Below, piece after piece: positions 1 through 64,000 of a stretch of 64,000 nucleotides of DNA. Positions within the stretch are counted from its first letter, which is position 1; each line of letters opens with the position of its first letter. The notes under the pieces were generated by a model. That model made no database searches. It was not told where the DNA came from and saw only the letters and a list, made by a program, of their open reading frames with translations. The position numbers and the translations under genes are program-made. Location: the NCBI GenBank assembly GCA_965277805.1, contig OZ255842.1, positions 5,469,282-5,533,281 on the forward strand, given 5' to 3'. Origin of the DNA: Candidatus Lustribacter sp. GTDB lineage: Bacteria; Vulcanimicrobiota; Vulcanimicrobiia; Vulcanimicrobiales; Vulcanimicrobiaceae.

Positions 1-89
1 TTGAGAAGGCCGCCATCGAGGAAGGCCTGGCGCGGCGCACGCTGCTGGCCGCCGATGACGACAACGCCGCGACGTCGATGGTTCGCTGA
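1..89 (+). CDS. 3' end of an upstream gene (partial, product unknown)
   Basis: Open frame ..EKAAIEEGLARRTLLAADDDNAATSMVR* ends at TGA 87-89, overlapping the ATG of the next gene (TGATG). Confidence 0.55.
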   Translation, partial: EKAAIEEGLARRTLLAADDDNAATSMVR

Positions 90-775
90 TGAGTGAAAAG
101 GTTCTCATCATTGAGGACGATCCGGAGATCGCATTTTTTGAACGCACGATTCTGGAGCGGGCCGGCTACGAGGTGAAGGTCGCAACGACCGGCGCCGCCG
201 GGCTCGAGGCGGAGCCCGCATTCAAGCCGGCCGTGATCTTGCTCGACGTCGAATTGCCGGATATCAGCGGCCTCGACGTGTGCACCTCGCTCGCGAACTC
301 GAGCGATGCATTCATCTTGATGGTGAGCGCGCACTCAACCGAAAACGACGTGCTCAAAGGCCTCGGTCTCGGAGCGGACGACTACGTGCGCAAGCCGTTC
401 TCGGGCAACGAACTCGTGGCGCGCGTGCAATCGTTTCTGCGGCGCCGCGAACGTTCGCGCCGCAGCGACGGTGACGGGCGTTTGCAAGCCGGCACGACCG
501 AACTCGTGCGCGACTTTCACACGCTCGAGAACGCCGGCAAGAACGTCAGCCTCACGGCGCTCGAGTTTCGTCTGTTGTGGTATCTTGCGGAGAACACCGG
601 CAAGCTGTTGACGCGTGCGCAGATTCTCGAACGCGTGTGGAACGACGTCTCCGGCGTTCCGACGCGGGTCGTCGATGTGCACGTTGCAGCCTTACGTAAG
701 AAGTTGAACGAAGTCGAGGCACAGCTGCAGATTTCCAGCGTGCGCGGCATCGGTTATCGTCTCGACGAACGATAG
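89..775 (+). CDS. OmpR/PhoB-family response regulator
   Basis: REC domain (IIEDD, LLDVELP, KPFS) plus winged-helix tail (VVDVHVAALRKKL..VRGIGY). Confidence 0.95.
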   Translation: MSEKVLIIEDDPEIAFFERTILERAGYEVKVATTGAAGLEAEPAFKPAVILLDVELPDISGLDVCTSLANSSDAFILMVSAHSTENDVLKGLGLGADDYVRKPFSGNELVARVQSFLRRRERSRRSDGDGRLQAGTTELVRDFHTLENAGKNVSLTALEFRLLWYLAENTGKLLTRAQILERVWNDVSGVPTRVVDVHVAALRKKLNEVEAQLQISSVRGIGYRLDER

Positions 776-817
776 GAGCAAGCGGGACCACTCACCGGCA
801 CGCGAATCCCAAGGCAC

Positions 818-3229
818 GTGAAGTCTTTCGTTCTGCGTATCGCGTGCATGGCGCTCTCGCTTGTGGTGTTGCCGCTCGGCGTTCGTTCGGCGACCGTGAG
901 TTACGCGCCGCCGGCGGGCAGCTTACCGGCCGGACGCTATCACGGGTTGCCGTATAGCGCGGTTCTGCCCTCGGGACGGCTGGTAACGCCGGCCGGGACC
1001 AGCATCGTCACCGGCATGAACAGCCTCGGCCTCGTTCTCTCGCCCGACGGACGATACGCGATCACGAGCAACGACGACGAAAGTCAGGGCGGCGTGCGCA
1101 GCGCGCTCGATCCCGATGCGAGCGGCGGCTATTCGCTGACCGTGATCGATACGACGCGAATGGTTGCGGTGATGCATTACCGCGCGCCGGAGGAGACGTT
1201 CTACAGCGGTCTCGCCGCCGTGCGCGATGCGAGCAATCCCGGGCAGACACTGGTGTTTGCCGCCGGCGGCGCGTCGAATGCCGTCTACGTGTTCGATCTC
1301 GATGCGGCCGGACGACTCGTGCCGGACGCGCATCATACGATCGCCGTTGCCGGACCTACCGATGCGGCGTTCGCGGATCGCGGTATCAGTTTTCCCTCCG
1401 CGCTGCTGGCATCGGCCGACGGCCGGCGCATCTACGTGGTTTCGGCCGCCGGGCAGTCGGTCGCGGCGATCGACGTTGCGTCGCGGCGCTTGTTAGCGGC
1501 GCCGCAGCGGGTCGGATTTTCGCCGAGCAGCGTTGCCGTTGCCGCAGCGCGGTTGCTGGTCACGAACGAAGGGCTGATGCGTTACGGCCGCTTAGCGCAG
1601 CCAGCGACGAGTCCGGCCTTCGACGTTCCGCCGGCGGATGCGTCCGATGCATCATCGCTTTCGGCAATCGCGCTCGATGCGGGCGGCGGCATCGCCGGAC
1701 CCGCCGGTGCATTGCCGATGGATACGCCGCTCGATGGGTTGCGGCTGGTTGGCGGAGCGCATCCGACCGCGATCGTCACGACCGCCGATGCGAACTACGC
1801 GTTCGTTGCGATGACCAACGTCGACCGCATCGCCACCGTCGCGCTCGGAGCGACGCCGCACGTGGCAGGCGGCACCGAACTGCGCTTGTTCGATCGTGGT
1901 CCGTACGGCACGCAGCCGACGGCGCTCGCGCTCAGTCGCGATGCGTCGCGTTTGTACGTCGCGTTGACCGGACTCGATGCGATCGCGGTGATCGATGCGC
2001 GCGATCCGCTGCACTTGCACCGCCTCGGTTTGATTCCCACCGGCTGGGCGCCGAGTGCGCTCGCACTGAGCGCCGACGATCGCACGCTCTACGTCGCGAA
2101 TCAAAACGGCTTCGGCTACGACGCAAACTTCACCGGTAATCCGGATACGGGCGCGGATGCGCGCGCGATCTGGTCGACGCTCGAGCGCATCGACTTGGCG
2201 GAAGTGAAGCTGGCGGATACGACGCGCGCGGCGCTAGGCGCGGCGCGGAACGTCGTGGCGATGCCGGTGCCGCTGCCGTCCGTCATCCACAATGTCGTGC
2301 TGGTGGTCGAGGGCGACAAGAATTACGATGAGGTGCTGGGCGATCTCGGCGTCGGCCCGGGCGCACCAAGCTTTTCGCTTTACGGTGCTGCCGACACGCC
2401 GAACTTGCACGCGCTTGCGCGACGCTTCGGTCTCGCGGGCAACTTCTTCGCCGAACCCGGCGGCGATGCGCAGGAAGCCGTTGCGGGCGGCATTGCAAGC
2501 GCATTCACCGCGCGCACGAATCCGGTGCAGGTCGCGCGGCGTCCGCTCGGTTTCGTCAACCAAGACCCCGAAGATATGCTGCGCTTGGGAACGGTGTTTC
2601 ACGAACTGGCGCGGCACAATCTCAGCTTCCGCGATTACGGCGGTTTTCTCGACGTTTCCGGCTCGACGCCGGCAGGCTACACGCAGAACGTTCCGGCGCC
2701 GGCCATTCTCGCCGATCATGTCGACCTGAATTATCCGACGTTCGCGGCGAAGGTGCCCGATGCGCTGCGGGCGGCAGAATTCGTGCGCGATTTCGGCGCG
2801 CTTTCGGCCGCGCACCGGCAGCCGCGCTTCGCCTACATTGCATTACCCGGCGGCGGCGACAGCCCGGGGGGAACGCCGGCTGCCGAAGCGTCCGTCGTCG
2901 ACGGCGATCGCGCGCTCGGCACGATCATCAGCTATCTCTCGCACTTGCCGTCGTGGCGCACGACCGTCGTGTTCGTGCTGCCGGCGGGCGCGAGCACGGG
3001 GCGCGATCACATCGACGCGTCGCGCACGTATGCGCTGGCGATTTCGCCGTTCGTCAAACACGGCTATCTCGGCATGCGGCATCTCTCGACGGCAAGCGTG
3101 CTGAAGACCATCGACCGGGTGTTCAAGCTGCCCCCGCTCTCGCTCGGCGATCTGCTCGCCAACGACATGGGCGACTTCTTCGGCACCCGGCCGGACGTAC
3201 GCCCGTACGAGGCGGCGACCACGCCGTAG
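818..3229 (+). CDS. Secreted YncE/YVTN beta-propeller plus alkaline-phosphatase-like phosphoesterase domain protein (catalytic motifs degenerate)
   Basis: Signal peptide, repeated propeller blades (LSPDGR, LSADDRTLYVAN, IPTGWAP), C-terminal YDEVLGDL..TPNLHALARRF..RDH..ISPF domain. Confidence 0.8.
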   Translation: MKSFVLRIACMALSLVVLPLGVRSATVSYAPPAGSLPAGRYHGLPYSAVLPSGRLVTPAGTSIVTGMNSLGLVLSPDGRYAITSNDDESQGGVRSALDPDASGGYSLTVIDTTRMVAVMHYRAPEETFYSGLAAVRDASNPGQTLVFAAGGASNAVYVFDLDAAGRLVPDAHHTIAVAGPTDAAFADRGISFPSALLASADGRRIYVVSAAGQSVAAIDVASRRLLAAPQRVGFSPSSVAVAAARLLVTNEGLMRYGRLAQPATSPAFDVPPADASDASSLSAIALDAGGGIAGPAGALPMDTPLDGLRLVGGAHPTAIVTTADANYAFVAMTNVDRIATVALGATPHVAGGTELRLFDRGPYGTQPTALALSRDASRLYVALTGLDAIAVIDARDPLHLHRLGLIPTGWAPSALALSADDRTLYVANQNGFGYDANFTGNPDTGADARAIWSTLERIDLAEVKLADTTRAALGAARNVVAMPVPLPSVIHNVVLVVEGDKNYDEVLGDLGVGPGAPSFSLYGAADTPNLHALARRFGLAGNFFAEPGGDAQEAVAGGIASAFTARTNPVQVARRPLGFVNQDPEDMLRLGTVFHELARHNLSFRDYGGFLDVSGSTPAGYTQNVPAPAILADHVDLNYPTFAAKVPDALRAAEFVRDFGALSAAHRQPRFAYIALPGGGDSPGGTPAAEASVVDGDRALGTIISYLSHLPSWRTTVVFVLPAGASTGRDHIDASRTYALAISPFVKHGYLGMRHLSTASVLKTIDRVFKLPPLSLGDLLANDMGDFFGTRPDVRPYEAATTP

Positions 3230-3267
3230 CCGAAAGGTTCGGTCGTGGGAGAGCCGTGCATTCCGTG

Positions 3268-4113
3268 ATGACGAAATCATCCGAGCCACCGTACGTTCGT
3301 TCTGACGCCGGCGCTCTAGCCGGCGCCGTTGTGTGTGCCCCCTCGGCCAGCATCGACCAGTTGCCGCCGATCAAGGGCGAACCGTCGCCGATCGCGACCC
3401 GCGCCTTCGAGCAGCACGGGATCTTGCTGCGCACGCTGCGCGATCGCGGCGTCGAGCTGACGATCCTCGAGCCGTCGACCGAGACGCCGACCGAGTCGCT
3501 CGTCGCCGATTGCGCGATCGTCTTGCCTCAGGGGGCAATCCTGGCGCGCCCGTCGTCAGTCGAGCGCCGCGGCGAACTGCCCGCGATCGAACGCGCGCTC
3601 GCCGCGCGCGGGATCCCGATCGCCGGCCGCATTGAAGCGCCCGGCCTCCTCGATGCAACCGACGTCGCGATTGCCGGCGACCGCGTTTTCATCGGCGTGC
3701 CGCGTCCGGGAGCCGGGCTGCGTTCGCGCTCGAACGCGCTGGGCCGCGAACAGCTCGCCGCTTATGCCGCGGCCGCCAACCTGAGCGTCGTTGAACTGGC
3801 AATCGCGCCCGACGTGCCGCGCCTGCGCAACGTGTTCAACATCGTCGCGACCGACGCCGTGATCGCCGCGCCGGAACTGGTCGATTTGGTCCCGGTTCGC
3901 GACCTGCGCGTGATCGAGGTGCCGCGGGGCGAAGAATTTGCCGCCGGCGTGCTCGCTTTCGGCGATCGCCGCGTGATCGTCAACCTCCGTTTCCGCTACA
4001 GTATCGGTCTGTTGCGGGCAGCGAAGATCGACGTCGAAGCGATCGACCTGTGGGAGTTCGGGAAAGCCGGAGCGGGTCCGTTCCAGCTCGTGCTCGCCAC
4101 GAAGCGGGGATAG
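3268..4113 (+). CDS. Amidinotransferase/dimethylarginine dimethylaminohydrolase (pentein) family protein, probably catalytically inactive
   Basis: EQH..L...GV, RRGE, LDATDV and EFGKAG motifs of the DDAH family; start taken as ATG 3268. Confidence 0.8.
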   Translation: MTKSSEPPYVRSDAGALAGAVVCAPSASIDQLPPIKGEPSPIATRAFEQHGILLRTLRDRGVELTILEPSTETPTESLVADCAIVLPQGAILARPSSVERRGELPAIERALAARGIPIAGRIEAPGLLDATDVAIAGDRVFIGVPRPGAGLRSRSNALGREQLAAYAAAANLSVVELAIAPDVPRLRNVFNIVATDAVIAAPELVDLVPVRDLRVIEVPRGEEFAAGVLAFGDRRVIVNLRFRYSIGLLRAAKIDVEAIDLWEFGKAGAGPFQLVLATKRG

Positions 4114-4842
4114 TTGCGGATCGCGATCCTCTCCGATCTGCATGGAAACGCGGTCGCGCTCGATGCGTGTCTCGCGGATCTTGCCGCTGCCGGCGGCGCC
4201 GACCGTATCATTGCCGCGGGTGATCTCTGCATGGACGGGCCGCGGCCGCGCAAGGTGCTGCGCCGTTTGAAGGACGCCGGCGCGCATGTCGTGCGCGGCA
4301 ACACCGATCGCATGATCGCGCTCGAAGATCCGGCGATCTACGATGACGAGACGCGTCAATCGATCATTTGGCAGCGCGGTGCGCTCGGTCAAGATTGGGT
4401 GGCGTGGCTGGGTGCGGCGCCGCTGACCGTGGCGATCGGTGGCGGCGCAGACGGTCTCTTGATCACGCATGCGACGCCCGCGCGCGATGACGAACACGTG
4501 TGGCCCGATGCGAGCGACGATCAGCTCGAAGCGATCACCGCGAACGTTCCGCAGCATACGATCGCGTTCGGTCACCTCCACCTGCCGTACGTGCGCACCT
4601 GGCGCGACCGGATGTTCGTCAACGTCGCATCGGCCGGCTTGCCCAAAGACGGCGATCCGCGCGCGCACTACGCCATCCTCAGCCAGCAGAGCGGCGGCTG
4701 GTCCGTCCGTTCGCGCCGGGTGGCGTTCGACGTCGATAAGGTGGAACGTCAAATTCGCAAGAGCGGGATGCCCAACGTTGCCGAGCGCGTCGACGTGTTG
4801 CGCCGGCACCGGTACAAGCAACTGGCGGAGCACAAGATCTAA
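4114..4842 (+). CDS. Metallophosphoesterase family protein (YfcE/PrpA-like)
   Basis: SDLHGN, GDL, RGNTD, THA and FGHLH motifs. Confidence 0.9.
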   Translation: MRIAILSDLHGNAVALDACLADLAAAGGADRIIAAGDLCMDGPRPRKVLRRLKDAGAHVVRGNTDRMIALEDPAIYDDETRQSIIWQRGALGQDWVAWLGAAPLTVAIGGGADGLLITHATPARDDEHVWPDASDDQLEAITANVPQHTIAFGHLHLPYVRTWRDRMFVNVASAGLPKDGDPRAHYAILSQQSGGWSVRSRRVAFDVDKVERQIRKSGMPNVAERVDVLRRHRYKQLAEHKI

Positions 4843-5555
4843 TGCTGGCGCTGAAAATCGATGGATTGGTGAAACGCTACGGCGATTTCACGGCCGTCAA
4901 CGGCATTTCGTTCGACGTGCCGGCCGGCGAGTTTTTCGGGCTGCTCGGACCGAACGGCGCGGGCAAGACGACGACTATCAACTCGATCGTCGGTCTTTCC
5001 ACCCTCACCGCGGGATCGATCGAATTGTTCGGTCTCGACGTCACCAAAGACTGGCGTGCGGCGCGCCGCATGGTCGGTCTATCGCCGCAAGAGTACAATT
5101 TCGACCGCTATCTCAACATCCGCGACATTCTGATCTACCAAGCGGGCTACTACGGCATGCGCGGCAAGGCGGTCGCCGCACGCGCCGACGATCTGCTCGA
5201 ACGCTTCGACCTCACCTCGAAGGCCAAGCAAGTTTACACGCGGCTCTCCGGCGGGATGAAGCGCCGGCTGACGATTGCGCGCGCGATGATGCATCAGCCG
5301 CGCTTGCTCATTCTCGACGAGCCGACCGCCGGCGTCGACGTCGAATTGCGGCTCGAGCTGTGGGCGTTCTTGCGTCAACTCAACGCCGACGGAACGACGA
5401 TCATCCTGACGACGCACTATCTCGAAGAAGCAGAAGAGTTGTGCGCGCGCATCGGCATCATCGAAGCCGGACAGCTCGTCGCTTTGGAAACGACCCGCAA
5501 GCTCGTCGGTTCGCGTTCGTTGCAAGACGTCTTTTTGGAGCTCACCCGCCGATGA
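4842..5555 (+). CDS. ABC transporter ATP-binding protein (YadG-like)
   Basis: Walker A GPNGAGKT, LSGG signature, LILDEPT. Confidence 0.95.
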   Translation: MLALKIDGLVKRYGDFTAVNGISFDVPAGEFFGLLGPNGAGKTTTINSIVGLSTLTAGSIELFGLDVTKDWRAARRMVGLSPQEYNFDRYLNIRDILIYQAGYYGMRGKAVAARADDLLERFDLTSKAKQVYTRLSGGMKRRLTIARAMMHQPRLLILDEPTAGVDVELRLELWAFLRQLNADGTTIILTTHYLEEAEELCARIGIIEAGQLVALETTRKLVGSRSLQDVFLELTRR

Positions 5556-6352
5556 CTGCCACGACGTTCTCTGCCGAGCCGGATCGCCGGCCCAACGGCA
5601 TCGGATTCATCACGATCGTTAACCGCGAAATGGTCCGCACGTTCGCGATCATCAATCAAGTGATCTGGCCGCCCGTCATCATGACGCTGCTGTATGTGTT
5701 CGTGTTCGGCCAAGCGTTGGGCAGCCGCATCTCGAGCGTGCAGGGCGTTAGCTACTCGCAGTTCCTCGTTCCGGGACTGATCATGCTGCAGGTGATCGAG
5801 CAGACCTACGGTGAGGGCTCGAGTACGGTCTTCCAAGGCCGTTGGATGAACTCGATCCAGGAACTGCTGATCGCCCCGCTGTCGGCCTTCGAGATGGTGA
5901 TGGGCTACGTGGTTGCCGGCGTCGCGCGCGCGCTCTTCATCGCGCTTCTCATCACCGCGCTGGGTGCGGTCGTCGTGCACACGCTGCCCGTCAACTGGGT
6001 GCTCTACTTCGCGACGATCGTGCTGGTGGCGGTGTTGTTCGCATCGGTTGGGATCATCTGCGGACTGTTCGCCGAGAAATTCGATCACATCGCGCTGCTG
6101 ACGACGTTTTTCATCACGCCGCTGGTCTTTGTCGGCGGCGTGTTTACGCCGGCGCAGTTCTTGCCGCCGGTGGCGCGGATGATCTCGATGTTCAACCCGA
6201 TGTTCTATATGATCAACGCGTTCCGCTATTCGTACACCGGCCGCGGCGACGTCCCGCTCGAACTCTCCCTCGGCATCATCACCGCCCTAACCCTAATCGC
6301 CTTCACCCTAGCCCTCTATCTCTTCTCAATAGGCTTCAAACTCCGCAACTAG
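5552..6352 (+). CDS. ABC-2 type transporter permease (YadH-like)
   Basis: Six hydrophobic segments, YSQFLVPGLIM and NPMFYMINAFRY motifs; ATGA overlap with the ATPase gene. Confidence 0.9.
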   Translation: MTATTFSAEPDRRPNGIGFITIVNREMVRTFAIINQVIWPPVIMTLLYVFVFGQALGSRISSVQGVSYSQFLVPGLIMLQVIEQTYGEGSSTVFQGRWMNSIQELLIAPLSAFEMVMGYVVAGVARALFIALLITALGAVVVHTLPVNWVLYFATIVLVAVLFASVGIICGLFAEKFDHIALLTTFFITPLVFVGGVFTPAQFLPPVARMISMFNPMFYMINAFRYSYTGRGDVPLELSLGIITALTLIAFTLALYLFSIGFKLRN

Positions 6353-6392
6353 TTTTTCTGATGACATTAGACAAGACGATGAAAAATGGAAA

Positions 6393-7211
6393 TCAGAAAA
6401 ACGGGTTGTGGGCTTTTTCTTCGCCGATTGTTGACGGGGGGCCGTGGCCGGGAGCGACGACGGTGGCGTCGTCGAGGGCGAAGAGTTTGAAGCGGATGCT
6501 CTCGAGGATGTCTTTGTAGCCGGTTGCGGTGCCGAACGCGCCGCCGACGCTGCCCGCGAAGAGCGTGTCGCCGGTGAAGATCGTCGACTTGAAGAGGAAG
6601 CACGAACTTCCGTCGGTGTGTCCGGGTGTGTGCAGCATGCGGATTGCGGCGTTGGGGCCGAACGGCAATTCATCGCCGTCGACGATCGGCTTCGCGCGTT
6701 TGCCGAGTTCGCCGATCGCCGCGACGTCGGAGCGGTGCATCACGATCTCGGCGTCCGGAAATGCTTTCGAAATGTCGGCCGTCGCATCGCAGTGGTCGGC
6801 ATGCTTGTGGGTGATGAGGATGTAGCGCAGCGCGAACGGTCCGTCGGCGATTGCGTTGAGGATCGTCGAGGGCAGCCCGGCGGGGTCAATCAGCGCGGCC
6901 GTTCGGCCGTCGTCGAGGAAGAACAGGTAGCCGTTGGAGGGGTGCGGGTCGTGCGGATGGTGGCGGACGTCGCCGGGCAGCGCGACGTGCGGCTCCCAGC
7001 GTTTGGCGGCGGCATCGGCAAGCTTGCCTGGGTCGAGGCCCAGCAGCTTCGCGAGCGCCCGCGCCTCGGCATCGCCGGCGGCGCCGTCGCCCTTCTGCCA
7101 CTCGGTGATGTGGCCGGCCGGCAGGCCGCTGCGCGCGGCCAGGGCGGCGGCGTCCAGGCCCGTCCCGCGCGACGCCTTGCGCAGGATGTCGCAGAAATCG
7201 TCTTCCAGCAT
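6393..7211 (-). CDS. MBL-fold metallo-hydrolase with N-terminal XRE-like HTH domain
   Basis: THKHADH, HTPGHT, FTGDTLF and PGHG motifs; N-terminal LEDDFCDILRKA..GL...LA..SGL HTH-like segment; start ATG 7211. Confidence 0.85.
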   Translation of the reverse strand: MLEDDFCDILRKASRGTGLDAAALAARSGLPAGHITEWQKGDGAAGDAEARALAKLLGLDPGKLADAAAKRWEPHVALPGDVRHHPHDPHPSNGYLFFLDDGRTAALIDPAGLPSTILNAIADGPFALRYILITHKHADHCDATADISKAFPDAEIVMHRSDVAAIGELGKRAKPIVDGDELPFGPNAAIRMLHTPGHTDGSSCFLFKSTIFTGDTLFAGSVGGAFGTATGYKDILESIRFKLFALDDATVVAPGHGPPSTIGEEKAHNPFF

Positions 7212-7266
7212 GGAGCGCTCTCTTTTCTGAACCGGACGCAACCGCCTAGGGGTTGAAGGGAGCGAC

Positions 7267-8217
7267 ATGTCCCGCAACCACAGTTCCGTCGCCATCATCG
7301 GTTCCGGACCGGCCGGCCTGACCGCCGCCGTCTACGCAGCCCGCGCCAACCTTGCCCCGGTCGTCTTTGCCGGTGGCCTCTACGGCGGCCAACTGATGCT
7401 CACGACCGAGGTCGAAAATTACCCCGGCTTCCCGCAAGGCATCATGGGACCCGAGCTGATGGAGAACTTCCGTCTGCAGGCCGAGCGTTTCGGCTCCGTG
7501 ATGCACTTCGTCGATGTGACGAAGGTCGATCTCAAGCAGACACCGTTCCGGTTGTGGACCGACGACGATGAGTACACGGCCGACACCGTCATCATCGCCA
7601 CCGGCGCGAGCGCGCGCTGGCTCGACGTGCCGCACGAAGCGCGTTTGCGCGGCCGCGGCGTGTCGACGTGCGCAACCTGCGACGGCGCGTTCTTCCGCGA
7701 CAAGCACATCGTCGTCGTGGGCGGCGGCGATTCGGCGATGGAAGAAGCGCTCTTCCTCACCCGCTTCGGTTCGAAGGTGACCGTGATCCATCGCCGCTCG
7801 TCGTTCCGGGCGAGCAAGATCATGGCCGATCGCGTGCTGGCGCACGAGAAGATCGAGGTGATCTGGAACAGCGAAGTCACCGAAGTGCTCGGCGCGGAGA
7901 AGACCGAGGGACTCGGCCTGCGCAACATCGAGACCGGCGAGACGAGCCAAATCGATGCCGACGCGCTGTTCATCGCGATCGGTCACGATCCGAACACCGG
8001 GCTCTTCAAGGGGCAGATCGATCTGGATCCGATGGGCTACATCGTATCCGCCGACGGCGTGACGACCAACATTCCCGGCGTGTTCGTTGCGGGCGATGTG
8101 TTCGACGTGCGCTATAAACAGGCAATTACCGCTGCCGGCTCGGGCTGCAAAGCAGCACTCGAAGTCGAAAAATACTTGGAGGCTAACGAGGCCAAACACA
8201 CGACGGCGCTGGTCTAA
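7267..8217 (+). CDS. trxB: Thioredoxin-disulfide reductase
   Basis: GSGPAG, CATCDG active site, GGGDSAMEEA, QAITAAGSG. Confidence 0.97.
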   Translation: MSRNHSSVAIIGSGPAGLTAAVYAARANLAPVVFAGGLYGGQLMLTTEVENYPGFPQGIMGPELMENFRLQAERFGSVMHFVDVTKVDLKQTPFRLWTDDDEYTADTVIIATGASARWLDVPHEARLRGRGVSTCATCDGAFFRDKHIVVVGGGDSAMEEALFLTRFGSKVTVIHRRSSFRASKIMADRVLAHEKIEVIWNSEVTEVLGAEKTEGLGLRNIETGETSQIDADALFIAIGHDPNTGLFKGQIDLDPMGYIVSADGVTTNIPGVFVAGDVFDVRYKQAITAAGSGCKAALEVEKYLEANEAKHTTALV

Positions 8218-8220
8218 GCG

Positions 8221-10569
8221 GTGGGCATCGGTCGCCGGATGGCCTACACGGCCCTCGGCATGTTCGTACCGCTCGTTTTGGCTATTCTCGTGTACATCGG
8301 CTACGTCTGGATCGGCATCGCGAACGGCACCGCGCGTACGACCGGCACCATCGCCGGCCTCGGACTGCGTGCGCCGGTAACGGTGATTCGCGATGCCCGC
8401 GGAGTTCCGCACATTCGCGCCGCATCGGTGCACGACGCCGCGTTCGCGCAAGGTTACGTTACCGGCGCCGACCGGCTTTTTCAGATCGACATCACGCGAC
8501 GCTTCGTGCTCGGCACGCTCTCCGAGATGCTGGGCTCGGTAACGATGCAAGCCGATCAAGACGCGCGCATCATCGACCTCAAGGGCATCGTTGACAACGA
8601 ATACGCGCATCTCTCGGCCGTCGACCGCGACACGCTGCAAGCGTATGCCGACGGCGTCAACGCCGCCGCGGCACACGAATCGCTGCCCCCGGAATACCGG
8701 ATGCTGCTCTTTCACTTTACGACGTGGAAGCCCCAGGATTCGCTCGCCGTCGGTTTTGCGATCGTCCTCGATCTCAACGATTCGTGGTACGACGTGATGG
8801 CGCGCGATGCGGTCGAACGCGAAGTGGGCCCGCGCGCGGTCGCGGCATTTTTCTCGCTGACGGATCCGGCCTACGACGTCCCGACCGCCGGCGTACGTCC
8901 GGTTTCGTTACCGCCGCTGCCGGAACTCGACGGCGCGAACAAGCCGGCGGCCGTCACGTGGAATGGCGAGAACGTGCACGACGTGCTGGGCAGCAACGAG
9001 TGGGTCGCCGGCGCGCAGCGCACCGCAACGGGGCGCGCGCTGTTGGCCAACGACCCGCATTTGGTACGCCGCATCCCGGGCATCTGGCATCTCGTCGACA
9101 TCAACGCTCCGGGCGAACACGTTGCCGGCGCGGCGATCGCGGGCGTTCCCGGCGTGATCCTCGGCCACAACGAGCACCTTGCGTGGGGTTCAACGAATGC
9201 GGACGTCGTCAGCGCGCGCGTGTTCAACGAGACGTTCGCGCATAACGAGGGCCTGAAATATCGCACCGGTGCGCAGTGGTCCGATGCGGTGATGCGTCAC
9301 GAATCGTTCAACGACCGATTCGGCAGTGCGCGCAAACACGACTACCTCACGACGCGCCACGGCTTCGTGCTCGAAGACAGCGGCTTCGTTCGCCACGCCG
9401 TGCAGTGGAACGAAGTCTCCGGCGCGCAGTCGCCCGTCGCCGCGTTTCTGGCCCTCGACCGCGCCGGCACGATCGAAGCCGGCATGCGCGCCTTAGCGCA
9501 GTATCCGGGCCCGACGCAGAACTTCACGCTCGCGCAAACCGACGGCCGGGCCGCGTTCAGCATGGCCGGTGCGATTCCCAATGATCCCGCCTGGGGACTC
9601 GCAGTGGCTAACGGTGCCCGGACGCCGGCGGTGCCGCTCGCGTTCGTACCGTTCGCGCAATTGCCGCACATCGCACCCGCGCGCGCTGCGCTGGCCGTGA
9701 ATTCCAATAACCTCGCCTACGGAGCCGGCTACCCTTTCCGTCTGGGCCCGTACTTCAGCGCACCCTATCGCGCGGCCGAGGTCGAGCGACGCCTGCACGC
9801 TCTGCCGAAGCTCGACGTGGAGGCGTCGCGCGGGATACAAGCGGACACGACGTCGCTCGCCGAGGCCGAGTTGGCGCGCATGTGCGTGACGGCACTGAAG
9901 AAGAGCGGCGCCGATCGCGATCCCGGCATCGCGCCGTCCTATGCCGCGCTCAACGTGTTCGTCACGTCGGAGAACGGGAACGTCGCGCCGGCTTCGAAAG
10001 GCGCGACCGTCATCCAGCGCGTGCGCTTCGTCGCGACGCGCGACCTGATCGCCGCGCACATGAGCGCAGCGACCGCCAACAATTACCTGCGCGATGGTCC
10101 GGCGTTCGTCACGCTGATGCGCGCGCTGCGCGAACATCCGCGCGGCTGGTTCCCGCACAACGATCCCGCGGCGTTTCTCGTGAACGCGGTGCGCGAGACG
10201 GTCCCGCTCTTCGGCGGCCGTGATGCCGTCGCAACGCCGTACGGCACGGCCTATGCGGTCGTTGCGCAGCATCCGTTTGCCGTGTTCAACTGGCACTTCT
10301 GGGATGCGCCGTCATTCCCGGGCAGCGGCGGCAGCTACGCGCCCGCCGTGCAAGCCATCGCGCTCGGCCAAAGCTTCCGCGCGGTGTGGGACGTGGGCAA
10401 CTGGGACGCCGGCGGCATCGATCTCCCGCTCGGCGAATCCGGCGAACCCGGCTCGCCCCACTACACCGACGCCGCGCCCGCCTGGCTACGCCACGACCTA
10501 ACCCCACTACCCTACACCGACGCCGCCGTAACCCGCGCCGGCGTCGCCACCCTAACCCTAACGCCGTAA
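8221..10569 (+). CDS. Penicillin acylase family (Ntn hydrolase) protein
   Basis: RDARGVPHI, GSNEW with N-terminal Ser nucleophile, LLANDPHL, GESGEPGSPHY. Confidence 0.92.
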   Translation: MGIGRRMAYTALGMFVPLVLAILVYIGYVWIGIANGTARTTGTIAGLGLRAPVTVIRDARGVPHIRAASVHDAAFAQGYVTGADRLFQIDITRRFVLGTLSEMLGSVTMQADQDARIIDLKGIVDNEYAHLSAVDRDTLQAYADGVNAAAAHESLPPEYRMLLFHFTTWKPQDSLAVGFAIVLDLNDSWYDVMARDAVEREVGPRAVAAFFSLTDPAYDVPTAGVRPVSLPPLPELDGANKPAAVTWNGENVHDVLGSNEWVAGAQRTATGRALLANDPHLVRRIPGIWHLVDINAPGEHVAGAAIAGVPGVILGHNEHLAWGSTNADVVSARVFNETFAHNEGLKYRTGAQWSDAVMRHESFNDRFGSARKHDYLTTRHGFVLEDSGFVRHAVQWNEVSGAQSPVAAFLALDRAGTIEAGMRALAQYPGPTQNFTLAQTDGRAAFSMAGAIPNDPAWGLAVANGARTPAVPLAFVPFAQLPHIAPARAALAVNSNNLAYGAGYPFRLGPYFSAPYRAAEVERRLHALPKLDVEASRGIQADTTSLAEAELARMCVTALKKSGADRDPGIAPSYAALNVFVTSENGNVAPASKGATVIQRVRFVATRDLIAAHMSAATANNYLRDGPAFVTLMRALREHPRGWFPHNDPAAFLVNAVRETVPLFGGRDAVATPYGTAYAVVAQHPFAVFNWHFWDAPSFPGSGGSYAPAVQAIALGQSFRAVWDVGNWDAGGIDLPLGESGEPGSPHYTDAAPAWLRHDLTPLPYTDAAVTRAGVATLTLTP

Positions 10570-10578
10570 CGACTGGTG

Positions 10579-11307
10579 CTAGGGCTTTTTCAATCCGGCT
10601 CGGGTTAGCCAGTATTCCCAGCCGCGTTGGAAGGCGGGGAGTTCGGGGTGGACGGGGCCGGCTAGTTCGACTTCGCCCGGTGAGGATATCTTGACGCTGC
10701 CGCCGAGCAGTTTTGCCGTGGTGAGAATGCGCGCGTTCTTCGGCAGATAGATCGCCGTGCTGACCGCGTCTTGGAGGTGGTTGCCCGCGACGGCGAAGCC
10801 GTGGCCGCGCATGAGGGCGACTTTGTCGCGGCCGAGAGCTGCGGCGAGGTCGGTGCCTTGCGCGACGTTGGTCACGAGCATGTTCGTATCGCCGAACTTA
10901 TCGCGAATATCCCACACGGGCACGTGGTTGCCGATACACGCCGCCTGGTGCCAGACCGGCTGCAGCGCGACCGAACTGATCGAATATGGGATCACGTCTT
11001 CCTGGTGCGAGTGCACGACCGAGATGACGTCGGGCCGCGCTTTGTAGATCGAGCCGTGGATGAAGCGTTCGAGATAGGGCGGCCGCTTGTCGTCGCCGAC
11101 GACTTCGCCGTCGAGCGTGAACTCCATGATGTCCTCGACGCTCACGAGTTCGGGGCTGCGCGAGCGCGAGAGCAAGTAGTGCGCCGGATTGTCGGGATGC
11201 CGCATGCTGACGTGGCCGTAGCCGTCGAGCACGCCTTCGCGCGCGAGGATGTGGTTGGCGGACATGACGTCCCATTTCGCTTGCGCGATCGTGTCGGTTG
11301 CAGTCAC
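10579..11307 (-). CDS. Class II aldolase/adducin family protein
   Basis: GHVSMR, ERFIH..IY..RPDV..VVHSH and LMRGHG motifs. Confidence 0.9.
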   Translation of the reverse strand: MTATDTIAQAKWDVMSANHILAREGVLDGYGHVSMRHPDNPAHYLLSRSRSPELVSVEDIMEFTLDGEVVGDDKRPPYLERFIHGSIYKARPDVISVVHSHQEDVIPYSISSVALQPVWHQAACIGNHVPVWDIRDKFGDTNMLVTNVAQGTDLAAALGRDKVALMRGHGFAVAGNHLQDAVSTAIYLPKNARILTTAKLLGGSVKISSPGEVELAGPVHPELPAFQRGWEYWLTRAGLKKP

Positions 11308-11314
11308 TGAACGG

Positions 11315-12430
11315 TTAACCCCAGACTTTTTTGGCGACGTCGTGAACGAGTTTCATCTTGGCCCATTGCTCGTTTTCGGCGATGACGTTGCCTGACGACA
11401 TCGACGCGAAGCCGCACTGCGGGCTGAGCGCGAGCTGATCGAGCGGCAGATACTTGGTCGCCGCGTCGATCCGCTTCGCGAGCGAGTCCGCGTTTTCGAG
11501 CGTGCCGAGTTTCGTCGTGACCAATCCGAGCACGACGATCTTGCCCTTGGGCACGAAACGCAGCGGCTCGAACGAGCCCGAGCGCTCGTCGTCGTATTCG
11601 AGCAAAAAGCGGTCGACGTCGAGCTGGGTGAACACTTTCTCGGCGATGTTGTCGTAGCCGCCTTGCGCGTACCAGTTGCTCTTGTTGTTGCCGCGGCAAA
11701 GGTGGATCGCCAGAATCACGCCCGGCTTGCGGGCTTTGCGGAAACCCAGGTTGTCGGAGGCGATCGCCTCGTCGAGCAATCCGTCGAGGTCGTCGCTGTA
11801 CTCGGTGCGCAAGAACGTGCGCCACTTCTCATCGAGATAGTAGCTGTAGCGCGGCGCATCGATCTGGATGTACGCGACGCCTTCGTTGGCCAGCGCTTCC
11901 ATTTCGCCGGCGATGATCGCGGCGACGTCGGCCAAGAACGGCTTGTAGGTGGGATACGCTTTTTCGCTCGCACCTTTGCGATATGCGATCGCCGGGAACT
12001 GGTTGGCGCTGGGCAGCGTCATCTTGACCGCGCCGGGCGCATTCTTCAACAGAAACGTCGACTCGTATTCGGTCAGGCGCCGCTTCTGCGTGATCTTCGC
12101 CGTCACGACGTCGAGCAGCGGCTGCGTCTTGCCGGTATTTTTCGTTGCCGCGTTCGTCCACGTGCGCGCATCGGCGTCGCTGCTCGAGAACCCGTCAACG
12201 GCCTCTACGAGGTCCGACATGAAGCCTTCGCGGCGCAGTTCGCCGTCGGTGAAGATCTCGAAACCGAGTTCTTTCTGCTTCGCGATGATGCGTAGAATCT
12301 CGCGATCCTCGAGCGCGCGCAACTCGGGCGAGCCCGGCTTTTCTTCGCGCATCCGGAGCAATTCCGGCGGACGCAAGAAGCTGCCGAGGTGATCGGCACG
12401 GAAGGCGTTTTTAGTCAGTGTCGTTGCCAT
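11315..12430 (-). CDS. Cobalamin-independent methionine synthase II family (MetE C-terminal-like) protein
   Basis: RADHLGSFLRP, TDGELRR, HLCRGN, LEYD and LSPQCGFAS zinc-ligand motifs. Confidence 0.92.
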   Translation of the reverse strand: MATTLTKNAFRADHLGSFLRPPELLRMREEKPGSPELRALEDREILRIIAKQKELGFEIFTDGELRREGFMSDLVEAVDGFSSSDADARTWTNAATKNTGKTQPLLDVVTAKITQKRRLTEYESTFLLKNAPGAVKMTLPSANQFPAIAYRKGASEKAYPTYKPFLADVAAIIAGEMEALANEGVAYIQIDAPRYSYYLDEKWRTFLRTEYSDDLDGLLDEAIASDNLGFRKARKPGVILAIHLCRGNNKSNWYAQGGYDNIAEKVFTQLDVDRFLLEYDDERSGSFEPLRFVPKGKIVVLGLVTTKLGTLENADSLAKRIDAATKYLPLDQLALSPQCGFASMSSGNVIAENEQWAKMKLVHDVAKKVWG

Positions 12431-12441
12431 GCCCGGGCGTT

Positions 12442-13281
12442 CTAAACCAGGCTCGCGCAGGCCTCGGTGATTTCCGGATGGCGGAAGACGTAGCCGGCTG
12501 CGAGTGCCGCTGCGGGTACGACGCGCTGACCCTCGGTGACGATCGAGGCGCCCTCGCCGAAGAGGAGCTTGATCCCGAACTCGGGTGCCGGAAGGATGGC
12601 CGGCCGGTGGACGGCGGCGGCAAGCGCTCGCGTGAAGTCACGGTTTTTCACCGGATTCGGTGCGGTGGAGTTGAGCGTTCCGCCGTAGCTGTCGATCGCC
12701 AGCAAGTAGATCCCGACGTGATCGTCGAGATGTACCCACGACGTCCATTGCTCGCCGCTCGCGACCGGTCCGCCGAGGCCGGCGCGGAAGAGCGGTAAGA
12801 GCGGGCCCAACGCGCCGCCGTCGCGGCCGAGGACGAGCCCGGTGCGCACGATCGCGACGCGCATGCCGAGCGCACCGGCGCGCGCGGCTTCGTCTTCCCA
12901 CGCAACGCACACGCGCGCGAGAAAGTCGTCACCCGGCGGGCTCGTCTCGGTGAACGTTGCGGTGCGGCTCATGCCGTAGTAACCGATGGCCGATGCGCTG
13001 ACATAGGCGTTCGGCCGCGCATCGACGCGTTCGAGCGCCGACAGGAATGCGTGGGGCAGATCGACGCGCGAACGCGCGATCTCACGCTTGTAGTCATCCG
13101 TCCAGCGTCCGATGACCGGCGCGCCGGCAAGATTCACCACGACGTCGCTGCCGCTCGCCGATTCGGCGGCGCGGGCGGGATCGCGCAACGAAACCGCGCG
13201 CACGTCGTCACCGCGCGCTTGCAGTGCCGCGCCGAGCGCGCGTCCGACGAAGCCGGATGCCCCCAGGATGGTAACCTTCAT
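12442..13281 (-). CDS. TIGR01777/YfcH family NAD-dependent epimerase-like oxidoreductase
   Basis: GASGFVG, NLAG, SASAIGYYG, GLGGPVASGEQW.SWVH. Confidence 0.93.
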   Translation of the reverse strand: MKVTILGASGFVGRALGAALQARGDDVRAVSLRDPARAAESASGSDVVVNLAGAPVIGRWTDDYKREIARSRVDLPHAFLSALERVDARPNAYVSASAIGYYGMSRTATFTETSPPGDDFLARVCVAWEDEAARAGALGMRVAIVRTGLVLGRDGGALGPLLPLFRAGLGGPVASGEQWTSWVHLDDHVGIYLLAIDSYGGTLNSTAPNPVKNRDFTRALAAAVHRPAILPAPEFGIKLLFGEGASIVTEGQRVVPAAALAAGYVFRHPEITEACASLV

Positions 13282-13285
13282 GGCG

Positions 13286-15364
13286 CTAGTGCGCGATCAG
13301 CGCGCCGGCGGCGTCGACGGCGGAGCGAGCGCGGCCGACGGCCAGGTCGACGGCGTTTTGATCGCCTTCGCTGATCGCGCGCGCGACGTCCGGAAACGTG
13401 ATTCCGGTATCTCCGTCGACGCCGTAGCCGATGAGATCGAGCGACCGGGCGGCTTGTAATTCGCGGTCGGATGCATTGCCCGTGGCCACCCGTTTCGTTG
13501 CGGCATCGTGGCGGTTCGCGCTCGCGGCGAAGCGCCGGATCGATGTTTCGAAGCCGTGCACGTCGAGGCTCACGTGACGCGAGCGCGCAGCTAGGGCGAG
13601 CCGGCGCAACGCGGCGTCCATCGGACCGACGTAGGCGTTGAAGTGATACGGCACGACGTCCGCGTCGGCGAGCCGCAACACGGCGACGCCGTAGAGCTGC
13701 GCGGCCGCGCGATGCAGATCGAATTGCGGGTCGCTGATCGTGCGTGCGTACTGCAGCGTGTCGTAGCTCGAATGATACGGCCCGAACGGACCGCTGAACG
13801 TTGCGTTCGCGCTCGGCGTGCCGGCGCCGAACAGGAACGGTGCGCGATCGATGCCGCCGTTGCCGCGGTCGATCGGCGGCAGCGCGCCGCGCGTGCGGAA
13901 CGCATAGCGATCGTAGATCGTGCCGCCGGGACGCGCCGGATCGTCCACCACGTGCGAGGCGTCGGCGATCGTCGGTGCGATCGCGGCCACCGCGTCGGCG
14001 CCGAACGTTCCGCCGGTAATGCTGGGCTCGGTATTCAGGTAGGCGATCGAGGTGTCACGGATCTCGTCGCCGTGGCGCTTCAGATACGCGAGCGAACCGT
14101 ACGAGCCGAGCTCCTCGCCGTCCCATGCGGCGAGCACGATCGTGCGCCCGGGTACCCAGCCGGTATGCGCGAGGTAGCCGAGACCGCGTGCGGTCTCGAG
14201 CAGCGTCACCGTACCGCCGCCGCCCGCGCCGATGCCGTAGACCCACGCGTCGCGCTGCGCGCCGAGCACGAGCTCTTGGCCCGGGATGCTGCCGTGCAGA
14301 ATGCCGACCGTATTCCAAAGCGTCGTGGTCTTGCGGACCATTTCGACGACCATATGAATGAGCGCCGGGCCGCGGGCGAACGGGTAGGTGACGGCCATGC
14401 CGCCGGCCCAGGGGCGGGCTCCGGCGGGGCCCTTCAGCGAGCCGAGCAAGATGCGCGCGTTGGCGGCCGAGACCGGGATGACCGGAATCGTGACGCCTTC
14501 GCCGACGCTGCCGCGCTGCACGGAATTCACCGGCCGCCAGGGACCGTTGGGGCTCGTCATACCGCGCGAGGCACCGTCTTCGAGCGGATCGTCGTAGAGG
14601 ACCGCCCCGGCCGCGCCGTGAGCTTGCGCCCGGCGCACGAGGCCGCCGCGGCTCTCCGAGCCGAGCCGGATCAGGACGATCGCGCCTTTCGGATCGACGT
14701 TGTGCGCGGCGAGAAGGGCGTAGTCGGCCGGCATGCCGTGGGCCACGTACACGAGCGGGGCCCGCACGTCTCCGTCGGCGCTCCCGGCGATGAACGGCAG
14801 GCCGACGGCGGCGTTCCCCGTGTCGGGATCGTTCGGATCGGGCAGCTCCCGCAGGTCGAGGCCGATGGCGGCTACGAAGGGCGGCCGCGGCGTCGGCGAC
14901 ACGCCCGGTGCCGGCGCTTGTGCGGCACCTGCCTTGGCTGCGGCGGCGGCTTGCTTTTCGCGGATGATCCGGCGCCTGGCGATCGAGTAGTAGGCGGGAA
15001 ATTCGGGTTCGGCGCCCCCGGCGCGACTGCCGCTGCCGCCGATTTCGAGGATGAGTTTCTTCGGCACGTCGATGCGCGCCGTCAGGGTCTCCATCGTCGT
15101 GTCGAAGCCGGCTTCTTTCAACTTGTCGCGGACGTAGAGGGCGAGCTTGTAATCGCCGGCGGAACCGGCATAGTGCGGCTGAGCGGCGAGCGCCGCGGCG
15201 GCTTCCAGCGCGCCGGCCGAACTGGGGATATCGAGAAAGCGGTCTTCCAGCGCGAACTCGGCGTCGCTGTTCGCGACCGTATAACCGTAGATCTGCGTGT
15301 GCGGCGGTGCTGCTGCGAGCAATACGCACGCGCAAGCGACACCCAGAACACGGGCAGCTTTCAT
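13286..15364 (-). CDS. Secreted M28 (glutamate carboxypeptidase II/transferrin-receptor-like) protein with PA domain; zinc ligands partly lost
   Basis: Signal peptide, PHYAGS, PA domain (VQRGSV), GAQRDAW, WDGEE, YHSSYD. Confidence 0.88.
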   Translation of the reverse strand: MKAARVLGVACACVLLAAAPPHTQIYGYTVANSDAEFALEDRFLDIPSSAGALEAAAALAAQPHYAGSAGDYKLALYVRDKLKEAGFDTTMETLTARIDVPKKLILEIGGSGSRAGGAEPEFPAYYSIARRRIIREKQAAAAAKAGAAQAPAPGVSPTPRPPFVAAIGLDLRELPDPNDPDTGNAAVGLPFIAGSADGDVRAPLVYVAHGMPADYALLAAHNVDPKGAIVLIRLGSESRGGLVRRAQAHGAAGAVLYDDPLEDGASRGMTSPNGPWRPVNSVQRGSVGEGVTIPVIPVSAANARILLGSLKGPAGARPWAGGMAVTYPFARGPALIHMVVEMVRKTTTLWNTVGILHGSIPGQELVLGAQRDAWVYGIGAGGGGTVTLLETARGLGYLAHTGWVPGRTIVLAAWDGEELGSYGSLAYLKRHGDEIRDTSIAYLNTEPSITGGTFGADAVAAIAPTIADASHVVDDPARPGGTIYDRYAFRTRGALPPIDRGNGGIDRAPFLFGAGTPSANATFSGPFGPYHSSYDTLQYARTISDPQFDLHRAAAQLYGVAVLRLADADVVPYHFNAYVGPMDAALRRLALAARSRHVSLDVHGFETSIRRFAASANRHDAATKRVATGNASDRELQAARSLDLIGYGVDGDTGITFPDVARAISEGDQNAVDLAVGRARSAVDAAGALIAH

Positions 15365-15407
15365 GCTGTGCGCCGTTGAACGGCGCAGCCCGGTCGTCCT
15401 CTCGGCC

Positions 15408-16496
15408 TCACAGCGCGGCGAGGACGGCGGCGCTCTCTCGATCGAGCCGCTGCTCGTAGACCTTCGGATGGGTGAGGTAGAAGAGGCACATCGCCCGCAG
15501 CACGAATTCGTGCCACTCGCCGTGGGCGAGCGCCCGCAATCGCTCGCTGGTGGTGCGGACTAGCCGCCTGACGCGTTCGACCGCGATGGCGCTCGACGGA
15601 TAACAAGCGACGAAGTTCAATTCGCGATGTTCCCGATCTTCGGCTTGATCGATGAAGTAGTCGAGCAAGATGTGCACCGCCGAAACGTTGGGAAAATACG
15701 CGGCGACCGTCGAGTCGATCGCGCGCGCGTCGATGCGCGGCTGCAGCGCGAGATATATCAGCGCGAACACCGGCAGCGACGAACCGCAAGCGGCGGCGAA
15801 CTCCCACCAGTAGAGCCCGGGGAAGGCTTCGGCGTGCTCGGCATACCAGGCGCTGCAGACGTCTTCGCGTACGGCGGCGTCGCCGTGCTTGAGCGTTTGC
15901 AGCTGCGCGTAGTAGCCGGCGATTTGCGCCAGCGCTTCGCGCACCGCCGCGTAGTGCGGCACGAGCGCGAGCTCGCGGCGCACGTCGTCGACGAGCGAAG
16001 CCAAATAGCCGCCGTCGTCGCCGGCCGGACCGTCGCGATAATACGCTCCGGGCGTGCGGCGATCGTCCAGTGCATCGAGCAATGCGCCGTGCAGCGTGGC
16101 GAACGCGGTTTGCGAAACGCCGGGCAAACGGTCGCAGAGGTTATCGAGGTAGTCGTAGATCGTTTCGAGCGAGGCGACGATGCGAACGTACCGCGTCGCG
16201 TCGGTGCCCGGCAGAAACGTGGCAAGAATGCATCCGCCCTGTACGTGAAAGGCCTTGCCGTCGATCGAGGCCAGCGCCTGTTCGCGCAATTCCGGCGCGG
16301 GAATCGCCGCCGCGCGCTCGCGGATTGCCTCAAGCGCGCGCGATGCGCGCGGCACCACGCGGATCAGAAAACGCGCCATCGATGCGAGGCCGCGCGGGCC
16401 GAGGCGAATCAAGCGCGCGAAGCGATCGGGCGAGTGCAGCACCGTCGTCACGACGACGCGCACGTCGTGCAGCAACGCGTTATATCGCGCCGACAT
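15408..16496 (-). CDS. DUF2600/YtpB-like (tetraprenyl-beta-curcumene synthase family) terpene cyclase
   Basis: IYDYLDNLCDR, LYWWEFAAACGSSL and HILLDYFIDQAED...LNF motifs; start ATG 16496. Confidence 0.82.
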   Translation of the reverse strand: MSARYNALLHDVRVVVTTVLHSPDRFARLIRLGPRGLASMARFLIRVVPRASRALEAIRERAAAIPAPELREQALASIDGKAFHVQGGCILATFLPGTDATRYVRIVASLETIYDYLDNLCDRLPGVSQTAFATLHGALLDALDDRRTPGAYYRDGPAGDDGGYLASLVDDVRRELALVPHYAAVREALAQIAGYYAQLQTLKHGDAAVREDVCSAWYAEHAEAFPGLYWWEFAAACGSSLPVFALIYLALQPRIDARAIDSTVAAYFPNVSAVHILLDYFIDQAEDREHRELNFVACYPSSAIAVERVRRLVRTTSERLRALAHGEWHEFVLRAMCLFYLTHPKVYEQRLDRESAAVLAAL

Positions 16497-17709
16497 ACCG
16501 TCCCGGTGACATGATCCCGGCCGGATCGAACTGCGCTTTGATCGCGCGCATGGTAGCGATGGTGCTGGGCTCGGAGCCCCAAGCGTCGATCGCCCCGCGC
16601 AAGCGTTCGCCGCCGGCGAGCACCGTGGCGCGTTCGAATGCGGCGCGCACGCCCGCATCGAGCGCGGCGAGGTTTGCGGCGAACGTGGCGATCGTGCGCG
16701 CCGAGAAACGCAGGATCGCATCGCCCGTGCGCAAGTCGGCGATGCTCTCGGCGTGCAGGCCGTTTCGTCGCGCGAGGCTTTCGCTCGTGCGCGTGCGGGC
16801 CCAGGCCGTCGACGGCAAACCGGTCGTGCGATAGGTGAGCATCCGTTCGCCGGGCGCCTCGATGTATGCGTCGATGACCTCGCCGAAGAGCGCTTCGGCC
16901 TCGGCGCCGTCGTGGAGCAGCGTTTCGGCGATGCCCGCGCGGCCGAGCGCCGAGCGTGCGTCGCGCGTGCCGCGCTCGACGACCGCTTCCGTCCCTTCAA
17001 ACAGCAGTACCAGTCGCAAGCCCGCGCCGGGATAGCGTGCGATGCGCGAGTAGCCGTCGATGACGAGCGCGGCGGTGGGTTCGATCGCGAGGCCGCCGAT
17101 TGCGGCCAGCGAGCGTTCGCGCAAGTCGGGCGCCAGCGCGGCGATCGCGAGGCGGCGCACCGGCGGTCGCGGCAGCGTTTTGAAGTTGCCACGGACGATC
17201 ACGCCCAACGTGCCGAGCGAGCCGATGTAGAGCTTGCTCATGTCGTAGCCGGTGACGTTCTTGACCACCATGCCGCCGGCCCGCGCGAGCGTGCCGTCGG
17301 TGAGCGCGATCGTCGAGCCGATGACGAGATCGCGCGCGCGGCCGTACGCGGCCCGGCGCGGTCCGGCCCAACCGGAAGCTAAGGTGCCCCCGGCCGTGGC
17401 GCGCGCGGGCAAGGGTGCATCGAACGGGATCCACTGTCCGTGCTCGGCCAACACGCGCGCGATCTCCGCCAGCGTTGTGCCGGCTTCGATTCCGGCGGTC
17501 ATATCACGCGGATCGTAGTCGCGAATGCCGCGCAGCGCGCTCGTGTGCAACGCGACGTCGCAGGTGCGCGGCGCGTTGCCGAGCGTCTGCAGCGTCGCAC
17601 CGCCGACGGTAACGACGGCCGCGCGATCGCGCGCACAGGCCGCGAGCGCAGCCGCGGTGTCGGCCGCGTTCGCCGGCGTGATGATGCGGGGCGCGACGTG
17701 GACCGTCAT
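16480..17709 (-). CDS. glcE: FAD-binding oxidoreductase, glycolate oxidase GlcE-like (copy 1)
   Basis: GGMVVKNVTGYDMSKLYIGSLGTLG, K..FDPAG...PGR; ATGA overlap with upstream glcD. Confidence 0.85.
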   Translation of the reverse strand: MTVHVAPRIITPANAADTAAALAACARDRAAVVTVGGATLQTLGNAPRTCDVALHTSALRGIRDYDPRDMTAGIEAGTTLAEIARVLAEHGQWIPFDAPLPARATAGGTLASGWAGPRRAAYGRARDLVIGSTIALTDGTLARAGGMVVKNVTGYDMSKLYIGSLGTLGVIVRGNFKTLPRPPVRRLAIAALAPDLRERSLAAIGGLAIEPTAALVIDGYSRIARYPGAGLRLVLLFEGTEAVVERGTRDARSALGRAGIAETLLHDGAEAEALFGEVIDAYIEAPGERMLTYRTTGLPSTAWARTRTSESLARRNGLHAESIADLRTGDAILRFSARTIATFAANLAALDAGVRAAFERATVLAGGERLRGAIDAWGSEPSTIATMRAIKAQFDPAGIMSPGRYVGAI

Positions 17710-19109
17710 GCGAGGGCGGCGGCGCGCACTTCGCCGCATACCGCACCGGTCGGGAAGATCTTGTCCGGGTTGAACAGCGCTTGCGGATCGAAGACGTTGC
17801 GCACGCGGCCCATCGCAGCGAGGTCGTCGGTGTTGAACACGAGCGAGAGCGAGTCGCGTTTTTCGTGACCGATGCCGTGCTCGCCGCTGATCGTTCCGCC
17901 CATCTCGATGCAGGTTGCGAGGATCTCGGTGCCGGCTTCCACGACCGCGCGGACCGCGCGTTCGTCGCGGCGGTCGAAGCAGAGCAGCGGGTGCAAGTTG
18001 CCGTCGCCGGCATGAAAGACGTTCCCGACTTGCAAGTCGTACGCGTGCGAGATGCGCTCGATCTCGTGCATCACGGCCGGCAGTTTGGTGCGCGGCACGC
18101 ACGCATCTTGGATGTAGTAGTTGGGCGCGATGCGGCCGAGCGCGCCGGCCGCGCCCTTGCGCGAGGCCCACAACGCTTCGCGTTCGGCGGGGTCGGCCGA
18201 CGAACGCCACGACAGCGCGCCGTGCTGTTGCGCGATACGCGCGATCGCCGCTTCGCCGGCCGCCATATCGTCGCGCGGTCCCGCGATCTCGACGAGCAGC
18301 ACCGCGCCCGCGTCCAGCGGAAAGCCCGCGTGATAGTGCGCTTCGACGGCCGAGGTGATCAGCTTGTCCATGATCTCGAGCGCGGTCGGCACGATGCCGG
18401 CCGCGATGATTGCCGAGACGGCCTCGGATGCCGACTCGACGTCGGGAAAGGCGGCGAGGCCGACGCGCACGGATTCGGGCAGCGCCATCAGCCGCACGTC
18501 GACCGCGGTTACGAGCCCCAGCGTCCCCTCCGAACCGACGAGCAGCCCGGTTAGGTCGTAGCCCGAGTCGTCTAGCGATGTGTGGTGGATCACACCCTGG
18601 CCGTCGACGTACTCGACACCCAGCACGTGGTTGGTCGTGGTGCCGTAGGACAGGCAATGCGGACCGCCGGCGTTCGTGCCGACGTTGCCGCCGATCGTCG
18701 AGACTTTCTGGCTCGACGGATCGGGCGCGTAGAAGATGCCGTGGGTGGCGATGGCGCGCGAGAGGTCCAGGTTGATCAGGCCCGGCTGCACGCGCGCGCG
18801 CCGGTTTCGGACGTCGAGTTCAAGGATGCGGTTCATCCGTACCATCGACATGACGAGCCCACCTTGCGCCGGGATCGCCCCGCCGCACAATCCCGAACCC
18901 GCGCCGCGCGGCACGACCGGTACGCCGCACTCGAAGGCGATGCGCACCGCGAGCGCCGCCTCGCGCACGTCGCGCGGGATCACGGCGACGCTGGGGAGCT
19001 GCCCTTCGCTGTACGCGTCGAACGCGTAGACGGCAAGGTCTTCCCGGGAGCTCCGCACGGTGTCGGGCCCGAGCGCTTCCAGGAGGCGTGAAGCGAGCGA
19101 CGTCACCAT
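17706..19109 (-). CDS. glcD: FAD-linked oxidase, glycolate oxidase GlcD-like (copy 1)
   Basis: PRGAGSGL.GG, YAPDPSSQ..STIGGN, GSEGTLG, HAGDGNLHP, GEHGIG. Confidence 0.9.
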   Translation of the reverse strand: MVTSLASRLLEALGPDTVRSSREDLAVYAFDAYSEGQLPSVAVIPRDVREAALAVRIAFECGVPVVPRGAGSGLCGGAIPAQGGLVMSMVRMNRILELDVRNRRARVQPGLINLDLSRAIATHGIFYAPDPSSQKVSTIGGNVGTNAGGPHCLSYGTTTNHVLGVEYVDGQGVIHHTSLDDSGYDLTGLLVGSEGTLGLVTAVDVRLMALPESVRVGLAAFPDVESASEAVSAIIAAGIVPTALEIMDKLITSAVEAHYHAGFPLDAGAVLLVEIAGPRDDMAAGEAAIARIAQQHGALSWRSSADPAEREALWASRKGAAGALGRIAPNYYIQDACVPRTKLPAVMHEIERISHAYDLQVGNVFHAGDGNLHPLLCFDRRDERAVRAVVEAGTEILATCIEMGGTISGEHGIGHEKRDSLSLVFNTDDLAAMGRVRNVFDPQALFNPDKIFPTGAVCGEVRAAALA

Positions 19110-19148
19110 AGTGGCGGGCTACGAAGGGCGCGCGACTTCTTCCTGGAA

Positions 19149-19682
19149 GTGCGACGCTCGTCCGTGTTCAACATTCGTAGACCCGGCGCCGGAGGCGATG
19201 CCGCTCCGTCGTCGTCAAAGGCCGATCAAAAGCGCGCGAGCTATCGTGCCTCGATCGAATTTCCGATCGTCTACATCGTCGACGGTCGCGAAGGCACGCG
19301 CACCGCAAGTGCTAACGATCTCAGCGTCGGCGGTCTGCGCTTGCTCGGCGATGAAGACTTCACCAAAGACACGGTGATCGATTTCCGGTTCACGCTGCCG
19401 ACGGCCGAAGTCAAAGACGTCTTTCTCGAAAAAGAAGTTACGGAACGCACCGCGTTCGGCGAACGCAAGCGCCGCGTGAAGACGCCGCCGACGCCGTTCG
19501 AAGAGTTCGACTTGGCCGGCAAGATCGTGATCGCGTTCTACAACTTGCGCACGCAGCGCTTCGCGCACGGCGTGCGGTTCCTGAACCTGCCGGATCGGAC
19601 CGCCGACGAGATCCAGCGCTTCATCCATCTCTACCAGCTCAAGCAACTGCGCGAGCGAGCGGAACGCGACAACGAGGACTAG
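19149..19682 (+). CDS. PilZ domain (c-di-GMP receptor) protein
   Basis: RxxxR (RASYR) and DxSxxG (DLSVGG) motifs, GVRF; start may be GTG 19164. Confidence 0.8.
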   Translation: MRRSSVFNIRRPGAGGDAAPSSSKADQKRASYRASIEFPIVYIVDGREGTRTASANDLSVGGLRLLGDEDFTKDTVIDFRFTLPTAEVKDVFLEKEVTERTAFGERKRRVKTPPTPFEEFDLAGKIVIAFYNLRTQRFAHGVRFLNLPDRTADEIQRFIHLYQLKQLRERAERDNED

Positions 19683-19697
19683 AACGACCGTCTAGCC

Positions 19698-20201
19698 ATG
19701 AGCCGTATCATCCGCGCCGTTTTAGCCGTCGTCGTTATCGCTGTTGTCGTCGGCGGCGTGCTGTACTGGCGCGGCATCATCGGCCGGCCGGCCGCCAAGA
19801 CGGCGAGCACAACCGCACCCGGGGCGAAAGCGTCGGGGGCGAAGCCGAGCGCATCAGCGACACCGTTCGTTACGCCCTCAGGCGCTCCGGTCGTCGGCGC
19901 CGACCTCGATCCCGCGGCCATCGGTCCGTTCGACCTCCGCTTGGAGAAGGTCAATCAAATGGCGCACAAGCGCATCGTCACCAACGCCGAGTATCACGAT
20001 TCCGATGACGGTACGCGCTACTTCGTTGCGATCGTAACCTCGTGCAAAGACCTCAATGCGATCTGGCCGATCGACAAGGGCGTCCTGGCCGAAAAAGTCG
20101 AGGGCCCGCTCCGCCTCAAGAGCGACTTCGCGACGTTCTCGTTCGTGGAATACTTCCAGCAAGGCCAGTGGGGCGTCCAGTCCTGCGAGGGCGTGACGTA
20201 G
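19698..20201 (+). CDS. Hypothetical membrane-anchored/exported protein
   Basis: N-terminal TM helix, Ala/Pro/Ser linker, small globular domain with two Cys. Confidence 0.7.
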   Translation: MSRIIRAVLAVVVIAVVVGGVLYWRGIIGRPAAKTASTTAPGAKASGAKPSASATPFVTPSGAPVVGADLDPAAIGPFDLRLEKVNQMAHKRIVTNAEYHDSDDGTRYFVAIVTSCKDLNAIWPIDKGVLAEKVEGPLRLKSDFATFSFVEYFQQGQWGVQSCEGVT

Positions 20202-20205
20202 CTGT

Positions 20206-20228
20206 CCCTCGACAAGCTCGGGATGACA
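20206..20228. repeat. REP-like short element CCCTCGACAAGCTCGGGATGACA
   Basis: Lies between convergent genes; 21/23 identical to 25848-25870. Confidence 0.6.
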
Positions 20229-20229
20229 T

Positions 20230-21438
20230 TTAGTAAATGAGGTAGCGCGCGCGGATCGTGCGGTAGGCGCTTAGGCCGGACTCCCATGAGGCGACGATGT
20301 CGTCGGGTGAGGCGCCGCTGAGCAGGGCGAGGCGCACGGTGTCGGTGCCCCAGTCGCGATCGAAGTTGGCCGGTTTGCCGATGTGCAGTTTTCCTTGCGC
20401 GCGCGCGGCCGCCAGCAGCTCGACCGCGGTGCGGACATTGGGGAAAACGTGCGGATCGTCGACGTGGATCTGCACGCCGGCCAGCGTTTTGCCAGCCCAG
20501 AACCCGCGCTGCGGCACCCAGTCGAGCGGCTCGAAGCGCGCGCCCGGAATTTGGCGCGCGGTCAGCGTGCGCGCGAAAGCCGCGGCGTTGAATTCGTAAC
20601 CGCCGGCATATTCGAACGGGCGATCCGTGCCGACGCCGTTGTTCACGCCGCCCTCGTCGATCAGCCCGGTGGCCAAATAGACGATCGGCGTGAACGCGTA
20701 CGGCACGTTGGGCGAGGTCGGCGTCCAGCGCAGGTGCGTGTCGGTCCACAGCATGTCGCGCGACCAGCCGCGGATGGGAACGACGCGCAGCTTCGCGCCG
20801 ATCCCGAAGTGGCCGTTGAACAACTGCGCCAACTCACCGATCGTGCAGCCGTGGCGTTCGGGAATCGGATAGAGTCCGATGAACGATTTGTAGGCGGGGT
20901 CGAGTACGGGCCCTTCGACGCGCAGACCGCCGATCGGATTCGGCCGGTCGAGCACCCAGATTTCCTTGCCGTACTGTTTCGCCGATTCCATCACGTAGGC
21001 GAGCGTCGACATGTACGTATACGGGCGCGCGCCGACGTCTTGGATGTCGAACACCAGCACGTCGATGCCATCGAGCATGCGCGCGCTCGGGTGGCGCGTC
21101 TCGCCGTAAAGGCTGTAGACGGGCAATCCGCTGCGCGGATCGGCGTACGAGGGCACGTAGGTGCCGGCATCGCGGTCGCCGCGCAAGCCGTGCTCCGGCG
21201 CGAACAGCGCTTTCACGCGAATTTGCGGATTCGCGCGCACGGCATCGACGACCGTCGTGCCGTTGGAGAGCACGCCGCTCGCGTTCGTCACGATGCCGAT
21301 CGTCCGGCCGTTCAGCTCGCGCCACGTTTCGGCGACGAACACGTCGTCGCCCGGCAACACGTGCGGCTCGGCCGCGCGGGCGACCGTCGGCGTTGCGAGT
21401 GCGGCGGCGGAACTTGCGATGAACGTGCGGCGATGCAT
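20230..21438 (-). CDS. DUF1343/NamZ-like exo-beta-N-acetylmuramidase, Tat-exported
   Basis: RRTFI Tat motif, LFAPEHG, FDIQDVGAR.YTY, VLDRPNPIGG, SPN; start ATG 21438. Confidence 0.9.
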   Translation of the reverse strand: MHRRTFIASSAAALATPTVARAAEPHVLPGDDVFVAETWRELNGRTIGIVTNASGVLSNGTTVVDAVRANPQIRVKALFAPEHGLRGDRDAGTYVPSYADPRSGLPVYSLYGETRHPSARMLDGIDVLVFDIQDVGARPYTYMSTLAYVMESAKQYGKEIWVLDRPNPIGGLRVEGPVLDPAYKSFIGLYPIPERHGCTIGELAQLFNGHFGIGAKLRVVPIRGWSRDMLWTDTHLRWTPTSPNVPYAFTPIVYLATGLIDEGGVNNGVGTDRPFEYAGGYEFNAAAFARTLTARQIPGARFEPLDWVPQRGFWAGKTLAGVQIHVDDPHVFPNVRTAVELLAAARAQGKLHIGKPANFDRDWGTDTVRLALLSGASPDDIVASWESGLSAYRTIRARYLIY

Positions 21439-22016
21439 TAGCGGACCCCGATGAACTTGTGCGTTTGTAATGAGAGACGGTACCGGGCGGGTTCGTGTTT
21501 GGCGGCCTCGATCGCGAGCGCGATGTTGGCGGCCTTGTTGCCTTCGGGTTGCAGAAACAGCGGCGTCGCCGGCGGAAATGCCGCGGCCCACGCATGCGGC
21601 ACGCTGCCGTCCACGATGAGCTTCGCTTCGTTCGCGCGCGCGGCCATCTTAGGGTGCAGCCGCTCTTTCGGCGACACCGTCAGCCACACGCCGTCGGGCA
21701 ACGTTACGTCGATCGTGCCGTTCGATTCGATGTGCACGCGCCGGCCCTCGGCGCGCAGCGCGTCGATTAGCGCAACCGTCGCCGTTTGCGCGAGCGGTTC
21801 GCCGCCGGTGATGATCACCATCGGACAGTCGCCGCCCTCCGCGCGCACGCGCGCGACGACGTCGTCGACGCTCGCGACGAACTTCAGCGCGTAGTCCGTA
21901 TCGCAAAAATTGCAGGCGAGATTGCAGCCGGCTAACCGGACGAACACGGCCGGCGTGCCGGTCCACGTGCCCTCACCCTGTACGGAGTAGAAGATTTCGG
22001 CGAGTTGCAGCGTCAC
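21438..22016 (-). CDS. queE: 7-carboxy-7-deazaguanine synthase (radical SAM)
   Basis: EIFYSVQGEG, CxxxCxxC (CNLACNFC), TGGEP, LSLQTHK; start GTG 22016. Confidence 0.93.
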   Translation of the reverse strand: MTLQLAEIFYSVQGEGTWTGTPAVFVRLAGCNLACNFCDTDYALKFVASVDDVVARVRAEGGDCPMVIITGGEPLAQTATVALIDALRAEGRRVHIESNGTIDVTLPDGVWLTVSPKERLHPKMAARANEAKLIVDGSVPHAWAAAFPPATPLFLQPEGNKAANIALAIEAAKHEPARYRLSLQTHKFIGVR

Positions 22017-22384
22017 GCGAGCAGCGGATCGTCCGCGCGCAGCACGGCGCAGGCATTGGCGGTTTCCCACAGCGTCAACTCATTCAGCCCCGGGAGTTCG
22101 GGGGCGAGACGGCGCCAGATCCAGACCACGATGTTTTCGCTGGTCGGGTTCTCGATCGTATCATTGAGGTGCGTGTGGTCGAGTTTATCGATGACCACCG
22201 ACCGCACCGTGCGCGCGAGGTCGTCGAAATCCACCACCATACCGGTGGCCGGCCCGCCGGCCTGCAGCGGGCCCGCGACGCTCACGTCGAGACGGTACGA
22301 ATGGCCGTGCAGCCGGGAGCATTTTCCGGCGTGGAACGGCAGCACGTGCGCGGCTTCGAACGCGAATTGTTTGCGGATCAGCAC
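22013..22384 (-). CDS. queD: 6-carboxytetrahydropterin synthase
   Basis: FEAAH, C.RLHGHSY, LDH..LN, NPTSEN, LWET. Confidence 0.94.
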   Translation of the reverse strand: MLIRKQFAFEAAHVLPFHAGKCSRLHGHSYRLDVSVAGPLQAGGPATGMVVDFDDLARTVRSVVIDKLDHTHLNDTIENPTSENIVVWIWRRLAPELPGLNELTLWETANACAVLRADDPLLA

Positions 22385-22423
22385 GACATGCGTTTTTCCG
22401 TGTCCCGGCGAACGCGGCCTCCG

Positions 22424-23287
22424 ATGGTAGCCACGAATCGCAAGCGCTTAGTCGAAATGCCGGTCCACGGCGAGGTCGCCGCACCGAGCGTCCCCGGGGC
22501 CATCTACGACGTCGGCCACGACGGCGTGGCGCGCGTTCTGCCGAGCGTGGGCGGCATCTCGCTCAACGTGCGTGTCGGCGACGGCGCGTTCGCGTTCGTC
22601 GGCGACCATATCGAGCCGGGAGTCAGCACCCGTCATCCCGACGACAAGGTCAACATCGGCTACTGCGTCTACGCGAGCGTGGGCAACCGGGCGACGATCC
22701 TCAGCGGAGAGGCTAAGGGCGAACGCGGGACCGTAACCGGGAAGCACGGCGGGATCGAACACGTGATGATCGATTTCACGCCCGAAATCATGGAGCGCAT
22801 GGCGCTCGGCGACAAGATCGCCGTCCGCTCGGTCGGCCTCGGGCTCGAACTCGAAGACGCGGGCGACGTGCGCGTCTTCAACTGCGACCCCGACTTGCTC
22901 GAGAAGCTCGTCGTCAAGCGCGCTGGCGGCAAATTCGAAGTGCCGGTCGCACGGTTCGTGCCGGCCGCGATCATGGGCTCCGGTCTCGGACGCGCCACCG
23001 TTGCGCGCGGCGACTACGACATCCAGTGCTTCGATCCCGTGATGGTCAAGGAATACGGGCTCGATGAACTCCGCTACGGCGACATCGTGGCGATCGTCGA
23101 CGCCGATCATAGTTACGGCCGTATCTATCGTACCGGCGCCGTCAGCATCGGCGTCGTCGCGCACGGTTCGTCCGACATCGCCGGCCACGGACCGGGCGTC
23201 ACCTCACTGCTCACCTCACCGAGCGGTGCGCTCGTGCCCGAACTCGACGCCGGCGCAAACCTCGCGTCGCTTCTCAATCTGCGCTAA
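22424..23287 (+). CDS. DUF4438 family protein
   Basis: GDHIEPGVS, VTGKHGG.EH, MGSG.G, GDYDI and GHGPGVT motifs; start ATG 22424. Confidence 0.8.
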   Translation: MVATNRKRLVEMPVHGEVAAPSVPGAIYDVGHDGVARVLPSVGGISLNVRVGDGAFAFVGDHIEPGVSTRHPDDKVNIGYCVYASVGNRATILSGEAKGERGTVTGKHGGIEHVMIDFTPEIMERMALGDKIAVRSVGLGLELEDAGDVRVFNCDPDLLEKLVVKRAGGKFEVPVARFVPAAIMGSGLGRATVARGDYDIQCFDPVMVKEYGLDELRYGDIVAIVDADHSYGRIYRTGAVSIGVVAHGSSDIAGHGPGVTSLLTSPSGALVPELDAGANLASLLNLR

Positions 23288-24825
23288 CTCGTTTTGCGCG
23301 AGCGCTTGACGTAGAGCGCGCCCGAACGGTAGTCGAAGAAGAGATCGTAGGCGTGGAGAAGGTCGGTACCGGCGGTTCCGTCGATGTCTTCCGAGCCGAG
23401 GTTGGCGTTGGTGACGTCGACGACCGGATCCAGCAGCGGCAACGCGGCGATGTCGAACGTCTTCAAGTGCACCGTTTCGGCGGTTCCGGTGCCGCCCAGA
23501 CCGCGGAATTGCGCGACCTGCGCCGACGGGTCGATCGGCGCGTCGGCGCGCGAGGCGAAGAGCGGGGTGAACACCGAGCGGTTCGCGCCGGTATCGAGCA
23601 CGACGCGCCCGGTCACGGCATCGGCGCGTGCGCGCACGACGGGCGTACGGTCGTCGAGCGCGATCGGGATCGTCGCTGCATCGGCCGGCGGCTTGAACGT
23701 GCCGGGCGCGATGGCGTTGGCGACGCCATGATCCAGATCGACATGGACGATCGTATCCATGAAGAAATCGAAGCCCAGCAAGCCTGCGATGTGAGTGTGA
23801 TCGTCGAGATGGAACGGCACCGGCACGACGCGCGCGACGACGGAGCGCATCCGTAGCACGCCGACTCCGAGCTGCGGCACGATGCCGGTGGTTTCGGTGA
23901 ACGTGCCGATCGTCGCACCGACGCGCGAACCGTACGTCTCGAGGTGCGCGTCGTCGACGATAGATGGATCGATCACGATTCCGGCGGCGCCCGAATCGAG
24001 CAAGAAGTCGTAGTCTTTTAGTCCGATGTGCACTTTGACGACGCACAGCCCGTTGACGACGCGCATCGGCAGATGCATCGTCGTGACGCCGGCCGGAAAT
24101 TCAACCAGCGTACGGCGGTTCGGCGGGATATCCACGTCGCGCGGATCAGGGGTGAGGTCGAGCGTGCGCGAGAGGAGCGAGAGATCGCGTTCGTTGCCGT
24201 ACGAATCGATGCTGCGCACGTGCGAGGGTTCGGCGATGCCGTCGAAGGTGCGATAGCCGTCGAACGTCACCGTGAAGCGGCGGCCGCGCTCGACGTATTC
24301 GCGCCGCACGACGTTGGCCGTGCGCTTGTCCAGAAAACGCCACTCGTGACGGCCGCCCGGCGGATTGAGTTCGACGACAAAGGCGTTGAGGGGCACCGAT
24401 TCGCCGATCAACCGCACGTCGCGCGGATCGCTGTCGGCGAGCCATGCCGTATCGCTGCGGGCATCGCGGTTTTCATGCACGCCGGCGTACGTGTAGGTGA
24501 TCCCGTTGCGCGTTTGCTGCCAGTAGGTGCCGCCGTGGATGCCGGACTCGTAGAAGAAAGGCCCCAGCAGCGTGATGTCGCGCTCGTCACGGCCGAGCCG
24601 GAACACGTGATACGTGCCGGTCATCCGGTCTTGCGTCAAACGCCATTCTTCGATGATCGTTGCAGCGCGCGTGCGCTCGTGATCGTGAGTTTTGGCGTAG
24701 AGCGCGCGAACTTGCGCCAGCGACGTGCTGGTGGCGATCAGTCCGCCCGGCGGCTCGTCGACGGCTGCAGACGCGCTGCCGGCCGTCAGTGCGGCGAACG
24801 CGAGCACGCAGATGAGGGTGCGCAT
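23284..24825 (-). CDS. Secreted retropepsin-like aspartyl protease with two catalytic motifs
   Basis: Signal peptide; FLLDSGA..GLLGFDF and VVLDTGA..GTAGTD; start ATG 24825. Confidence 0.85.
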   Translation of the reverse strand: MRTLICVLAFAALTAGSASAAVDEPPGGLIATSTSLAQVRALYAKTHDHERTRAATIIEEWRLTQDRMTGTYHVFRLGRDERDITLLGPFFYESGIHGGTYWQQTRNGITYTYAGVHENRDARSDTAWLADSDPRDVRLIGESVPLNAFVVELNPPGGRHEWRFLDKRTANVVRREYVERGRRFTVTFDGYRTFDGIAEPSHVRSIDSYGNERDLSLLSRTLDLTPDPRDVDIPPNRRTLVEFPAGVTTMHLPMRVVNGLCVVKVHIGLKDYDFLLDSGAAGIVIDPSIVDDAHLETYGSRVGATIGTFTETTGIVPQLGVGVLRMRSVVARVVPVPFHLDDHTHIAGLLGFDFFMDTIVHVDLDHGVANAIAPGTFKPPADAATIPIALDDRTPVVRARADAVTGRVVLDTGANRSVFTPLFASRADAPIDPSAQVAQFRGLGGTGTAETVHLKTFDIAALPLLDPVVDVTNANLGSEDIDGTAGTDLLHAYDLFFDYRSGALYVKRSRKTS

Positions 24826-24863
24826 CACGCTAGGACAAACGAAAAAAGTGTTCGCGCGGTTCG

Positions 24864-25547
24864 TCAGAGCGCGCCCGACGGCCCCATCGCTTCGAGGCGC
24901 TTCTTCACGTCGGTCAGGAAGCCGATCGCCACGGCGCCGTCCACCACGCGGTGGTCGAGTGAGAGGCACACGTTCATCATCGAGCGGATCGCGATTGCAT
25001 CGTTGCGGACAACCGGCCGCTTGACGACCGATTCCATCGTTACCATGCCCGCTTGGCCCGGCACGAGGATCGGCGCGGAGAGGATCGAGCCCGACGCGCC
25101 GTTGTTGTTGACGGTGAACGTCCCGCCGCTGAGATCGTCGACGTCGAGCTTGCCGCGCCGGGCCTTGTCGATCAGCGCGCCGGCCGCGAGCGCGATGCCG
25201 CGAATCGAGCGTTCTTCCGTATTGCGCACGACCGGGACGACGAGGCTCCCCTCCGTTGCGGTGGCGATGCCGAGGTTGACATGTTTGTGCACCGCGATGC
25301 CGGCTTCATAGAACGACGCGTTCATCATCGGAAACTTCCGCAGCGCTTCGGTGACCGCGAACATGAAGAACGGCAGCAATGTCAGCTTGACGCCGTGCTC
25401 GCGCTCGAACGCATCCTTGACGGCGGTGCGCCACGCCCAGAGGTCGGAGACGTCGACTTCGACCATCGTCCACGCGTGCGGCGCCGTCTGCGCCGACTCG
25501 ACCATGCGCCGCGCGATCAGCCGGCGCGCCGGTGAGAGCGGGATCAT
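24864..25547 (-). CDS. 2-oxoacid dehydrogenase E2 catalytic (acyltransferase) domain; 3' half of a split/frameshifted E2
   Basis: APHA, GGTFTVNN.G and DHRVVDG motifs; in a different frame from the lipoyl half. Confidence 0.85.
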   Translation of the reverse strand: MIPLSPARRLIARRMVESAQTAPHAWTMVEVDVSDLWAWRTAVKDAFEREHGVKLTLLPFFMFAVTEALRKFPMMNASFYEAGIAVHKHVNLGIATATEGSLVVPVVRNTEERSIRGIALAAGALIDKARRGKLDVDDLSGGTFTVNNNGASGSILSAPILVPGQAGMVTMESVVKRPVVRNDAIAIRSMMNVCLSLDHRVVDGAVAIGFLTDVKKRLEAMGPSGAL

Positions 25548-25551
25548 CTCG

Positions 25552-26166
25552 CTATCGTCCGCTTGAAGGTGCGCGCTGTGGTGCCACACCGGGTGGCGGT
25601 CCCTCGACGATGCGCCCGGACGGCGCTGCGCTCGGGATGTCAGGTGGGCGCGGGGCGGTGGCGGCGGCGACGATGTCGGCGGCGGTGACGCGGCCGTTTG
25701 CACCGCTGCCGCTTACCGATGCGATGTCGACGGCGTGTTCGCGCGCGAGGCGGCGCACGGCCGGTGACACGCGCAAGCCGTTTGCGCTCGCGCCGTTGGT
25801 GTAGCCGTTGGTTGGCGGAGCGGACGGAAGGGTCGTTGGGTGGCTGCCCCTCGACGAGCTCGGGGTGACAACGTCACGCTGCGCCTGCGGTGCGGGCGCC
25901 GCTGCGGGCGGTTGCGGTGCACGAGCGCCTACTTCGTCGATGATGGCGATTGGGGCGCCGGTAGGGACGGTCTCGCCTTCGGCGACGATCAGTTCGCGGA
26001 TCGTGCCGGCGACCGGTGAGGGAACGTCGGCGTTGACTTTGTCAGTCGATACCTCGACGAACGCTTCGTATTTCTCGACGTTCTCGCCGGGCTTCTTGAG
26101 CCAGCGTGCGACCGTGCCTTCGGTGACGGTTTCACCGAGTTGCGGCATGCGGATCGTGGTGCTCAA
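25552..26166 (-). CDS. 2-oxoacid dehydrogenase E2 lipoyl domain plus E3-binding domain; 5' half of a split/frameshifted E2
   Basis: MPQLGETVTEG, STDKV lipoyl-Lys, SPAVRRLARE..VD...V.GSG.NGRVT; TTG start overlaps the E1-beta stop; stop TAG at 25552. Confidence 0.85.
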   Translation of the reverse strand: MSTTIRMPQLGETVTEGTVARWLKKPGENVEKYEAFVEVSTDKVNADVPSPVAGTIRELIVAEGETVPTGAPIAIIDEVGARAPQPPAAAPAPQAQRDVVTPSSSRGSHPTTLPSAPPTNGYTNGASANGLRVSPAVRRLAREHAVDIASVSGSGANGRVTAADIVAAATAPRPPDIPSAAPSGRIVEGPPPGVAPQRAPSSGR

Positions 26167-27287
26167 AATTCTACCAGCGCGCGCATCGCATCGCGCATGC
26201 GGTCGGTCGAAATCATGAACGCGTCCTCGAGCGGTTTGGCGTAGCCCATTGCCGGAACGTCCGGACCGCACAAGCGCCGGATAGGAGCGTCGAGGTCGAA
26301 CAGCGCCTCTTCCGACACCATCGCGCTGATCTCGGCACCGATGCCGCCGAACTTGTTGTCTTCGTGAATGATCAAGAGCTTGCGCGTCTTGCGCACGCTG
26401 GTAAGAATCGTGGTCTTATCCATCGGCCGGATCGAGCGCAGGTCGATCACTTCGATCGACAGCCCTTCGGTCTCGAGCTGTGCCGCGGCCTCGAGCGCTT
26501 GGTGCAAGTTGTAGCCGTACGAAACGACCGTCGCTTGCGTGCCCGTTTTCTTCACGTCGGCTTTGCCGATCGGGATCGTAAAGTGGCCTTCCGGCACTTC
26601 GCCTTTCACCGAACGGTACGTCTTCTTGTGTTCGAGGAAGAGCACCGGATCGGGATCCTCGATCGCTGCCGTCAACAACCCCTTGATGTCCCGCGGCGTC
26701 GACGGCGCCACGATCTTCAGCCCTGGCACGTGGTAGAACAGCGCTTCGATGGACACCGAGTGCGAGAGCGCCCCGTGCACTCCGCCGCCGTACGGCGTAC
26801 GGATGACCAGCGGGCAACTGTAATCCCCGTTGGAGCGGTAGCGCGTCTTGGCCGCCTCGCCGACGATCTGGTTGAACGCCGGATAGATGAAGTCGGCGAA
26901 CTGAATCTCCGCGATCGGCCGCAATCCTTGCATCGCCATGCCGACCGCGATGCCCACGATCGAGGCCTCGGCAAGCGGCATATCGATCACGCGCTTGGGG
27001 CCGAACTCTTCGAGAAATCCGGTCGTGATCAAGAAGACGTTGCCGCGTACGCCCACGTCTTCACCCATCACCAGCACGCGCTCATCGGCAACCATCGCAT
27101 CGTGCAACGTCATACGCACGGCCTCGACGTTTGTAAGGCGCTGCGCCCCAGGCTGCGCGCCCCCCACTTCGTGGGTCATGGATTCGCTTCGCGAATCCCC
27201 CGACGCGTCCGAGCTCGCATCGAACCCTGGTACTGGTTCACGATCCTGCTGCGCTCGCTCCGGCACCATGTTAGTGGTGTCGCTCAC
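26163..27287 (-). CDS. Branched-chain 2-oxoacid dehydrogenase E1 beta subunit
   Basis: GEDVG, D.PLAE, EIQFADF, GALSHS, IDLRS; GTGA overlap with E1 alpha. Confidence 0.93.
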   Translation of the reverse strand: MSDTTNMVPERAQQDREPVPGFDASSDASGDSRSESMTHEVGGAQPGAQRLTNVEAVRMTLHDAMVADERVLVMGEDVGVRGNVFLITTGFLEEFGPKRVIDMPLAEASIVGIAVGMAMQGLRPIAEIQFADFIYPAFNQIVGEAAKTRYRSNGDYSCPLVIRTPYGGGVHGALSHSVSIEALFYHVPGLKIVAPSTPRDIKGLLTAAIEDPDPVLFLEHKKTYRSVKGEVPEGHFTIPIGKADVKKTGTQATVVSYGYNLHQALEAAAQLETEGLSIEVIDLRSIRPMDKTTILTSVRKTRKLLIIHEDNKFGGIGAEISAMVSEEALFDLDAPIRRLCGPDVPAMGYAKPLEDAFMISTDRMRDAMRALVEF

Positions 27288-28312
27288 TCGAGCCACGGCT
27301 CGTAGGCGGCGCCGGCATACAAATGCGTCGTCATGTCGTCGACCGACGGATAGGGCAGCGCTTCGGCATCGTCGGTGGCGTCGTTCGCGAGCCGCAGCAC
27401 GTCGGCTTTCATCTTCGCGACGGATTCGTCAGTGATGAGGCCGGCTTCGAGCAAAACTTGCTGGTACTTCGGCACCGGGTCGTCGTCGCGCTGGTGCGCG
27501 AGTTCTTCGCGATCGCGATATACGCGGTCGTCATCGTCGGTCGAGTGGGCGAGAAGCCGGTAGCACTTGGCCTCGACCAGCGTCGGGCCGCCGCCGCTGC
27601 GCGCGCGGTCCATCGCGACCTTCATCGCGCGATAGGTGGCGATCGGATCGGTGCCGTCGCAAATTAGTCCCGGCAGCCCGTAGCCGGACGCTTTGTCGGC
27701 GACGTCGACGATCGCCATTTGCTTCGATTGCGGCGTCGAGATCGCCCAGCCGTTGTTCTGCACGAGAAAGACGATCGGTAATTTGTGAACGGCCGAAAAG
27801 TTGATCGCCTCGTGCCATTCGCCTTCGCTCGTCGCGCCCTCGCCGGTCGAACACAGCACCGCGCGTCCGCTCTCGCCATGATAGTTCAGCGCGTATGCGG
27901 CGCCGGCGGCGTGCGGGCAGTGCGCGGCGATGATCGATGAGATCGAGAGCACGCCGCGATCGCGCGCGGTGTAGTGGTTGGGAAATTGACGGCCGCCCGA
28001 GACGTCGGCTTCGCGCGCGAACATGTTGTTGAGCAGATCGAGCGGCGTGATGCCGACGCCGAGCACGAGGCCCAAATCGCGATAGTAGGGCGCGAGGATG
28101 TCGTTGCCGCGCACGAACGCCATCGCGGCGCCGGCCTGGAGCGCTTCGTGGCCTTCGCTGCCGAGGGCGAACGGGATCTTGCCTTGACGGTTCAACTGGA
28201 AGCCGCGGTTGTCGAGCTGACGCTGCAGCAGCATGTTCCAGAGCATCGCGACGAGCTGCTCGTCGCTGAGCCCGCCCCGATCGAGCGCTCGGGCCGTGAC
28301 CGTTTTTGCCAT
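27284..28312 (-). CDS. Branched-chain 2-oxoacid dehydrogenase E1 alpha subunit
   Basis: RQGKI.F, GHEA, TPP motif GEGATSEG..NNGWAIS, HSTDDD; start ATG 28312. Confidence 0.93.
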   Translation of the reverse strand: MAKTVTARALDRGGLSDEQLVAMLWNMLLQRQLDNRGFQLNRQGKIPFALGSEGHEALQAGAAMAFVRGNDILAPYYRDLGLVLGVGITPLDLLNNMFAREADVSGGRQFPNHYTARDRGVLSISSIIAAHCPHAAGAAYALNYHGESGRAVLCSTGEGATSEGEWHEAINFSAVHKLPIVFLVQNNGWAISTPQSKQMAIVDVADKASGYGLPGLICDGTDPIATYRAMKVAMDRARSGGGPTLVEAKCYRLLAHSTDDDDRVYRDREELAHQRDDDPVPKYQQVLLEAGLITDESVAKMKADVLRLANDATDDAEALPYPSVDDMTTHLYAGAAYEPWLE

Positions 28313-28391
28313 TGGGCACCTATTTGCCGAAAGAGCCGCCGATACTCTGCCCGCGAGGGGCAGCCTGCGGGCCCTTGAACTGTGGGTACCC

Positions 28392-29549
28392 ATGCCGGCA
28401 CCGGAAACAATCCCGCACGATGAAATGGTCCGCGCGCGGCGCCGTTTGCATGTGAGCCCGGAACTCTCGCTGGTCGAGTTCGACACGGCGCGGTTCGTGG
28501 CCGATACGCTCGGCACGTACGGCCTCGACGAGGTACGCACCCAGATCGGCCAGACCGGTGTGCTCGGGACCCTGGTGGGCGGCCGGCCCGGACCAGTGAC
28601 GCTGCTGCGCGCCGACATGGACGCGCTGCCGATCCGCGAGCTCAACGCCGTCGACTACGTCTCGGCCCGCGAGGGCGTGATGCACGCTTGCGGCCACGAC
28701 GGGCACGTCGCGATTTTGCTTGCTGCCGCCAAGACCCTCGCCGAGCGCCGCAGCGAGATCGCCGGCACGCTGGTATTTTGCTTTCAGCCGGGCGAAGAGG
28801 GCGCGGCCGGCAACCGGCTGATGATCGAAGACGGCGCGCTCGAGAACCCGCACGTCGACCGGACCTTCGCGCTCCACCTCTACAGCGGGCTTGACGTCGG
28901 CCGGATCGGCGTCCGCGACGGCGCGTTTTTCGCCTCGGCCGACGAGTTCATCCTGACGATCCGCGGGCGCGGCGGGCACGGCGCGATGCCGCAGAATTCG
29001 GTCGACCCGATCGTGGCCGGCGCGCACATCGTCACGATGCTGCAGACGATCGTCAGCCGCGAGATCGCCCCCAAAGACCCGGCCGTGTTCACGGTCGGCC
29101 AGTTCACCAGCGGCACGACCTTCAACGTCATTCCCGACGAGGCGCTGCTCAAAGGGACGGTCCGGGCCTTCGACGCCGGGGTGCGGGCAAGTATGCCCGA
29201 GCGTCTGCGCCGGATCGCGGGCGGCCTGGCCGAGGCCCTGCGGGTCGAGATCGAGGTCGACTACCGTTGGTCGTACCCGCCGACGGTCAATGCCGTCGAG
29301 CCGAACGATGTGGTCCGCGCGGTCGGCCGGGAGCTGCTGGGGGCGGAAAACGTGGTCGAGCACGACATCGTGATGTGGGCCGAGGACATGTCGTTCATGC
29401 AGGAACTGCGCCCGGGCGCCTACTTTATCGTCGGCTCACGGGGCGGCGACGCCAGCGCGTACCCGCACCACAATGCCCGGTTCGACATCGACGAGCGCTC
29501 GCTTGACGTCGGCTACCGGATGATGGTCGCCTTGGGAATGAGTTCCTAA
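28392..29549 (+). CDS. M20D family amidohydrolase
   Basis: RADMDALP, MHACGHDGH, FQPGEEG, GGHGA.P, HHNARFD. Confidence 0.93.
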   Translation: MPAPETIPHDEMVRARRRLHVSPELSLVEFDTARFVADTLGTYGLDEVRTQIGQTGVLGTLVGGRPGPVTLLRADMDALPIRELNAVDYVSAREGVMHACGHDGHVAILLAAAKTLAERRSEIAGTLVFCFQPGEEGAAGNRLMIEDGALENPHVDRTFALHLYSGLDVGRIGVRDGAFFASADEFILTIRGRGGHGAMPQNSVDPIVAGAHIVTMLQTIVSREIAPKDPAVFTVGQFTSGTTFNVIPDEALLKGTVRAFDAGVRASMPERLRRIAGGLAEALRVEIEVDYRWSYPPTVNAVEPNDVVRAVGRELLGAENVVEHDIVMWAEDMSFMQELRPGAYFIVGSRGGDASAYPHHNARFDIDERSLDVGYRMMVALGMSS

Positions 29550-29583
29550 ACAACGCGCATCCTAAGAAAGACGTCTTCATTTC

Positions 29584-29632
29584 GACCTTTGCCTAGTGAC
29601 GGAACGAGGCCTAATGGCCTAAAGTAAAGGTT
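29584..29632 (+). promoter_or_regulatory. Candidate structured leader resembling a glnA-type glutamine riboswitch
   Basis: 9-bp closing stem GACCTTTGC/GTAAAGGTT, CGGAA junction, AGGCC-TAAT-GGCCT hairpin; immediately precedes the gltB ATG. Confidence 0.4.
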
Positions 29633-29634
29633 CA

Positions 29635-33870
<4,236 letters not shown>

Positions 33871-34218
33871 CGGCCTTCGCGGCTTGATGCACTGCTTGCC
33901 GGGCGTTCTCGGCGAGCGGGGCTAAGCCGGCCTGAGCGCCTGCGGCGCCTTTCGTGAGAACGTCCTGGGCCGTGCTGATGAACGTCGTCAGGTGACCCTT
34001 GGCGGTCTCGAGGTGCGCCTGCGCGGCCTCGCCGTACTGCGGCGCCTGCTCGATCAGGGTCTTCTGGAGATCTTGCGCCTTCGTCATCGCGTCGGAAACG
34101 AGCGGCTTCGCTTGCTCAGCCCCCTTGATGGCGGCGTCGGCGACGGATTGCTGCAGGGCGCGGGCGCTCTCGAGGGCTTTGTTCACGAAATCGTTGTTCA
34201 CGTTTACTCCTTGGACAA

Positions 34219-34563
34219 TTAGGGGGAATCGCGTTCCGTTACCGTCAGTACCCAGCGAAGAGCACGTCCGTACTGGTCCAGCTCTCTGGCGGTACGGGCC
34301 AGCCAACGGAAAGTTGCATCGTCATTGACCTTCCGACCTTCGGCATCGTCGAGGCTGCGGATGAATGTCATGATAGCTTCGAGCTGCCGCTCAAGCTGCT
34401 CCCAGCGCTCGCGTAGCGTTCGCTCTGAGGCATCGGGCAGGCGGTCCAGGACCGGCGGTGACGGAAGCTGCGGGTTCTGCGAGGCGAATTCGAGCCGCGC
34501 TAGAGAGTAGTCGCTACTTCGCGTGATAAATGAACTAAGCGCGCGAACCAGCTTCTGGTCCAT
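34219..34563 (-). CDS. Hypothetical protein
   Basis: 114-aa ORF filling the gap, helical composition. Confidence 0.6.
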   Translation of the reverse strand: MDQKLVRALSSFITRSSDYSLARLEFASQNPQLPSPPVLDRLPDASERTLRERWEQLERQLEAIMTFIRSLDDAEGRKVNDDATFRWLARTARELDQYGRALRWVLTVTERDSP

Positions 34564-34594
34564 ACGTAGTATTTAGGGAGAAACGAACAAATCC

Positions 34595-35827
34595 ATGGCA
34601 GAACGCCGGTATGTCATCATCGGGAATGGGTTCGCAGGGACGACTTGCGCGGAACAGTTGCGCAAGATCGACGCTTCGGCGTCGATTATCATGTTTGCCG
34701 ATGAGCCGTATCCGCTCTACAATCGCATCGCGCTGCCGCCGATGCTGCGCAAGCAGATCGCCGAAGCGAAGGTCATCATCCGCGACGTCGCGTGGCACGA
34801 GAAGCACACGATCGATCTGCGCTTGAGCACGCGCGTCGATGCGATCAATTACGAAGGCAAGACCGTCGTGGCGGGGGGCAAGGAATACCCTTACGACGCG
34901 CTGCTCGTCGCAACCGGCGGCCGCCCGAACCCCTCGGAATTTCCCGGTGCGGCGGGCGCCAAGAACATCTTCAACTTCCAGTACATGGACGACACGAAGG
35001 CGATCTCGGAATCGCTCGAGACCGCCAAGACGGCCGTTTCGGTCGGCGGTTCGTTCATCGCCTACGAGCTTGCCGAGGCATTCGTCGCGCGCGGCGTGCA
35101 GACACACTGGCTGATCCGCGGACCGCGCTTCCTGCGCCGCATGCTCGACGAGATTTCGGGCGAGCTGCTCGATGAGGCGGCGCGCGAAGACGGCTGCACG
35201 ATCCACTACAACGACGAGGTCAAGGAATTCGTGCGCTCCAACGGCGTGGTCACGAAAGTCATCACGACGCAGGGCACCGAGATCGCCACCGACTGCGTCG
35301 GCATCGGCCTCGGCTTGACGATAAACACCGAACTCGTGCACGGCACCCCGATCGAAGTGGGCACCGGCATCAAGTGCGACGACCGGCTCGAGACCGCGGT
35401 GAAGGGCATCTACTGCGCCGGCGACGCCGCGGAGTTCTACGATCCGACGGCCGATATGCACTACCGCATGGGCACCTGGAACAACGCCGGCGCGCATGGC
35501 AAGGTCGCGGCGGCCAACATGGCCGGCGGTGACGTGCGCTACCACGACGTGCCGGAATACTCATCGAAGATCTTCAGCGAACAGACGATCACGCAATTCG
35601 GCCTCTCGCCCGAGTACCGCAACGATCTCACGATGGTGCGGAGCATCGAACCGGAGAAGAAGTGGTATCGCGCGCTGTGGTTCCGCGAAGAGCAGCTCGT
35701 CGGCGGCTTGTTGATCGGCAAGGGCAACCGGGCCGGCAAACGCCGTTACGTCGAAGCGATCAAAGCCAAGACGGCGTTCCCGAAATCAGAACACGAGTCA
35801 CTTCTGCACTGGCACGCCGACCAGTAG
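34595..35827 (+). CDS. NAD(P)/FAD-dependent oxidoreductase (ferredoxin/rubredoxin reductase-like)
   Basis: IIGNGFAG, YNR..L, LVATGG.P, GGSFIAYE, AGDAAE. Confidence 0.9.
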   Translation: MAERRYVIIGNGFAGTTCAEQLRKIDASASIIMFADEPYPLYNRIALPPMLRKQIAEAKVIIRDVAWHEKHTIDLRLSTRVDAINYEGKTVVAGGKEYPYDALLVATGGRPNPSEFPGAAGAKNIFNFQYMDDTKAISESLETAKTAVSVGGSFIAYELAEAFVARGVQTHWLIRGPRFLRRMLDEISGELLDEAAREDGCTIHYNDEVKEFVRSNGVVTKVITTQGTEIATDCVGIGLGLTINTELVHGTPIEVGTGIKCDDRLETAVKGIYCAGDAAEFYDPTADMHYRMGTWNNAGAHGKVAAANMAGGDVRYHDVPEYSSKIFSEQTITQFGLSPEYRNDLTMVRSIEPEKKWYRALWFREEQLVGGLLIGKGNRAGKRRYVEAIKAKTAFPKSEHESLLHWHADQ

Positions 35828-35847
35828 TTCTCCGCGCAAGCGCTGCG

Positions 35848-36114
35848 ATGCGGTGGATCGGCGTAATCGTTGGGTTTGCCCTGATGGCCGCGTTCGCTCG
35901 GCCCGTTCTGGGCGACACGATCGTTGAAACGAAGCTGATCGGAACGCGCGTGATACCGACCGGTTCGCCGGTCGTTCCTGAACTGCTGCAGCTTGACGGC
36001 GATCCGAACCGGTTCGCGGCCGATGCGTGCGTGCCGCGAATCATTCTGGTCTACTACGACAGCGTCGGTAATCGCTCGGGCGACGACGAGCTGGTGCGCA
36101 ACGGCGCAACGTGA
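35848..36114 (+). pseudogene. Short exported ORF, probable truncated paralog of the N-terminal domain of 36251-37492
   Basis: Signal-like N-terminus; ACV...VYYDSVGNRSGDDELVRNG resembles ACV...VYFNAGGDRTDGTLLTRNG. Confidence 0.45.
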
Positions 36115-36250
36115 TCATCGAAGCCGAGCCCGGTGGGCCCGGGACTGTTTCACATCGGCGCTGCTTCGGTGTGCCGCTCGTCGGGCGCCGCCGGAATGTG
36201 TCGTGGCCGGCGGTAGCTAAGACCTCGCCATCGCCAATCGGGAGGTTCGA

Positions 36251-37492
36251 GTGCGTCCTTTCTCACGCTTCGTTCTGATGATCGCGCTGCTGGCGGCCTC
36301 GACCGTGCCGGCACTGCCGGCGCCCAAGCCGCAAGATGATGCGGAAGCCATCCGGTTCGTCGGGGTTCCGTCACGGGGTCCGGTGGCGCTCAACGCAGTC
36401 GGCGGCGCTGGTCACCCGGTGGATTCGTTCCGCGATATCGGCGACTTGAAGTCGGCCTGCGTTTCGTTTACGAACCGCGATGCGCGCGTCGCTAAATCGG
36501 TGCGCGTGCAGTTCGTCTACTTCAATGCCGGCGGAGATCGCACGGACGGCACGCTGCTGACGCGAAACGGAACGTTCTCGGCGGGTGTGCGCGAACGCTT
36601 CGCTAACCCGGAGAATAATCGCGTCAATCGCGAGGACTGCGTCGAATTGCATCCACCGCACACCGGCTATTCCGCCGTCGTTGCCTACATCGAGCAAGTC
36701 GATTTTGCCGATGGTTCGACGTGGTCGGCAGACGACGTGCACATCGCCGATCATGTCGAGCCGGGATCGCCGAACGTCGCGTATGCATTCATCGCTCGGC
36801 CACCGGCGGCCAACGCGGTCATCGCGTCCGGCCCGGCCGCCGCGACCGGTGAATTGCCGCCGGTACTGGCCGGAACACCGGTCGCCTGCGCTCAGGTCGC
36901 ACCGGCTCCGGGAAACGTTTTCGTCACCGCGCAGCCGGGCACGAACGCGCCGGGCAACCTCTTCAACATCGGTGATGCCTCGGTGTGCGTGCCGTCCGGC
37001 AATCCGGCCCACGACGCAGAGGCCGTGCAGCTCGTGAAACAGCAACGCGTCGCAATTCGTGAAGCGCAGGTGTTTCGCGTGTACTTTCCGGCGCTGAGCA
37101 ACTCGCCGGCGTGCAACGACGATGCGCGCTTGCTCAACCGGGTCTTGGTCAACGCGCCGCCCTTGATCGAGATGGCGTCTCCGCCGAAGGCCGGAGAATA
37201 TACGACGATCGCGCACGTGACGGTCGGCCCCGACGGGCTACCGCTCCAGGCGTCGACGAGCAAGTCGGCGGGGCCGCCGGAATTCGATGACGCCGCGCGG
37301 CGCAGCGCGCTCGCGAGCCGCTACTGGCCGGCCATTGTTGCCGGCAAGCCGGTTGCCGGCGCGTACGATTTCGCAATGCGCTGGGTGGTCGATCCGACGA
37401 CGCGGCCGGCCGACCTCAACCGCCAAGACTACACGCGCACGCGCGTCTTCGGCCCGGCAACGCACTCCGCTGCCGCCGGCTGCGCGGTTTAG
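36251..37492 (+). CDS. Exported protein with C-terminal TonB-like domain
   Basis: Signal peptide; VTVGPDG......KSAG...FDDAARRSA......PA...GKPV. Confidence 0.75.
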   Translation: MRPFSRFVLMIALLAASTVPALPAPKPQDDAEAIRFVGVPSRGPVALNAVGGAGHPVDSFRDIGDLKSACVSFTNRDARVAKSVRVQFVYFNAGGDRTDGTLLTRNGTFSAGVRERFANPENNRVNREDCVELHPPHTGYSAVVAYIEQVDFADGSTWSADDVHIADHVEPGSPNVAYAFIARPPAANAVIASGPAAATGELPPVLAGTPVACAQVAPAPGNVFVTAQPGTNAPGNLFNIGDASVCVPSGNPAHDAEAVQLVKQQRVAIREAQVFRVYFPALSNSPACNDDARLLNRVLVNAPPLIEMASPPKAGEYTTIAHVTVGPDGLPLQASTSKSAGPPEFDDAARRSALASRYWPAIVAGKPVAGAYDFAMRWVVDPTTRPADLNRQDYTRTRVFGPATHSAAAGCAV

Positions 37493-37493
37493 G

Positions 37494-38930
37494 CTAACTG
37501 ACGGCCGAGAGCGGCAGTGCGATCTCTTCGAGTGACCGCCGTTCGGCTGCGACGCCGAAGAACGCTTCGGCGAGGCCGCCGGCGAGCATGATCGCGGCGG
37601 CGATCGAGTAACCGTAAACGATGCTCGGTACGGACTTCGTCGCGATGAGCGCGCCGAAGAACGTGGGCGCGTAGGCGCCGCCCACCAGCGTGCCGACCGC
37701 ATAGACGATGGCGATGGCGAAGGCGCGCGTTTCCAGCGGGAAAATTTCGCTAGCCGTGAGATAGGCTGCGCTCGCGCCGGCCGAAGCGAAAAAGAACACG
37801 GCCATCCAGCACAGCGTGACGGTCGTGGCGGTGAGTTGACCGTGCGCGAAGAGCAGGCCCGTGCCGTAGAGCAGCGCGCCCGAGAGAATGTATGTTGCTG
37901 CGATCATCGTCTTGCGGCCGATCGCATCGAAGAAATGACCGAGCAGTAACGGTCCCGCGAGGTTGCCGATCGCAAAGGGCAAGTAGTAGTACGGAATCGC
38001 CCAATCGGGAACGTGAAAGTACGTCCCCAAGATAAGGCCTTGGGTGAACGTGAACGCGTTGTAGATGAATGCCTGCGTGCACATCAGCATCAGTGCGACG
38101 AACGTGCGCTGCGGATAGCGCACGAGCATCGTGCGCGCGACGGAGCCGAGCGTCGCGCGATGCTGTGGATCGATGCAGATGACCGCGCTCGCTTCGACCG
38201 GCGCCAGCGCAACGCGGCCGGAGCGGGCCACGTGCGCTTCGATCTCGGCCACGATCGTCTCGGCCTCGGCGGCGCGTCCGTGCGTGAGCAGCCAGCGCGG
38301 GCTTTCGGGAACATTGCGGCGTACGAACAGCATCGCGACGGCCAGCACGATGCCCAGGCCGAACGCCAAGCGCCAGCCGTATGCCGGATTGACGATGCGC
38401 GGGTTGAGGAGCACGATCGAACCGAGGCTCGCGAGAATCGTACCGAGCCACCACGTGCCGTTGATCGCGAGATCGACCACGCCGCGACGGCGCGCCGGAA
38501 TCAATTCGTCGATCGCCGAGTTGATCGCCGCGTATTCACCGCCCAACCCGAAGCCCGTGAGGATGCGGAAGATGAGGAAGCTCTCCGCGTTCCAGGAGAA
38601 CGCGGTTGCGGCCGTTAGGGCAACGTACCAGCCGAGCGTGACGAGGAAGAGCTTCTTGCGTCCGAGTTTATCGGTCAGGTAGCCGAAGAAGAGCGCGCCG
38701 GCCGCGGCCCCGATGAGATACCCCGATGCCGCGTTCGTGAACTGCACGTCGGAGAGCTCGAGGCCGGCCGCACTCTTGAGCGTGGGCGCGATGTTGCCGA
38801 CGATCGTGACTTCGAGCCCGTCGAGCACCCACGTGATGCCCAGGCCGAGCACGACGGTCCAGTGCCATGCGCTCCAGGGCAGCCGGTCCAGCCTGAACGG
38901 GATCTGCGATTTCACGCCGCCGGACTTCAC
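37494..38930 (-). CDS. MFS transporter
   Basis: RLDRLPW, GYLTDKLGRK, GGEYAAINSAIDE, about 12 TM segments; start approximate. Confidence 0.92.
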   Translation of the reverse strand: MKSGGVKSQIPFRLDRLPWSAWHWTVVLGLGITWVLDGLEVTIVGNIAPTLKSAAGLELSDVQFTNAASGYLIGAAAGALFFGYLTDKLGRKKLFLVTLGWYVALTAATAFSWNAESFLIFRILTGFGLGGEYAAINSAIDELIPARRRGVVDLAINGTWWLGTILASLGSIVLLNPRIVNPAYGWRLAFGLGIVLAVAMLFVRRNVPESPRWLLTHGRAAEAETIVAEIEAHVARSGRVALAPVEASAVICIDPQHRATLGSVARTMLVRYPQRTFVALMLMCTQAFIYNAFTFTQGLILGTYFHVPDWAIPYYYLPFAIGNLAGPLLLGHFFDAIGRKTMIAATYILSGALLYGTGLLFAHGQLTATTVTLCWMAVFFFASAGASAAYLTASEIFPLETRAFAIAIVYAVGTLVGGAYAPTFFGALIATKSVPSIVYGYSIAAAIMLAGGLAEAFFGVAAERRSLEEIALPLSAVS

Positions 38931-38990
38931 CGAACCTTGGTTCCCGCTCCGAGGCACGATCAAGCCCAGGGCGAACGAATTCGGGATACG

Positions 38991-40460
38991 ATGCCGACCG
39001 TAGCCGCCGATCCGCTTCACGACCGCTTTGCCGCGATTGCGGGCGCGCGCAACGTGATCAGCACGCCGAGCGAACTGCGCACCTACGAGTGCGACGGATT
39101 GCTCGGCTACCGCATCCGGCCGCGCATCGTCGTGTTGCCGGCGACGACCGAAGAAGTCGCGGCCTGCGTGCGGCTCGCGCGCGAGCACGGCCTGCCGATC
39201 GTGCCGCGCGGTGCCGGTACCGGACTCTCCGGCGGTGCGCTGCCGGTCGAGGGCGGAATCGTGATCGGCACCTCGCGCATGAACCGCATTCTCGACGTCG
39301 ACATCGTGAACGCGCGCATGCGCGTGCAGCCCGGCGTGATCAACCTCGACATTTCCAAACATCTTGCGCCGCTCGGGTATTACTACGCGCCCGATCCGTC
39401 GTCGCAGAGCGTGTGCACGATCGGCGGCAACGTCGCGGAGAATTCCGGCGGCGCGCACTGCCTGAAATACGGGTTTACGGTCAATCACGCGGCCGGCGGG
39501 CGCATCGTCCTCTCCGATGGGAGCATCGTCGACATCGGCGCGCAGCACGGCGAGGCCGATGCACTCGGCTACGATCTGATGGGCGTGTTCGTCGGCAGCG
39601 AAGGTCTGCTCGGCATCGTGACCGAGGTCGTCGTACGCATCTTACGCAAGCCGCAGGCGACGCGCACGATCTTCGGCACCTTTCCGTCGACCGATGAAGC
39701 GGGCGCCGCGGTCTCGGCAATCATCTCGAGCGGCATCTTGCCCGCGGCGATCGAGATGTGCGATCAGCTGGCGATCGAGGCGATCGTCGCAGCGACCGGC
39801 GTCGACTGGCCGCTCGATGCCGGCGCGGCCCTGCTGATGGACGTCGACGGCGTGAGCGTCGAAGTCGAGCATACGGCAGATGCGGCGATCGCGCTGATGC
39901 AGGCGGCCGGTGCGCTCGAGATCCGCGCCCCGCGCGACGACGCCGAACGCATGCTGATGTGGAAGGGCCGCAAAGCCGCATTTGCCGCGATGGGGCGGAT
40001 CTCGCCGAACTACTACGTGCAGGACGGCGTCATCCCGCGCAAGGACATCGCCGCGGTGCTGCGCGAGATCGCCCAACTCGGGCGCGACGCAGGCTTGCGC
40101 GTGGCCAACGTCTTTCATGCCGGCGACGGCAACTTGCACCCGCTCGTGCTCTACGACGAACGGGTGCCGGGACAAGAAGAGGCGGCCGAACGGGTGGGCG
40201 GCGAGATCCTGCGCGTGTGTTTGCGCTACGGCGGTTCGGTGACGGGCGAACATGGCGTCGGGCGCGACAAAGCGTGTTATCTCGGCGAGCAGTTCAGCCC
40301 CGACGACCTCGACACGATGAAGCTCGTGCGCTCGGCGTTCGATCCGGCCGGCATCTTCAATCCCGACAAGGTCTTTCCGATGCCGCATCTCTGCGGCGAC
40401 CGGCCCGGCGTCTACGTGCCGCATGCGATCGAACGCAGCGGCGAAGCGGGTCGCGGATGA
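38991..40460 (+). CDS. glcD: Glycolate oxidase subunit GlcD (copy 2)
   Basis: YECDG, PRGAGTGLSGG, YAPDPSSQ, HAGDGNLHP, GEHGVG. Confidence 0.92.
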   Translation: MPTVAADPLHDRFAAIAGARNVISTPSELRTYECDGLLGYRIRPRIVVLPATTEEVAACVRLAREHGLPIVPRGAGTGLSGGALPVEGGIVIGTSRMNRILDVDIVNARMRVQPGVINLDISKHLAPLGYYYAPDPSSQSVCTIGGNVAENSGGAHCLKYGFTVNHAAGGRIVLSDGSIVDIGAQHGEADALGYDLMGVFVGSEGLLGIVTEVVVRILRKPQATRTIFGTFPSTDEAGAAVSAIISSGILPAAIEMCDQLAIEAIVAATGVDWPLDAGAALLMDVDGVSVEVEHTADAAIALMQAAGALEIRAPRDDAERMLMWKGRKAAFAAMGRISPNYYVQDGVIPRKDIAAVLREIAQLGRDAGLRVANVFHAGDGNLHPLVLYDERVPGQEEAAERVGGEILRVCLRYGGSVTGEHGVGRDKACYLGEQFSPDDLDTMKLVRSAFDPAGIFNPDKVFPMPHLCGDRPGVYVPHAIERSGEAGRG

Positions 40461-41608
40461 GCGCGCTGCTGAGCATTGCCGGCGTGACGCCGCGGGCGGA
40501 ACTCGTGCCGGCCGATCGCCCGCAGCTTGCGTCGATGGTGCGCGATCTCTACGCCGCCGGGAAAGCCTTTGCGTTCGTCGGCGGCGGCACCGAACTCGAT
40601 CTCGGCAACGCGCCGCGGGCGCTCGATACGGTCGTGCGCACCACCGCGCTCGATCGCGTGATCGAGTACTCGCCGGAAGATCAGACGATTACGGTCGAAG
40701 CGGGGATGCGCATCGCGGCGCTCGATGTGCTGCTCGCGCAACACGATCAGCTGCTGCCGCTCGACGTTGCGGACCGGCGGAACGCGACCGTCGGCGGCGC
40801 GATCGCCGCCAACGCGTTCGGTGCGCGTCGTCACCGCTACGGTTCGATCAAGGACCTCATCGTCGGCATCGAGATCGTGCGTCCCGACGGCGTCACCGCG
40901 CACGCCGGCGGCAAGGTCGTGAAGAACGTGGCCGGCTTCGATCTCACCAAGCTGATGGTCGGCTCGCTCGGCACGCTCGCCGGCATCGCGAGCGCGACGT
41001 TCCGCGTCTTTCCCAAGCCGCCGCATACGCAGTCGATACTCGTGCACGCGGCGCCGGATAGCCCGCTTTTTGCGGCGCTGATGGACGATAGCGCGCTCGA
41101 GCCCGTGGCGGTCGTGCACTACGCGGCACTGGACGGAATCGTGCTCACGTTCGCCGGTCCGTCAGAAAGCGTCGAGGGACAAATCGCGCATGCGGGCATG
41201 CTTGCCGCGCGTGATGCGACGGCGTGCGAACCGCTCGACGGCGCGGCGCTCGAACGCTGCGCGGCATTCGAGACGGCCGTACGTTGCAGCGGCGAGTGGC
41301 GCTGGACGTCGCGCACGAACGCAGCAGGAGCGCGCAGCGCAGCAGCGTCCCCGGTCGCGCTCGCGCTCGAAGTCGGGTATCCCACGCTCGGCGTGACGTT
41401 CGCGAGCGCCGACGGTGACGCGCCGATGGACGAACTGGTTGCCTCGCGCGGCCAGTCGGTCGTGTTCCGCGCCATGCCGCCGCGTGCGCGCGGCCGCGTC
41501 GACGCTTGGGGCGACCCGCCGCCGTCGTTCCCGCTAATGCGCGCGCTCAAGGACAACTTCGATCCGAAGGGCTTGTGCAATCCGGGCCGCTTCGTGGGCG
41601 GGCTGTGA
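40457..41608 (+). CDS. glcE: Glycolate oxidase FAD-binding subunit GlcE (copy 2)
   Basis: GGKVVKNVAGFDL.KL..GSLGTL, K..FDP....NPGRF. Confidence 0.88.
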   Translation: MSALLSIAGVTPRAELVPADRPQLASMVRDLYAAGKAFAFVGGGTELDLGNAPRALDTVVRTTALDRVIEYSPEDQTITVEAGMRIAALDVLLAQHDQLLPLDVADRRNATVGGAIAANAFGARRHRYGSIKDLIVGIEIVRPDGVTAHAGGKVVKNVAGFDLTKLMVGSLGTLAGIASATFRVFPKPPHTQSILVHAAPDSPLFAALMDDSALEPVAVVHYAALDGIVLTFAGPSESVEGQIAHAGMLAARDATACEPLDGAALERCAAFETAVRCSGEWRWTSRTNAAGARSAAASPVALALEVGYPTLGVTFASADGDAPMDELVASRGQSVVFRAMPPRARGRVDAWGDPPPSFPLMRALKDNFDPKGLCNPGRFVGGL

Positions 41609-42933
41609 TGACGGCCGAAACCGGCGAGTCGCGTACGTATCGCGATTTGATCAGCGACTGCGTGCACTGCGGATTTTGTTTGCCGGCGTGTCCGACGTAC
41701 GCGTCGTGGGGCAACGAGATGGATTCGCCGCGCGGGCGCATCGATCTGATGAAGGGCGTGCACGACGGCGTCATCCCGCTCGATGCCGCGACGATCGGGC
41801 ATTTCGATGCGTGCCTGGGCTGCATGGCGTGCGTCACGGCCTGCCCGTCGGGCGTGCAGTACGACGTGCTGATCGAATCGACGCGGGCGAAAGTCGAAGA
41901 CGTCGCTCAGCGCGGCCCGCTCGATCGCGCGTTTCGCACGCTGATCTTCGGCTTGATGCCCTATCCTGCGCGGCTGCGTTTGCTCGCGCTGCCGCTGGTC
42001 GCATACGCGAAGAGCGGGCTGCAAGCGCTGGTGCGGCGTTCCGGCGTGCTGCGCGGCCTTCCGCCGCGTCTGGCGCAGCTCGATGCGCTGCTGCCGCCGC
42101 TGTCATTTTCAGATCTGCGCCGCGACGTCGCGCCGTTCACCGCGGCCAAAGACGGCCGCGCGCGCGCACGCGTGGGGCTCGTGGCGGGCTGCGTCCAGCG
42201 CGCGTTTTTCCCGAACGTCAACGCTGCCAGCGTGCGCGTGCTCAGTGCGGAAGGCTGCGACGTCAGCGTGCCGGCGGATCAAGGCTGCTGCGGCGCGCTC
42301 TCGCTGCACGCGGGGCGGCTCGCGGAGGCCAAGCGCTTCGCGCGCGCGCTGATCGATCGCTTCGAGGGCGACGCCGCCGAGACGATCGTCATCAACGCGG
42401 CCGGCTGCGGTTCGGCGCTCAAAGAGTACGGCGAGCTGCTGGCGGACGATCCGGCCTACGCGGAACGCGCGCGCGCCTTTTCAGCCAAGGTGCGCGACGT
42501 GAACGAGTTCCTCGTGACGCTCGAACCGCAGGCGCCGCGCGGCCCGATCGCGCAACGCGTCGCTTATCACGATGCGTGTCACCTCGCGCACGCGCAGCGC
42601 GTTCGCGAGGCACCGCGCGCGCTGCTGCGCTCGATCCCGGGGCTCGAACTGGTCGAGATCCCGCAGGGCGACATGTGCTGCGGCAGCGCCGGAACCTACA
42701 ATCTCTTTCAGCCCGCTTCAGCGCACGAAATCGGCGAGCGCAAAGTCGACAACGTCACGAGCGTCGCGCCTGATGTGGTCGCGAGCGCAAACCCCGGCTG
42801 CACGATTCAGATGCAGTCGATCGCACGCGAACGGGGCGTGGCGTTAGCGGCCGCGCACCCGATCGAATTACTCGATGCCGCGATCAGTTCGGCTTGCGAC
42901 GGTGCGCCGATACCCCGATACCCGTTGACGTAA
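41608..42933 (+). CDS. glcF: Glycolate oxidase iron-sulfur subunit GlcF
   Basis: CVHCGFCLPACP, CLGCMACVTACPSGV, two CCG domains. Confidence 0.92.
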   Translation: MTAETGESRTYRDLISDCVHCGFCLPACPTYASWGNEMDSPRGRIDLMKGVHDGVIPLDAATIGHFDACLGCMACVTACPSGVQYDVLIESTRAKVEDVAQRGPLDRAFRTLIFGLMPYPARLRLLALPLVAYAKSGLQALVRRSGVLRGLPPRLAQLDALLPPLSFSDLRRDVAPFTAAKDGRARARVGLVAGCVQRAFFPNVNAASVRVLSAEGCDVSVPADQGCCGALSLHAGRLAEAKRFARALIDRFEGDAAETIVINAAGCGSALKEYGELLADDPAYAERARAFSAKVRDVNEFLVTLEPQAPRGPIAQRVAYHDACHLAHAQRVREAPRALLRSIPGLELVEIPQGDMCCGSAGTYNLFQPASAHEIGERKVDNVTSVAPDVVASANPGCTIQMQSIARERGVALAAAHPIELLDAAISSACDGAPIPRYPLT

Positions 42934-44335
42934 CGTTCACGGGAATCGATAGGCTCGCACCCGATCCGTCGCCTTGACCAACGACCGTGATCGTGCACGC
43001 CACCGCGGGCGGCGGATTTGACGTCGGTGCGGCGACCGCGTTGACGGTGAACGTCAGCGGGCTCGGACCGCTCGCGTTGCTGAGCGTCACGTTGGCCGCA
43101 GTCGCTCCGCCGGGGCAGTTGATGCTGGCGGTGAGCGCCGCCGTGTTGCCGGTACCTGCGGCTTGCGTTACCGTGACTTGCTGCGACGATGGGACCGCGG
43201 TGAAGTTGACCGGCGTCGAGGCCGTCGTGCCGACCACACCGTAGACGTTGAACGTCGTCAACGGTAAGGTGTAGCCGCTCGCGCTGCCGCCGACTTGAAA
43301 CGACCCCGGGCCGCTCAGCGTGCCGGTCAGCGTGCCGCTGAGCAGGCCGTTGTTTATTGTTTGACCGCTTGCCGCGCACGTGATGATGCTGGCCGGGGTA
43401 CACGTGAACGTTGCATCGCCGGTCGCGTTGTTCTGGTTGAACGGCCAGCTGAACGGACGCGGGAACGCCGTTGCGCCGGGGAAGCTCAGCTGCAGTACCA
43501 GCGTGCCGGGTTCGGCGGGCGCCGCGGTGCCGCCGCTGCTCTTGGTGGTTGCTGCCACCACGCCGCCGGCCGCAGCCGCCGCGCCGACCGTCGTAATGAC
43601 GCCGCCGGCCCCCGCGCCCGCCGCGCCCGTACCGGCGCCGGAGAACGACCCCGTCGGGTCAGCACCGGTGCTCGGGTTCGGGTTGAACGGATTCTGGTTG
43701 CCGTTAAATTGGTTGACTGCCGGATTGTTCACCGTCGGGTTGGCGGTGATCGACGTCGTGGCGCTCAGCGGATTGCTGCCCAAGACGGTGAGCGTTTGAT
43801 TGGTGACGATCGAGACGGTTTGCTGGCCGACTTGCACCGAAACGTCGCCGGCGGCGCACGAAACGCACACGACCTGCGTGCCGTTGGCACCGGCGATGAG
43901 GAAGCCTTCGGTACCGCGCACGGCGATCTGCGAGGTGGCCGTGACGAACTTGTAGTTCGATTGACCGCCCTGCGGATGGCGAATGTTGAAGTGCAGCGCG
44001 CCGCCGTTGAGCACGATTGTGTTCTGGTTGCCGGATTCGGCCGGGTTGAATGCACCGACTTGAACTTTGGTGTTCTCGCCGATGTCGATTTCCGATGAGT
44101 CTTTGAGCCGCAGCACGGCCGCGCCGTTGGGCTTCGTGACGGCGAATGCGTCGTCGGGTAGGTCGAGGCGGCCGAAGATCGGTTTGAACGGGCTGGTCAG
44201 TGAGTCTTGGTAGCCCACCACGCCTTTGACTCGCGCCAATTGCTTATCACCGGTGTCGGAAAAGACCCGGTCGCAAACGAGAGAAATACTAGCGAGGAAG
44301 CACAAAGCTCCCGCGGCCAGCCGTCGAACCAGCAT
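42884..44335 (-). CDS. Exported FecR-domain protein with Gly/Ala/Thr-rich linker and beta-rich C-terminal domains
   Basis: L.L.DSS.I.IGENT, F.T....IAVRGT FecR motif; start ATG 44335 approximate. Confidence 0.75.
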   Translation of the reverse strand: MLVRRLAAGALCFLASISLVCDRVFSDTGDKQLARVKGVVGYQDSLTSPFKPIFGRLDLPDDAFAVTKPNGAAVLRLKDSSEIDIGENTKVQVGAFNPAESGNQNTIVLNGGALHFNIRHPQGGQSNYKFVTATSQIAVRGTEGFLIAGANGTQVVCVSCAAGDVSVQVGQQTVSIVTNQTLTVLGSNPLSATTSITANPTVNNPAVNQFNGNQNPFNPNPSTGADPTGSFSGAGTGAAGAGAGGVITTVGAAAAAGGVVAATTKSSGGTAAPAEPGTLVLQLSFPGATAFPRPFSWPFNQNNATGDATFTCTPASIITCAASGQTINNGLLSGTLTGTLSGPGSFQVGGSASGYTLPLTTFNVYGVVGTTASTPVNFTAVPSSQQVTVTQAAGTGNTAALTASINCPGGATAANVTLSNASGPSPLTFTVNAVAAPTSNPPPAVACTITVVGQGDGSGASLSIPVNVTSTGIGVSAHRRKPN

Positions 44336-44372
44336 GGCTAGTGGTTTTGGCAAGCGCCACCATGAACCATTC

Positions 44373-45185
44373 GTGATTGACGACATATTCCTGAGACATT
44401 ATGCAGAGCTTACCGCCGCGTGGCGTGACCTCCGGCCCCGCACGGGGCTCCGGCTGCGCGAGGTGGCCTGCGTCGGCGCGCCGCGGACGCTGTTGCTGGC
44501 CGAACTCGGGGACCCCCGGCTACCCGTGGTCAGCATTTCGGCCGGCGTTCACGGCGACGAGCCGGCCGGCGCGTGGGCGTTGCTCTCGCTCGTGCGCGAC
44601 GGATTGCTCGACCCGCGCTACGGATATCGCTTGTGGCCGTGCTTCAACCCGACGGGCTTCGATCTGCGCACGCGCATAAACGCGGAAGGCCGGGACATCA
44701 ACCGTACGTTCGGGCGCGGCGGCACCTCGCCCGAAGCGAAGGCGATTCTGACCGCCAATCGCGACCGCATCTTCGCGCTCTCAATCGATCTGCACGAAGA
44801 CCACGAGGCAGACGGCTTCTACCTCTACGAAACGGCGCCGCCGGAACGTGCCACCGCGTATGCGCGACCCGTTACTGCGGCGCTCGCCGAGGCGGGGTTC
44901 CCGCTCCAGGATCTCACGCCGGAATTTGAGCTCGGGCCGCCGGGTTCGGAAGTCGCCCATGCGCGCGGGCGCGGCGCGGTAGTCATCGATGCGGTGCGCG
45001 AGGCGCCGTACTTCAAGGGCGCCTTGCCGCTCGGGCTCGTGCTGGTGCGGCGGGCCGCGCCGTGTGCGCTCACCTTCGAGACGCCCGCGGGCCGCGAGCC
45101 GGCCGAGCGCGTCGCCATGCACCGCGTCGCGGTCGTCGAGGCGCTGCGGCGGCTCGGCGGCGAAGGGAGCGAGAATCATGCCTGA
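44373..45185 (+). CDS. M14 family zinc carboxypeptidase (succinylglutamate desuccinylase/MpaA-like)
   Basis: GVHGDEPAG, NP.G, DINR, IDLHE, FETP; start GTG 44373. Confidence 0.85.
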   Translation: MIDDIFLRHYAELTAAWRDLRPRTGLRLREVACVGAPRTLLLAELGDPRLPVVSISAGVHGDEPAGAWALLSLVRDGLLDPRYGYRLWPCFNPTGFDLRTRINAEGRDINRTFGRGGTSPEAKAILTANRDRIFALSIDLHEDHEADGFYLYETAPPERATAYARPVTAALAEAGFPLQDLTPEFELGPPGSEVAHARGRGAVVIDAVREAPYFKGALPLGLVLVRRAAPCALTFETPAGREPAERVAMHRVAVVEALRRLGGEGSENHA

Positions 45186-46836
45186 GCGCGATTCCCTCGA
45201 GGTCGACGTCCTCTTCGTCGGCGGCGGCCCGGCGAGTCTCGCCGGCGCAATTCGCCTCGGCCAACTCGCGAAAGCGGCCGGCCGCGAACTCTCGGTCATG
45301 GTGATCGAGAAGGGCGGCGAGATCGGGAACCACGGTTTCTCCGGCGCCGTCGTCGACCCGAAGTCGCTGCTCGAACTCTTTCCGGGCGAAGACATCACGG
45401 CCGGGCTCGACGCGCCGGTGAGCGGCGATGAGATGTGGTTCCTCACCGCCGGCGGCAAGATCAAAGCGCCGTTCACGCCGCCGGTGCTCAACAACCACGG
45501 CAAGTACGTTGCTTCGCTCAATCGCCTGACGAAGTGGCTCGGCGAGAAAGCGGAAGCGGCGGGCGCCGACGTGTTCCCGGCTTTCCCGGGCCAAGAACTG
45601 TTGTGGGACGGCGAGCGCGTGATCGGCGTGCGCGTCGGCGACAAGGGCGTTGCGGCCGACGGCAGCCACAAACCGAACTACGAACCCGGTCCCGACTTGC
45701 GCGCGAAAGTCGTCGTGCTCGGTGAGGGCCCGCGCGGCACGCTGGCCAAGGTGGCGATCGCGAAACTCGGGCTCGATCGCGACCGCGATCCGCAAGTGTA
45801 CGCGGTCGGCATCAAGGAGTTGTGGCAGGTTCCGGCCGGCCGGCTCGCGCCGGGCCATGTGATCCACACGCTCGGCGCGCCGCTGCCCGGCGATACGTTC
45901 GGCGGCGGCTGGATCTACGGTATGAACGGCGACGTGATCGACATCGGCCTCGTCACCGGTCTCGATTACGCCGATCCGACCACCGATCCGCACAACTTGT
46001 TCCAGCAGATGAAGCTGTTGCCGGCGATCCGTCCGCTGCTCGAGGGCGGAAAGATGATCAAGTATGGCGCGAAGGCGATTCCCGAAGGCGGCTTGCACGC
46101 GATGCCGCGCTTTTACGCCGACGGCTTGTGCTTGATCGGCGACAGCGCCGGCTTTCTCAACGGGCTCCGCCTCAAAGGCATTCATCTCGCGATCAAATCG
46201 GGGATGCTCGCCGCCGAAGCGATCTTCGACGCGCTCGCCTCCGATCGCAGCGATGCCGATGCGCTCGCCGCCTACGAGCAGAAGTTCCGCGCATCGTGGG
46301 CATTCAGCGAACTGCACGCGGCGCGCAACTTCCACGCGGGATTCAAGAGCGGTCTGTTCGGCGGCATGCTCAACGCGGCGCTCGGTACGCTCACCGGCGG
46401 CCGCGGATTCGGCTTGCACGACAAGCTCACCGGACACGAAGGCTACGCGCGCATGCGCAAGCTCGATACGTTCACGCCGGCAGCGCGAGAAAAACGTGTC
46501 ACGCCGGACAACGCGCTGACGTTCGACAAAGTGACCGACGTTTACAACAGCGCCACGATGCACGATGAAAATCAGCCCGCGCATCTGCACGTGGCCGACA
46601 CCACGATCTGCGCCGACCGCTGCACGACGGAGTTCGGCAACCCGTGTCAGTATTTTTGTCCGGCCGCCGTGTACGAGCCGCTGTTCGAGAAAACGCCGGC
46701 GGGCGTCGAAGGCCGGCTGCAGATCAACTTCGCCAACTGCGTGCACTGCAAAACGTGCGACATCATGGATCCGTATCAGATCATCACGTGGGTCCCGCCG
46801 CAAGGCGGCGAAGGCCCCGTCTACACGGGCATGTAG
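45178..46836 (+). CDS. Electron transfer flavoprotein-ubiquinone oxidoreductase
   Basis: VGGGPA, GIKELW, KGIHLAIKSG, HDENQPAHL, CPAAVYE, NCVHCKTCDI. Confidence 0.95.
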   Translation: MPERDSLEVDVLFVGGGPASLAGAIRLGQLAKAAGRELSVMVIEKGGEIGNHGFSGAVVDPKSLLELFPGEDITAGLDAPVSGDEMWFLTAGGKIKAPFTPPVLNNHGKYVASLNRLTKWLGEKAEAAGADVFPAFPGQELLWDGERVIGVRVGDKGVAADGSHKPNYEPGPDLRAKVVVLGEGPRGTLAKVAIAKLGLDRDRDPQVYAVGIKELWQVPAGRLAPGHVIHTLGAPLPGDTFGGGWIYGMNGDVIDIGLVTGLDYADPTTDPHNLFQQMKLLPAIRPLLEGGKMIKYGAKAIPEGGLHAMPRFYADGLCLIGDSAGFLNGLRLKGIHLAIKSGMLAAEAIFDALASDRSDADALAAYEQKFRASWAFSELHAARNFHAGFKSGLFGGMLNAALGTLTGGRGFGLHDKLTGHEGYARMRKLDTFTPAAREKRVTPDNALTFDKVTDVYNSATMHDENQPAHLHVADTTICADRCTTEFGNPCQYFCPAAVYEPLFEKTPAGVEGRLQINFANCVHCKTCDIMDPYQIITWVPPQGGEGPVYTGM

Positions 46837-46840
46837 CATC

Positions 46841-47947
46841 GTGGACGTCATCGTCGTCGGCGCCGGGCTGATCGGTTGCGGCATTGCATACGAACTGGCG
46901 AAGCGCGGCGCGCAAGTCACTGTATACGATCGCGCGGAGCCGGCGCGCGCGGCGTCGTGGGCCGGCGCCGGGATGCTCGCGCCGTTCTCGGAAGAGGTCG
47001 TCGATCCGGCGCTGCTCGCACTGTGTGCGGCGTCGCTGCGCGCGTATCCGGCGTTCGCCGGCGAACTGCGCGATCGGACCGGCGTCGACGCGCAGTTGCG
47101 CCACGAGGGCACGCTGCACGTCGCCTTCGATGATGAAGCGGCGCGCGGTCTCACCGCGCAGTGCGAGGCGTTCGCGCGCAACGGTGCCGTTGCGAGCGTG
47201 CTCGATCGCGACGCAACGCTGGCGCGCGAGCCGATGCTGGGCGGCAACGTGCGCGGTGCCGTGTACGTTGCAAACGAAGCGCACGTGGATAACCGGCGCC
47301 TGGGCCGCGCGCTCGTTGCCGCATGTAACGATGCCGGCGTGCGATTCGAGCGCACGACGGGTGTGGTGCTCGAAGCCGATGCGCGTCGCGTGCGCGGCAT
47401 TCGCACGGAGCACGGTTTCCTCGCGGCCGCGACGGTCGTCAACGCGGCCGGTGCGTGGGCGGGCGGTTTGCCCGGCGTTCCCGAGGCCGCGCGCATCGCG
47501 GTGCGCCCGGTCGCGGGCGAGATGCTCGCGCTGGCCGTGCCCAAGGGCTTCACGCGCGGGCTCGTGTGGTCGAACCACGTCTATCTCGTGCCGCGCGACG
47601 ACGGGCGGTTGCTGATCGGCGCAACCAGCGTCGAGCGCGATTTCGACGTGCGCGTCACGGCGCAGGGCGTGGCCGCGCTGCTGGCCGTTGCGCTGCGCAT
47701 TGCGCCCGTGCTCGGCACCTTTGCGTTGGTCGAGACGTGGGCGGGTTTGCGGCCGGCCTCGCATGACGGCCGGCCGTACCTGGGCCGCACGCACATCGAA
47801 GGCTACGTCGTCGCGGCCGGTCACTACCGCAACGGCATCCTGCTGACGCCGGTTACCGCGCAAGCGGTCGCCGCGCTCATTACGGGCGAACGGCCGTCCG
47901 TCGATCTGTCCGCATTCGACCCGCAACGCGCACCGGAAGCCGCCTGA
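46841..47947 (+). CDS. thiO: Glycine oxidase
   Basis: [32 protein letters not shown]; adjacent to thiS/thiG. Confidence 0.92.
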
Positions 47948-47969
47948 GGCTGTCGAACAAATCCGGACG

Positions 47970-48170
47970 ATGCGGCTCACGGTTAACGGCACGGAACAGG
48001 ACGTAGAGGCGGGAGTCACCGTCAGCGCGCTGCTCACGACGCTTGCCTTGCGCCGCGACGGCGTCGCCGTCGCGCTCAATGACGACGTCGTGCCGCGTGC
48101 CGAACATGCTACCCGCACCCTGAATGACGGCGACCGCCTCGAGATCATCGTGGCCGTCGCCGGAGGCTAA
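47970..48170 (+). CDS. thiS: Sulfur carrier protein ThiS
   Basis: 66 aa, C-terminal VAGG. Confidence 0.95.
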
Positions 48171-48964
48171 TGATGGTTGAAGACGCTCCGCTCCAAATCG
48201 GCAAGTACACGTTTCGCTCGCGGTTGTTTGTCGGCACCGGCAAGTATCCGTCGATCCCGGTCATGCAGGCCGCGCATGCGGCCAGCGGCGCGGAAGTGCT
48301 CACGGTCGCGATCCGCCGCATTCACCTCGACGATCCGACCGGCAAGACGCTGATCGATCATCTCGATCGCACGAAGTACACGCTCTTGCCGAATACCGCC
48401 GGCTGCTTCACCGCGAAGGACGCGGTGCTGACCGCGAAGCTCGCGCGCGAAGCGCTCGGCACCGACCTGATCAAAGTCGAAGTCATCGGCGACGCCGACA
48501 CGCTGTATCCCGATACCACCGAGACGATCGCCGCGTGCGAAGAACTCGTGCGTTTGGGCTTCACGGTGCTGCCGTACATCGTCGACGATCCGGTCGCATG
48601 CAAGCGGCTCGAAGAGGTCGGCTGCGCGGCGGTAATGCCGCTGGCGGCGCCGATCGGCAGCGGCCTCGGGCTGTGCAATCCGTACTCGATCGCGATCATC
48701 AAAGAACGCGCGAAAGTTCCGGTCATCGTCGATGCCGGCGTCGGAACCGCGAGCGATGCGGCGATCGCGATGGAACTCGGCGTCGACGGCTTGCTGATGA
48801 ATACCGGCATTGCCGCGGCCGCCGATCCGGAACGCATGGCGCTCGCGATGCGCGATGCGGTCAACGCCGGGCGCAACGCGTTTCTCGCCGGACGCATGGC
48901 GAAGCGGCTCTACGCCAGCGCGTCGAGCCCGGTCACCGATCTCATTGCCACTCGCCCCGCATAA
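48170..48964 (+). CDS. thiG: Thiazole synthase
   Basis: [38 protein letters not shown]. Confidence 0.97.
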
Positions 48965-48981
48965 CCGCGGTTAGGATACCT

Positions 48982-49299
48982 GTGAACGAAATCAGCGTTG
49001 CCGAATTGGCCAAGAAGCACAAAGCCGGCGAGGACTTCATGTTACTCGACGTGCGCGAACCCGACGAACTCCAAGTCGCATCGATCGGATGGGCGACCGC
49101 GATCCCGATGGGCGACGTTCCGGTGCGCATCGCCGAGCTGCCCAAGGACAAACCGATTGCCGTGCTGTGCCACGGCGGCACGCGCAGCGGGAAAGTCACG
49201 AAGTTTCTCAACGAGAACGGCTACCCCAATGCCGTAAACGTCGCCGGCGGCATCCGCGCCTGGAGCAACGAGATCGACCCCTCCGTCCCGCAGTACTAG
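48982..49299 (+). CDS. Single-domain rhodanese
   Basis: LLDVREP.E, CHGGTRS active-site loop, NVAGGI.AW...IDP. Confidence 0.9.
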   Translation: MNEISVAELAKKHKAGEDFMLLDVREPDELQVASIGWATAIPMGDVPVRIAELPKDKPIAVLCHGGTRSGKVTKFLNENGYPNAVNVAGGIRAWSNEIDPSVPQY

Positions 49300-49874
49300 T
49301 CGCGCGTAGCGACGACGAACCAGTGTAGGATTCGCTCGGGCGAATCCTCATCTTCGGGGTGGGCCCAAGTACCCACGATGTTGCTTGCGTCCACTTCTTC
49401 GAGTGATTCGATCGTGTAGCCGCGCAGCAGCTCGACGATCGTGTCGCGATCGAAGTAGGCATGCGGAATTCCCATCTCGGGTCCGTCGCCCGGCGCGAAC
49501 GTCCACTCGTCGAGCGCTTCGCCGAAACCGAAGCGGTCGTCGTGGATCGAGCCGAGCGTGATGTAGATCGGCGCGCCCGGGCGCAGCACCCGCCGCAGCT
49601 CGGCGAGCCCGGCGCGAACCTTCGCCGTCGCGCCGTGCAGGTAGCCGTGTGAGGAAAAGCCGGCAGCGTAGGAATCGCGTTCGCCCGGCAATTGCGTGTA
49701 GGGGTCGTCGTCGCCGGTGGCCACGATCGGAATGCCCGCAGCCTCGAACGCTTGCGTGCTACGGCCGATACCGGCCGCCACTTCGAGCACCGGACCGCTC
49801 AAGCCCGAGGCATGGTAGCGCTCGATCAGACGCTCCGCAAGCGGATGGGGCCCTTGCGTGGAAGGGGCGGACAT
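49296..49874 (-). CDS. Class I SAM-dependent methyltransferase-like protein
   Basis: VLEVAAGIGR motif I, ELRRVLRPG. Confidence 0.75.
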   Translation of the reverse strand: MSAPSTQGPHPLAERLIERYHASGLSGPVLEVAAGIGRSTQAFEAAGIPIVATGDDDPYTQLPGERDSYAAGFSSHGYLHGATAKVRAGLAELRRVLRPGAPIYITLGSIHDDRFGFGEALDEWTFAPGDGPEMGIPHAYFDRDTIVELLRGYTIESLEEVDASNIVGTWAHPEDEDSPERILHWFVVATRD

Positions 49875-51560
49875 ATGGCAGACGTCCCTCTGATTCTAGT
49901 CGTGGGTGGTGATGCTCTTGCCGTTCGCGTGTGCGAGGAACTCTGCTCGACCCAAGGTCATCGCGTTGCCTTGGTCTGGCCGCACGACCACGAACTCGCC
50001 AAACAACTCGAACGGATCAAGTGCGAGTACCTGCCGTTCGCCCCCAACGACTACGAGGCGCTGCGCTCGGTCGGGGTCCCGGATGCTACCTCGCTGATGG
50101 CCCTGGCCGAGGACGATCGCGTCAACCTTCAGGTCGCGCTGAAGGCGCGCGACATCAATCCGAAGATCCGCGTCGTGCTGCGGCAATTCAACCGCACGCT
50201 CGCGCGCAAGATCGAACAGAACCTGCCCAACTGCTCGGTGTTGTCGCTGGCCTCACACGCCGCCGCCACGATCGTAGGCGCCGCGCTCGATCAATCGTCG
50301 TTCTACTCGCTCCAGTTTCCCGATCTCGACGGCGTGCTTTGCGGCTTCTCGCAGCGGCCGGCCGGGCTGTTCGGTGTCACCGGGATGACGCGCGCGGAAG
50401 CGCAGGCCCACCTGAAGATGCGCGTCATCGCCGTCGACGGCGTGACGGACTTCGACCCCAAGCGGCGCTTCGAGCCCGGCGACATCCTGGTGGTCTTCGG
50501 GCTGCTCAAGTACCTGATCGCCACGGTCGTCAACCCGGTCACCTCGGAGATCATCGAGCACCCGAACATCGGCAACCGCTTCCGCAGCTGGGTTCAGGCC
50601 TTCCGCCACCTCGATCCGGTGATCCGCGGCATGCTGGCCGCGGCAACGCTGGTCTTCATCGTCTCGACGATTTTCTTCGGCATCGTGTTCAAGAAGGACG
50701 GCATCACGGCGGCCTATTTCGTGACCACGACCATGACCACGACCGGTTACGGGGACATCACGCCGACGACGCACCTCGGCCAGCTGGCGACGATGCTGCT
50801 CGAGATTCTCGGCGTGGCCTTCTCCGGGATCTCGATCGCTTTCGTCACCACGGCGCTGACCCGGGCGCAGTTCACGGCGCTGCAGGGCTTGCGCCAGATC
50901 AAGACCCACAGCCACGTCGTCGTCTGCGGCGCCGGTAACGTCGGAACGCGCGTCATCGAGTTTTTGCGGATGCTGGGCCAGCCGGTCGTCGTGATCGACC
51001 CCGTCCCCGACGCCGAGACGGTAGAGCTTTCCCGCATCCGGGCGGTCGAGCTGCTGACGGGCGATGCGACGCGCGACGGCACGCTCGAGCTGTGCAACTT
51101 GCCCATGGCCCGTTCGCTGATCGCGCTCACGTCGAGCGATACGGCGAACCTGGAGGTGGCGCTGGGCGCCCGCGGCCGGAACCCGCATCTGCAAGTCGTG
51201 ATGCGCGTTCAGGACGACGCGTTCGCGGGCTCGGTGGGACGCCAGTTCGAGGCGATCCAGACCTTCTCGACGTCCTCGCTAGCCGCGCCGGCCTTCGCCG
51301 GGCTGTCCCGCTTCCCGGGAACCCGGGCGAGGATCGAGTTTGGCGACGAGGATTACAACGTCGGCGAACGGCTCCAAGGAGAGGTACCGATGCCTCCTCC
51401 GGCGGAGCACTGTGTTGCTCTTGCCGTGTGGCGGAATAACCAGTTCCTCCACATCGACAGCTTTGATGAAATGGAGCCCTTCGACCGGCTGCTTTTCATC
51501 GTTCCTTTGTCACAATTTCGTGCGGGGGCGCCGCGGCGGGAGACCCGCACGGCACCCTAA
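49875..51560 (+). CDS. Potassium channel with N- and C-terminal RCK (TrkA-N) domains
   Basis: TTTGYGD selectivity filter between two TM helices; VVCGAGNVG RCK; degenerate N-terminal RCK; start ATG 49875. Confidence 0.88.
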   Translation: MADVPLILVVGGDALAVRVCEELCSTQGHRVALVWPHDHELAKQLERIKCEYLPFAPNDYEALRSVGVPDATSLMALAEDDRVNLQVALKARDINPKIRVVLRQFNRTLARKIEQNLPNCSVLSLASHAAATIVGAALDQSSFYSLQFPDLDGVLCGFSQRPAGLFGVTGMTRAEAQAHLKMRVIAVDGVTDFDPKRRFEPGDILVVFGLLKYLIATVVNPVTSEIIEHPNIGNRFRSWVQAFRHLDPVIRGMLAAATLVFIVSTIFFGIVFKKDGITAAYFVTTTMTTTGYGDITPTTHLGQLATMLLEILGVAFSGISIAFVTTALTRAQFTALQGLRQIKTHSHVVVCGAGNVGTRVIEFLRMLGQPVVVIDPVPDAETVELSRIRAVELLTGDATRDGTLELCNLPMARSLIALTSSDTANLEVALGARGRNPHLQVVMRVQDDAFAGSVGRQFEAIQTFSTSSLAAPAFAGLSRFPGTRARIEFGDEDYNVGERLQGEVPMPPPAEHCVALAVWRNNQFLHIDSFDEMEPFDRLLFIVPLSQFRAGAPRRETRTAP

Positions 51561-51595
51561 GCGAACAACCGACCGTTCACGTGGGAGACCGAGTC

Positions 51596-52045
51596 ATGCT
51601 GCAACCCGGAGCGCGGGTACCGGATGTCGCCGCTGAGGATGATACCGGATCGAAAGTTCGCCTCCGCGACCTTGCCAAGAAGGCGCTGGTCGTCTATTTC
51701 TACCCTCGGGCCAACACCCCGGGCTGTACGAACGAAACGATCCAGTTCACCGAACTGAACCGTTCCTTTGCCAAAAAAGGGGTGACCGTCGTCGGAGTGA
51801 GCCGGGATACGGTCGCTGCGCAGGCCGGTTTCAAGGCCAAGTACGAGGTGCCGTTCCAACTGCTGGCCGACGTCAATTCCGCGATCTGCGATGCGTTCGG
51901 GGTAATCGTCGAGAAGAACATGTACGGTAAGAAATCACTCGGAATCCAGCGATCGACGTTCCTGATCCAGGACGGCGTCGTGACGAAGGTGTGGCCGAAA
52001 GTCAAGGTTGAGGGCCACGCCGCCGAGGTACTCAAATCTCTGTAG
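51596..52045 (+). CDS. bcp: Peroxiredoxin BCP/PrxQ
   Basis: YFYPRANTPGCT, GVS.D, RSTFLI. Confidence 0.92.
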   Translation: MLQPGARVPDVAAEDDTGSKVRLRDLAKKALVVYFYPRANTPGCTNETIQFTELNRSFAKKGVTVVGVSRDTVAAQAGFKAKYEVPFQLLADVNSAICDAFGVIVEKNMYGKKSLGIQRSTFLIQDGVVTKVWPKVKVEGHAAEVLKSL

Positions 52046-52050
52046 CGCCT

Positions 52051-52821
52051 TTGCGAATAACGGTTGCCGGGTCGAGTTGCTCGGTGCCGCGCATCGATCG
52101 CGCCTGTTCCGCCTACCTCATCGAGGATGGCAATTTTGCGTTTTCGCTCGATTTCGGAACGGGTGCCTTCGCCAACATTCGCCGCTACGTCGATTACGAC
52201 AAACTCGATGCGGTCGTGATCAGCCACATGCACGCCGATCACTTCCTCGATCTGATCCCGCTGCGCTACGCCATTCGCTACGGCTCGAAGCGCCGCACGA
52301 AGCCGCTTCCGCTCTGGATGCCGCCCGGCGGCACCGCGATGCTGCGCGCGATGACGGCCGTGTTTCACGGCGAGGGAAACGGCGATTTCCTCGACGAGGC
52401 GTTCGAGATCAAGGAGTTCGATCCGGAGAAGCCGCTGCCGATCGGCGCAGGCCGGCTGCGTTTTGCGCCGACGACGCACTTCATCACGTCGTTTGCGATC
52501 CGCTACGAACGCAACGGCACGAGCATCACCTATTCGGCCGATACGGCGCCGGATCAACGCGTCGTCGAGCTCGCGCGCGGCACCGACCTGTTCCTGTGTG
52601 AGGCAACGCTGCTCGCGAACGAAGAAGAACAGGGCGGCGTGCGCGGCCATTCCTCATCGAAAGAAGCCGCCAAAATGGCCGCCGACGCGGGCGTGAAACG
52701 CCTCGTCCTCACGCACTACTCGCAAGACGCCACGCACGCCGATCTCGAGGACGGCGCAAAAACCATCTACAAAGGCAAAATCGAAATCGCCGACGATCAC
52801 ACCGTCATCACGCTGGGCTAA
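52051..52821 (+). CDS. MBL-fold hydrolase (RNase Z/BN-like)
   Basis: ISHMHADH, YSADT, CEAT, GHS, LTHY. Confidence 0.88.
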   Translation: MRITVAGSSCSVPRIDRACSAYLIEDGNFAFSLDFGTGAFANIRRYVDYDKLDAVVISHMHADHFLDLIPLRYAIRYGSKRRTKPLPLWMPPGGTAMLRAMTAVFHGEGNGDFLDEAFEIKEFDPEKPLPIGAGRLRFAPTTHFITSFAIRYERNGTSITYSADTAPDQRVVELARGTDLFLCEATLLANEEEQGGVRGHSSSKEAAKMAADAGVKRLVLTHYSQDATHADLEDGAKTIYKGKIEIADDHTVITLG

Positions 52822-53363
52822 TTGTCGGTTTTGGCCTCTCCGCGGGGGAGCGAGAACTGGATCAGCGAGCTGATCGGGGCGAGGCCGCGCGAGACGATCG
52901 CGTAGACGTCGACTTTGAGGTTGAGCTCCTCGAGGCGCGCTCGCGCGGCGAGGACTTCACGGCCGCTGGTGACGACGTCCTCGAGCAGCAACACGCGTTG
53001 ACCGCCTTCGAACGGGCCCTCGACGTATTCGTCGGCGAAGGCGCCATACTGCTTCGGCTTCTTGCGCACCACGATCATCGGGATGCCGGTCATCTGCGAG
53101 ACGGCGGTGGCGATGATCACGCCGCCGAGTTCGGTGCCGCCGATTAGATCGGGGTTCGTTTCGGAAACGATCGGCGCGAACAGCCGCGCGATCCGGCGCA
53201 GCACCTGCGGATCGGAGAAGAGCCGGAATTTGTCGATGTAGTAGTCGCTGCGCACGCCGCCGGAGAGCAGATACTCTCCGCGCGTGATCGCGCGTTCGAC
53301 GATGATTTTGTGAAGCCAGCGCAGCTCGGGGATGCGGGCGATCGGCGAGTTCTCGTCGGGCAC
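52818..53363 (-). CDS. pyrE: Orotate phosphoribosyltransferase-like PRTase
   Basis: LSGG.RSDYYID, RKKPK.YG, LLEDVVTSG PRPP motif. Confidence 0.75.
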   Translation of the reverse strand: MPDENSPIARIPELRWLHKIIVERAITRGEYLLSGGVRSDYYIDKFRLFSDPQVLRRIARLFAPIVSETNPDLIGGTELGGVIIATAVSQMTGIPMIVVRKKPKQYGAFADEYVEGPFEGGQRVLLLEDVVTSGREVLAARARLEELNLKVDVYAIVSRGLAPISSLIQFSLPRGEAKTDN

Positions 53364-53366
53364 GGC

Positions 53367-54959
53367 CTACAACTCCCAGAGGAAGGCGTTCCAGGCTTCG
53401 TTCATCGGATTCGGAGCGAAGTTCTTGAACGCGGGATTGATCGGCTGCAGAAACCGAAAGTAGAACAGTTCGATGTCGGGGACGTCGCGTGCGATCAGTT
53501 TCTGAATCTCCGAGTAGGCTTTTTTGCGCGTTTCCTCGTCGTACGAACCCAGCGCCGAAGCTTGCAGCCGTTGCATTTCCGGCGAACAATATCGCGAGTA
53601 GTTCGTACCGGCCGGCGGAAACTGGTCGCAGCCGTAGAGCGAGTTGTCGTCCGGATCGAAGCCTGCCGTCCACCCCGACACGTTCAGATCATATTTCGCG
53701 TTGGTCAAAATCCCGCCTTGTCCGAACGTCCCGAACATCAGGTTGGCCGGATAACTCTTCACGGGGGCGTCGATCCCGATCCCCTTGAGCTCGGATTGGA
53801 CTTGGACCGCGATCGACCGGCGGGTCGCGTTTTCGATGTTGTAGGAGAGCTGGAGCGAGAGCGGGCGGCCGTTTTTCTGTGCCATGCCGTCGGGGCCGAA
53901 ACGGTAGCCGGCCGCCGTCAGGAGCGCGCGAGCCTTTGCCGGATCGGGCGTGTAGATCCTGACGTTGGGCTCGTAATAGGGTGAGAACGGCGGCTGATCG
54001 GAGGTGCCGACGACGGCCGTTCCCCCCGTGAGCCGGTCGACGATCAGCTTTTTGTCGATCGCGTAGGCGATCGCCTGACGCACCCGCACGTCGCGCAGCG
54101 CGGGCCGCGAGGTGTTCATGTAGAGGCGATACGTGGAGGGTGCATCGACGAAGTCGAGCTTGATCGTGCCGGCCGCATCGAGCGGGCGCAGCTCGTTGAT
54201 CGTCTCGGGCGAGGCTTCGAAGATCCAGTCGACTTGCCGGCTGCGCAGGAGGTTGATCGACGTGTTCTCATCGGGAACGTCTTCGACGATGATCCGGCGC
54301 AGTTTGGGTTTGCCGCGAAAGTAGCTGTCGTTCGCCACCAGCTCGACGTGGTCGCCGCGGACCCATTTCACGACGCGGAAGGGTCCCGTGCCGATCGGCA
54401 TCTGGTTGAACGGCACCTGGTTGAGGTTCGGATAGCCGGCCAGCAAATGGGCCGGCAGGATGCAATACGGTGTGTCGCTTTCGGCGAAGACCGTGTCGAC
54501 GAACGGCGCAAACTTTGCTTTGAGGTGAAAGACGACCGTCAAGGCGTTCGGCGTGTCGACCGACGCTACGCGCTCGTAGCCGTTGCGGCTGCTCACGTTG
54601 TTGGCGTTGTTCATGATCGCTTGCCAGGTGAACTTGACGTCGCGGCTCGTAAACGGAGCGCCGTCTTGCCAGCGCACGCCCGCGCGCAGATGATATGTGA
54701 TCGTCGTGCCGTCGGCGCTGATGCCGCCGTTGGCGAGCGTGGGAACCACCGCGGCCAGGATCGGCAACAGATGTTTGCCCGTCGGATCCACCGACAGCAG
54801 CGTATCGAACGAGAGCCGGTTGAACAGCGCTTCGGTCGTGTTCGCGGCGAGGATCGGATTGAGCGTATTGGGCGAGCGCTGCGTCGCTATGCGCAGCGTG
54901 GCGGCGGCGTTTTGAGCGCTGGTATCGCCGACGCGCGTGCACGCGGCGAATGCAATCAC
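53367..54959 (-). CDS. Peptide ABC transporter substrate-binding lipoprotein (family 5)
   Basis: FAAC lipobox, LRAGVRWQDG.PFT..DV.FT, PIGTGPF, VRQAIAYAID; start uncertain. Confidence 0.9.
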   Translation of the reverse strand: MIAFAACTRVGDTSAQNAAATLRIATQRSPNTLNPILAANTTEALFNRLSFDTLLSVDPTGKHLLPILAAVVPTLANGGISADGTTITYHLRAGVRWQDGAPFTSRDVKFTWQAIMNNANNVSSRNGYERVASVDTPNALTVVFHLKAKFAPFVDTVFAESDTPYCILPAHLLAGYPNLNQVPFNQMPIGTGPFRVVKWVRGDHVELVANDSYFRGKPKLRRIIVEDVPDENTSINLLRSRQVDWIFEASPETINELRPLDAAGTIKLDFVDAPSTYRLYMNTSRPALRDVRVRQAIAYAIDKKLIVDRLTGGTAVVGTSDQPPFSPYYEPNVRIYTPDPAKARALLTAAGYRFGPDGMAQKNGRPLSLQLSYNIENATRRSIAVQVQSELKGIGIDAPVKSYPANLMFGTFGQGGILTNAKYDLNVSGWTAGFDPDDNSLYGCDQFPPAGTNYSRYCSPEMQRLQASALGSYDEETRKKAYSEIQKLIARDVPDIELFYFRFLQPINPAFKNFAPNPMNEAWNAFLWEL

Positions 54960-54988
54960 GAAGAGCAGCGCGCAAGCGCGCAGGAGTG

Positions 54989-56680
54989 TTAGCGCCGCTT
55001 CGGCGCCGGCTTTTTGGCTGAGGATTTTTTCACCGCAGGCTTTGCCGCGGGCGCCTTCTTCGCCGGTGCCTTCTTGGCGGGCACGGCTTTTTTCGGCGCC
55101 GCCTTTTTGGCCGGTGCGGCTTTTTTCGGCGCCGCCTTTTTCAACGGTGCGGCTTTTTTCGGCGCCGCCTTTTTGACCGGCACGGCTTTCTTCACCGGTG
55201 CTTTTTTCGCGACGGCTTTTTTCGCCGGAGCCTTTTTCGCCGGCGCGGCTTTCTTGGCCGGCGCCTTGGCAACGGCGGATTTTTTAGCCGGCGGCGTGGC
55301 CTTCACCGGTTTCGGAGCAGGCTTCGGCGGCGGTGCGGTCTTCACGGCTTTTGCCGGAACAGCTTTTGCCGGCTCTGCCTTAACGGGCACCGCCTTCAAC
55401 GGCACGGTTTTAACAAGCGCGGTTCTGGGGGGCTTCGGTGCGGGCGCGGGCGCGGGTTCCGGTTCGGGCGCGGCGGCTGGAGGTTTGGGCGAGCGCGCTT
55501 TGACCGGCGGCTCGGCCGCCGCGGCCGGCGGCACGAACGGCGTCTCGGGCGCGCGCTCCGGCGTGCTCTCCTTGGCCCGGGTCGACGATGCGCCGGGCCG
55601 GGCTTTGCGCACGGCCTTGGCGGCGCCGGCGGCCACGGGTTCCGCGGCAACGTGAACGGGTTCCGGTGCGGGCGGCGGCGGCGGGGGCGGCGGCGGCGGT
55701 TCGGGCTCGGGCGGCTTCACGTAGCGCAAGGCCACGCGTGCCAGGCGGCCGCCGATCGGGAAGACGAGCTCGTTGATCTCGAGTTCGTCGAGCACGCCGA
55801 GCACGGTTTCGAAGGAGTTGCCCTGATCGCGCGGGCTGTGCGCATCCGAACCGATCGCGATGCCGACGCCGCGTTCCTTGGCCTTGCGCAACAGGCGCCG
55901 GTTGGCGTCGAGATAGCGGGCCTTTTCCTCTTCGGGATGATCGCGATAGAGGAAGCGGGTGTTGAACTCGACCGCCATGCCCTGACGCTCCGCGAGGTCG
56001 AGCATCTTGTCTTCGTAGCCTTCGAGCGTCGCCTGATCGGGCCAATGACCAAAGATCGCGGGCACGTAGAAGTGGCCGACGATGTTGCCCGGCAGCCGTT
56101 CGAGGGCGTCGAGCAGCACACCCATATAGAGTTCCCACGTCTTTTCAGTGCCGACGTGATCGTAGAGCGAGGCGAATTCGGGGTTGTCGAACGGCCAATT
56201 CCAGTTGGGCCCGTGCACCGGATGTTCGATCGGAATGAAGTGCACCGACCGGATCAGGCCGTCGGGGCGCATCGCCTCGACGATGTTCTGGGCGTCGGGC
56301 CGGGCGCGCGGATCGTTGTCGACCTCGGCGCCGATCGAGTAGCGCATGCCGCGCCGCAGTCCCTCGGAGACGACCTGAGCGTGTCCGACGTCGACGTTGG
56401 CGGTCTCGGCGGCACCGTAGAGGTCGCCGGCTTGCGCGAGTTTGAGCGCACGGCGGACCAGATTGACCGAGGCCGGATCTTCAAACGTCAGCGAATTCAT
56501 GTGGTCGGTGACCATCATGAAGCGCGGATAGCCGCGGCGGCATGCGTGGTAAAACCACAGGAACAGCATACGCGCCGTCAGGGGCAGGGGACGCTCCTCG
56601 GCGTACGGCTTGTGTTCGCCCTTGGCGTGACCGTGAATGTCCGGGATGGCGTTGACGCGCGGATCGCGCTCGGTGTGCAC
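54989..56680 (-). CDS. PHP-domain phosphoesterase (HisJ-like) fused to a Pro-rich linker and a histone H1-like Lys/Ala/Pro tail
   Basis: DIHGH, TDH, GAEVD, SVH, GH and GSDAH PHP motifs; C-terminal KKAAP repeats; start GTG 56680 approximate. Confidence 0.85.
   Translation of the reverse strand: MHTERDPRVNAIPDIHGHAKGEHKPYAEERPLPLTARMLFLWFYHACRRGYPRFMMVTDHMNSLTFEDPASVNLVRRALKLAQAGDLYGAAETANVDVGHAQVVSEGLRRGMRYSIGAEVDNDPRARPDAQNIVEAMRPDGLIRSVHFIPIEHPVHGPNWNWPFDNPEFASLYDHVGTEKTWELYMGVLLDALERLPGNIVGHFYVPAIFGHWPDQATLEGYEDKMLDLAERQGMAVEFNTRFLYRDHPEEEKARYLDANRRLLRKAKERGVGIAIGSDAHSPRDQGNSFETVLGVLDELEINELVFPIGGRLARVALRYVKPPEPEPPPPPPPPPPAPEPVHVAAEPVAAGAAKAVRKARPGASSTRAKESTPERAPETPFVPPAAAAEPPVKARSPKPPAAAPEPEPAPAPAPKPPRTALVKTVPLKAVPVKAEPAKAVPAKAVKTAPPPKPAPKPVKATPPAKKSAVAKAPAKKAAPAKKAPAKKAVAKKAPVKKAVPVKKAAPKKAAPLKKAAPKKAAPAKKAAPKKAVPAKKAPAKKAPAAKPAVKKSSAKKPAPKRR
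55085..55183. repeat. Three tandem 33-bp units encoding the KKAAPKKAxPx repeats
   Basis: GGCTTTTTTCGGCGCCGCCTTTTT starts at 55085, 55118 and 55151. Confidence 0.85.
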
Positions 56681-56738
56681 GAAACCGCCGTTCTTTCTGA
56701 GAATTCGCGGGGTCGCCCTCCCCCGGTGGGGCCGGTGC

Positions 56739-56768
56739 AAAAAAAAAGCCGGCTGACGATCAGCCGGC
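56739..56768 (-). terminator. Intrinsic (Rho-independent) terminator
   Basis: 9-bp perfect stem GCCGGCTGA/TCAGCCGGC with a 3-nt loop, followed by 9 T on the minus strand. Confidence 0.9.
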
Positions 56769-56922
56769 GGACAAGGGTTTGCGCTTGGGAGAAGCCCGGA
56801 CTAGGTCCGAGCACCTCCAGTCATCGTAAAACCAGGTTTGGGAATGTCACTAGTAACGATAACCACCTCCTCTTGTCCGCCTGTTATCCTTCGCTAAGTG
56901 TGTTGTCTGAAGGGGCCGCGGA
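56739..56922 (-). ncRNA. Candidate structured ncRNA or cis-regulatory leader (three-way junction plus terminator)
   Basis: 10-bp P1 (56766-56775 with 56872-56881), P2 (56820-56863), P3 (56788-56818), two GGAGGTG motifs, no credible long ORF; 5' end estimated. Confidence 0.6.
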
Positions 56923-56971
56923 CGTAATATGATGGCGGTATTTGCGAACAGTTCTCGACGTCCTTCCGCGT

Positions 56972-57541
56972 TCAATTCTCTTGCGCGTCGGTCTCGAAGT
57001 TGATCGTGACTTCATCGCCGGCGATGAGGTTGCCGTCGAGGATCGGGCCGAACGTCATGCCGTAGTCGCGGCGGTCGATCGTGGTCGTGCCGCTGTAGGC
57101 GAAGTGCTTCTTGCCCTTCACCACAGCGGTAGCGTCGAGCGTCGTCGCGATGTTGACGCTCTTGGTCACGCCGTGGATGGTCAGGTCGCCCGTCAGCGTG
57201 AACGCTTTGGGTGTACCTTTCACCGATTTCTCGACGAACGTAATCGTGGGGTACTTGGCGACTTCAAAGTAGTGGTCGCGCAGATCGGCGTCACGGTTGC
57301 CGTTGCCCGTTCCGAACGCGTTGAGGTCGAACGAGGCGTTGATCGCGCTGGGCAGGCCGTTGTCGGCGATGGTTGCCGTCCCGGTCGCCAGCGGAATCTG
57401 GCCGTGCACTTTGCTCAGGGCTAAGTGCGTAACCACGAACTCGGCTTGCGTATGGGCCTTCTCCAACGTGAAATCGGTGGCGAAGGCGGGCGCGCACGTG
57501 AAGAGCAGCAGCAGCCCGGTCGCAATCGGTAGACGTATCAT
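56972..57541 (-). CDS. YceI family periplasmic (polyisoprenoid-binding) protein
   Basis: Signal peptide, HT...F...H, RD.DL....FE...YP.I.F, GDLTIHGVTK, IDRRDYG. Confidence 0.92.
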   Translation of the reverse strand: MIRLPIATGLLLLFTCAPAFATDFTLEKAHTQAEFVVTHLALSKVHGQIPLATGTATIADNGLPSAINASFDLNAFGTGNGNRDADLRDHYFEVAKYPTITFVEKSVKGTPKAFTLTGDLTIHGVTKSVNIATTLDATAVVKGKKHFAYSGTTTIDRRDYGMTFGPILDGNLIAGDEVTINFETDAQEN

Positions 57542-57623
57542 GCATCCGGCCTACGCCGCGCCCGGGTTTATTTCCGCCCGGACGCCTGCAGGTGAGCGGC
57601 CGAGGTACGTTCGAGGAAGCGGC

Positions 57624-58514
57624 ATGGAGAAAATCGTTCCTTTGACGGGTTTGCGCGTGCGCGGCCCGCTCGGCGTCGCTCACCTGCCGCGATTGTGGCT
57701 CAAATGCGTACTCGGCGCCGCCGGCGCCCTGCCCGAGGGCTACACGACGACGCACGTCGGCACGAACGCGAGCGTCGTCGACGGCATCGGCCTCGATCCC
57801 GAAGCGACGTACGCGTATCTCACCGGCGGTCCGGCCTACGCCGCGTTTGAAGATTGGGTGCGCGCGCATGCGACGAAACTCGATATCGAATCGATCGCAC
57901 TCGTCAACACCCGCGTCGAAGCGCACCAGAAACCGGCAGCAAATGCGGCTGAAGTGCGCGCGCGTACCGGCGTGACCGATGCGTCGATCGGCGGCGCCGC
58001 GCTGCTGAACGAACTCGATGATTGGGCGACGCTACACGCGGCGCTCGCGGCGAACGCAGGCGGCACGCCGGAACCGATCGTTCCCGCCGTGAGCACGCAG
58101 AGCACGGGACCGCTCGGGCTGATGCACCTGCCGCGCTTTTGGATGAAGGCGACGCTGCACGCCGCGGGCGCGCTGTGGGACGATTGGAAATCCGGACCCG
58201 ACAGCCCACTCGACATGTGGTTCTGCGCGGCGATCGGGCTCGACACCGCGACCGCGATCGCGCACATCAAGGCGCAGCGCCCGTCGTATATGGCGTTCGA
58301 AGGCTGGGTGCGCGCGAGCCTTCCGAATCTTGGTCCGGCGGAAATCGCCGCGACCAACGCCACGCTGAAGGGACGTCAGAAACCGGAAGAAGTCGCCGCG
58401 CGCGAACGCGCGCTACTCGGCCTCACGGACACGGATTACCGGCCGTCGATCGAGCTCAACGACCAAGTCGATTGGCACCAGCTCCACGCAAATCTCGCGG
58501 AGCGTGTCGCCTAA
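57624..58514 (+). CDS. Tandem DUF5069-like domain protein
   Basis: Two internal repeats GPLG..HLPR.W.K...AAGAL...GLD....P.Y.AFE.WVRA...QKP...LN...DW..LHA; AGGAAG RBS. Confidence 0.75.
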   Translation: MEKIVPLTGLRVRGPLGVAHLPRLWLKCVLGAAGALPEGYTTTHVGTNASVVDGIGLDPEATYAYLTGGPAYAAFEDWVRAHATKLDIESIALVNTRVEAHQKPAANAAEVRARTGVTDASIGGAALLNELDDWATLHAALAANAGGTPEPIVPAVSTQSTGPLGLMHLPRFWMKATLHAAGALWDDWKSGPDSPLDMWFCAAIGLDTATAIAHIKAQRPSYMAFEGWVRASLPNLGPAEIAATNATLKGRQKPEEVAARERALLGLTDTDYRPSIELNDQVDWHQLHANLAERVA

Positions 58515-59245
58515 CGTTTGTAGCTGTGGCAGCCTTCGAGTTCGAGGATGCGCGCTTTCACGTCGATGCCGTACTCGTAGTTGTGAAGCCGGCCTTCGCA
58601 GTCGACGACGCGGTGACACGGATACAGTAGCGGCACGGGATTGCGGGCCATGACGCCGCCGACGGCGCGCGCAGCGTTGGGCTGACCGATGGCGGCCGCG
58701 ACCCAGCCGTAGCTGCGCACTTCACCGGCCGGTATCTTGGCCGTCGCGCGCAGCGTCGCTTGTTCGAACGGCGTCAGCTCGCTGATGTCGACGCGCGCGA
58801 GATCGCTCACGTGCGTGCGGAAGAAGGCGCTGAGCGTATCGCTCACCCAAGCCGGTGCGGTCGACGGAACGACGCTGCGGCCCAGGCGCGATTTGATGCG
58901 CTGAAACGCGGCTTCATCGCCTTCACCGCGATCGAGCGCGACGTAGGTGATCCCGCTTTCGCGGAAGGCGACGAACAACTGCCCGAGCGGCGAGTGCATC
59001 TTCGCGACGCTGTCGGGCACGGTCGCGCGCACGGCGGTGCGGATGTGGTCGATGATTTTCGGTACGAGGGTCGCGGGCGGTTCCGGCGGCGGCAAGCACG
59101 TCAGGCAATATGCAATGCCTTCGTACTGCTCGTAGAGTTCCTGACACGGCGGGCACTCGCGGAGGTGTTTGATGATCTGCTTGCGTTGGGGTTCCAGCGC
59201 ATCGCGCATGTCATCCCAAAGCTTTTCAACGTCACAGCAGCGCAT
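58511..59245 (-). CDS. ZAS (zf-HC2) anti-sigma domain fused to methylated-DNA-protein-cysteine methyltransferase (Ogt-like)
   Basis: C3-x23-H27-x3-C31-x2-C34; SPLG, LTPFEQ..L, GEVRSY, ARAVG..MARNP, PCHRV active site. Confidence 0.9.
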   Translation of the reverse strand: MRCCDVEKLWDDMRDALEPQRKQIIKHLRECPPCQELYEQYEGIAYCLTCLPPPEPPATLVPKIIDHIRTAVRATVPDSVAKMHSPLGQLFVAFRESGITYVALDRGEGDEAAFQRIKSRLGRSVVPSTAPAWVSDTLSAFFRTHVSDLARVDISELTPFEQATLRATAKIPAGEVRSYGWVAAAIGQPNAARAVGGVMARNPVPLLYPCHRVVDCEGRLHNYEYGIDVKARILELEGCHSYKR

Positions 59246-59908
59246 CTAGTCGTCCTCCTCGATCGCGGAATTCTCGGACGCCACCATCCGGCCGACTTGG
59301 GGACCCAGAATCCGGCGGAGAATGCGCACGGCCCGATGGACGTGCGATTTCACGGTCCCGATCGGCTGATTGAGAATCTCCGCGATTTCCGGGTGGCTGC
59401 GTCCCTCGACGAAACGCAGCGTGGCCGCAGCACGCAAGTGCATCGGCAATTGGAGCAAAGCTTGTTCGACCAGCACCATGTCGGCCGCGCGGTCGACGAT
59501 GGCTTCGGGCTGATCGGGACCCTCTTGGGTCTCGTTGAGCAACGCGTCGGGATCGGCCAGCGAGTCGAGCGCGACGTTCGTCGGACGCTTCGAACGCAGG
59601 CGGTTGCGCGTGACGTTCAGCGTGATCGTATAGAGCCACGGCTGAAGGCGCAGCTCGGCGCGCTGCTGGGGATCCATTTTGGCCAGGGCGCGGTAGGCGC
59701 GAACGAACGAGTCCTGGACGATCTCTTCGGCGTCTTCGCGGTTGCCGGTCATGCGCAGGGCAAAGCCGTAGAGGCGCCGCTGGTAGTCATCGACGATCGC
59801 TTCGAAGTTCTCGGGACCAGGCACACCCTTGGTTTGGCGGGCCGGTTGCGGCATCAGCGCCGGAGCGGACAAACGGTAATCCCCAAGGATCGGTGCGAAC
59901 GCACTCAT
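59246..59908 (-). CDS. ECF sigma-70 family sigma factor
   Basis: Region 2 DAEEIVQDSFVRAY..WLYTITLN..RN; region 4 EIAEIL..PIGTVKSHVHRA; start 59908 or 59854. Confidence 0.93.
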   Translation of the reverse strand: MSAFAPILGDYRLSAPALMPQPARQTKGVPGPENFEAIVDDYQRRLYGFALRMTGNREDAEEIVQDSFVRAYRALAKMDPQQRAELRLQPWLYTITLNVTRNRLRSKRPTNVALDSLADPDALLNETQEGPDQPEAIVDRAADMVLVEQALLQLPMHLRAAATLRFVEGRSHPEIAEILNQPIGTVKSHVHRAVRILRRILGPQVGRMVASENSAIEEDD

Positions 59909-59978
59909 CACGAGCCCTAACCGCGCTCGCACAAGCGGCGGTTTCGCAATTTCGGAAAGAACGCTTGATCTTCCCGGG

Positions 59979-60716
59979 TTAAGGGCCCGTTTGCGGTCGA
60001 ATCGTCCTTTTGTACACGATCGTGACCGGATCGTTTTGGCCACTGCCGGCAACCCGGCCCTCGATCTGGAGCGTCGCGTCGAGCGCCATCAGCAGCGCGT
60101 CGGCATAGGCGTAGTAGGCGGTGCCGTTCATCGTGATCGTGCCGCTCAGCGCGGTCGTGGGGCGGTCGGGCAGGGCTCCGTTGAGCGGTCCGTGGGCCGT
60201 AAACGCGATGCCGAGGACGCGCCGGCCGTTTAGGGAGCCGTCGGGCAGACGCCGCAGGGAACCGTGCAAGAGAGCGCCCGTCATCGGCGAGGGAAAGTCG
60301 AACGGAACCGCGCGCGTGAGGCTGTGCAGATCGCGCAGCGTCGGCGCATCCAGCTCGATCGAAAACGGCTGGTTGAGAATCGTCAGGTAGTCGGGATCGC
60401 CGTCGGACTCGTCGCGCTGTTCGCCGTTGGCCATGATCTTCGTCGAAAAAGCGCCGGTCGCTTTGGTGGCTGCGCCGCTTTCACGGCGGTTGTAGTTCAC
60501 GGTCGCGGTGAACTGCGTTACCGTTCCTTGACGTTCGATCGCCAGCCGCTGTGTGCCGGCGTACACGATCTGCGTCCGATCGGCATGTCCCGCGACTTGA
60601 TAGCTGTCTTCCCCGTCGATCGAATACCACTGCACCGGCGCGTCGGCCAAAACGGGTGCTGCAGCGCACAGTAGCAACGCAGCAATGACCGATACCGTTA
60701 ATAGGCGGGTAGACAT
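59979..60716 (-). CDS. Hypothetical secreted beta-rich protein
   Basis: Signal peptide (..AAPVLA-D); start ATG 60716. Confidence 0.7.
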   Translation of the reverse strand: MSTRLLTVSVIAALLLCAAAPVLADAPVQWYSIDGEDSYQVAGHADRTQIVYAGTQRLAIERQGTVTQFTATVNYNRRESGAATKATGAFSTKIMANGEQRDESDGDPDYLTILNQPFSIELDAPTLRDLHSLTRAVPFDFPSPMTGALLHGSLRRLPDGSLNGRRVLGIAFTAHGPLNGALPDRPTTALSGTITMNGTAYYAYADALLMALDATLQIEGRVAGSGQNDPVTIVYKRTIRPQTGP

Positions 60717-60799
60717 TCCGATCCTTATGATGTGACGGGACGCGCAGTGATCGCCCCAAGGGAATGGTATAACGAAAACGTGCGGACGGATATGCCGGT

Positions 60800-62059
60800 G
60801 TGTTAAAGGGACTCGTGTGCGGTGCATTCGCGCTGGCTTTGCTGGCATGGAGTACCGGCGGCCCCGCGACCGCGACCGAGACAGCGTTCCCACCCTTGCT
60901 CTCCTCGAAACTCGACACGCTCTATGCAACCGCGTACGACGAGACGATCGGGCGGCACGTCCAAACGCAGCGCGACGGCACGACCTACGTGTCAACCGGC
61001 GATATCCGGGCCGAGTGGCTGCGCGACGCGAGTGCGATCGTACGCCCCTACATCGGCCAATCGCGGCATGACGCCGACATCGCGAAATCCTTGCGCGGCG
61101 TGGTCGAGCGCCAAGCCCGCTATATCCTGATCGACCCCTATGCGAACGCGTTCTCGGCCGACTACAAGGTCGTCGAGGAGAAGTTCGAGGTCGACTCACT
61201 GCTCTATCCGATTTGGTTTGCGTCGGACTACTACCGGCAGACCAAGGACGCATCGGTGTTCACGCCCACGGTCCGCAAAGCGTTCGAACGCGTCCTGCAC
61301 GTTCTGCGCGACGAGCAGAAACACGACAAGCGCTCGCACTATACGAACCCGCAATTGGCCCGCGGCGGCCGCGGCAGTGCCGTGCGCTACACCGGCATGG
61401 TGTGGACCGCGTTCCGTCCGTCGGACGATCCGGTGCGCTATCACTACAACATCCCGGTCAACATGCTCGCGGTCGTGGTGTTGCGCGATCTCAGTTCGAT
61501 CGCCAAAAACGTCTGGCATGACGGGCACACCGCCGCCGACGCCTGGGGCCTCTCGACTGAGATCCAGCGCGGCATCGAGCAGAATGGGACGCTCAATCTG
61601 GCTCCATTCGGCCGCATCTATGCCTACGAAGTCGACGGCCTCGGGCACTTCAACGTGATGGACGATGCGAACGTCCCCTCACTGCTCTCGATTCCGTACT
61701 TCGGGTATCTGCCCAAAGACAACTCGCTCTATCTCGCGACGCGCCGCTTCGTGCTCTCCGATCGCAACCCGTATTTCTTTCGCGGCAGCTACGCCGCGGG
61801 CGAAGGCAGCCCGCACACGCCGCACGGCTACGTTTGGCCGCTTGCGCTCTGCGTGCAAGCGCTGACGTCCGACGATCCGGCCGAAATCAACCGAGTCTTC
61901 GGCTATATCGCCGAGGCCGACGTCGGCGACCATCGCCTGCACGAATCGTTCGATGCGAACTGGCCCGAGTCGTATACGCGGCCCGATTTTGCCTGGCCCA
62001 ACGCGCTCTACGCCGAACTGGTGCAGAACCGCCGCGCGGAGCCCTACACCGCCCCCTAG
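60800..62059 (+). CDS. Glycoside hydrolase family 125 (DUF1237, exo-alpha-1,6-mannosidase-like)
   Basis: TGDI.A.WLRD, DPYANAF, EEKFEVDSL, FRPSDD, YEVDG, MDDANVPSLL, GSPHTP, LHESF, FAWPN. Confidence 0.92.
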   Translation: MLKGLVCGAFALALLAWSTGGPATATETAFPPLLSSKLDTLYATAYDETIGRHVQTQRDGTTYVSTGDIRAEWLRDASAIVRPYIGQSRHDADIAKSLRGVVERQARYILIDPYANAFSADYKVVEEKFEVDSLLYPIWFASDYYRQTKDASVFTPTVRKAFERVLHVLRDEQKHDKRSHYTNPQLARGGRGSAVRYTGMVWTAFRPSDDPVRYHYNIPVNMLAVVVLRDLSSIAKNVWHDGHTAADAWGLSTEIQRGIEQNGTLNLAPFGRIYAYEVDGLGHFNVMDDANVPSLLSIPYFGYLPKDNSLYLATRRFVLSDRNPYFFRGSYAAGEGSPHTPHGYVWPLALCVQALTSDDPAEINRVFGYIAEADVGDHRLHESFDANWPESYTRPDFAWPNALYAELVQNRRAEPYTAP

Positions 62060-62060
62060 T

Positions 62061-62103
62061 GGATTCGCGTTCCGCGAATCCTTCGCGTTTGGGCTGCGCC
62101 CAA
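62061..62103. repeat. Pair of GC-rich hairpins (REP-like or bidirectional terminator) between convergent genes
   Basis: GGATTCGCG-TTC-CGCGAATCC and TTGGGC-TGC-GCCCAA. Confidence 0.55.
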
Positions 62104-62112
62104 GACGCCTGT

Positions 62113-62850
62113 CTAATGTACTTTGCCGCGGCCGGTGCGGCGCAGGAAGTCGACGTAGAAGACGGTCGCGATCGCCTGCAGCGGTCCGAGCGTGAGCATG
62201 TCCATCGGGATGTCGGACCAGAAGTCGACGTTGGCCACGTTGTGCGCGCGTAAGTACGACGAGAGCAGCAGTTCGGCAAAAAGCGGGAACGTCAGCAGCA
62301 CCGAGAGCACGAGCAGGCGGCCCAGGTTCACGAACTGCGCCGAAACCGTGAGGGCTTTGCCGAGCGCGATGAGCGGCAGACGCAAACGGCTCGGCGCCGG
62401 TTCGATCGCGGCGACGACCGTCGCCAGCGTGATCGCGCCGGAAAGCAAGATGAACGGCAGCAGCAGCAAGCCGTACCCGGTTTCGGCCGGCGAGAGCACG
62501 ACGTAGGGCGCGTAGAGCCATTGGCTGAGGAACCCCAGCAGCGAAACGAGCGTGACCACGCCCCAGCGCAGCGAGGCGGCCGTCATGAGGCGGCTCCAGT
62601 CGGCTTCTTTTTCGGCTAAATCAAAGGCGACGCCGATCGAGACGCTGGCCGCAAGAAACGAGCCGACGACGATGTCGAGCCCCAGCATGAGCCCGGAATC
62701 GAGCAGCACTTGCGTATCGACGATGTACTGCACGCCGATGCCGAGCAGTGCGAGAATGATGTAGTACGGGAAGCGGCGCGCGTACAACGCCAATGCCGTG
62801 GCAAAGAGACCGGGCATCGACGCCGGCAGTCCCTTGTCGTCGCCGATCAC
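62113..62850 (-). CDS. Hypothetical integral membrane protein
   Basis: About 6 hydrophobic segments; start GTG 62850 or ATG 62817. Confidence 0.75.
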   Translation of the reverse strand: MIGDDKGLPASMPGLFATALALYARRFPYYIILALLGIGVQYIVDTQVLLDSGLMLGLDIVVGSFLAASVSIGVAFDLAEKEADWSRLMTAASLRWGVVTLVSLLGFLSQWLYAPYVVLSPAETGYGLLLLPFILLSGAITLATVVAAIEPAPSRLRLPLIALGKALTVSAQFVNLGRLLVLSVLLTFPLFAELLLSSYLRAHNVANVDFWSDIPMDMLTLGPLQAIATVFYVDFLRRTGRGKVH

Positions 62851-62851
62851 A

Positions 62852-63160
62852 TCATGCCGCAGTGTCGCGGCGTTCGCGTCGGTAAAAGCGCAGGTTGGCG
62901 ATGCCCGCAACGACGGTGACGTCATCGCAGTGTTCGTAGATCCGTCCGTCGATCTCGACGATGAATGCACCCTCGTTCAATCCGGCGTGCGTGCTTGCGA
63001 CCATGCGTTCGCGCTTGTCTTGCGGCGCGCGCGGTCCGAGCGCGTCGAGCACCGCGTGCGTGAGCAACTCGCCCACGCGAAGCGGCGTGGCGAGAGCAAA
63101 AGCAACCGAATCGGCGCACAAGACGGCATTGACGTCGATCGGGACACGGACCCGAATCAT
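62852..63160 (-). CDS. Hypothetical small protein
   Basis: About 102-aa ORF abutting the downstream membrane gene. Confidence 0.6.
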   Translation of the reverse strand: MIRVRVPIDVNAVLCADSVAFALATPLRVGELLTHAVLDALGPRAPQDKRERMVASTHAGLNEGAFIVEIDGRIYEHCDDVTVVAGIANLRFYRRERRDTAA

Positions 63161-63221
63161 GACCGGCGCATTCGCGTGTGGCGGCAAGGCCTCTTGCCGA
63201 ATGCGCGGAAAGCGCGATGCG

Positions 63222-64000
63222 ATGCCCGATCCCGAACCGCGCCGCCGCCGTCAACCTTCGCCGTCGTCCCGGTCGAGCGCAGGCGGAACCGGCGGCGGGC
63301 CGCTGCCGATGGCTGCGCTGATCATCGGCGTGATCGTGGCCGGGCTTGGGATCGGCGCACTCGTCTCGGCGTTTCAGAACCGCGGCACGTTGCCCGAACT
63401 CGGCGCGACCTCGGCCCCGCAGGTCACGCCGGTGGCGCAAATCACCGGGCCGCAGCCGGTGGTAACGCTCGTTCCCACCGCACCGCCCTCACCGTCGCCG
63501 TTGCCGTCGCCCTCGGCCACCCCGTCGCCGAAGCCATCGCCGAAGCCGTCGCCGTCGCCGAGCGCGCTGCCCTCGGAATCGCCGTCGCCCGCGGCAACCG
63601 CGACGCCGCACCCGACGGCCGCGCCCAGCGTCGCGGCGGCCGGCGCGACGCCGTCGCCGCTCGCGGCGGCACCGGCGACGCCGCGTCCCGCCTCGACCAA
63701 CGCGCTGAAGCCGATCATCGTCGTCGTCACGCCGAGCCCGGCGCCGTCTGCCCGGCCGACTGTAACGGCAAGCGTTCGCCCGCCGCCGGCGCCGAGCCCG
63801 GCCGACACGGCGGCGGCGCTCGTCCGCCGCTACATCGAGGACCTGATTGCCGGGGACGAGACCGGGGCATATGCGGCGCTCGGCGGAACCAGCAGCGACC
63901 GGACCCTCGACCTCAAGGAAGAAGCGTTTCTCGACAAGGATGCGCGTATCACGTCGATGCGCGTGAGCCGCAGCGACGGCGCGGGCGCGACGGTCGACGC
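63222..64000 (+). CDS. Membrane-anchored Pro/Ser/Thr-rich protein (partial, runs off the window)
   Basis: Manual translation MPDPEPRRRR..TM..PSPKPSPKPSPSP..AALVRRYIEDLIAGD; absent from the ORF track because no stop lies inside the window. Confidence 0.75.
   Translation, partial: MPDPEPRRRRQPSPSSRSSAGGTGGGPLPMAALIIGVIVAGLGIGALVSAFQNRGTLPELGATSAPQVTPVAQITGPQPVVTLVPTAPPSPSPLPSPSATPSPKPSPKPSPSPSALPSESPSPAATATPHPTAAPSVAAAGATPSPLAAAPATPRPASTNALKPIIVVVTPSPAPSARPTVTASVRPPPAPSPADTAAALVRRYIEDLIAGDETGAYAALGGTSSDRTLDLKEEAFLDKDARITSMRVSRSDGAGATVD

Follow-up and report, generated by a model that had tools for sequence, protein, structure and literature searches.

The locus examined here raises the question of what occupies the minus-strand spacer of about 230 nt that separates the YceI-family gene at 56972-57541 from the PHP/HisJ-like gene at 54989-56680 in the window, by which we mean the whole stretch of 64,000 nucleotides of Candidatus Lustribacter sp. 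DNA that was analysed. The original prediction, made from the letters alone, had placed a structured RNA of no recognised family in this spacer, and considered that it could be a standalone small RNA, a micropeptide mRNA or an attenuator for the downstream PHP gene. We find that the spacer holds a real, conserved and unannotated small gene, both coding and structured, which is the front of a truncated DUF1858 gene and is covered by no family in Rfam, Pfam or NCBIfam. In our view the locus is best read as a structure-regulated micro-protein gene, a reading on which we would place about half of our confidence. Its features are collected in Table 1.

Table 1. Features of the element, with positions in the window
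Feature	Position	Strand	Length	Basis or remark
Whole small gene, proposed	~56925 to ~56740	minus	~185 nt	
Upstream block (cGCrAA ... CAyA ..), presumed promoter	56924..56946	minus		conservation
5' hairpin, purine-rich loop	56875..56923	minus		RNAalifold consensus
First GGAGGUG, Shine-Dalgarno (SD) motif overlapping the GUG start (56866-56864)	56864..56870	minus		invariant in 81/81
Micro-ORF, GUG + 20 codons + UAG (VVIVTSDIPKPGFTMTGGART, first residue read as Met)	56801..56866	minus		
P2, GGUUAUCGU (56864-56856, codons 1-4) with ACGAUGACU (56827-56819, codons 14-16)	56819..56864	minus		
Second GGAGGUG, Gly16-Gly17 codons and first base of P3	56812..56818	minus		
P3 hairpin, GCUCGGAC-CUA-GUCCGGGC	56794..56812	minus		stop UAG (56803-56801) at the loop
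P1 3' strand, CUUGUCCGCC, pairs with GGCGGACAAG (56881-56872)	56766..56775	minus		alternative partner of GCGGAC
Intrinsic terminator, GCCGGCUGA-UCG-UCAGCCGGC + U9	56739..56768	minus		consensus scan

Comparison with relatives places the 5' end of the element about 1-3 nt further 5' than the stretch 56739-56922 first proposed. The block just upstream is partly conserved in the 81 aligned homologues, with C12, A15 and A31 nearly invariant, and it travels with the element in genus g1, where the upstream gene differs; we infer that it acts as a promoter. A genome-wide count of its pattern, GCRAA-N15-18-ACGTCCGC, gave 10 occurrences versus 7 for the reversed control, and hence no regulon signal. For the same reason an ECF-type promoter tied to the nearby ECF sigma gene was dropped, which is also disfavoured by the finding of nothing similar upstream of the sigma gene and by the covariation that puts GUCCG inside the RNA. 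At the other end, a consensus scan recovered the 9-bp terminator with nine U that had been proposed; its stem (56768-56748) contains 7 G-C pairs and closes a loop of 3, and a T-run of at least 6 is found downstream in 123 of the 137 homologues.

Six RNA-library runs contain part of the stretch. In three of these, from three metatranscriptome studies, close relatives are represented by short contigs that cover 56753-56920 (a contig of 181 nt), 56765-56915, 56846-56917 and 56778-56895, with 5' ends at 56915-56920 and 3' ends at 56753-56778. No contig in these three runs joins the element to either flanking gene, where missing coverage is itself no evidence. Contigs of this kind cannot fix transcript ends, but as they cover the element alone they hint, weakly, at a separate transcript that begins near GUCCGC. 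The 181-nt contig (run X15) ends within the 3' strand of the terminator, at 56753, and carries 13 extra letters that form an A-rich tail on the RNA strand, which may come from a decay intermediate that was polyadenylated, or from an artefact of the library.

The frame that opens at the first GGAGGUG had been dismissed as a mere short GUG/AUC-started frame, and it proved to be a conserved ORF. It is open in all 26 of the first relatives compared, over 17-26 codons (one of them, L017, is cut by the end of its locus), with a conserved start, V-[VI]-[IV]-V-[ST]-[ST]-[DE], and a conserved end, T-M-I-G-G-x-x-x-stop, while the middle of the peptide is free in both sequence and length. Using a search pattern that left the frame unconstrained, and excluding one false match in a response-regulator-like coding sequence (L054), we found the distance from the GUG to the AUG to be a multiple of 3 in 119 of 120 distinct homologues, distributed over nine length classes (30, 33, 36, 39, 42, 45, 48, 51 and 57 nt); the exception, L079, has a distance of 38 nt and a broken frame. 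Stops between the GUG and the AUG are present in 1 (L079), 60 and 108 of the 120 in frames 0, +1 and +2, respectively. At codon 6 serine is written with both codon families (AGY in 62 and UCN in 21 of the 120 distinct cores), 118 of the 120 have Asp or Glu at codon 7, and exactly 3 codons always separate the Gly-Gly pair from the stop, except in L008.

These patterns indicate that translation of the frame is under selection and that the N-terminal motif is kept at the amino-acid level. Some positions inside the ORF are also fixed at the nucleotide level beyond the needs of coding (ACG in 100 and GGA in all of the 120 homologues), so that selection acts there on the nucleotides besides coding, and the RNA itself may be the selected product. 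The 21-aa peptide of the window has no match in Pfam or NCBIfam at E <= 10, a match of one relative's peptide to 'Phage_blade' with an E-value of 0.05 being noise, and three exact peptide look-ups found none among 15 billion proteins, a negative that says little, since gene callers ignore ORFs so short.

The minimum free energy (MFE) fold of 56739-56922 alone reproduces the three-way junction first described (-73.1 kcal/mol, z = -3.8, with 1 of 200 shuffles as stable), and remains unchanged when the 5' end is shifted to 56925. Among the helices originally drawn, P2 and P3 are conserved and covary in relatives, whereas P1 holds in part: 77.4% of its cells pair and double changes are seen in 5 of its 10 pairs, a measure that 26 of 500 shuffles also reach, but its core is invariant, and the short form of the element, where P3 itself is followed by a U-run, does not have it. 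A 5' hairpin, which also covaries, had been overlooked altogether, and this hairpin and P2, not P1, were chosen by RNAalifold from 81 sequences. Its outer stem joins GUCCG(C) (56923-56918) to (G)CGGAC (56880-56875) and its inner stem CCUUC (56913-56909) to GAAGG (56892-56888), with 98-100% of cells pairing and compensatory changes in 2+2 pairs in the MAFFT alignment and 3+5 in the model-fitted one. In P2, 97-98% of cells pair and one pair has a G-C/A-U exchange. For nearly all of the 95 sequences folded, a hairpin is predicted directly 3' of GGAGG; its stem is built from many different sequences, and its loop contains the stop UAG or UAA in almost every case. This is P3, in which 8 of 8 pairs have compensatory changes in both alignments.

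Taken together, the four helices have 89.9% of their cells paired in the MAFFT alignment A2, with double changes in 13 pairs and a covariation score that 0 of 500 shuffles reached; sliding the partners lowers the pairing to 27-48%. On the model-fitted alignment (100 sequences), which leans towards its model, 95.3% of cells pair and 17 of the 27 pairs have double changes. The 81 sequences have 29 invariant columns, a count that, like the others, overstates independence because the sequences are related. Three loci (L012, L013 and L021) come from genomes flagged as unpublished and account for 2 of the 81 rows in alignments A1 and A2 and 2 of the 100 in A4, and no claim stands on them alone. Judged by these substitutions, the 5' hairpin, P2 and P3 are kept at the RNA level. 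The segment GCGGAC has two competing partners, one at the 5' end (the hairpin) and the other at the 3' end (P1), both with compensatory changes, which suggests a folding switch next to the ribosome site. The predicted duplex between the ribosome-binding site (RBS) region and the 26 nt before the terminator averages -18.7 kcal/mol, versus -13.5 for mononucleotide shuffles, with z < -2 in 39 of the 81 (related) sequences.

The absence of a recognised RNA family was borne out, with 0 matches at gathering score in Rfam (release 15) over the whole 64-kb window. A permissive local scan by E-value returned sub-threshold sRNA models only, the best being suhB/mmgR with 22.8 bits against a cut-off of 41; the 3 hits that were aligned score through the terminator half, and none of the 7 extends 5' of ~56827. 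The corresponding leader in the sister family, f3, has 0 Rfam matches at E <= 1. In those parts of the literature on DUF1858 and on Eremiobacterota small RNA that were available to us, no publication on this element was found.

When 60 relatives and the own genome were searched at the DNA level, 25 genomes contained the stretch at E <= 2e-5: those of genus g1 (85-97% identity), together with further genera of family f1 and family f2, which belongs to the same order (68-85%). The 19 f3 genomes gave no match in this search. A pattern derived from the alignment gave at least 119 stretches in a collection of 185,579 species, and among the matches listed nearly all are from Eremiobacterota, Vulcanimicrobiota or WPS-2, with a few metagenome-assembled genomes (MAGs) otherwise labelled. 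A covariance model (R1), built from f1 and f2 sequences only and run on 150 genomes across the phylum and the own genome, matched 36 genomes, which are the own genome, 27 of the 71 in f1, the 1 in f2 and 7 of the 9 in f3 (weakly, with E-values from 9e-7 to 7e-4), and 0 of the 69 genomes of eighteen other families. The element, which was thus recovered from three families belonging to a single class of Eremiobacterota, is single-copy, with one match per genome in all 36, and in this search the leader was found only before the micro-ORF or its full-length homologue.

The matches in f3 point to the origin of the element. At all 6 of the f3 loci examined the match is the start of an ORF of 83-84 aa, which uses the same GUG as its start codon and has the sequence VVAVSTDSP.F...LTVGE, followed by a GGCxxC domain. 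In-frame stops lie 11-102 codons upstream at 5 of the 6 loci, so the GUG is the true start; the upstream in-frame extension at the remaining locus (L187, a stop-free frame of 488 codons with a weak ATP-grasp match) is coincidental, the five others being stopped. On TIGR03980 the f3 homologue reaches 47, above the cut-off of 44.95, and on PF08984 it reaches 23.7, below the cut-off of 32.2; public entries of 83-84 aa with the same start, MVAVSTDS..., bear the name 'hybrid cluster-associated redox disulfide protein' or DUF1858. The 5' hairpin, the SD-GUG and the first codons are common to the window element and the f3 gene, and sequence comparison shows the element to be a homologue of the front of this DUF1858/TIGR03980 gene, comprising its leader and its first ~20 codons. 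P2 is rewritten in f3 from AUCAUCG/CGAUGAU to GUCGCCG/CGGCGA, with two compensatory pairs (assigned by eye; our own alignment flags the mid-helix as non-standard). The domain itself (PF08984/TIGR03980, ~58 residues, GGCxxC) is absent from the window peptide, which ends before it. In the f3 protein, AlphaFold places residues 1-7 outside the fold (pLDDT < 50), the Pfam match runs from residue 14 and helices begin at ~17.

A full-length homologue is present in the window genome 3.8 Mb away, where it starts MPHFDKNLTV... and lies directly after another gene, without this leader. In micro-gene-bearing genomes generally, the full-length DUF1858 gene sits elsewhere and is not headed by the leader. 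Matches occur in 56 of the 61 genomes of the class that were searched, mostly as a single copy, and in the f3 genomes where both were located, the single DUF1858 copy is the leader-bearing gene. The simplest history would be a duplication or rearrangement in the ancestor of f1 and f2, after which the leader-bearing copy was truncated and its front end kept, so that an order of soil bacteria appears to have kept the front end of a redox-protein gene after losing the rest. Among the three options originally offered, we favour the micropeptide mRNA, in view of the frame kept in 119 of 120 homologues, the serine encoded by AGY or UCN, and the same start in the full-length gene of f3.

Some f1 full-length DUF1858 proteins keep a faint remnant of the N-terminal tag, such as MSIVSDQP. 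The f1 full-length proteins (G000:C1:1717411-1717800, L193; P0028-P0116) have a conserved C-terminal extension of ~65 aa, VRLPDEIR...GAYTVEFGDVRLQGLAEDFIK, which is absent from f3. In the 3' UTR of the f3 loci (L187-L192), CCACC[CU] is found just 5' of the terminator in 5 of 6 cases and complements GGGUGG spanning the SD and the start; the pairing of the 3' end with the RBS may be ancestral to the long mRNA as well.

The two perfect GGAGGUG motifs reported for this stretch are both present. In most relatives the first is part of GGAGGUGAUC, a 10-nt complement of the 16S 3' tail with the start codon included (the genome's own 16S 3' end is GGAUCACCUCCUUUCU), but GGAG abuts the GUG, at a spacing of 0 in place of the canonical 5-9 nt. 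A crude test in the own genome found long ORFs enriched after GGAGG-N5-7-ATG (0.41-0.46 versus 0.24-0.30 in the +2 frame) and not after GGAG directly followed by GTG (0.27 versus 0.25). Zero spacing should initiate poorly; either initiation here is deliberately poor, or the site also binds the 30S subunit. The second motif, whose sequence was described correctly, encodes Gly-Gly: the second Gly codon varies (GGU in 99, GGG in 20 and GGA in 1), though the first, the GGA invariant in 120 of 120, leaves an RNA-level constraint. Its GGAG can pair with CUCC (56791-56788), and does so in the MFE fold.

This start-spacing problem keeps alive a somewhat doubtful alternative, in which the RNA itself is the effector and would bind the 16S 3' tail or the 30S subunit via the two GGAGGUG motifs, or a protein or mRNA via the loop of the 5' hairpin, translation of the short frame only toggling or stabilising the fold. 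It agrees with the non-coding 5' hairpin being the best-conserved part (79-85% identity even at the order level), as well as with the invariance of GGAGGUG at both sites, the 10-nt complementarity of the first to the genome's own 16S tail, the fixed third-codon positions in GGA and ACG, and the appearance of the element as a short separate contig in several metatranscriptome assemblies. A pure RNA effector, however, needs neither a strict frame with avoidance of stops nor a serine kept in both codon families, and, less decisively, both SD motifs are predicted to be mostly paired, with a low and variable accessibility (mean unpaired probabilities of 0.36 for the first and 0.32 for the second, from partition functions of 92 sequences). 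Nor was a target found: a trans duplex with the own DUF1858 mRNA is no better than shuffles (-94.7 kcal/mol versus a shuffle mean of -105.4 in the window genome, and similar in 5 other genomes), a result that carries little information, as the whole-length RNAduplex comparison is crude. A more specific version, in which the front of the truncated gene was exapted as a ribosome-directed riboregulator, an abundant ~185-nt RNA, with two invariant complements of the 16S 3' tail and a fold toggled by translation, docking on the 30S subunit or competing for the anti-SD with the micro-ORF as a releasing switch, seems to us a long shot; if true, it would make this the first of a new kind of RNA, derived from an mRNA, that acts in trans on the anti-SD.

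The neighbourhood of the element bears on a second alternative. Upstream, 14 of the 17 loci scanned have an ECF sigma gene and/or a gene with an O6-methylguanine methyltransferase (MGMT) domain adjoining on the same strand, two g1 loci have YceI and one has nothing; in the window, the sigma-MGMT pair is two genes further upstream. Downstream, a same-strand gene was identified at 13 of the 17 loci, with pyroglutamyl peptidase (Pcp) directly following at 7 of the 17. Ten downstream ORFs were tested, of which 7 could be recognised as PHP/HisJ-like, one of them behind Pcp, and no downstream family was recognised at L010, L015, L020 and L023. This arrangement would suit a cis-acting leader, that is, a uORF attenuator for Pcp and/or the PHP/HisJ-like gene in which a ribosome on the leader frame decides on terminator formation. 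The constant spacing of 3 codons from MIGG to the stop, as in arrest peptides, would also suit it, and in the short form the stop codon lies in the loop of the terminator (P3 and the U-run), which a terminating ribosome would melt.

We nevertheless judge attenuation to be distinctly unlikely. In the long form, to which the window belongs, ~35 nt separate the stop from the terminator stem that follows it, inspection by eye showed no antiterminator pairing, and the P1 3' strand overlaps the terminator by only 1-3 nt. Codon-sensing attenuation does not call for a conserved N-terminus, short-form lineages have a conserved promoter-like motif ahead of Pcp, on the 3' side of the element (by eye), and, as a weak argument, the RNA contigs stop at the terminator. 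Moreover, in G145, which does not have the element, MGMT is directly followed by PHP with a gap of ~25 nt, so PHP need not depend on the element, and the attenuator for this gene that had been put forward as an option becomes less likely. The element is missing in several genera, including g41 (0 of 25 genomes), and is thus dispensable. Finally, these losses and its being a demonstrably truncated homologue of a longer gene might suggest a non-functional relic, a decaying 5' fragment of the DUF1858 gene, but this is hardly credible, as neutral decay would have erased the frame (all length changes but one are in frame), the compensatory changes in four helices, the promoter-like block and the terminator, whereas two families of an order have in fact kept the element, 29 columns being invariant among the 81 aligned sequences.

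The reading of the locus as a structure-regulated micro-protein gene can be formulated as follows. The element would be a self-contained minus-strand gene with a promoter-like block, a structured 5' UTR, a very strong SD over the GUG, a 21-codon ORF and an intrinsic terminator, the front end of an ancestral copy that was presumably truncated, with an output probably gated by RNA folding. During synthesis, GCGGAC would be held in the 5' hairpin and the ribosome site would be reachable, whereas in the finished RNA the 3' segment would take GCGGAC to form P1, reach the SD/GUG and close the site. The predicted product is a hydrophilic peptide of 17-26 aa.

Several known systems share part of this design. 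Dual-function sRNAs and small mRNAs that encode micro-proteins include SgrS-SgrT, RNAIII-hld, SR1-SR1P and AzuCR. The element resembles them in being a short (~185 nt) structured RNA that ends in an intrinsic terminator, has its own transcription (of which there is a weak hint here) and carries a conserved ORF of fewer than 30 codons, with constraints at both the RNA and the protein level. It differs from them in that its ORF is the remnant of a larger gene and contains a second SD-like site, that SD and start codon overlap, and that the stop codon is fixed in a hairpin loop. With the f3 DUF1858/TIGR03980 genes it shares the 5' hairpin, the purine-rich SD-GUG, the first seven residues (V-V-x-V-S/T-S/T-D) and the position of P2, but the window ORF stops after 21 codons, cannot fold as DUF1858, and has gained MIGG, P3 and the stop.

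Leader-peptide attenuators and arrest peptides, such as the thr, ilv and pyrBI leaders and TnaC, likewise have a short ORF (a peptide of ~20 residues) followed by a terminator and located upstream of co-oriented genes, and in the short form of the element a ribosome would cover the terminator. Unlike these, the element has neither an alternative antiterminator helix nor a run of regulatory codons, its downstream genes are not biosynthetic and survive without it, and the N-terminus is conserved, not just the C-terminus. Type I toxin mRNAs with 5'-3' fold-back control, such as hok and aapA1, also combine a small ORF with a 5' hairpin and a 3' segment that compete beside the ribosome site, the finished RNA being predicted to be closed. 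In contrast to those toxins, the peptide here is hydrophilic with no membrane helix, the element is single-copy and vertically inherited, and the same design is found on a full-length parent gene that is not a toxin.

The element would thus be a datable case in which the promoter, structured leader and first ~20 codons of a gene were kept under selection as a separate gene, and the intact parent in the sister family permits direct comparison. It offers a concrete model for the origin of small proteins or dual-function RNAs, and a testable regulatory RNA in a barely cultivated phylum, in a gene missed by standard gene callers.

Some further observations concern copy number and the neighbouring genes. 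In G040 and isolate FW021_bin.42 (L061, L099), the element occurs twice within a single MAG, on separate contigs, more likely a strain mixture than a true duplication, since all 36 genomes matched by R1 have a single copy. In two genomes without the element, the spacer between MGMT and PHP is a stretch of ~300 nt with long inverted repeats (G126, L207 ~1200-1500) or one of ~130 nt that ends in its own hairpin and T-run (G013, L211 ~1330-1460). In the short-form loci L022, L064, L065, L082, L146 and L152, a conserved block GG(G/T)AAC...CGCGGTTAAC...AAGGTGGCTAAG, identified by eye, lies 60-100 nt downstream, in front of the gene for pyroglutamyl peptidase; it resembles a promoter belonging to that gene, whose GUG start once more abuts AAGG. 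The PHP/HisJ-like protein of the window (54989-56680, minus strand) has 563 aa and is 68-72% identical across f1 genera; it falls below the cut-offs of HisJ-type histidinol-phosphatase models (72 versus 202 bits, residues ~110-306), and its C-terminal ~250 aa have no family match. The ECF sigma gene (58511-60052, minus strand, together with its partner; loci L007-L025) is followed by a gene for a protein of ~245 aa, and the pair is kept beside the element across the order; the last 80 residues of this protein are an O6-methylguanine methyltransferase DNA-binding domain, and its first ~160 residues, which have no Pfam match, could be an anti-sigma module.
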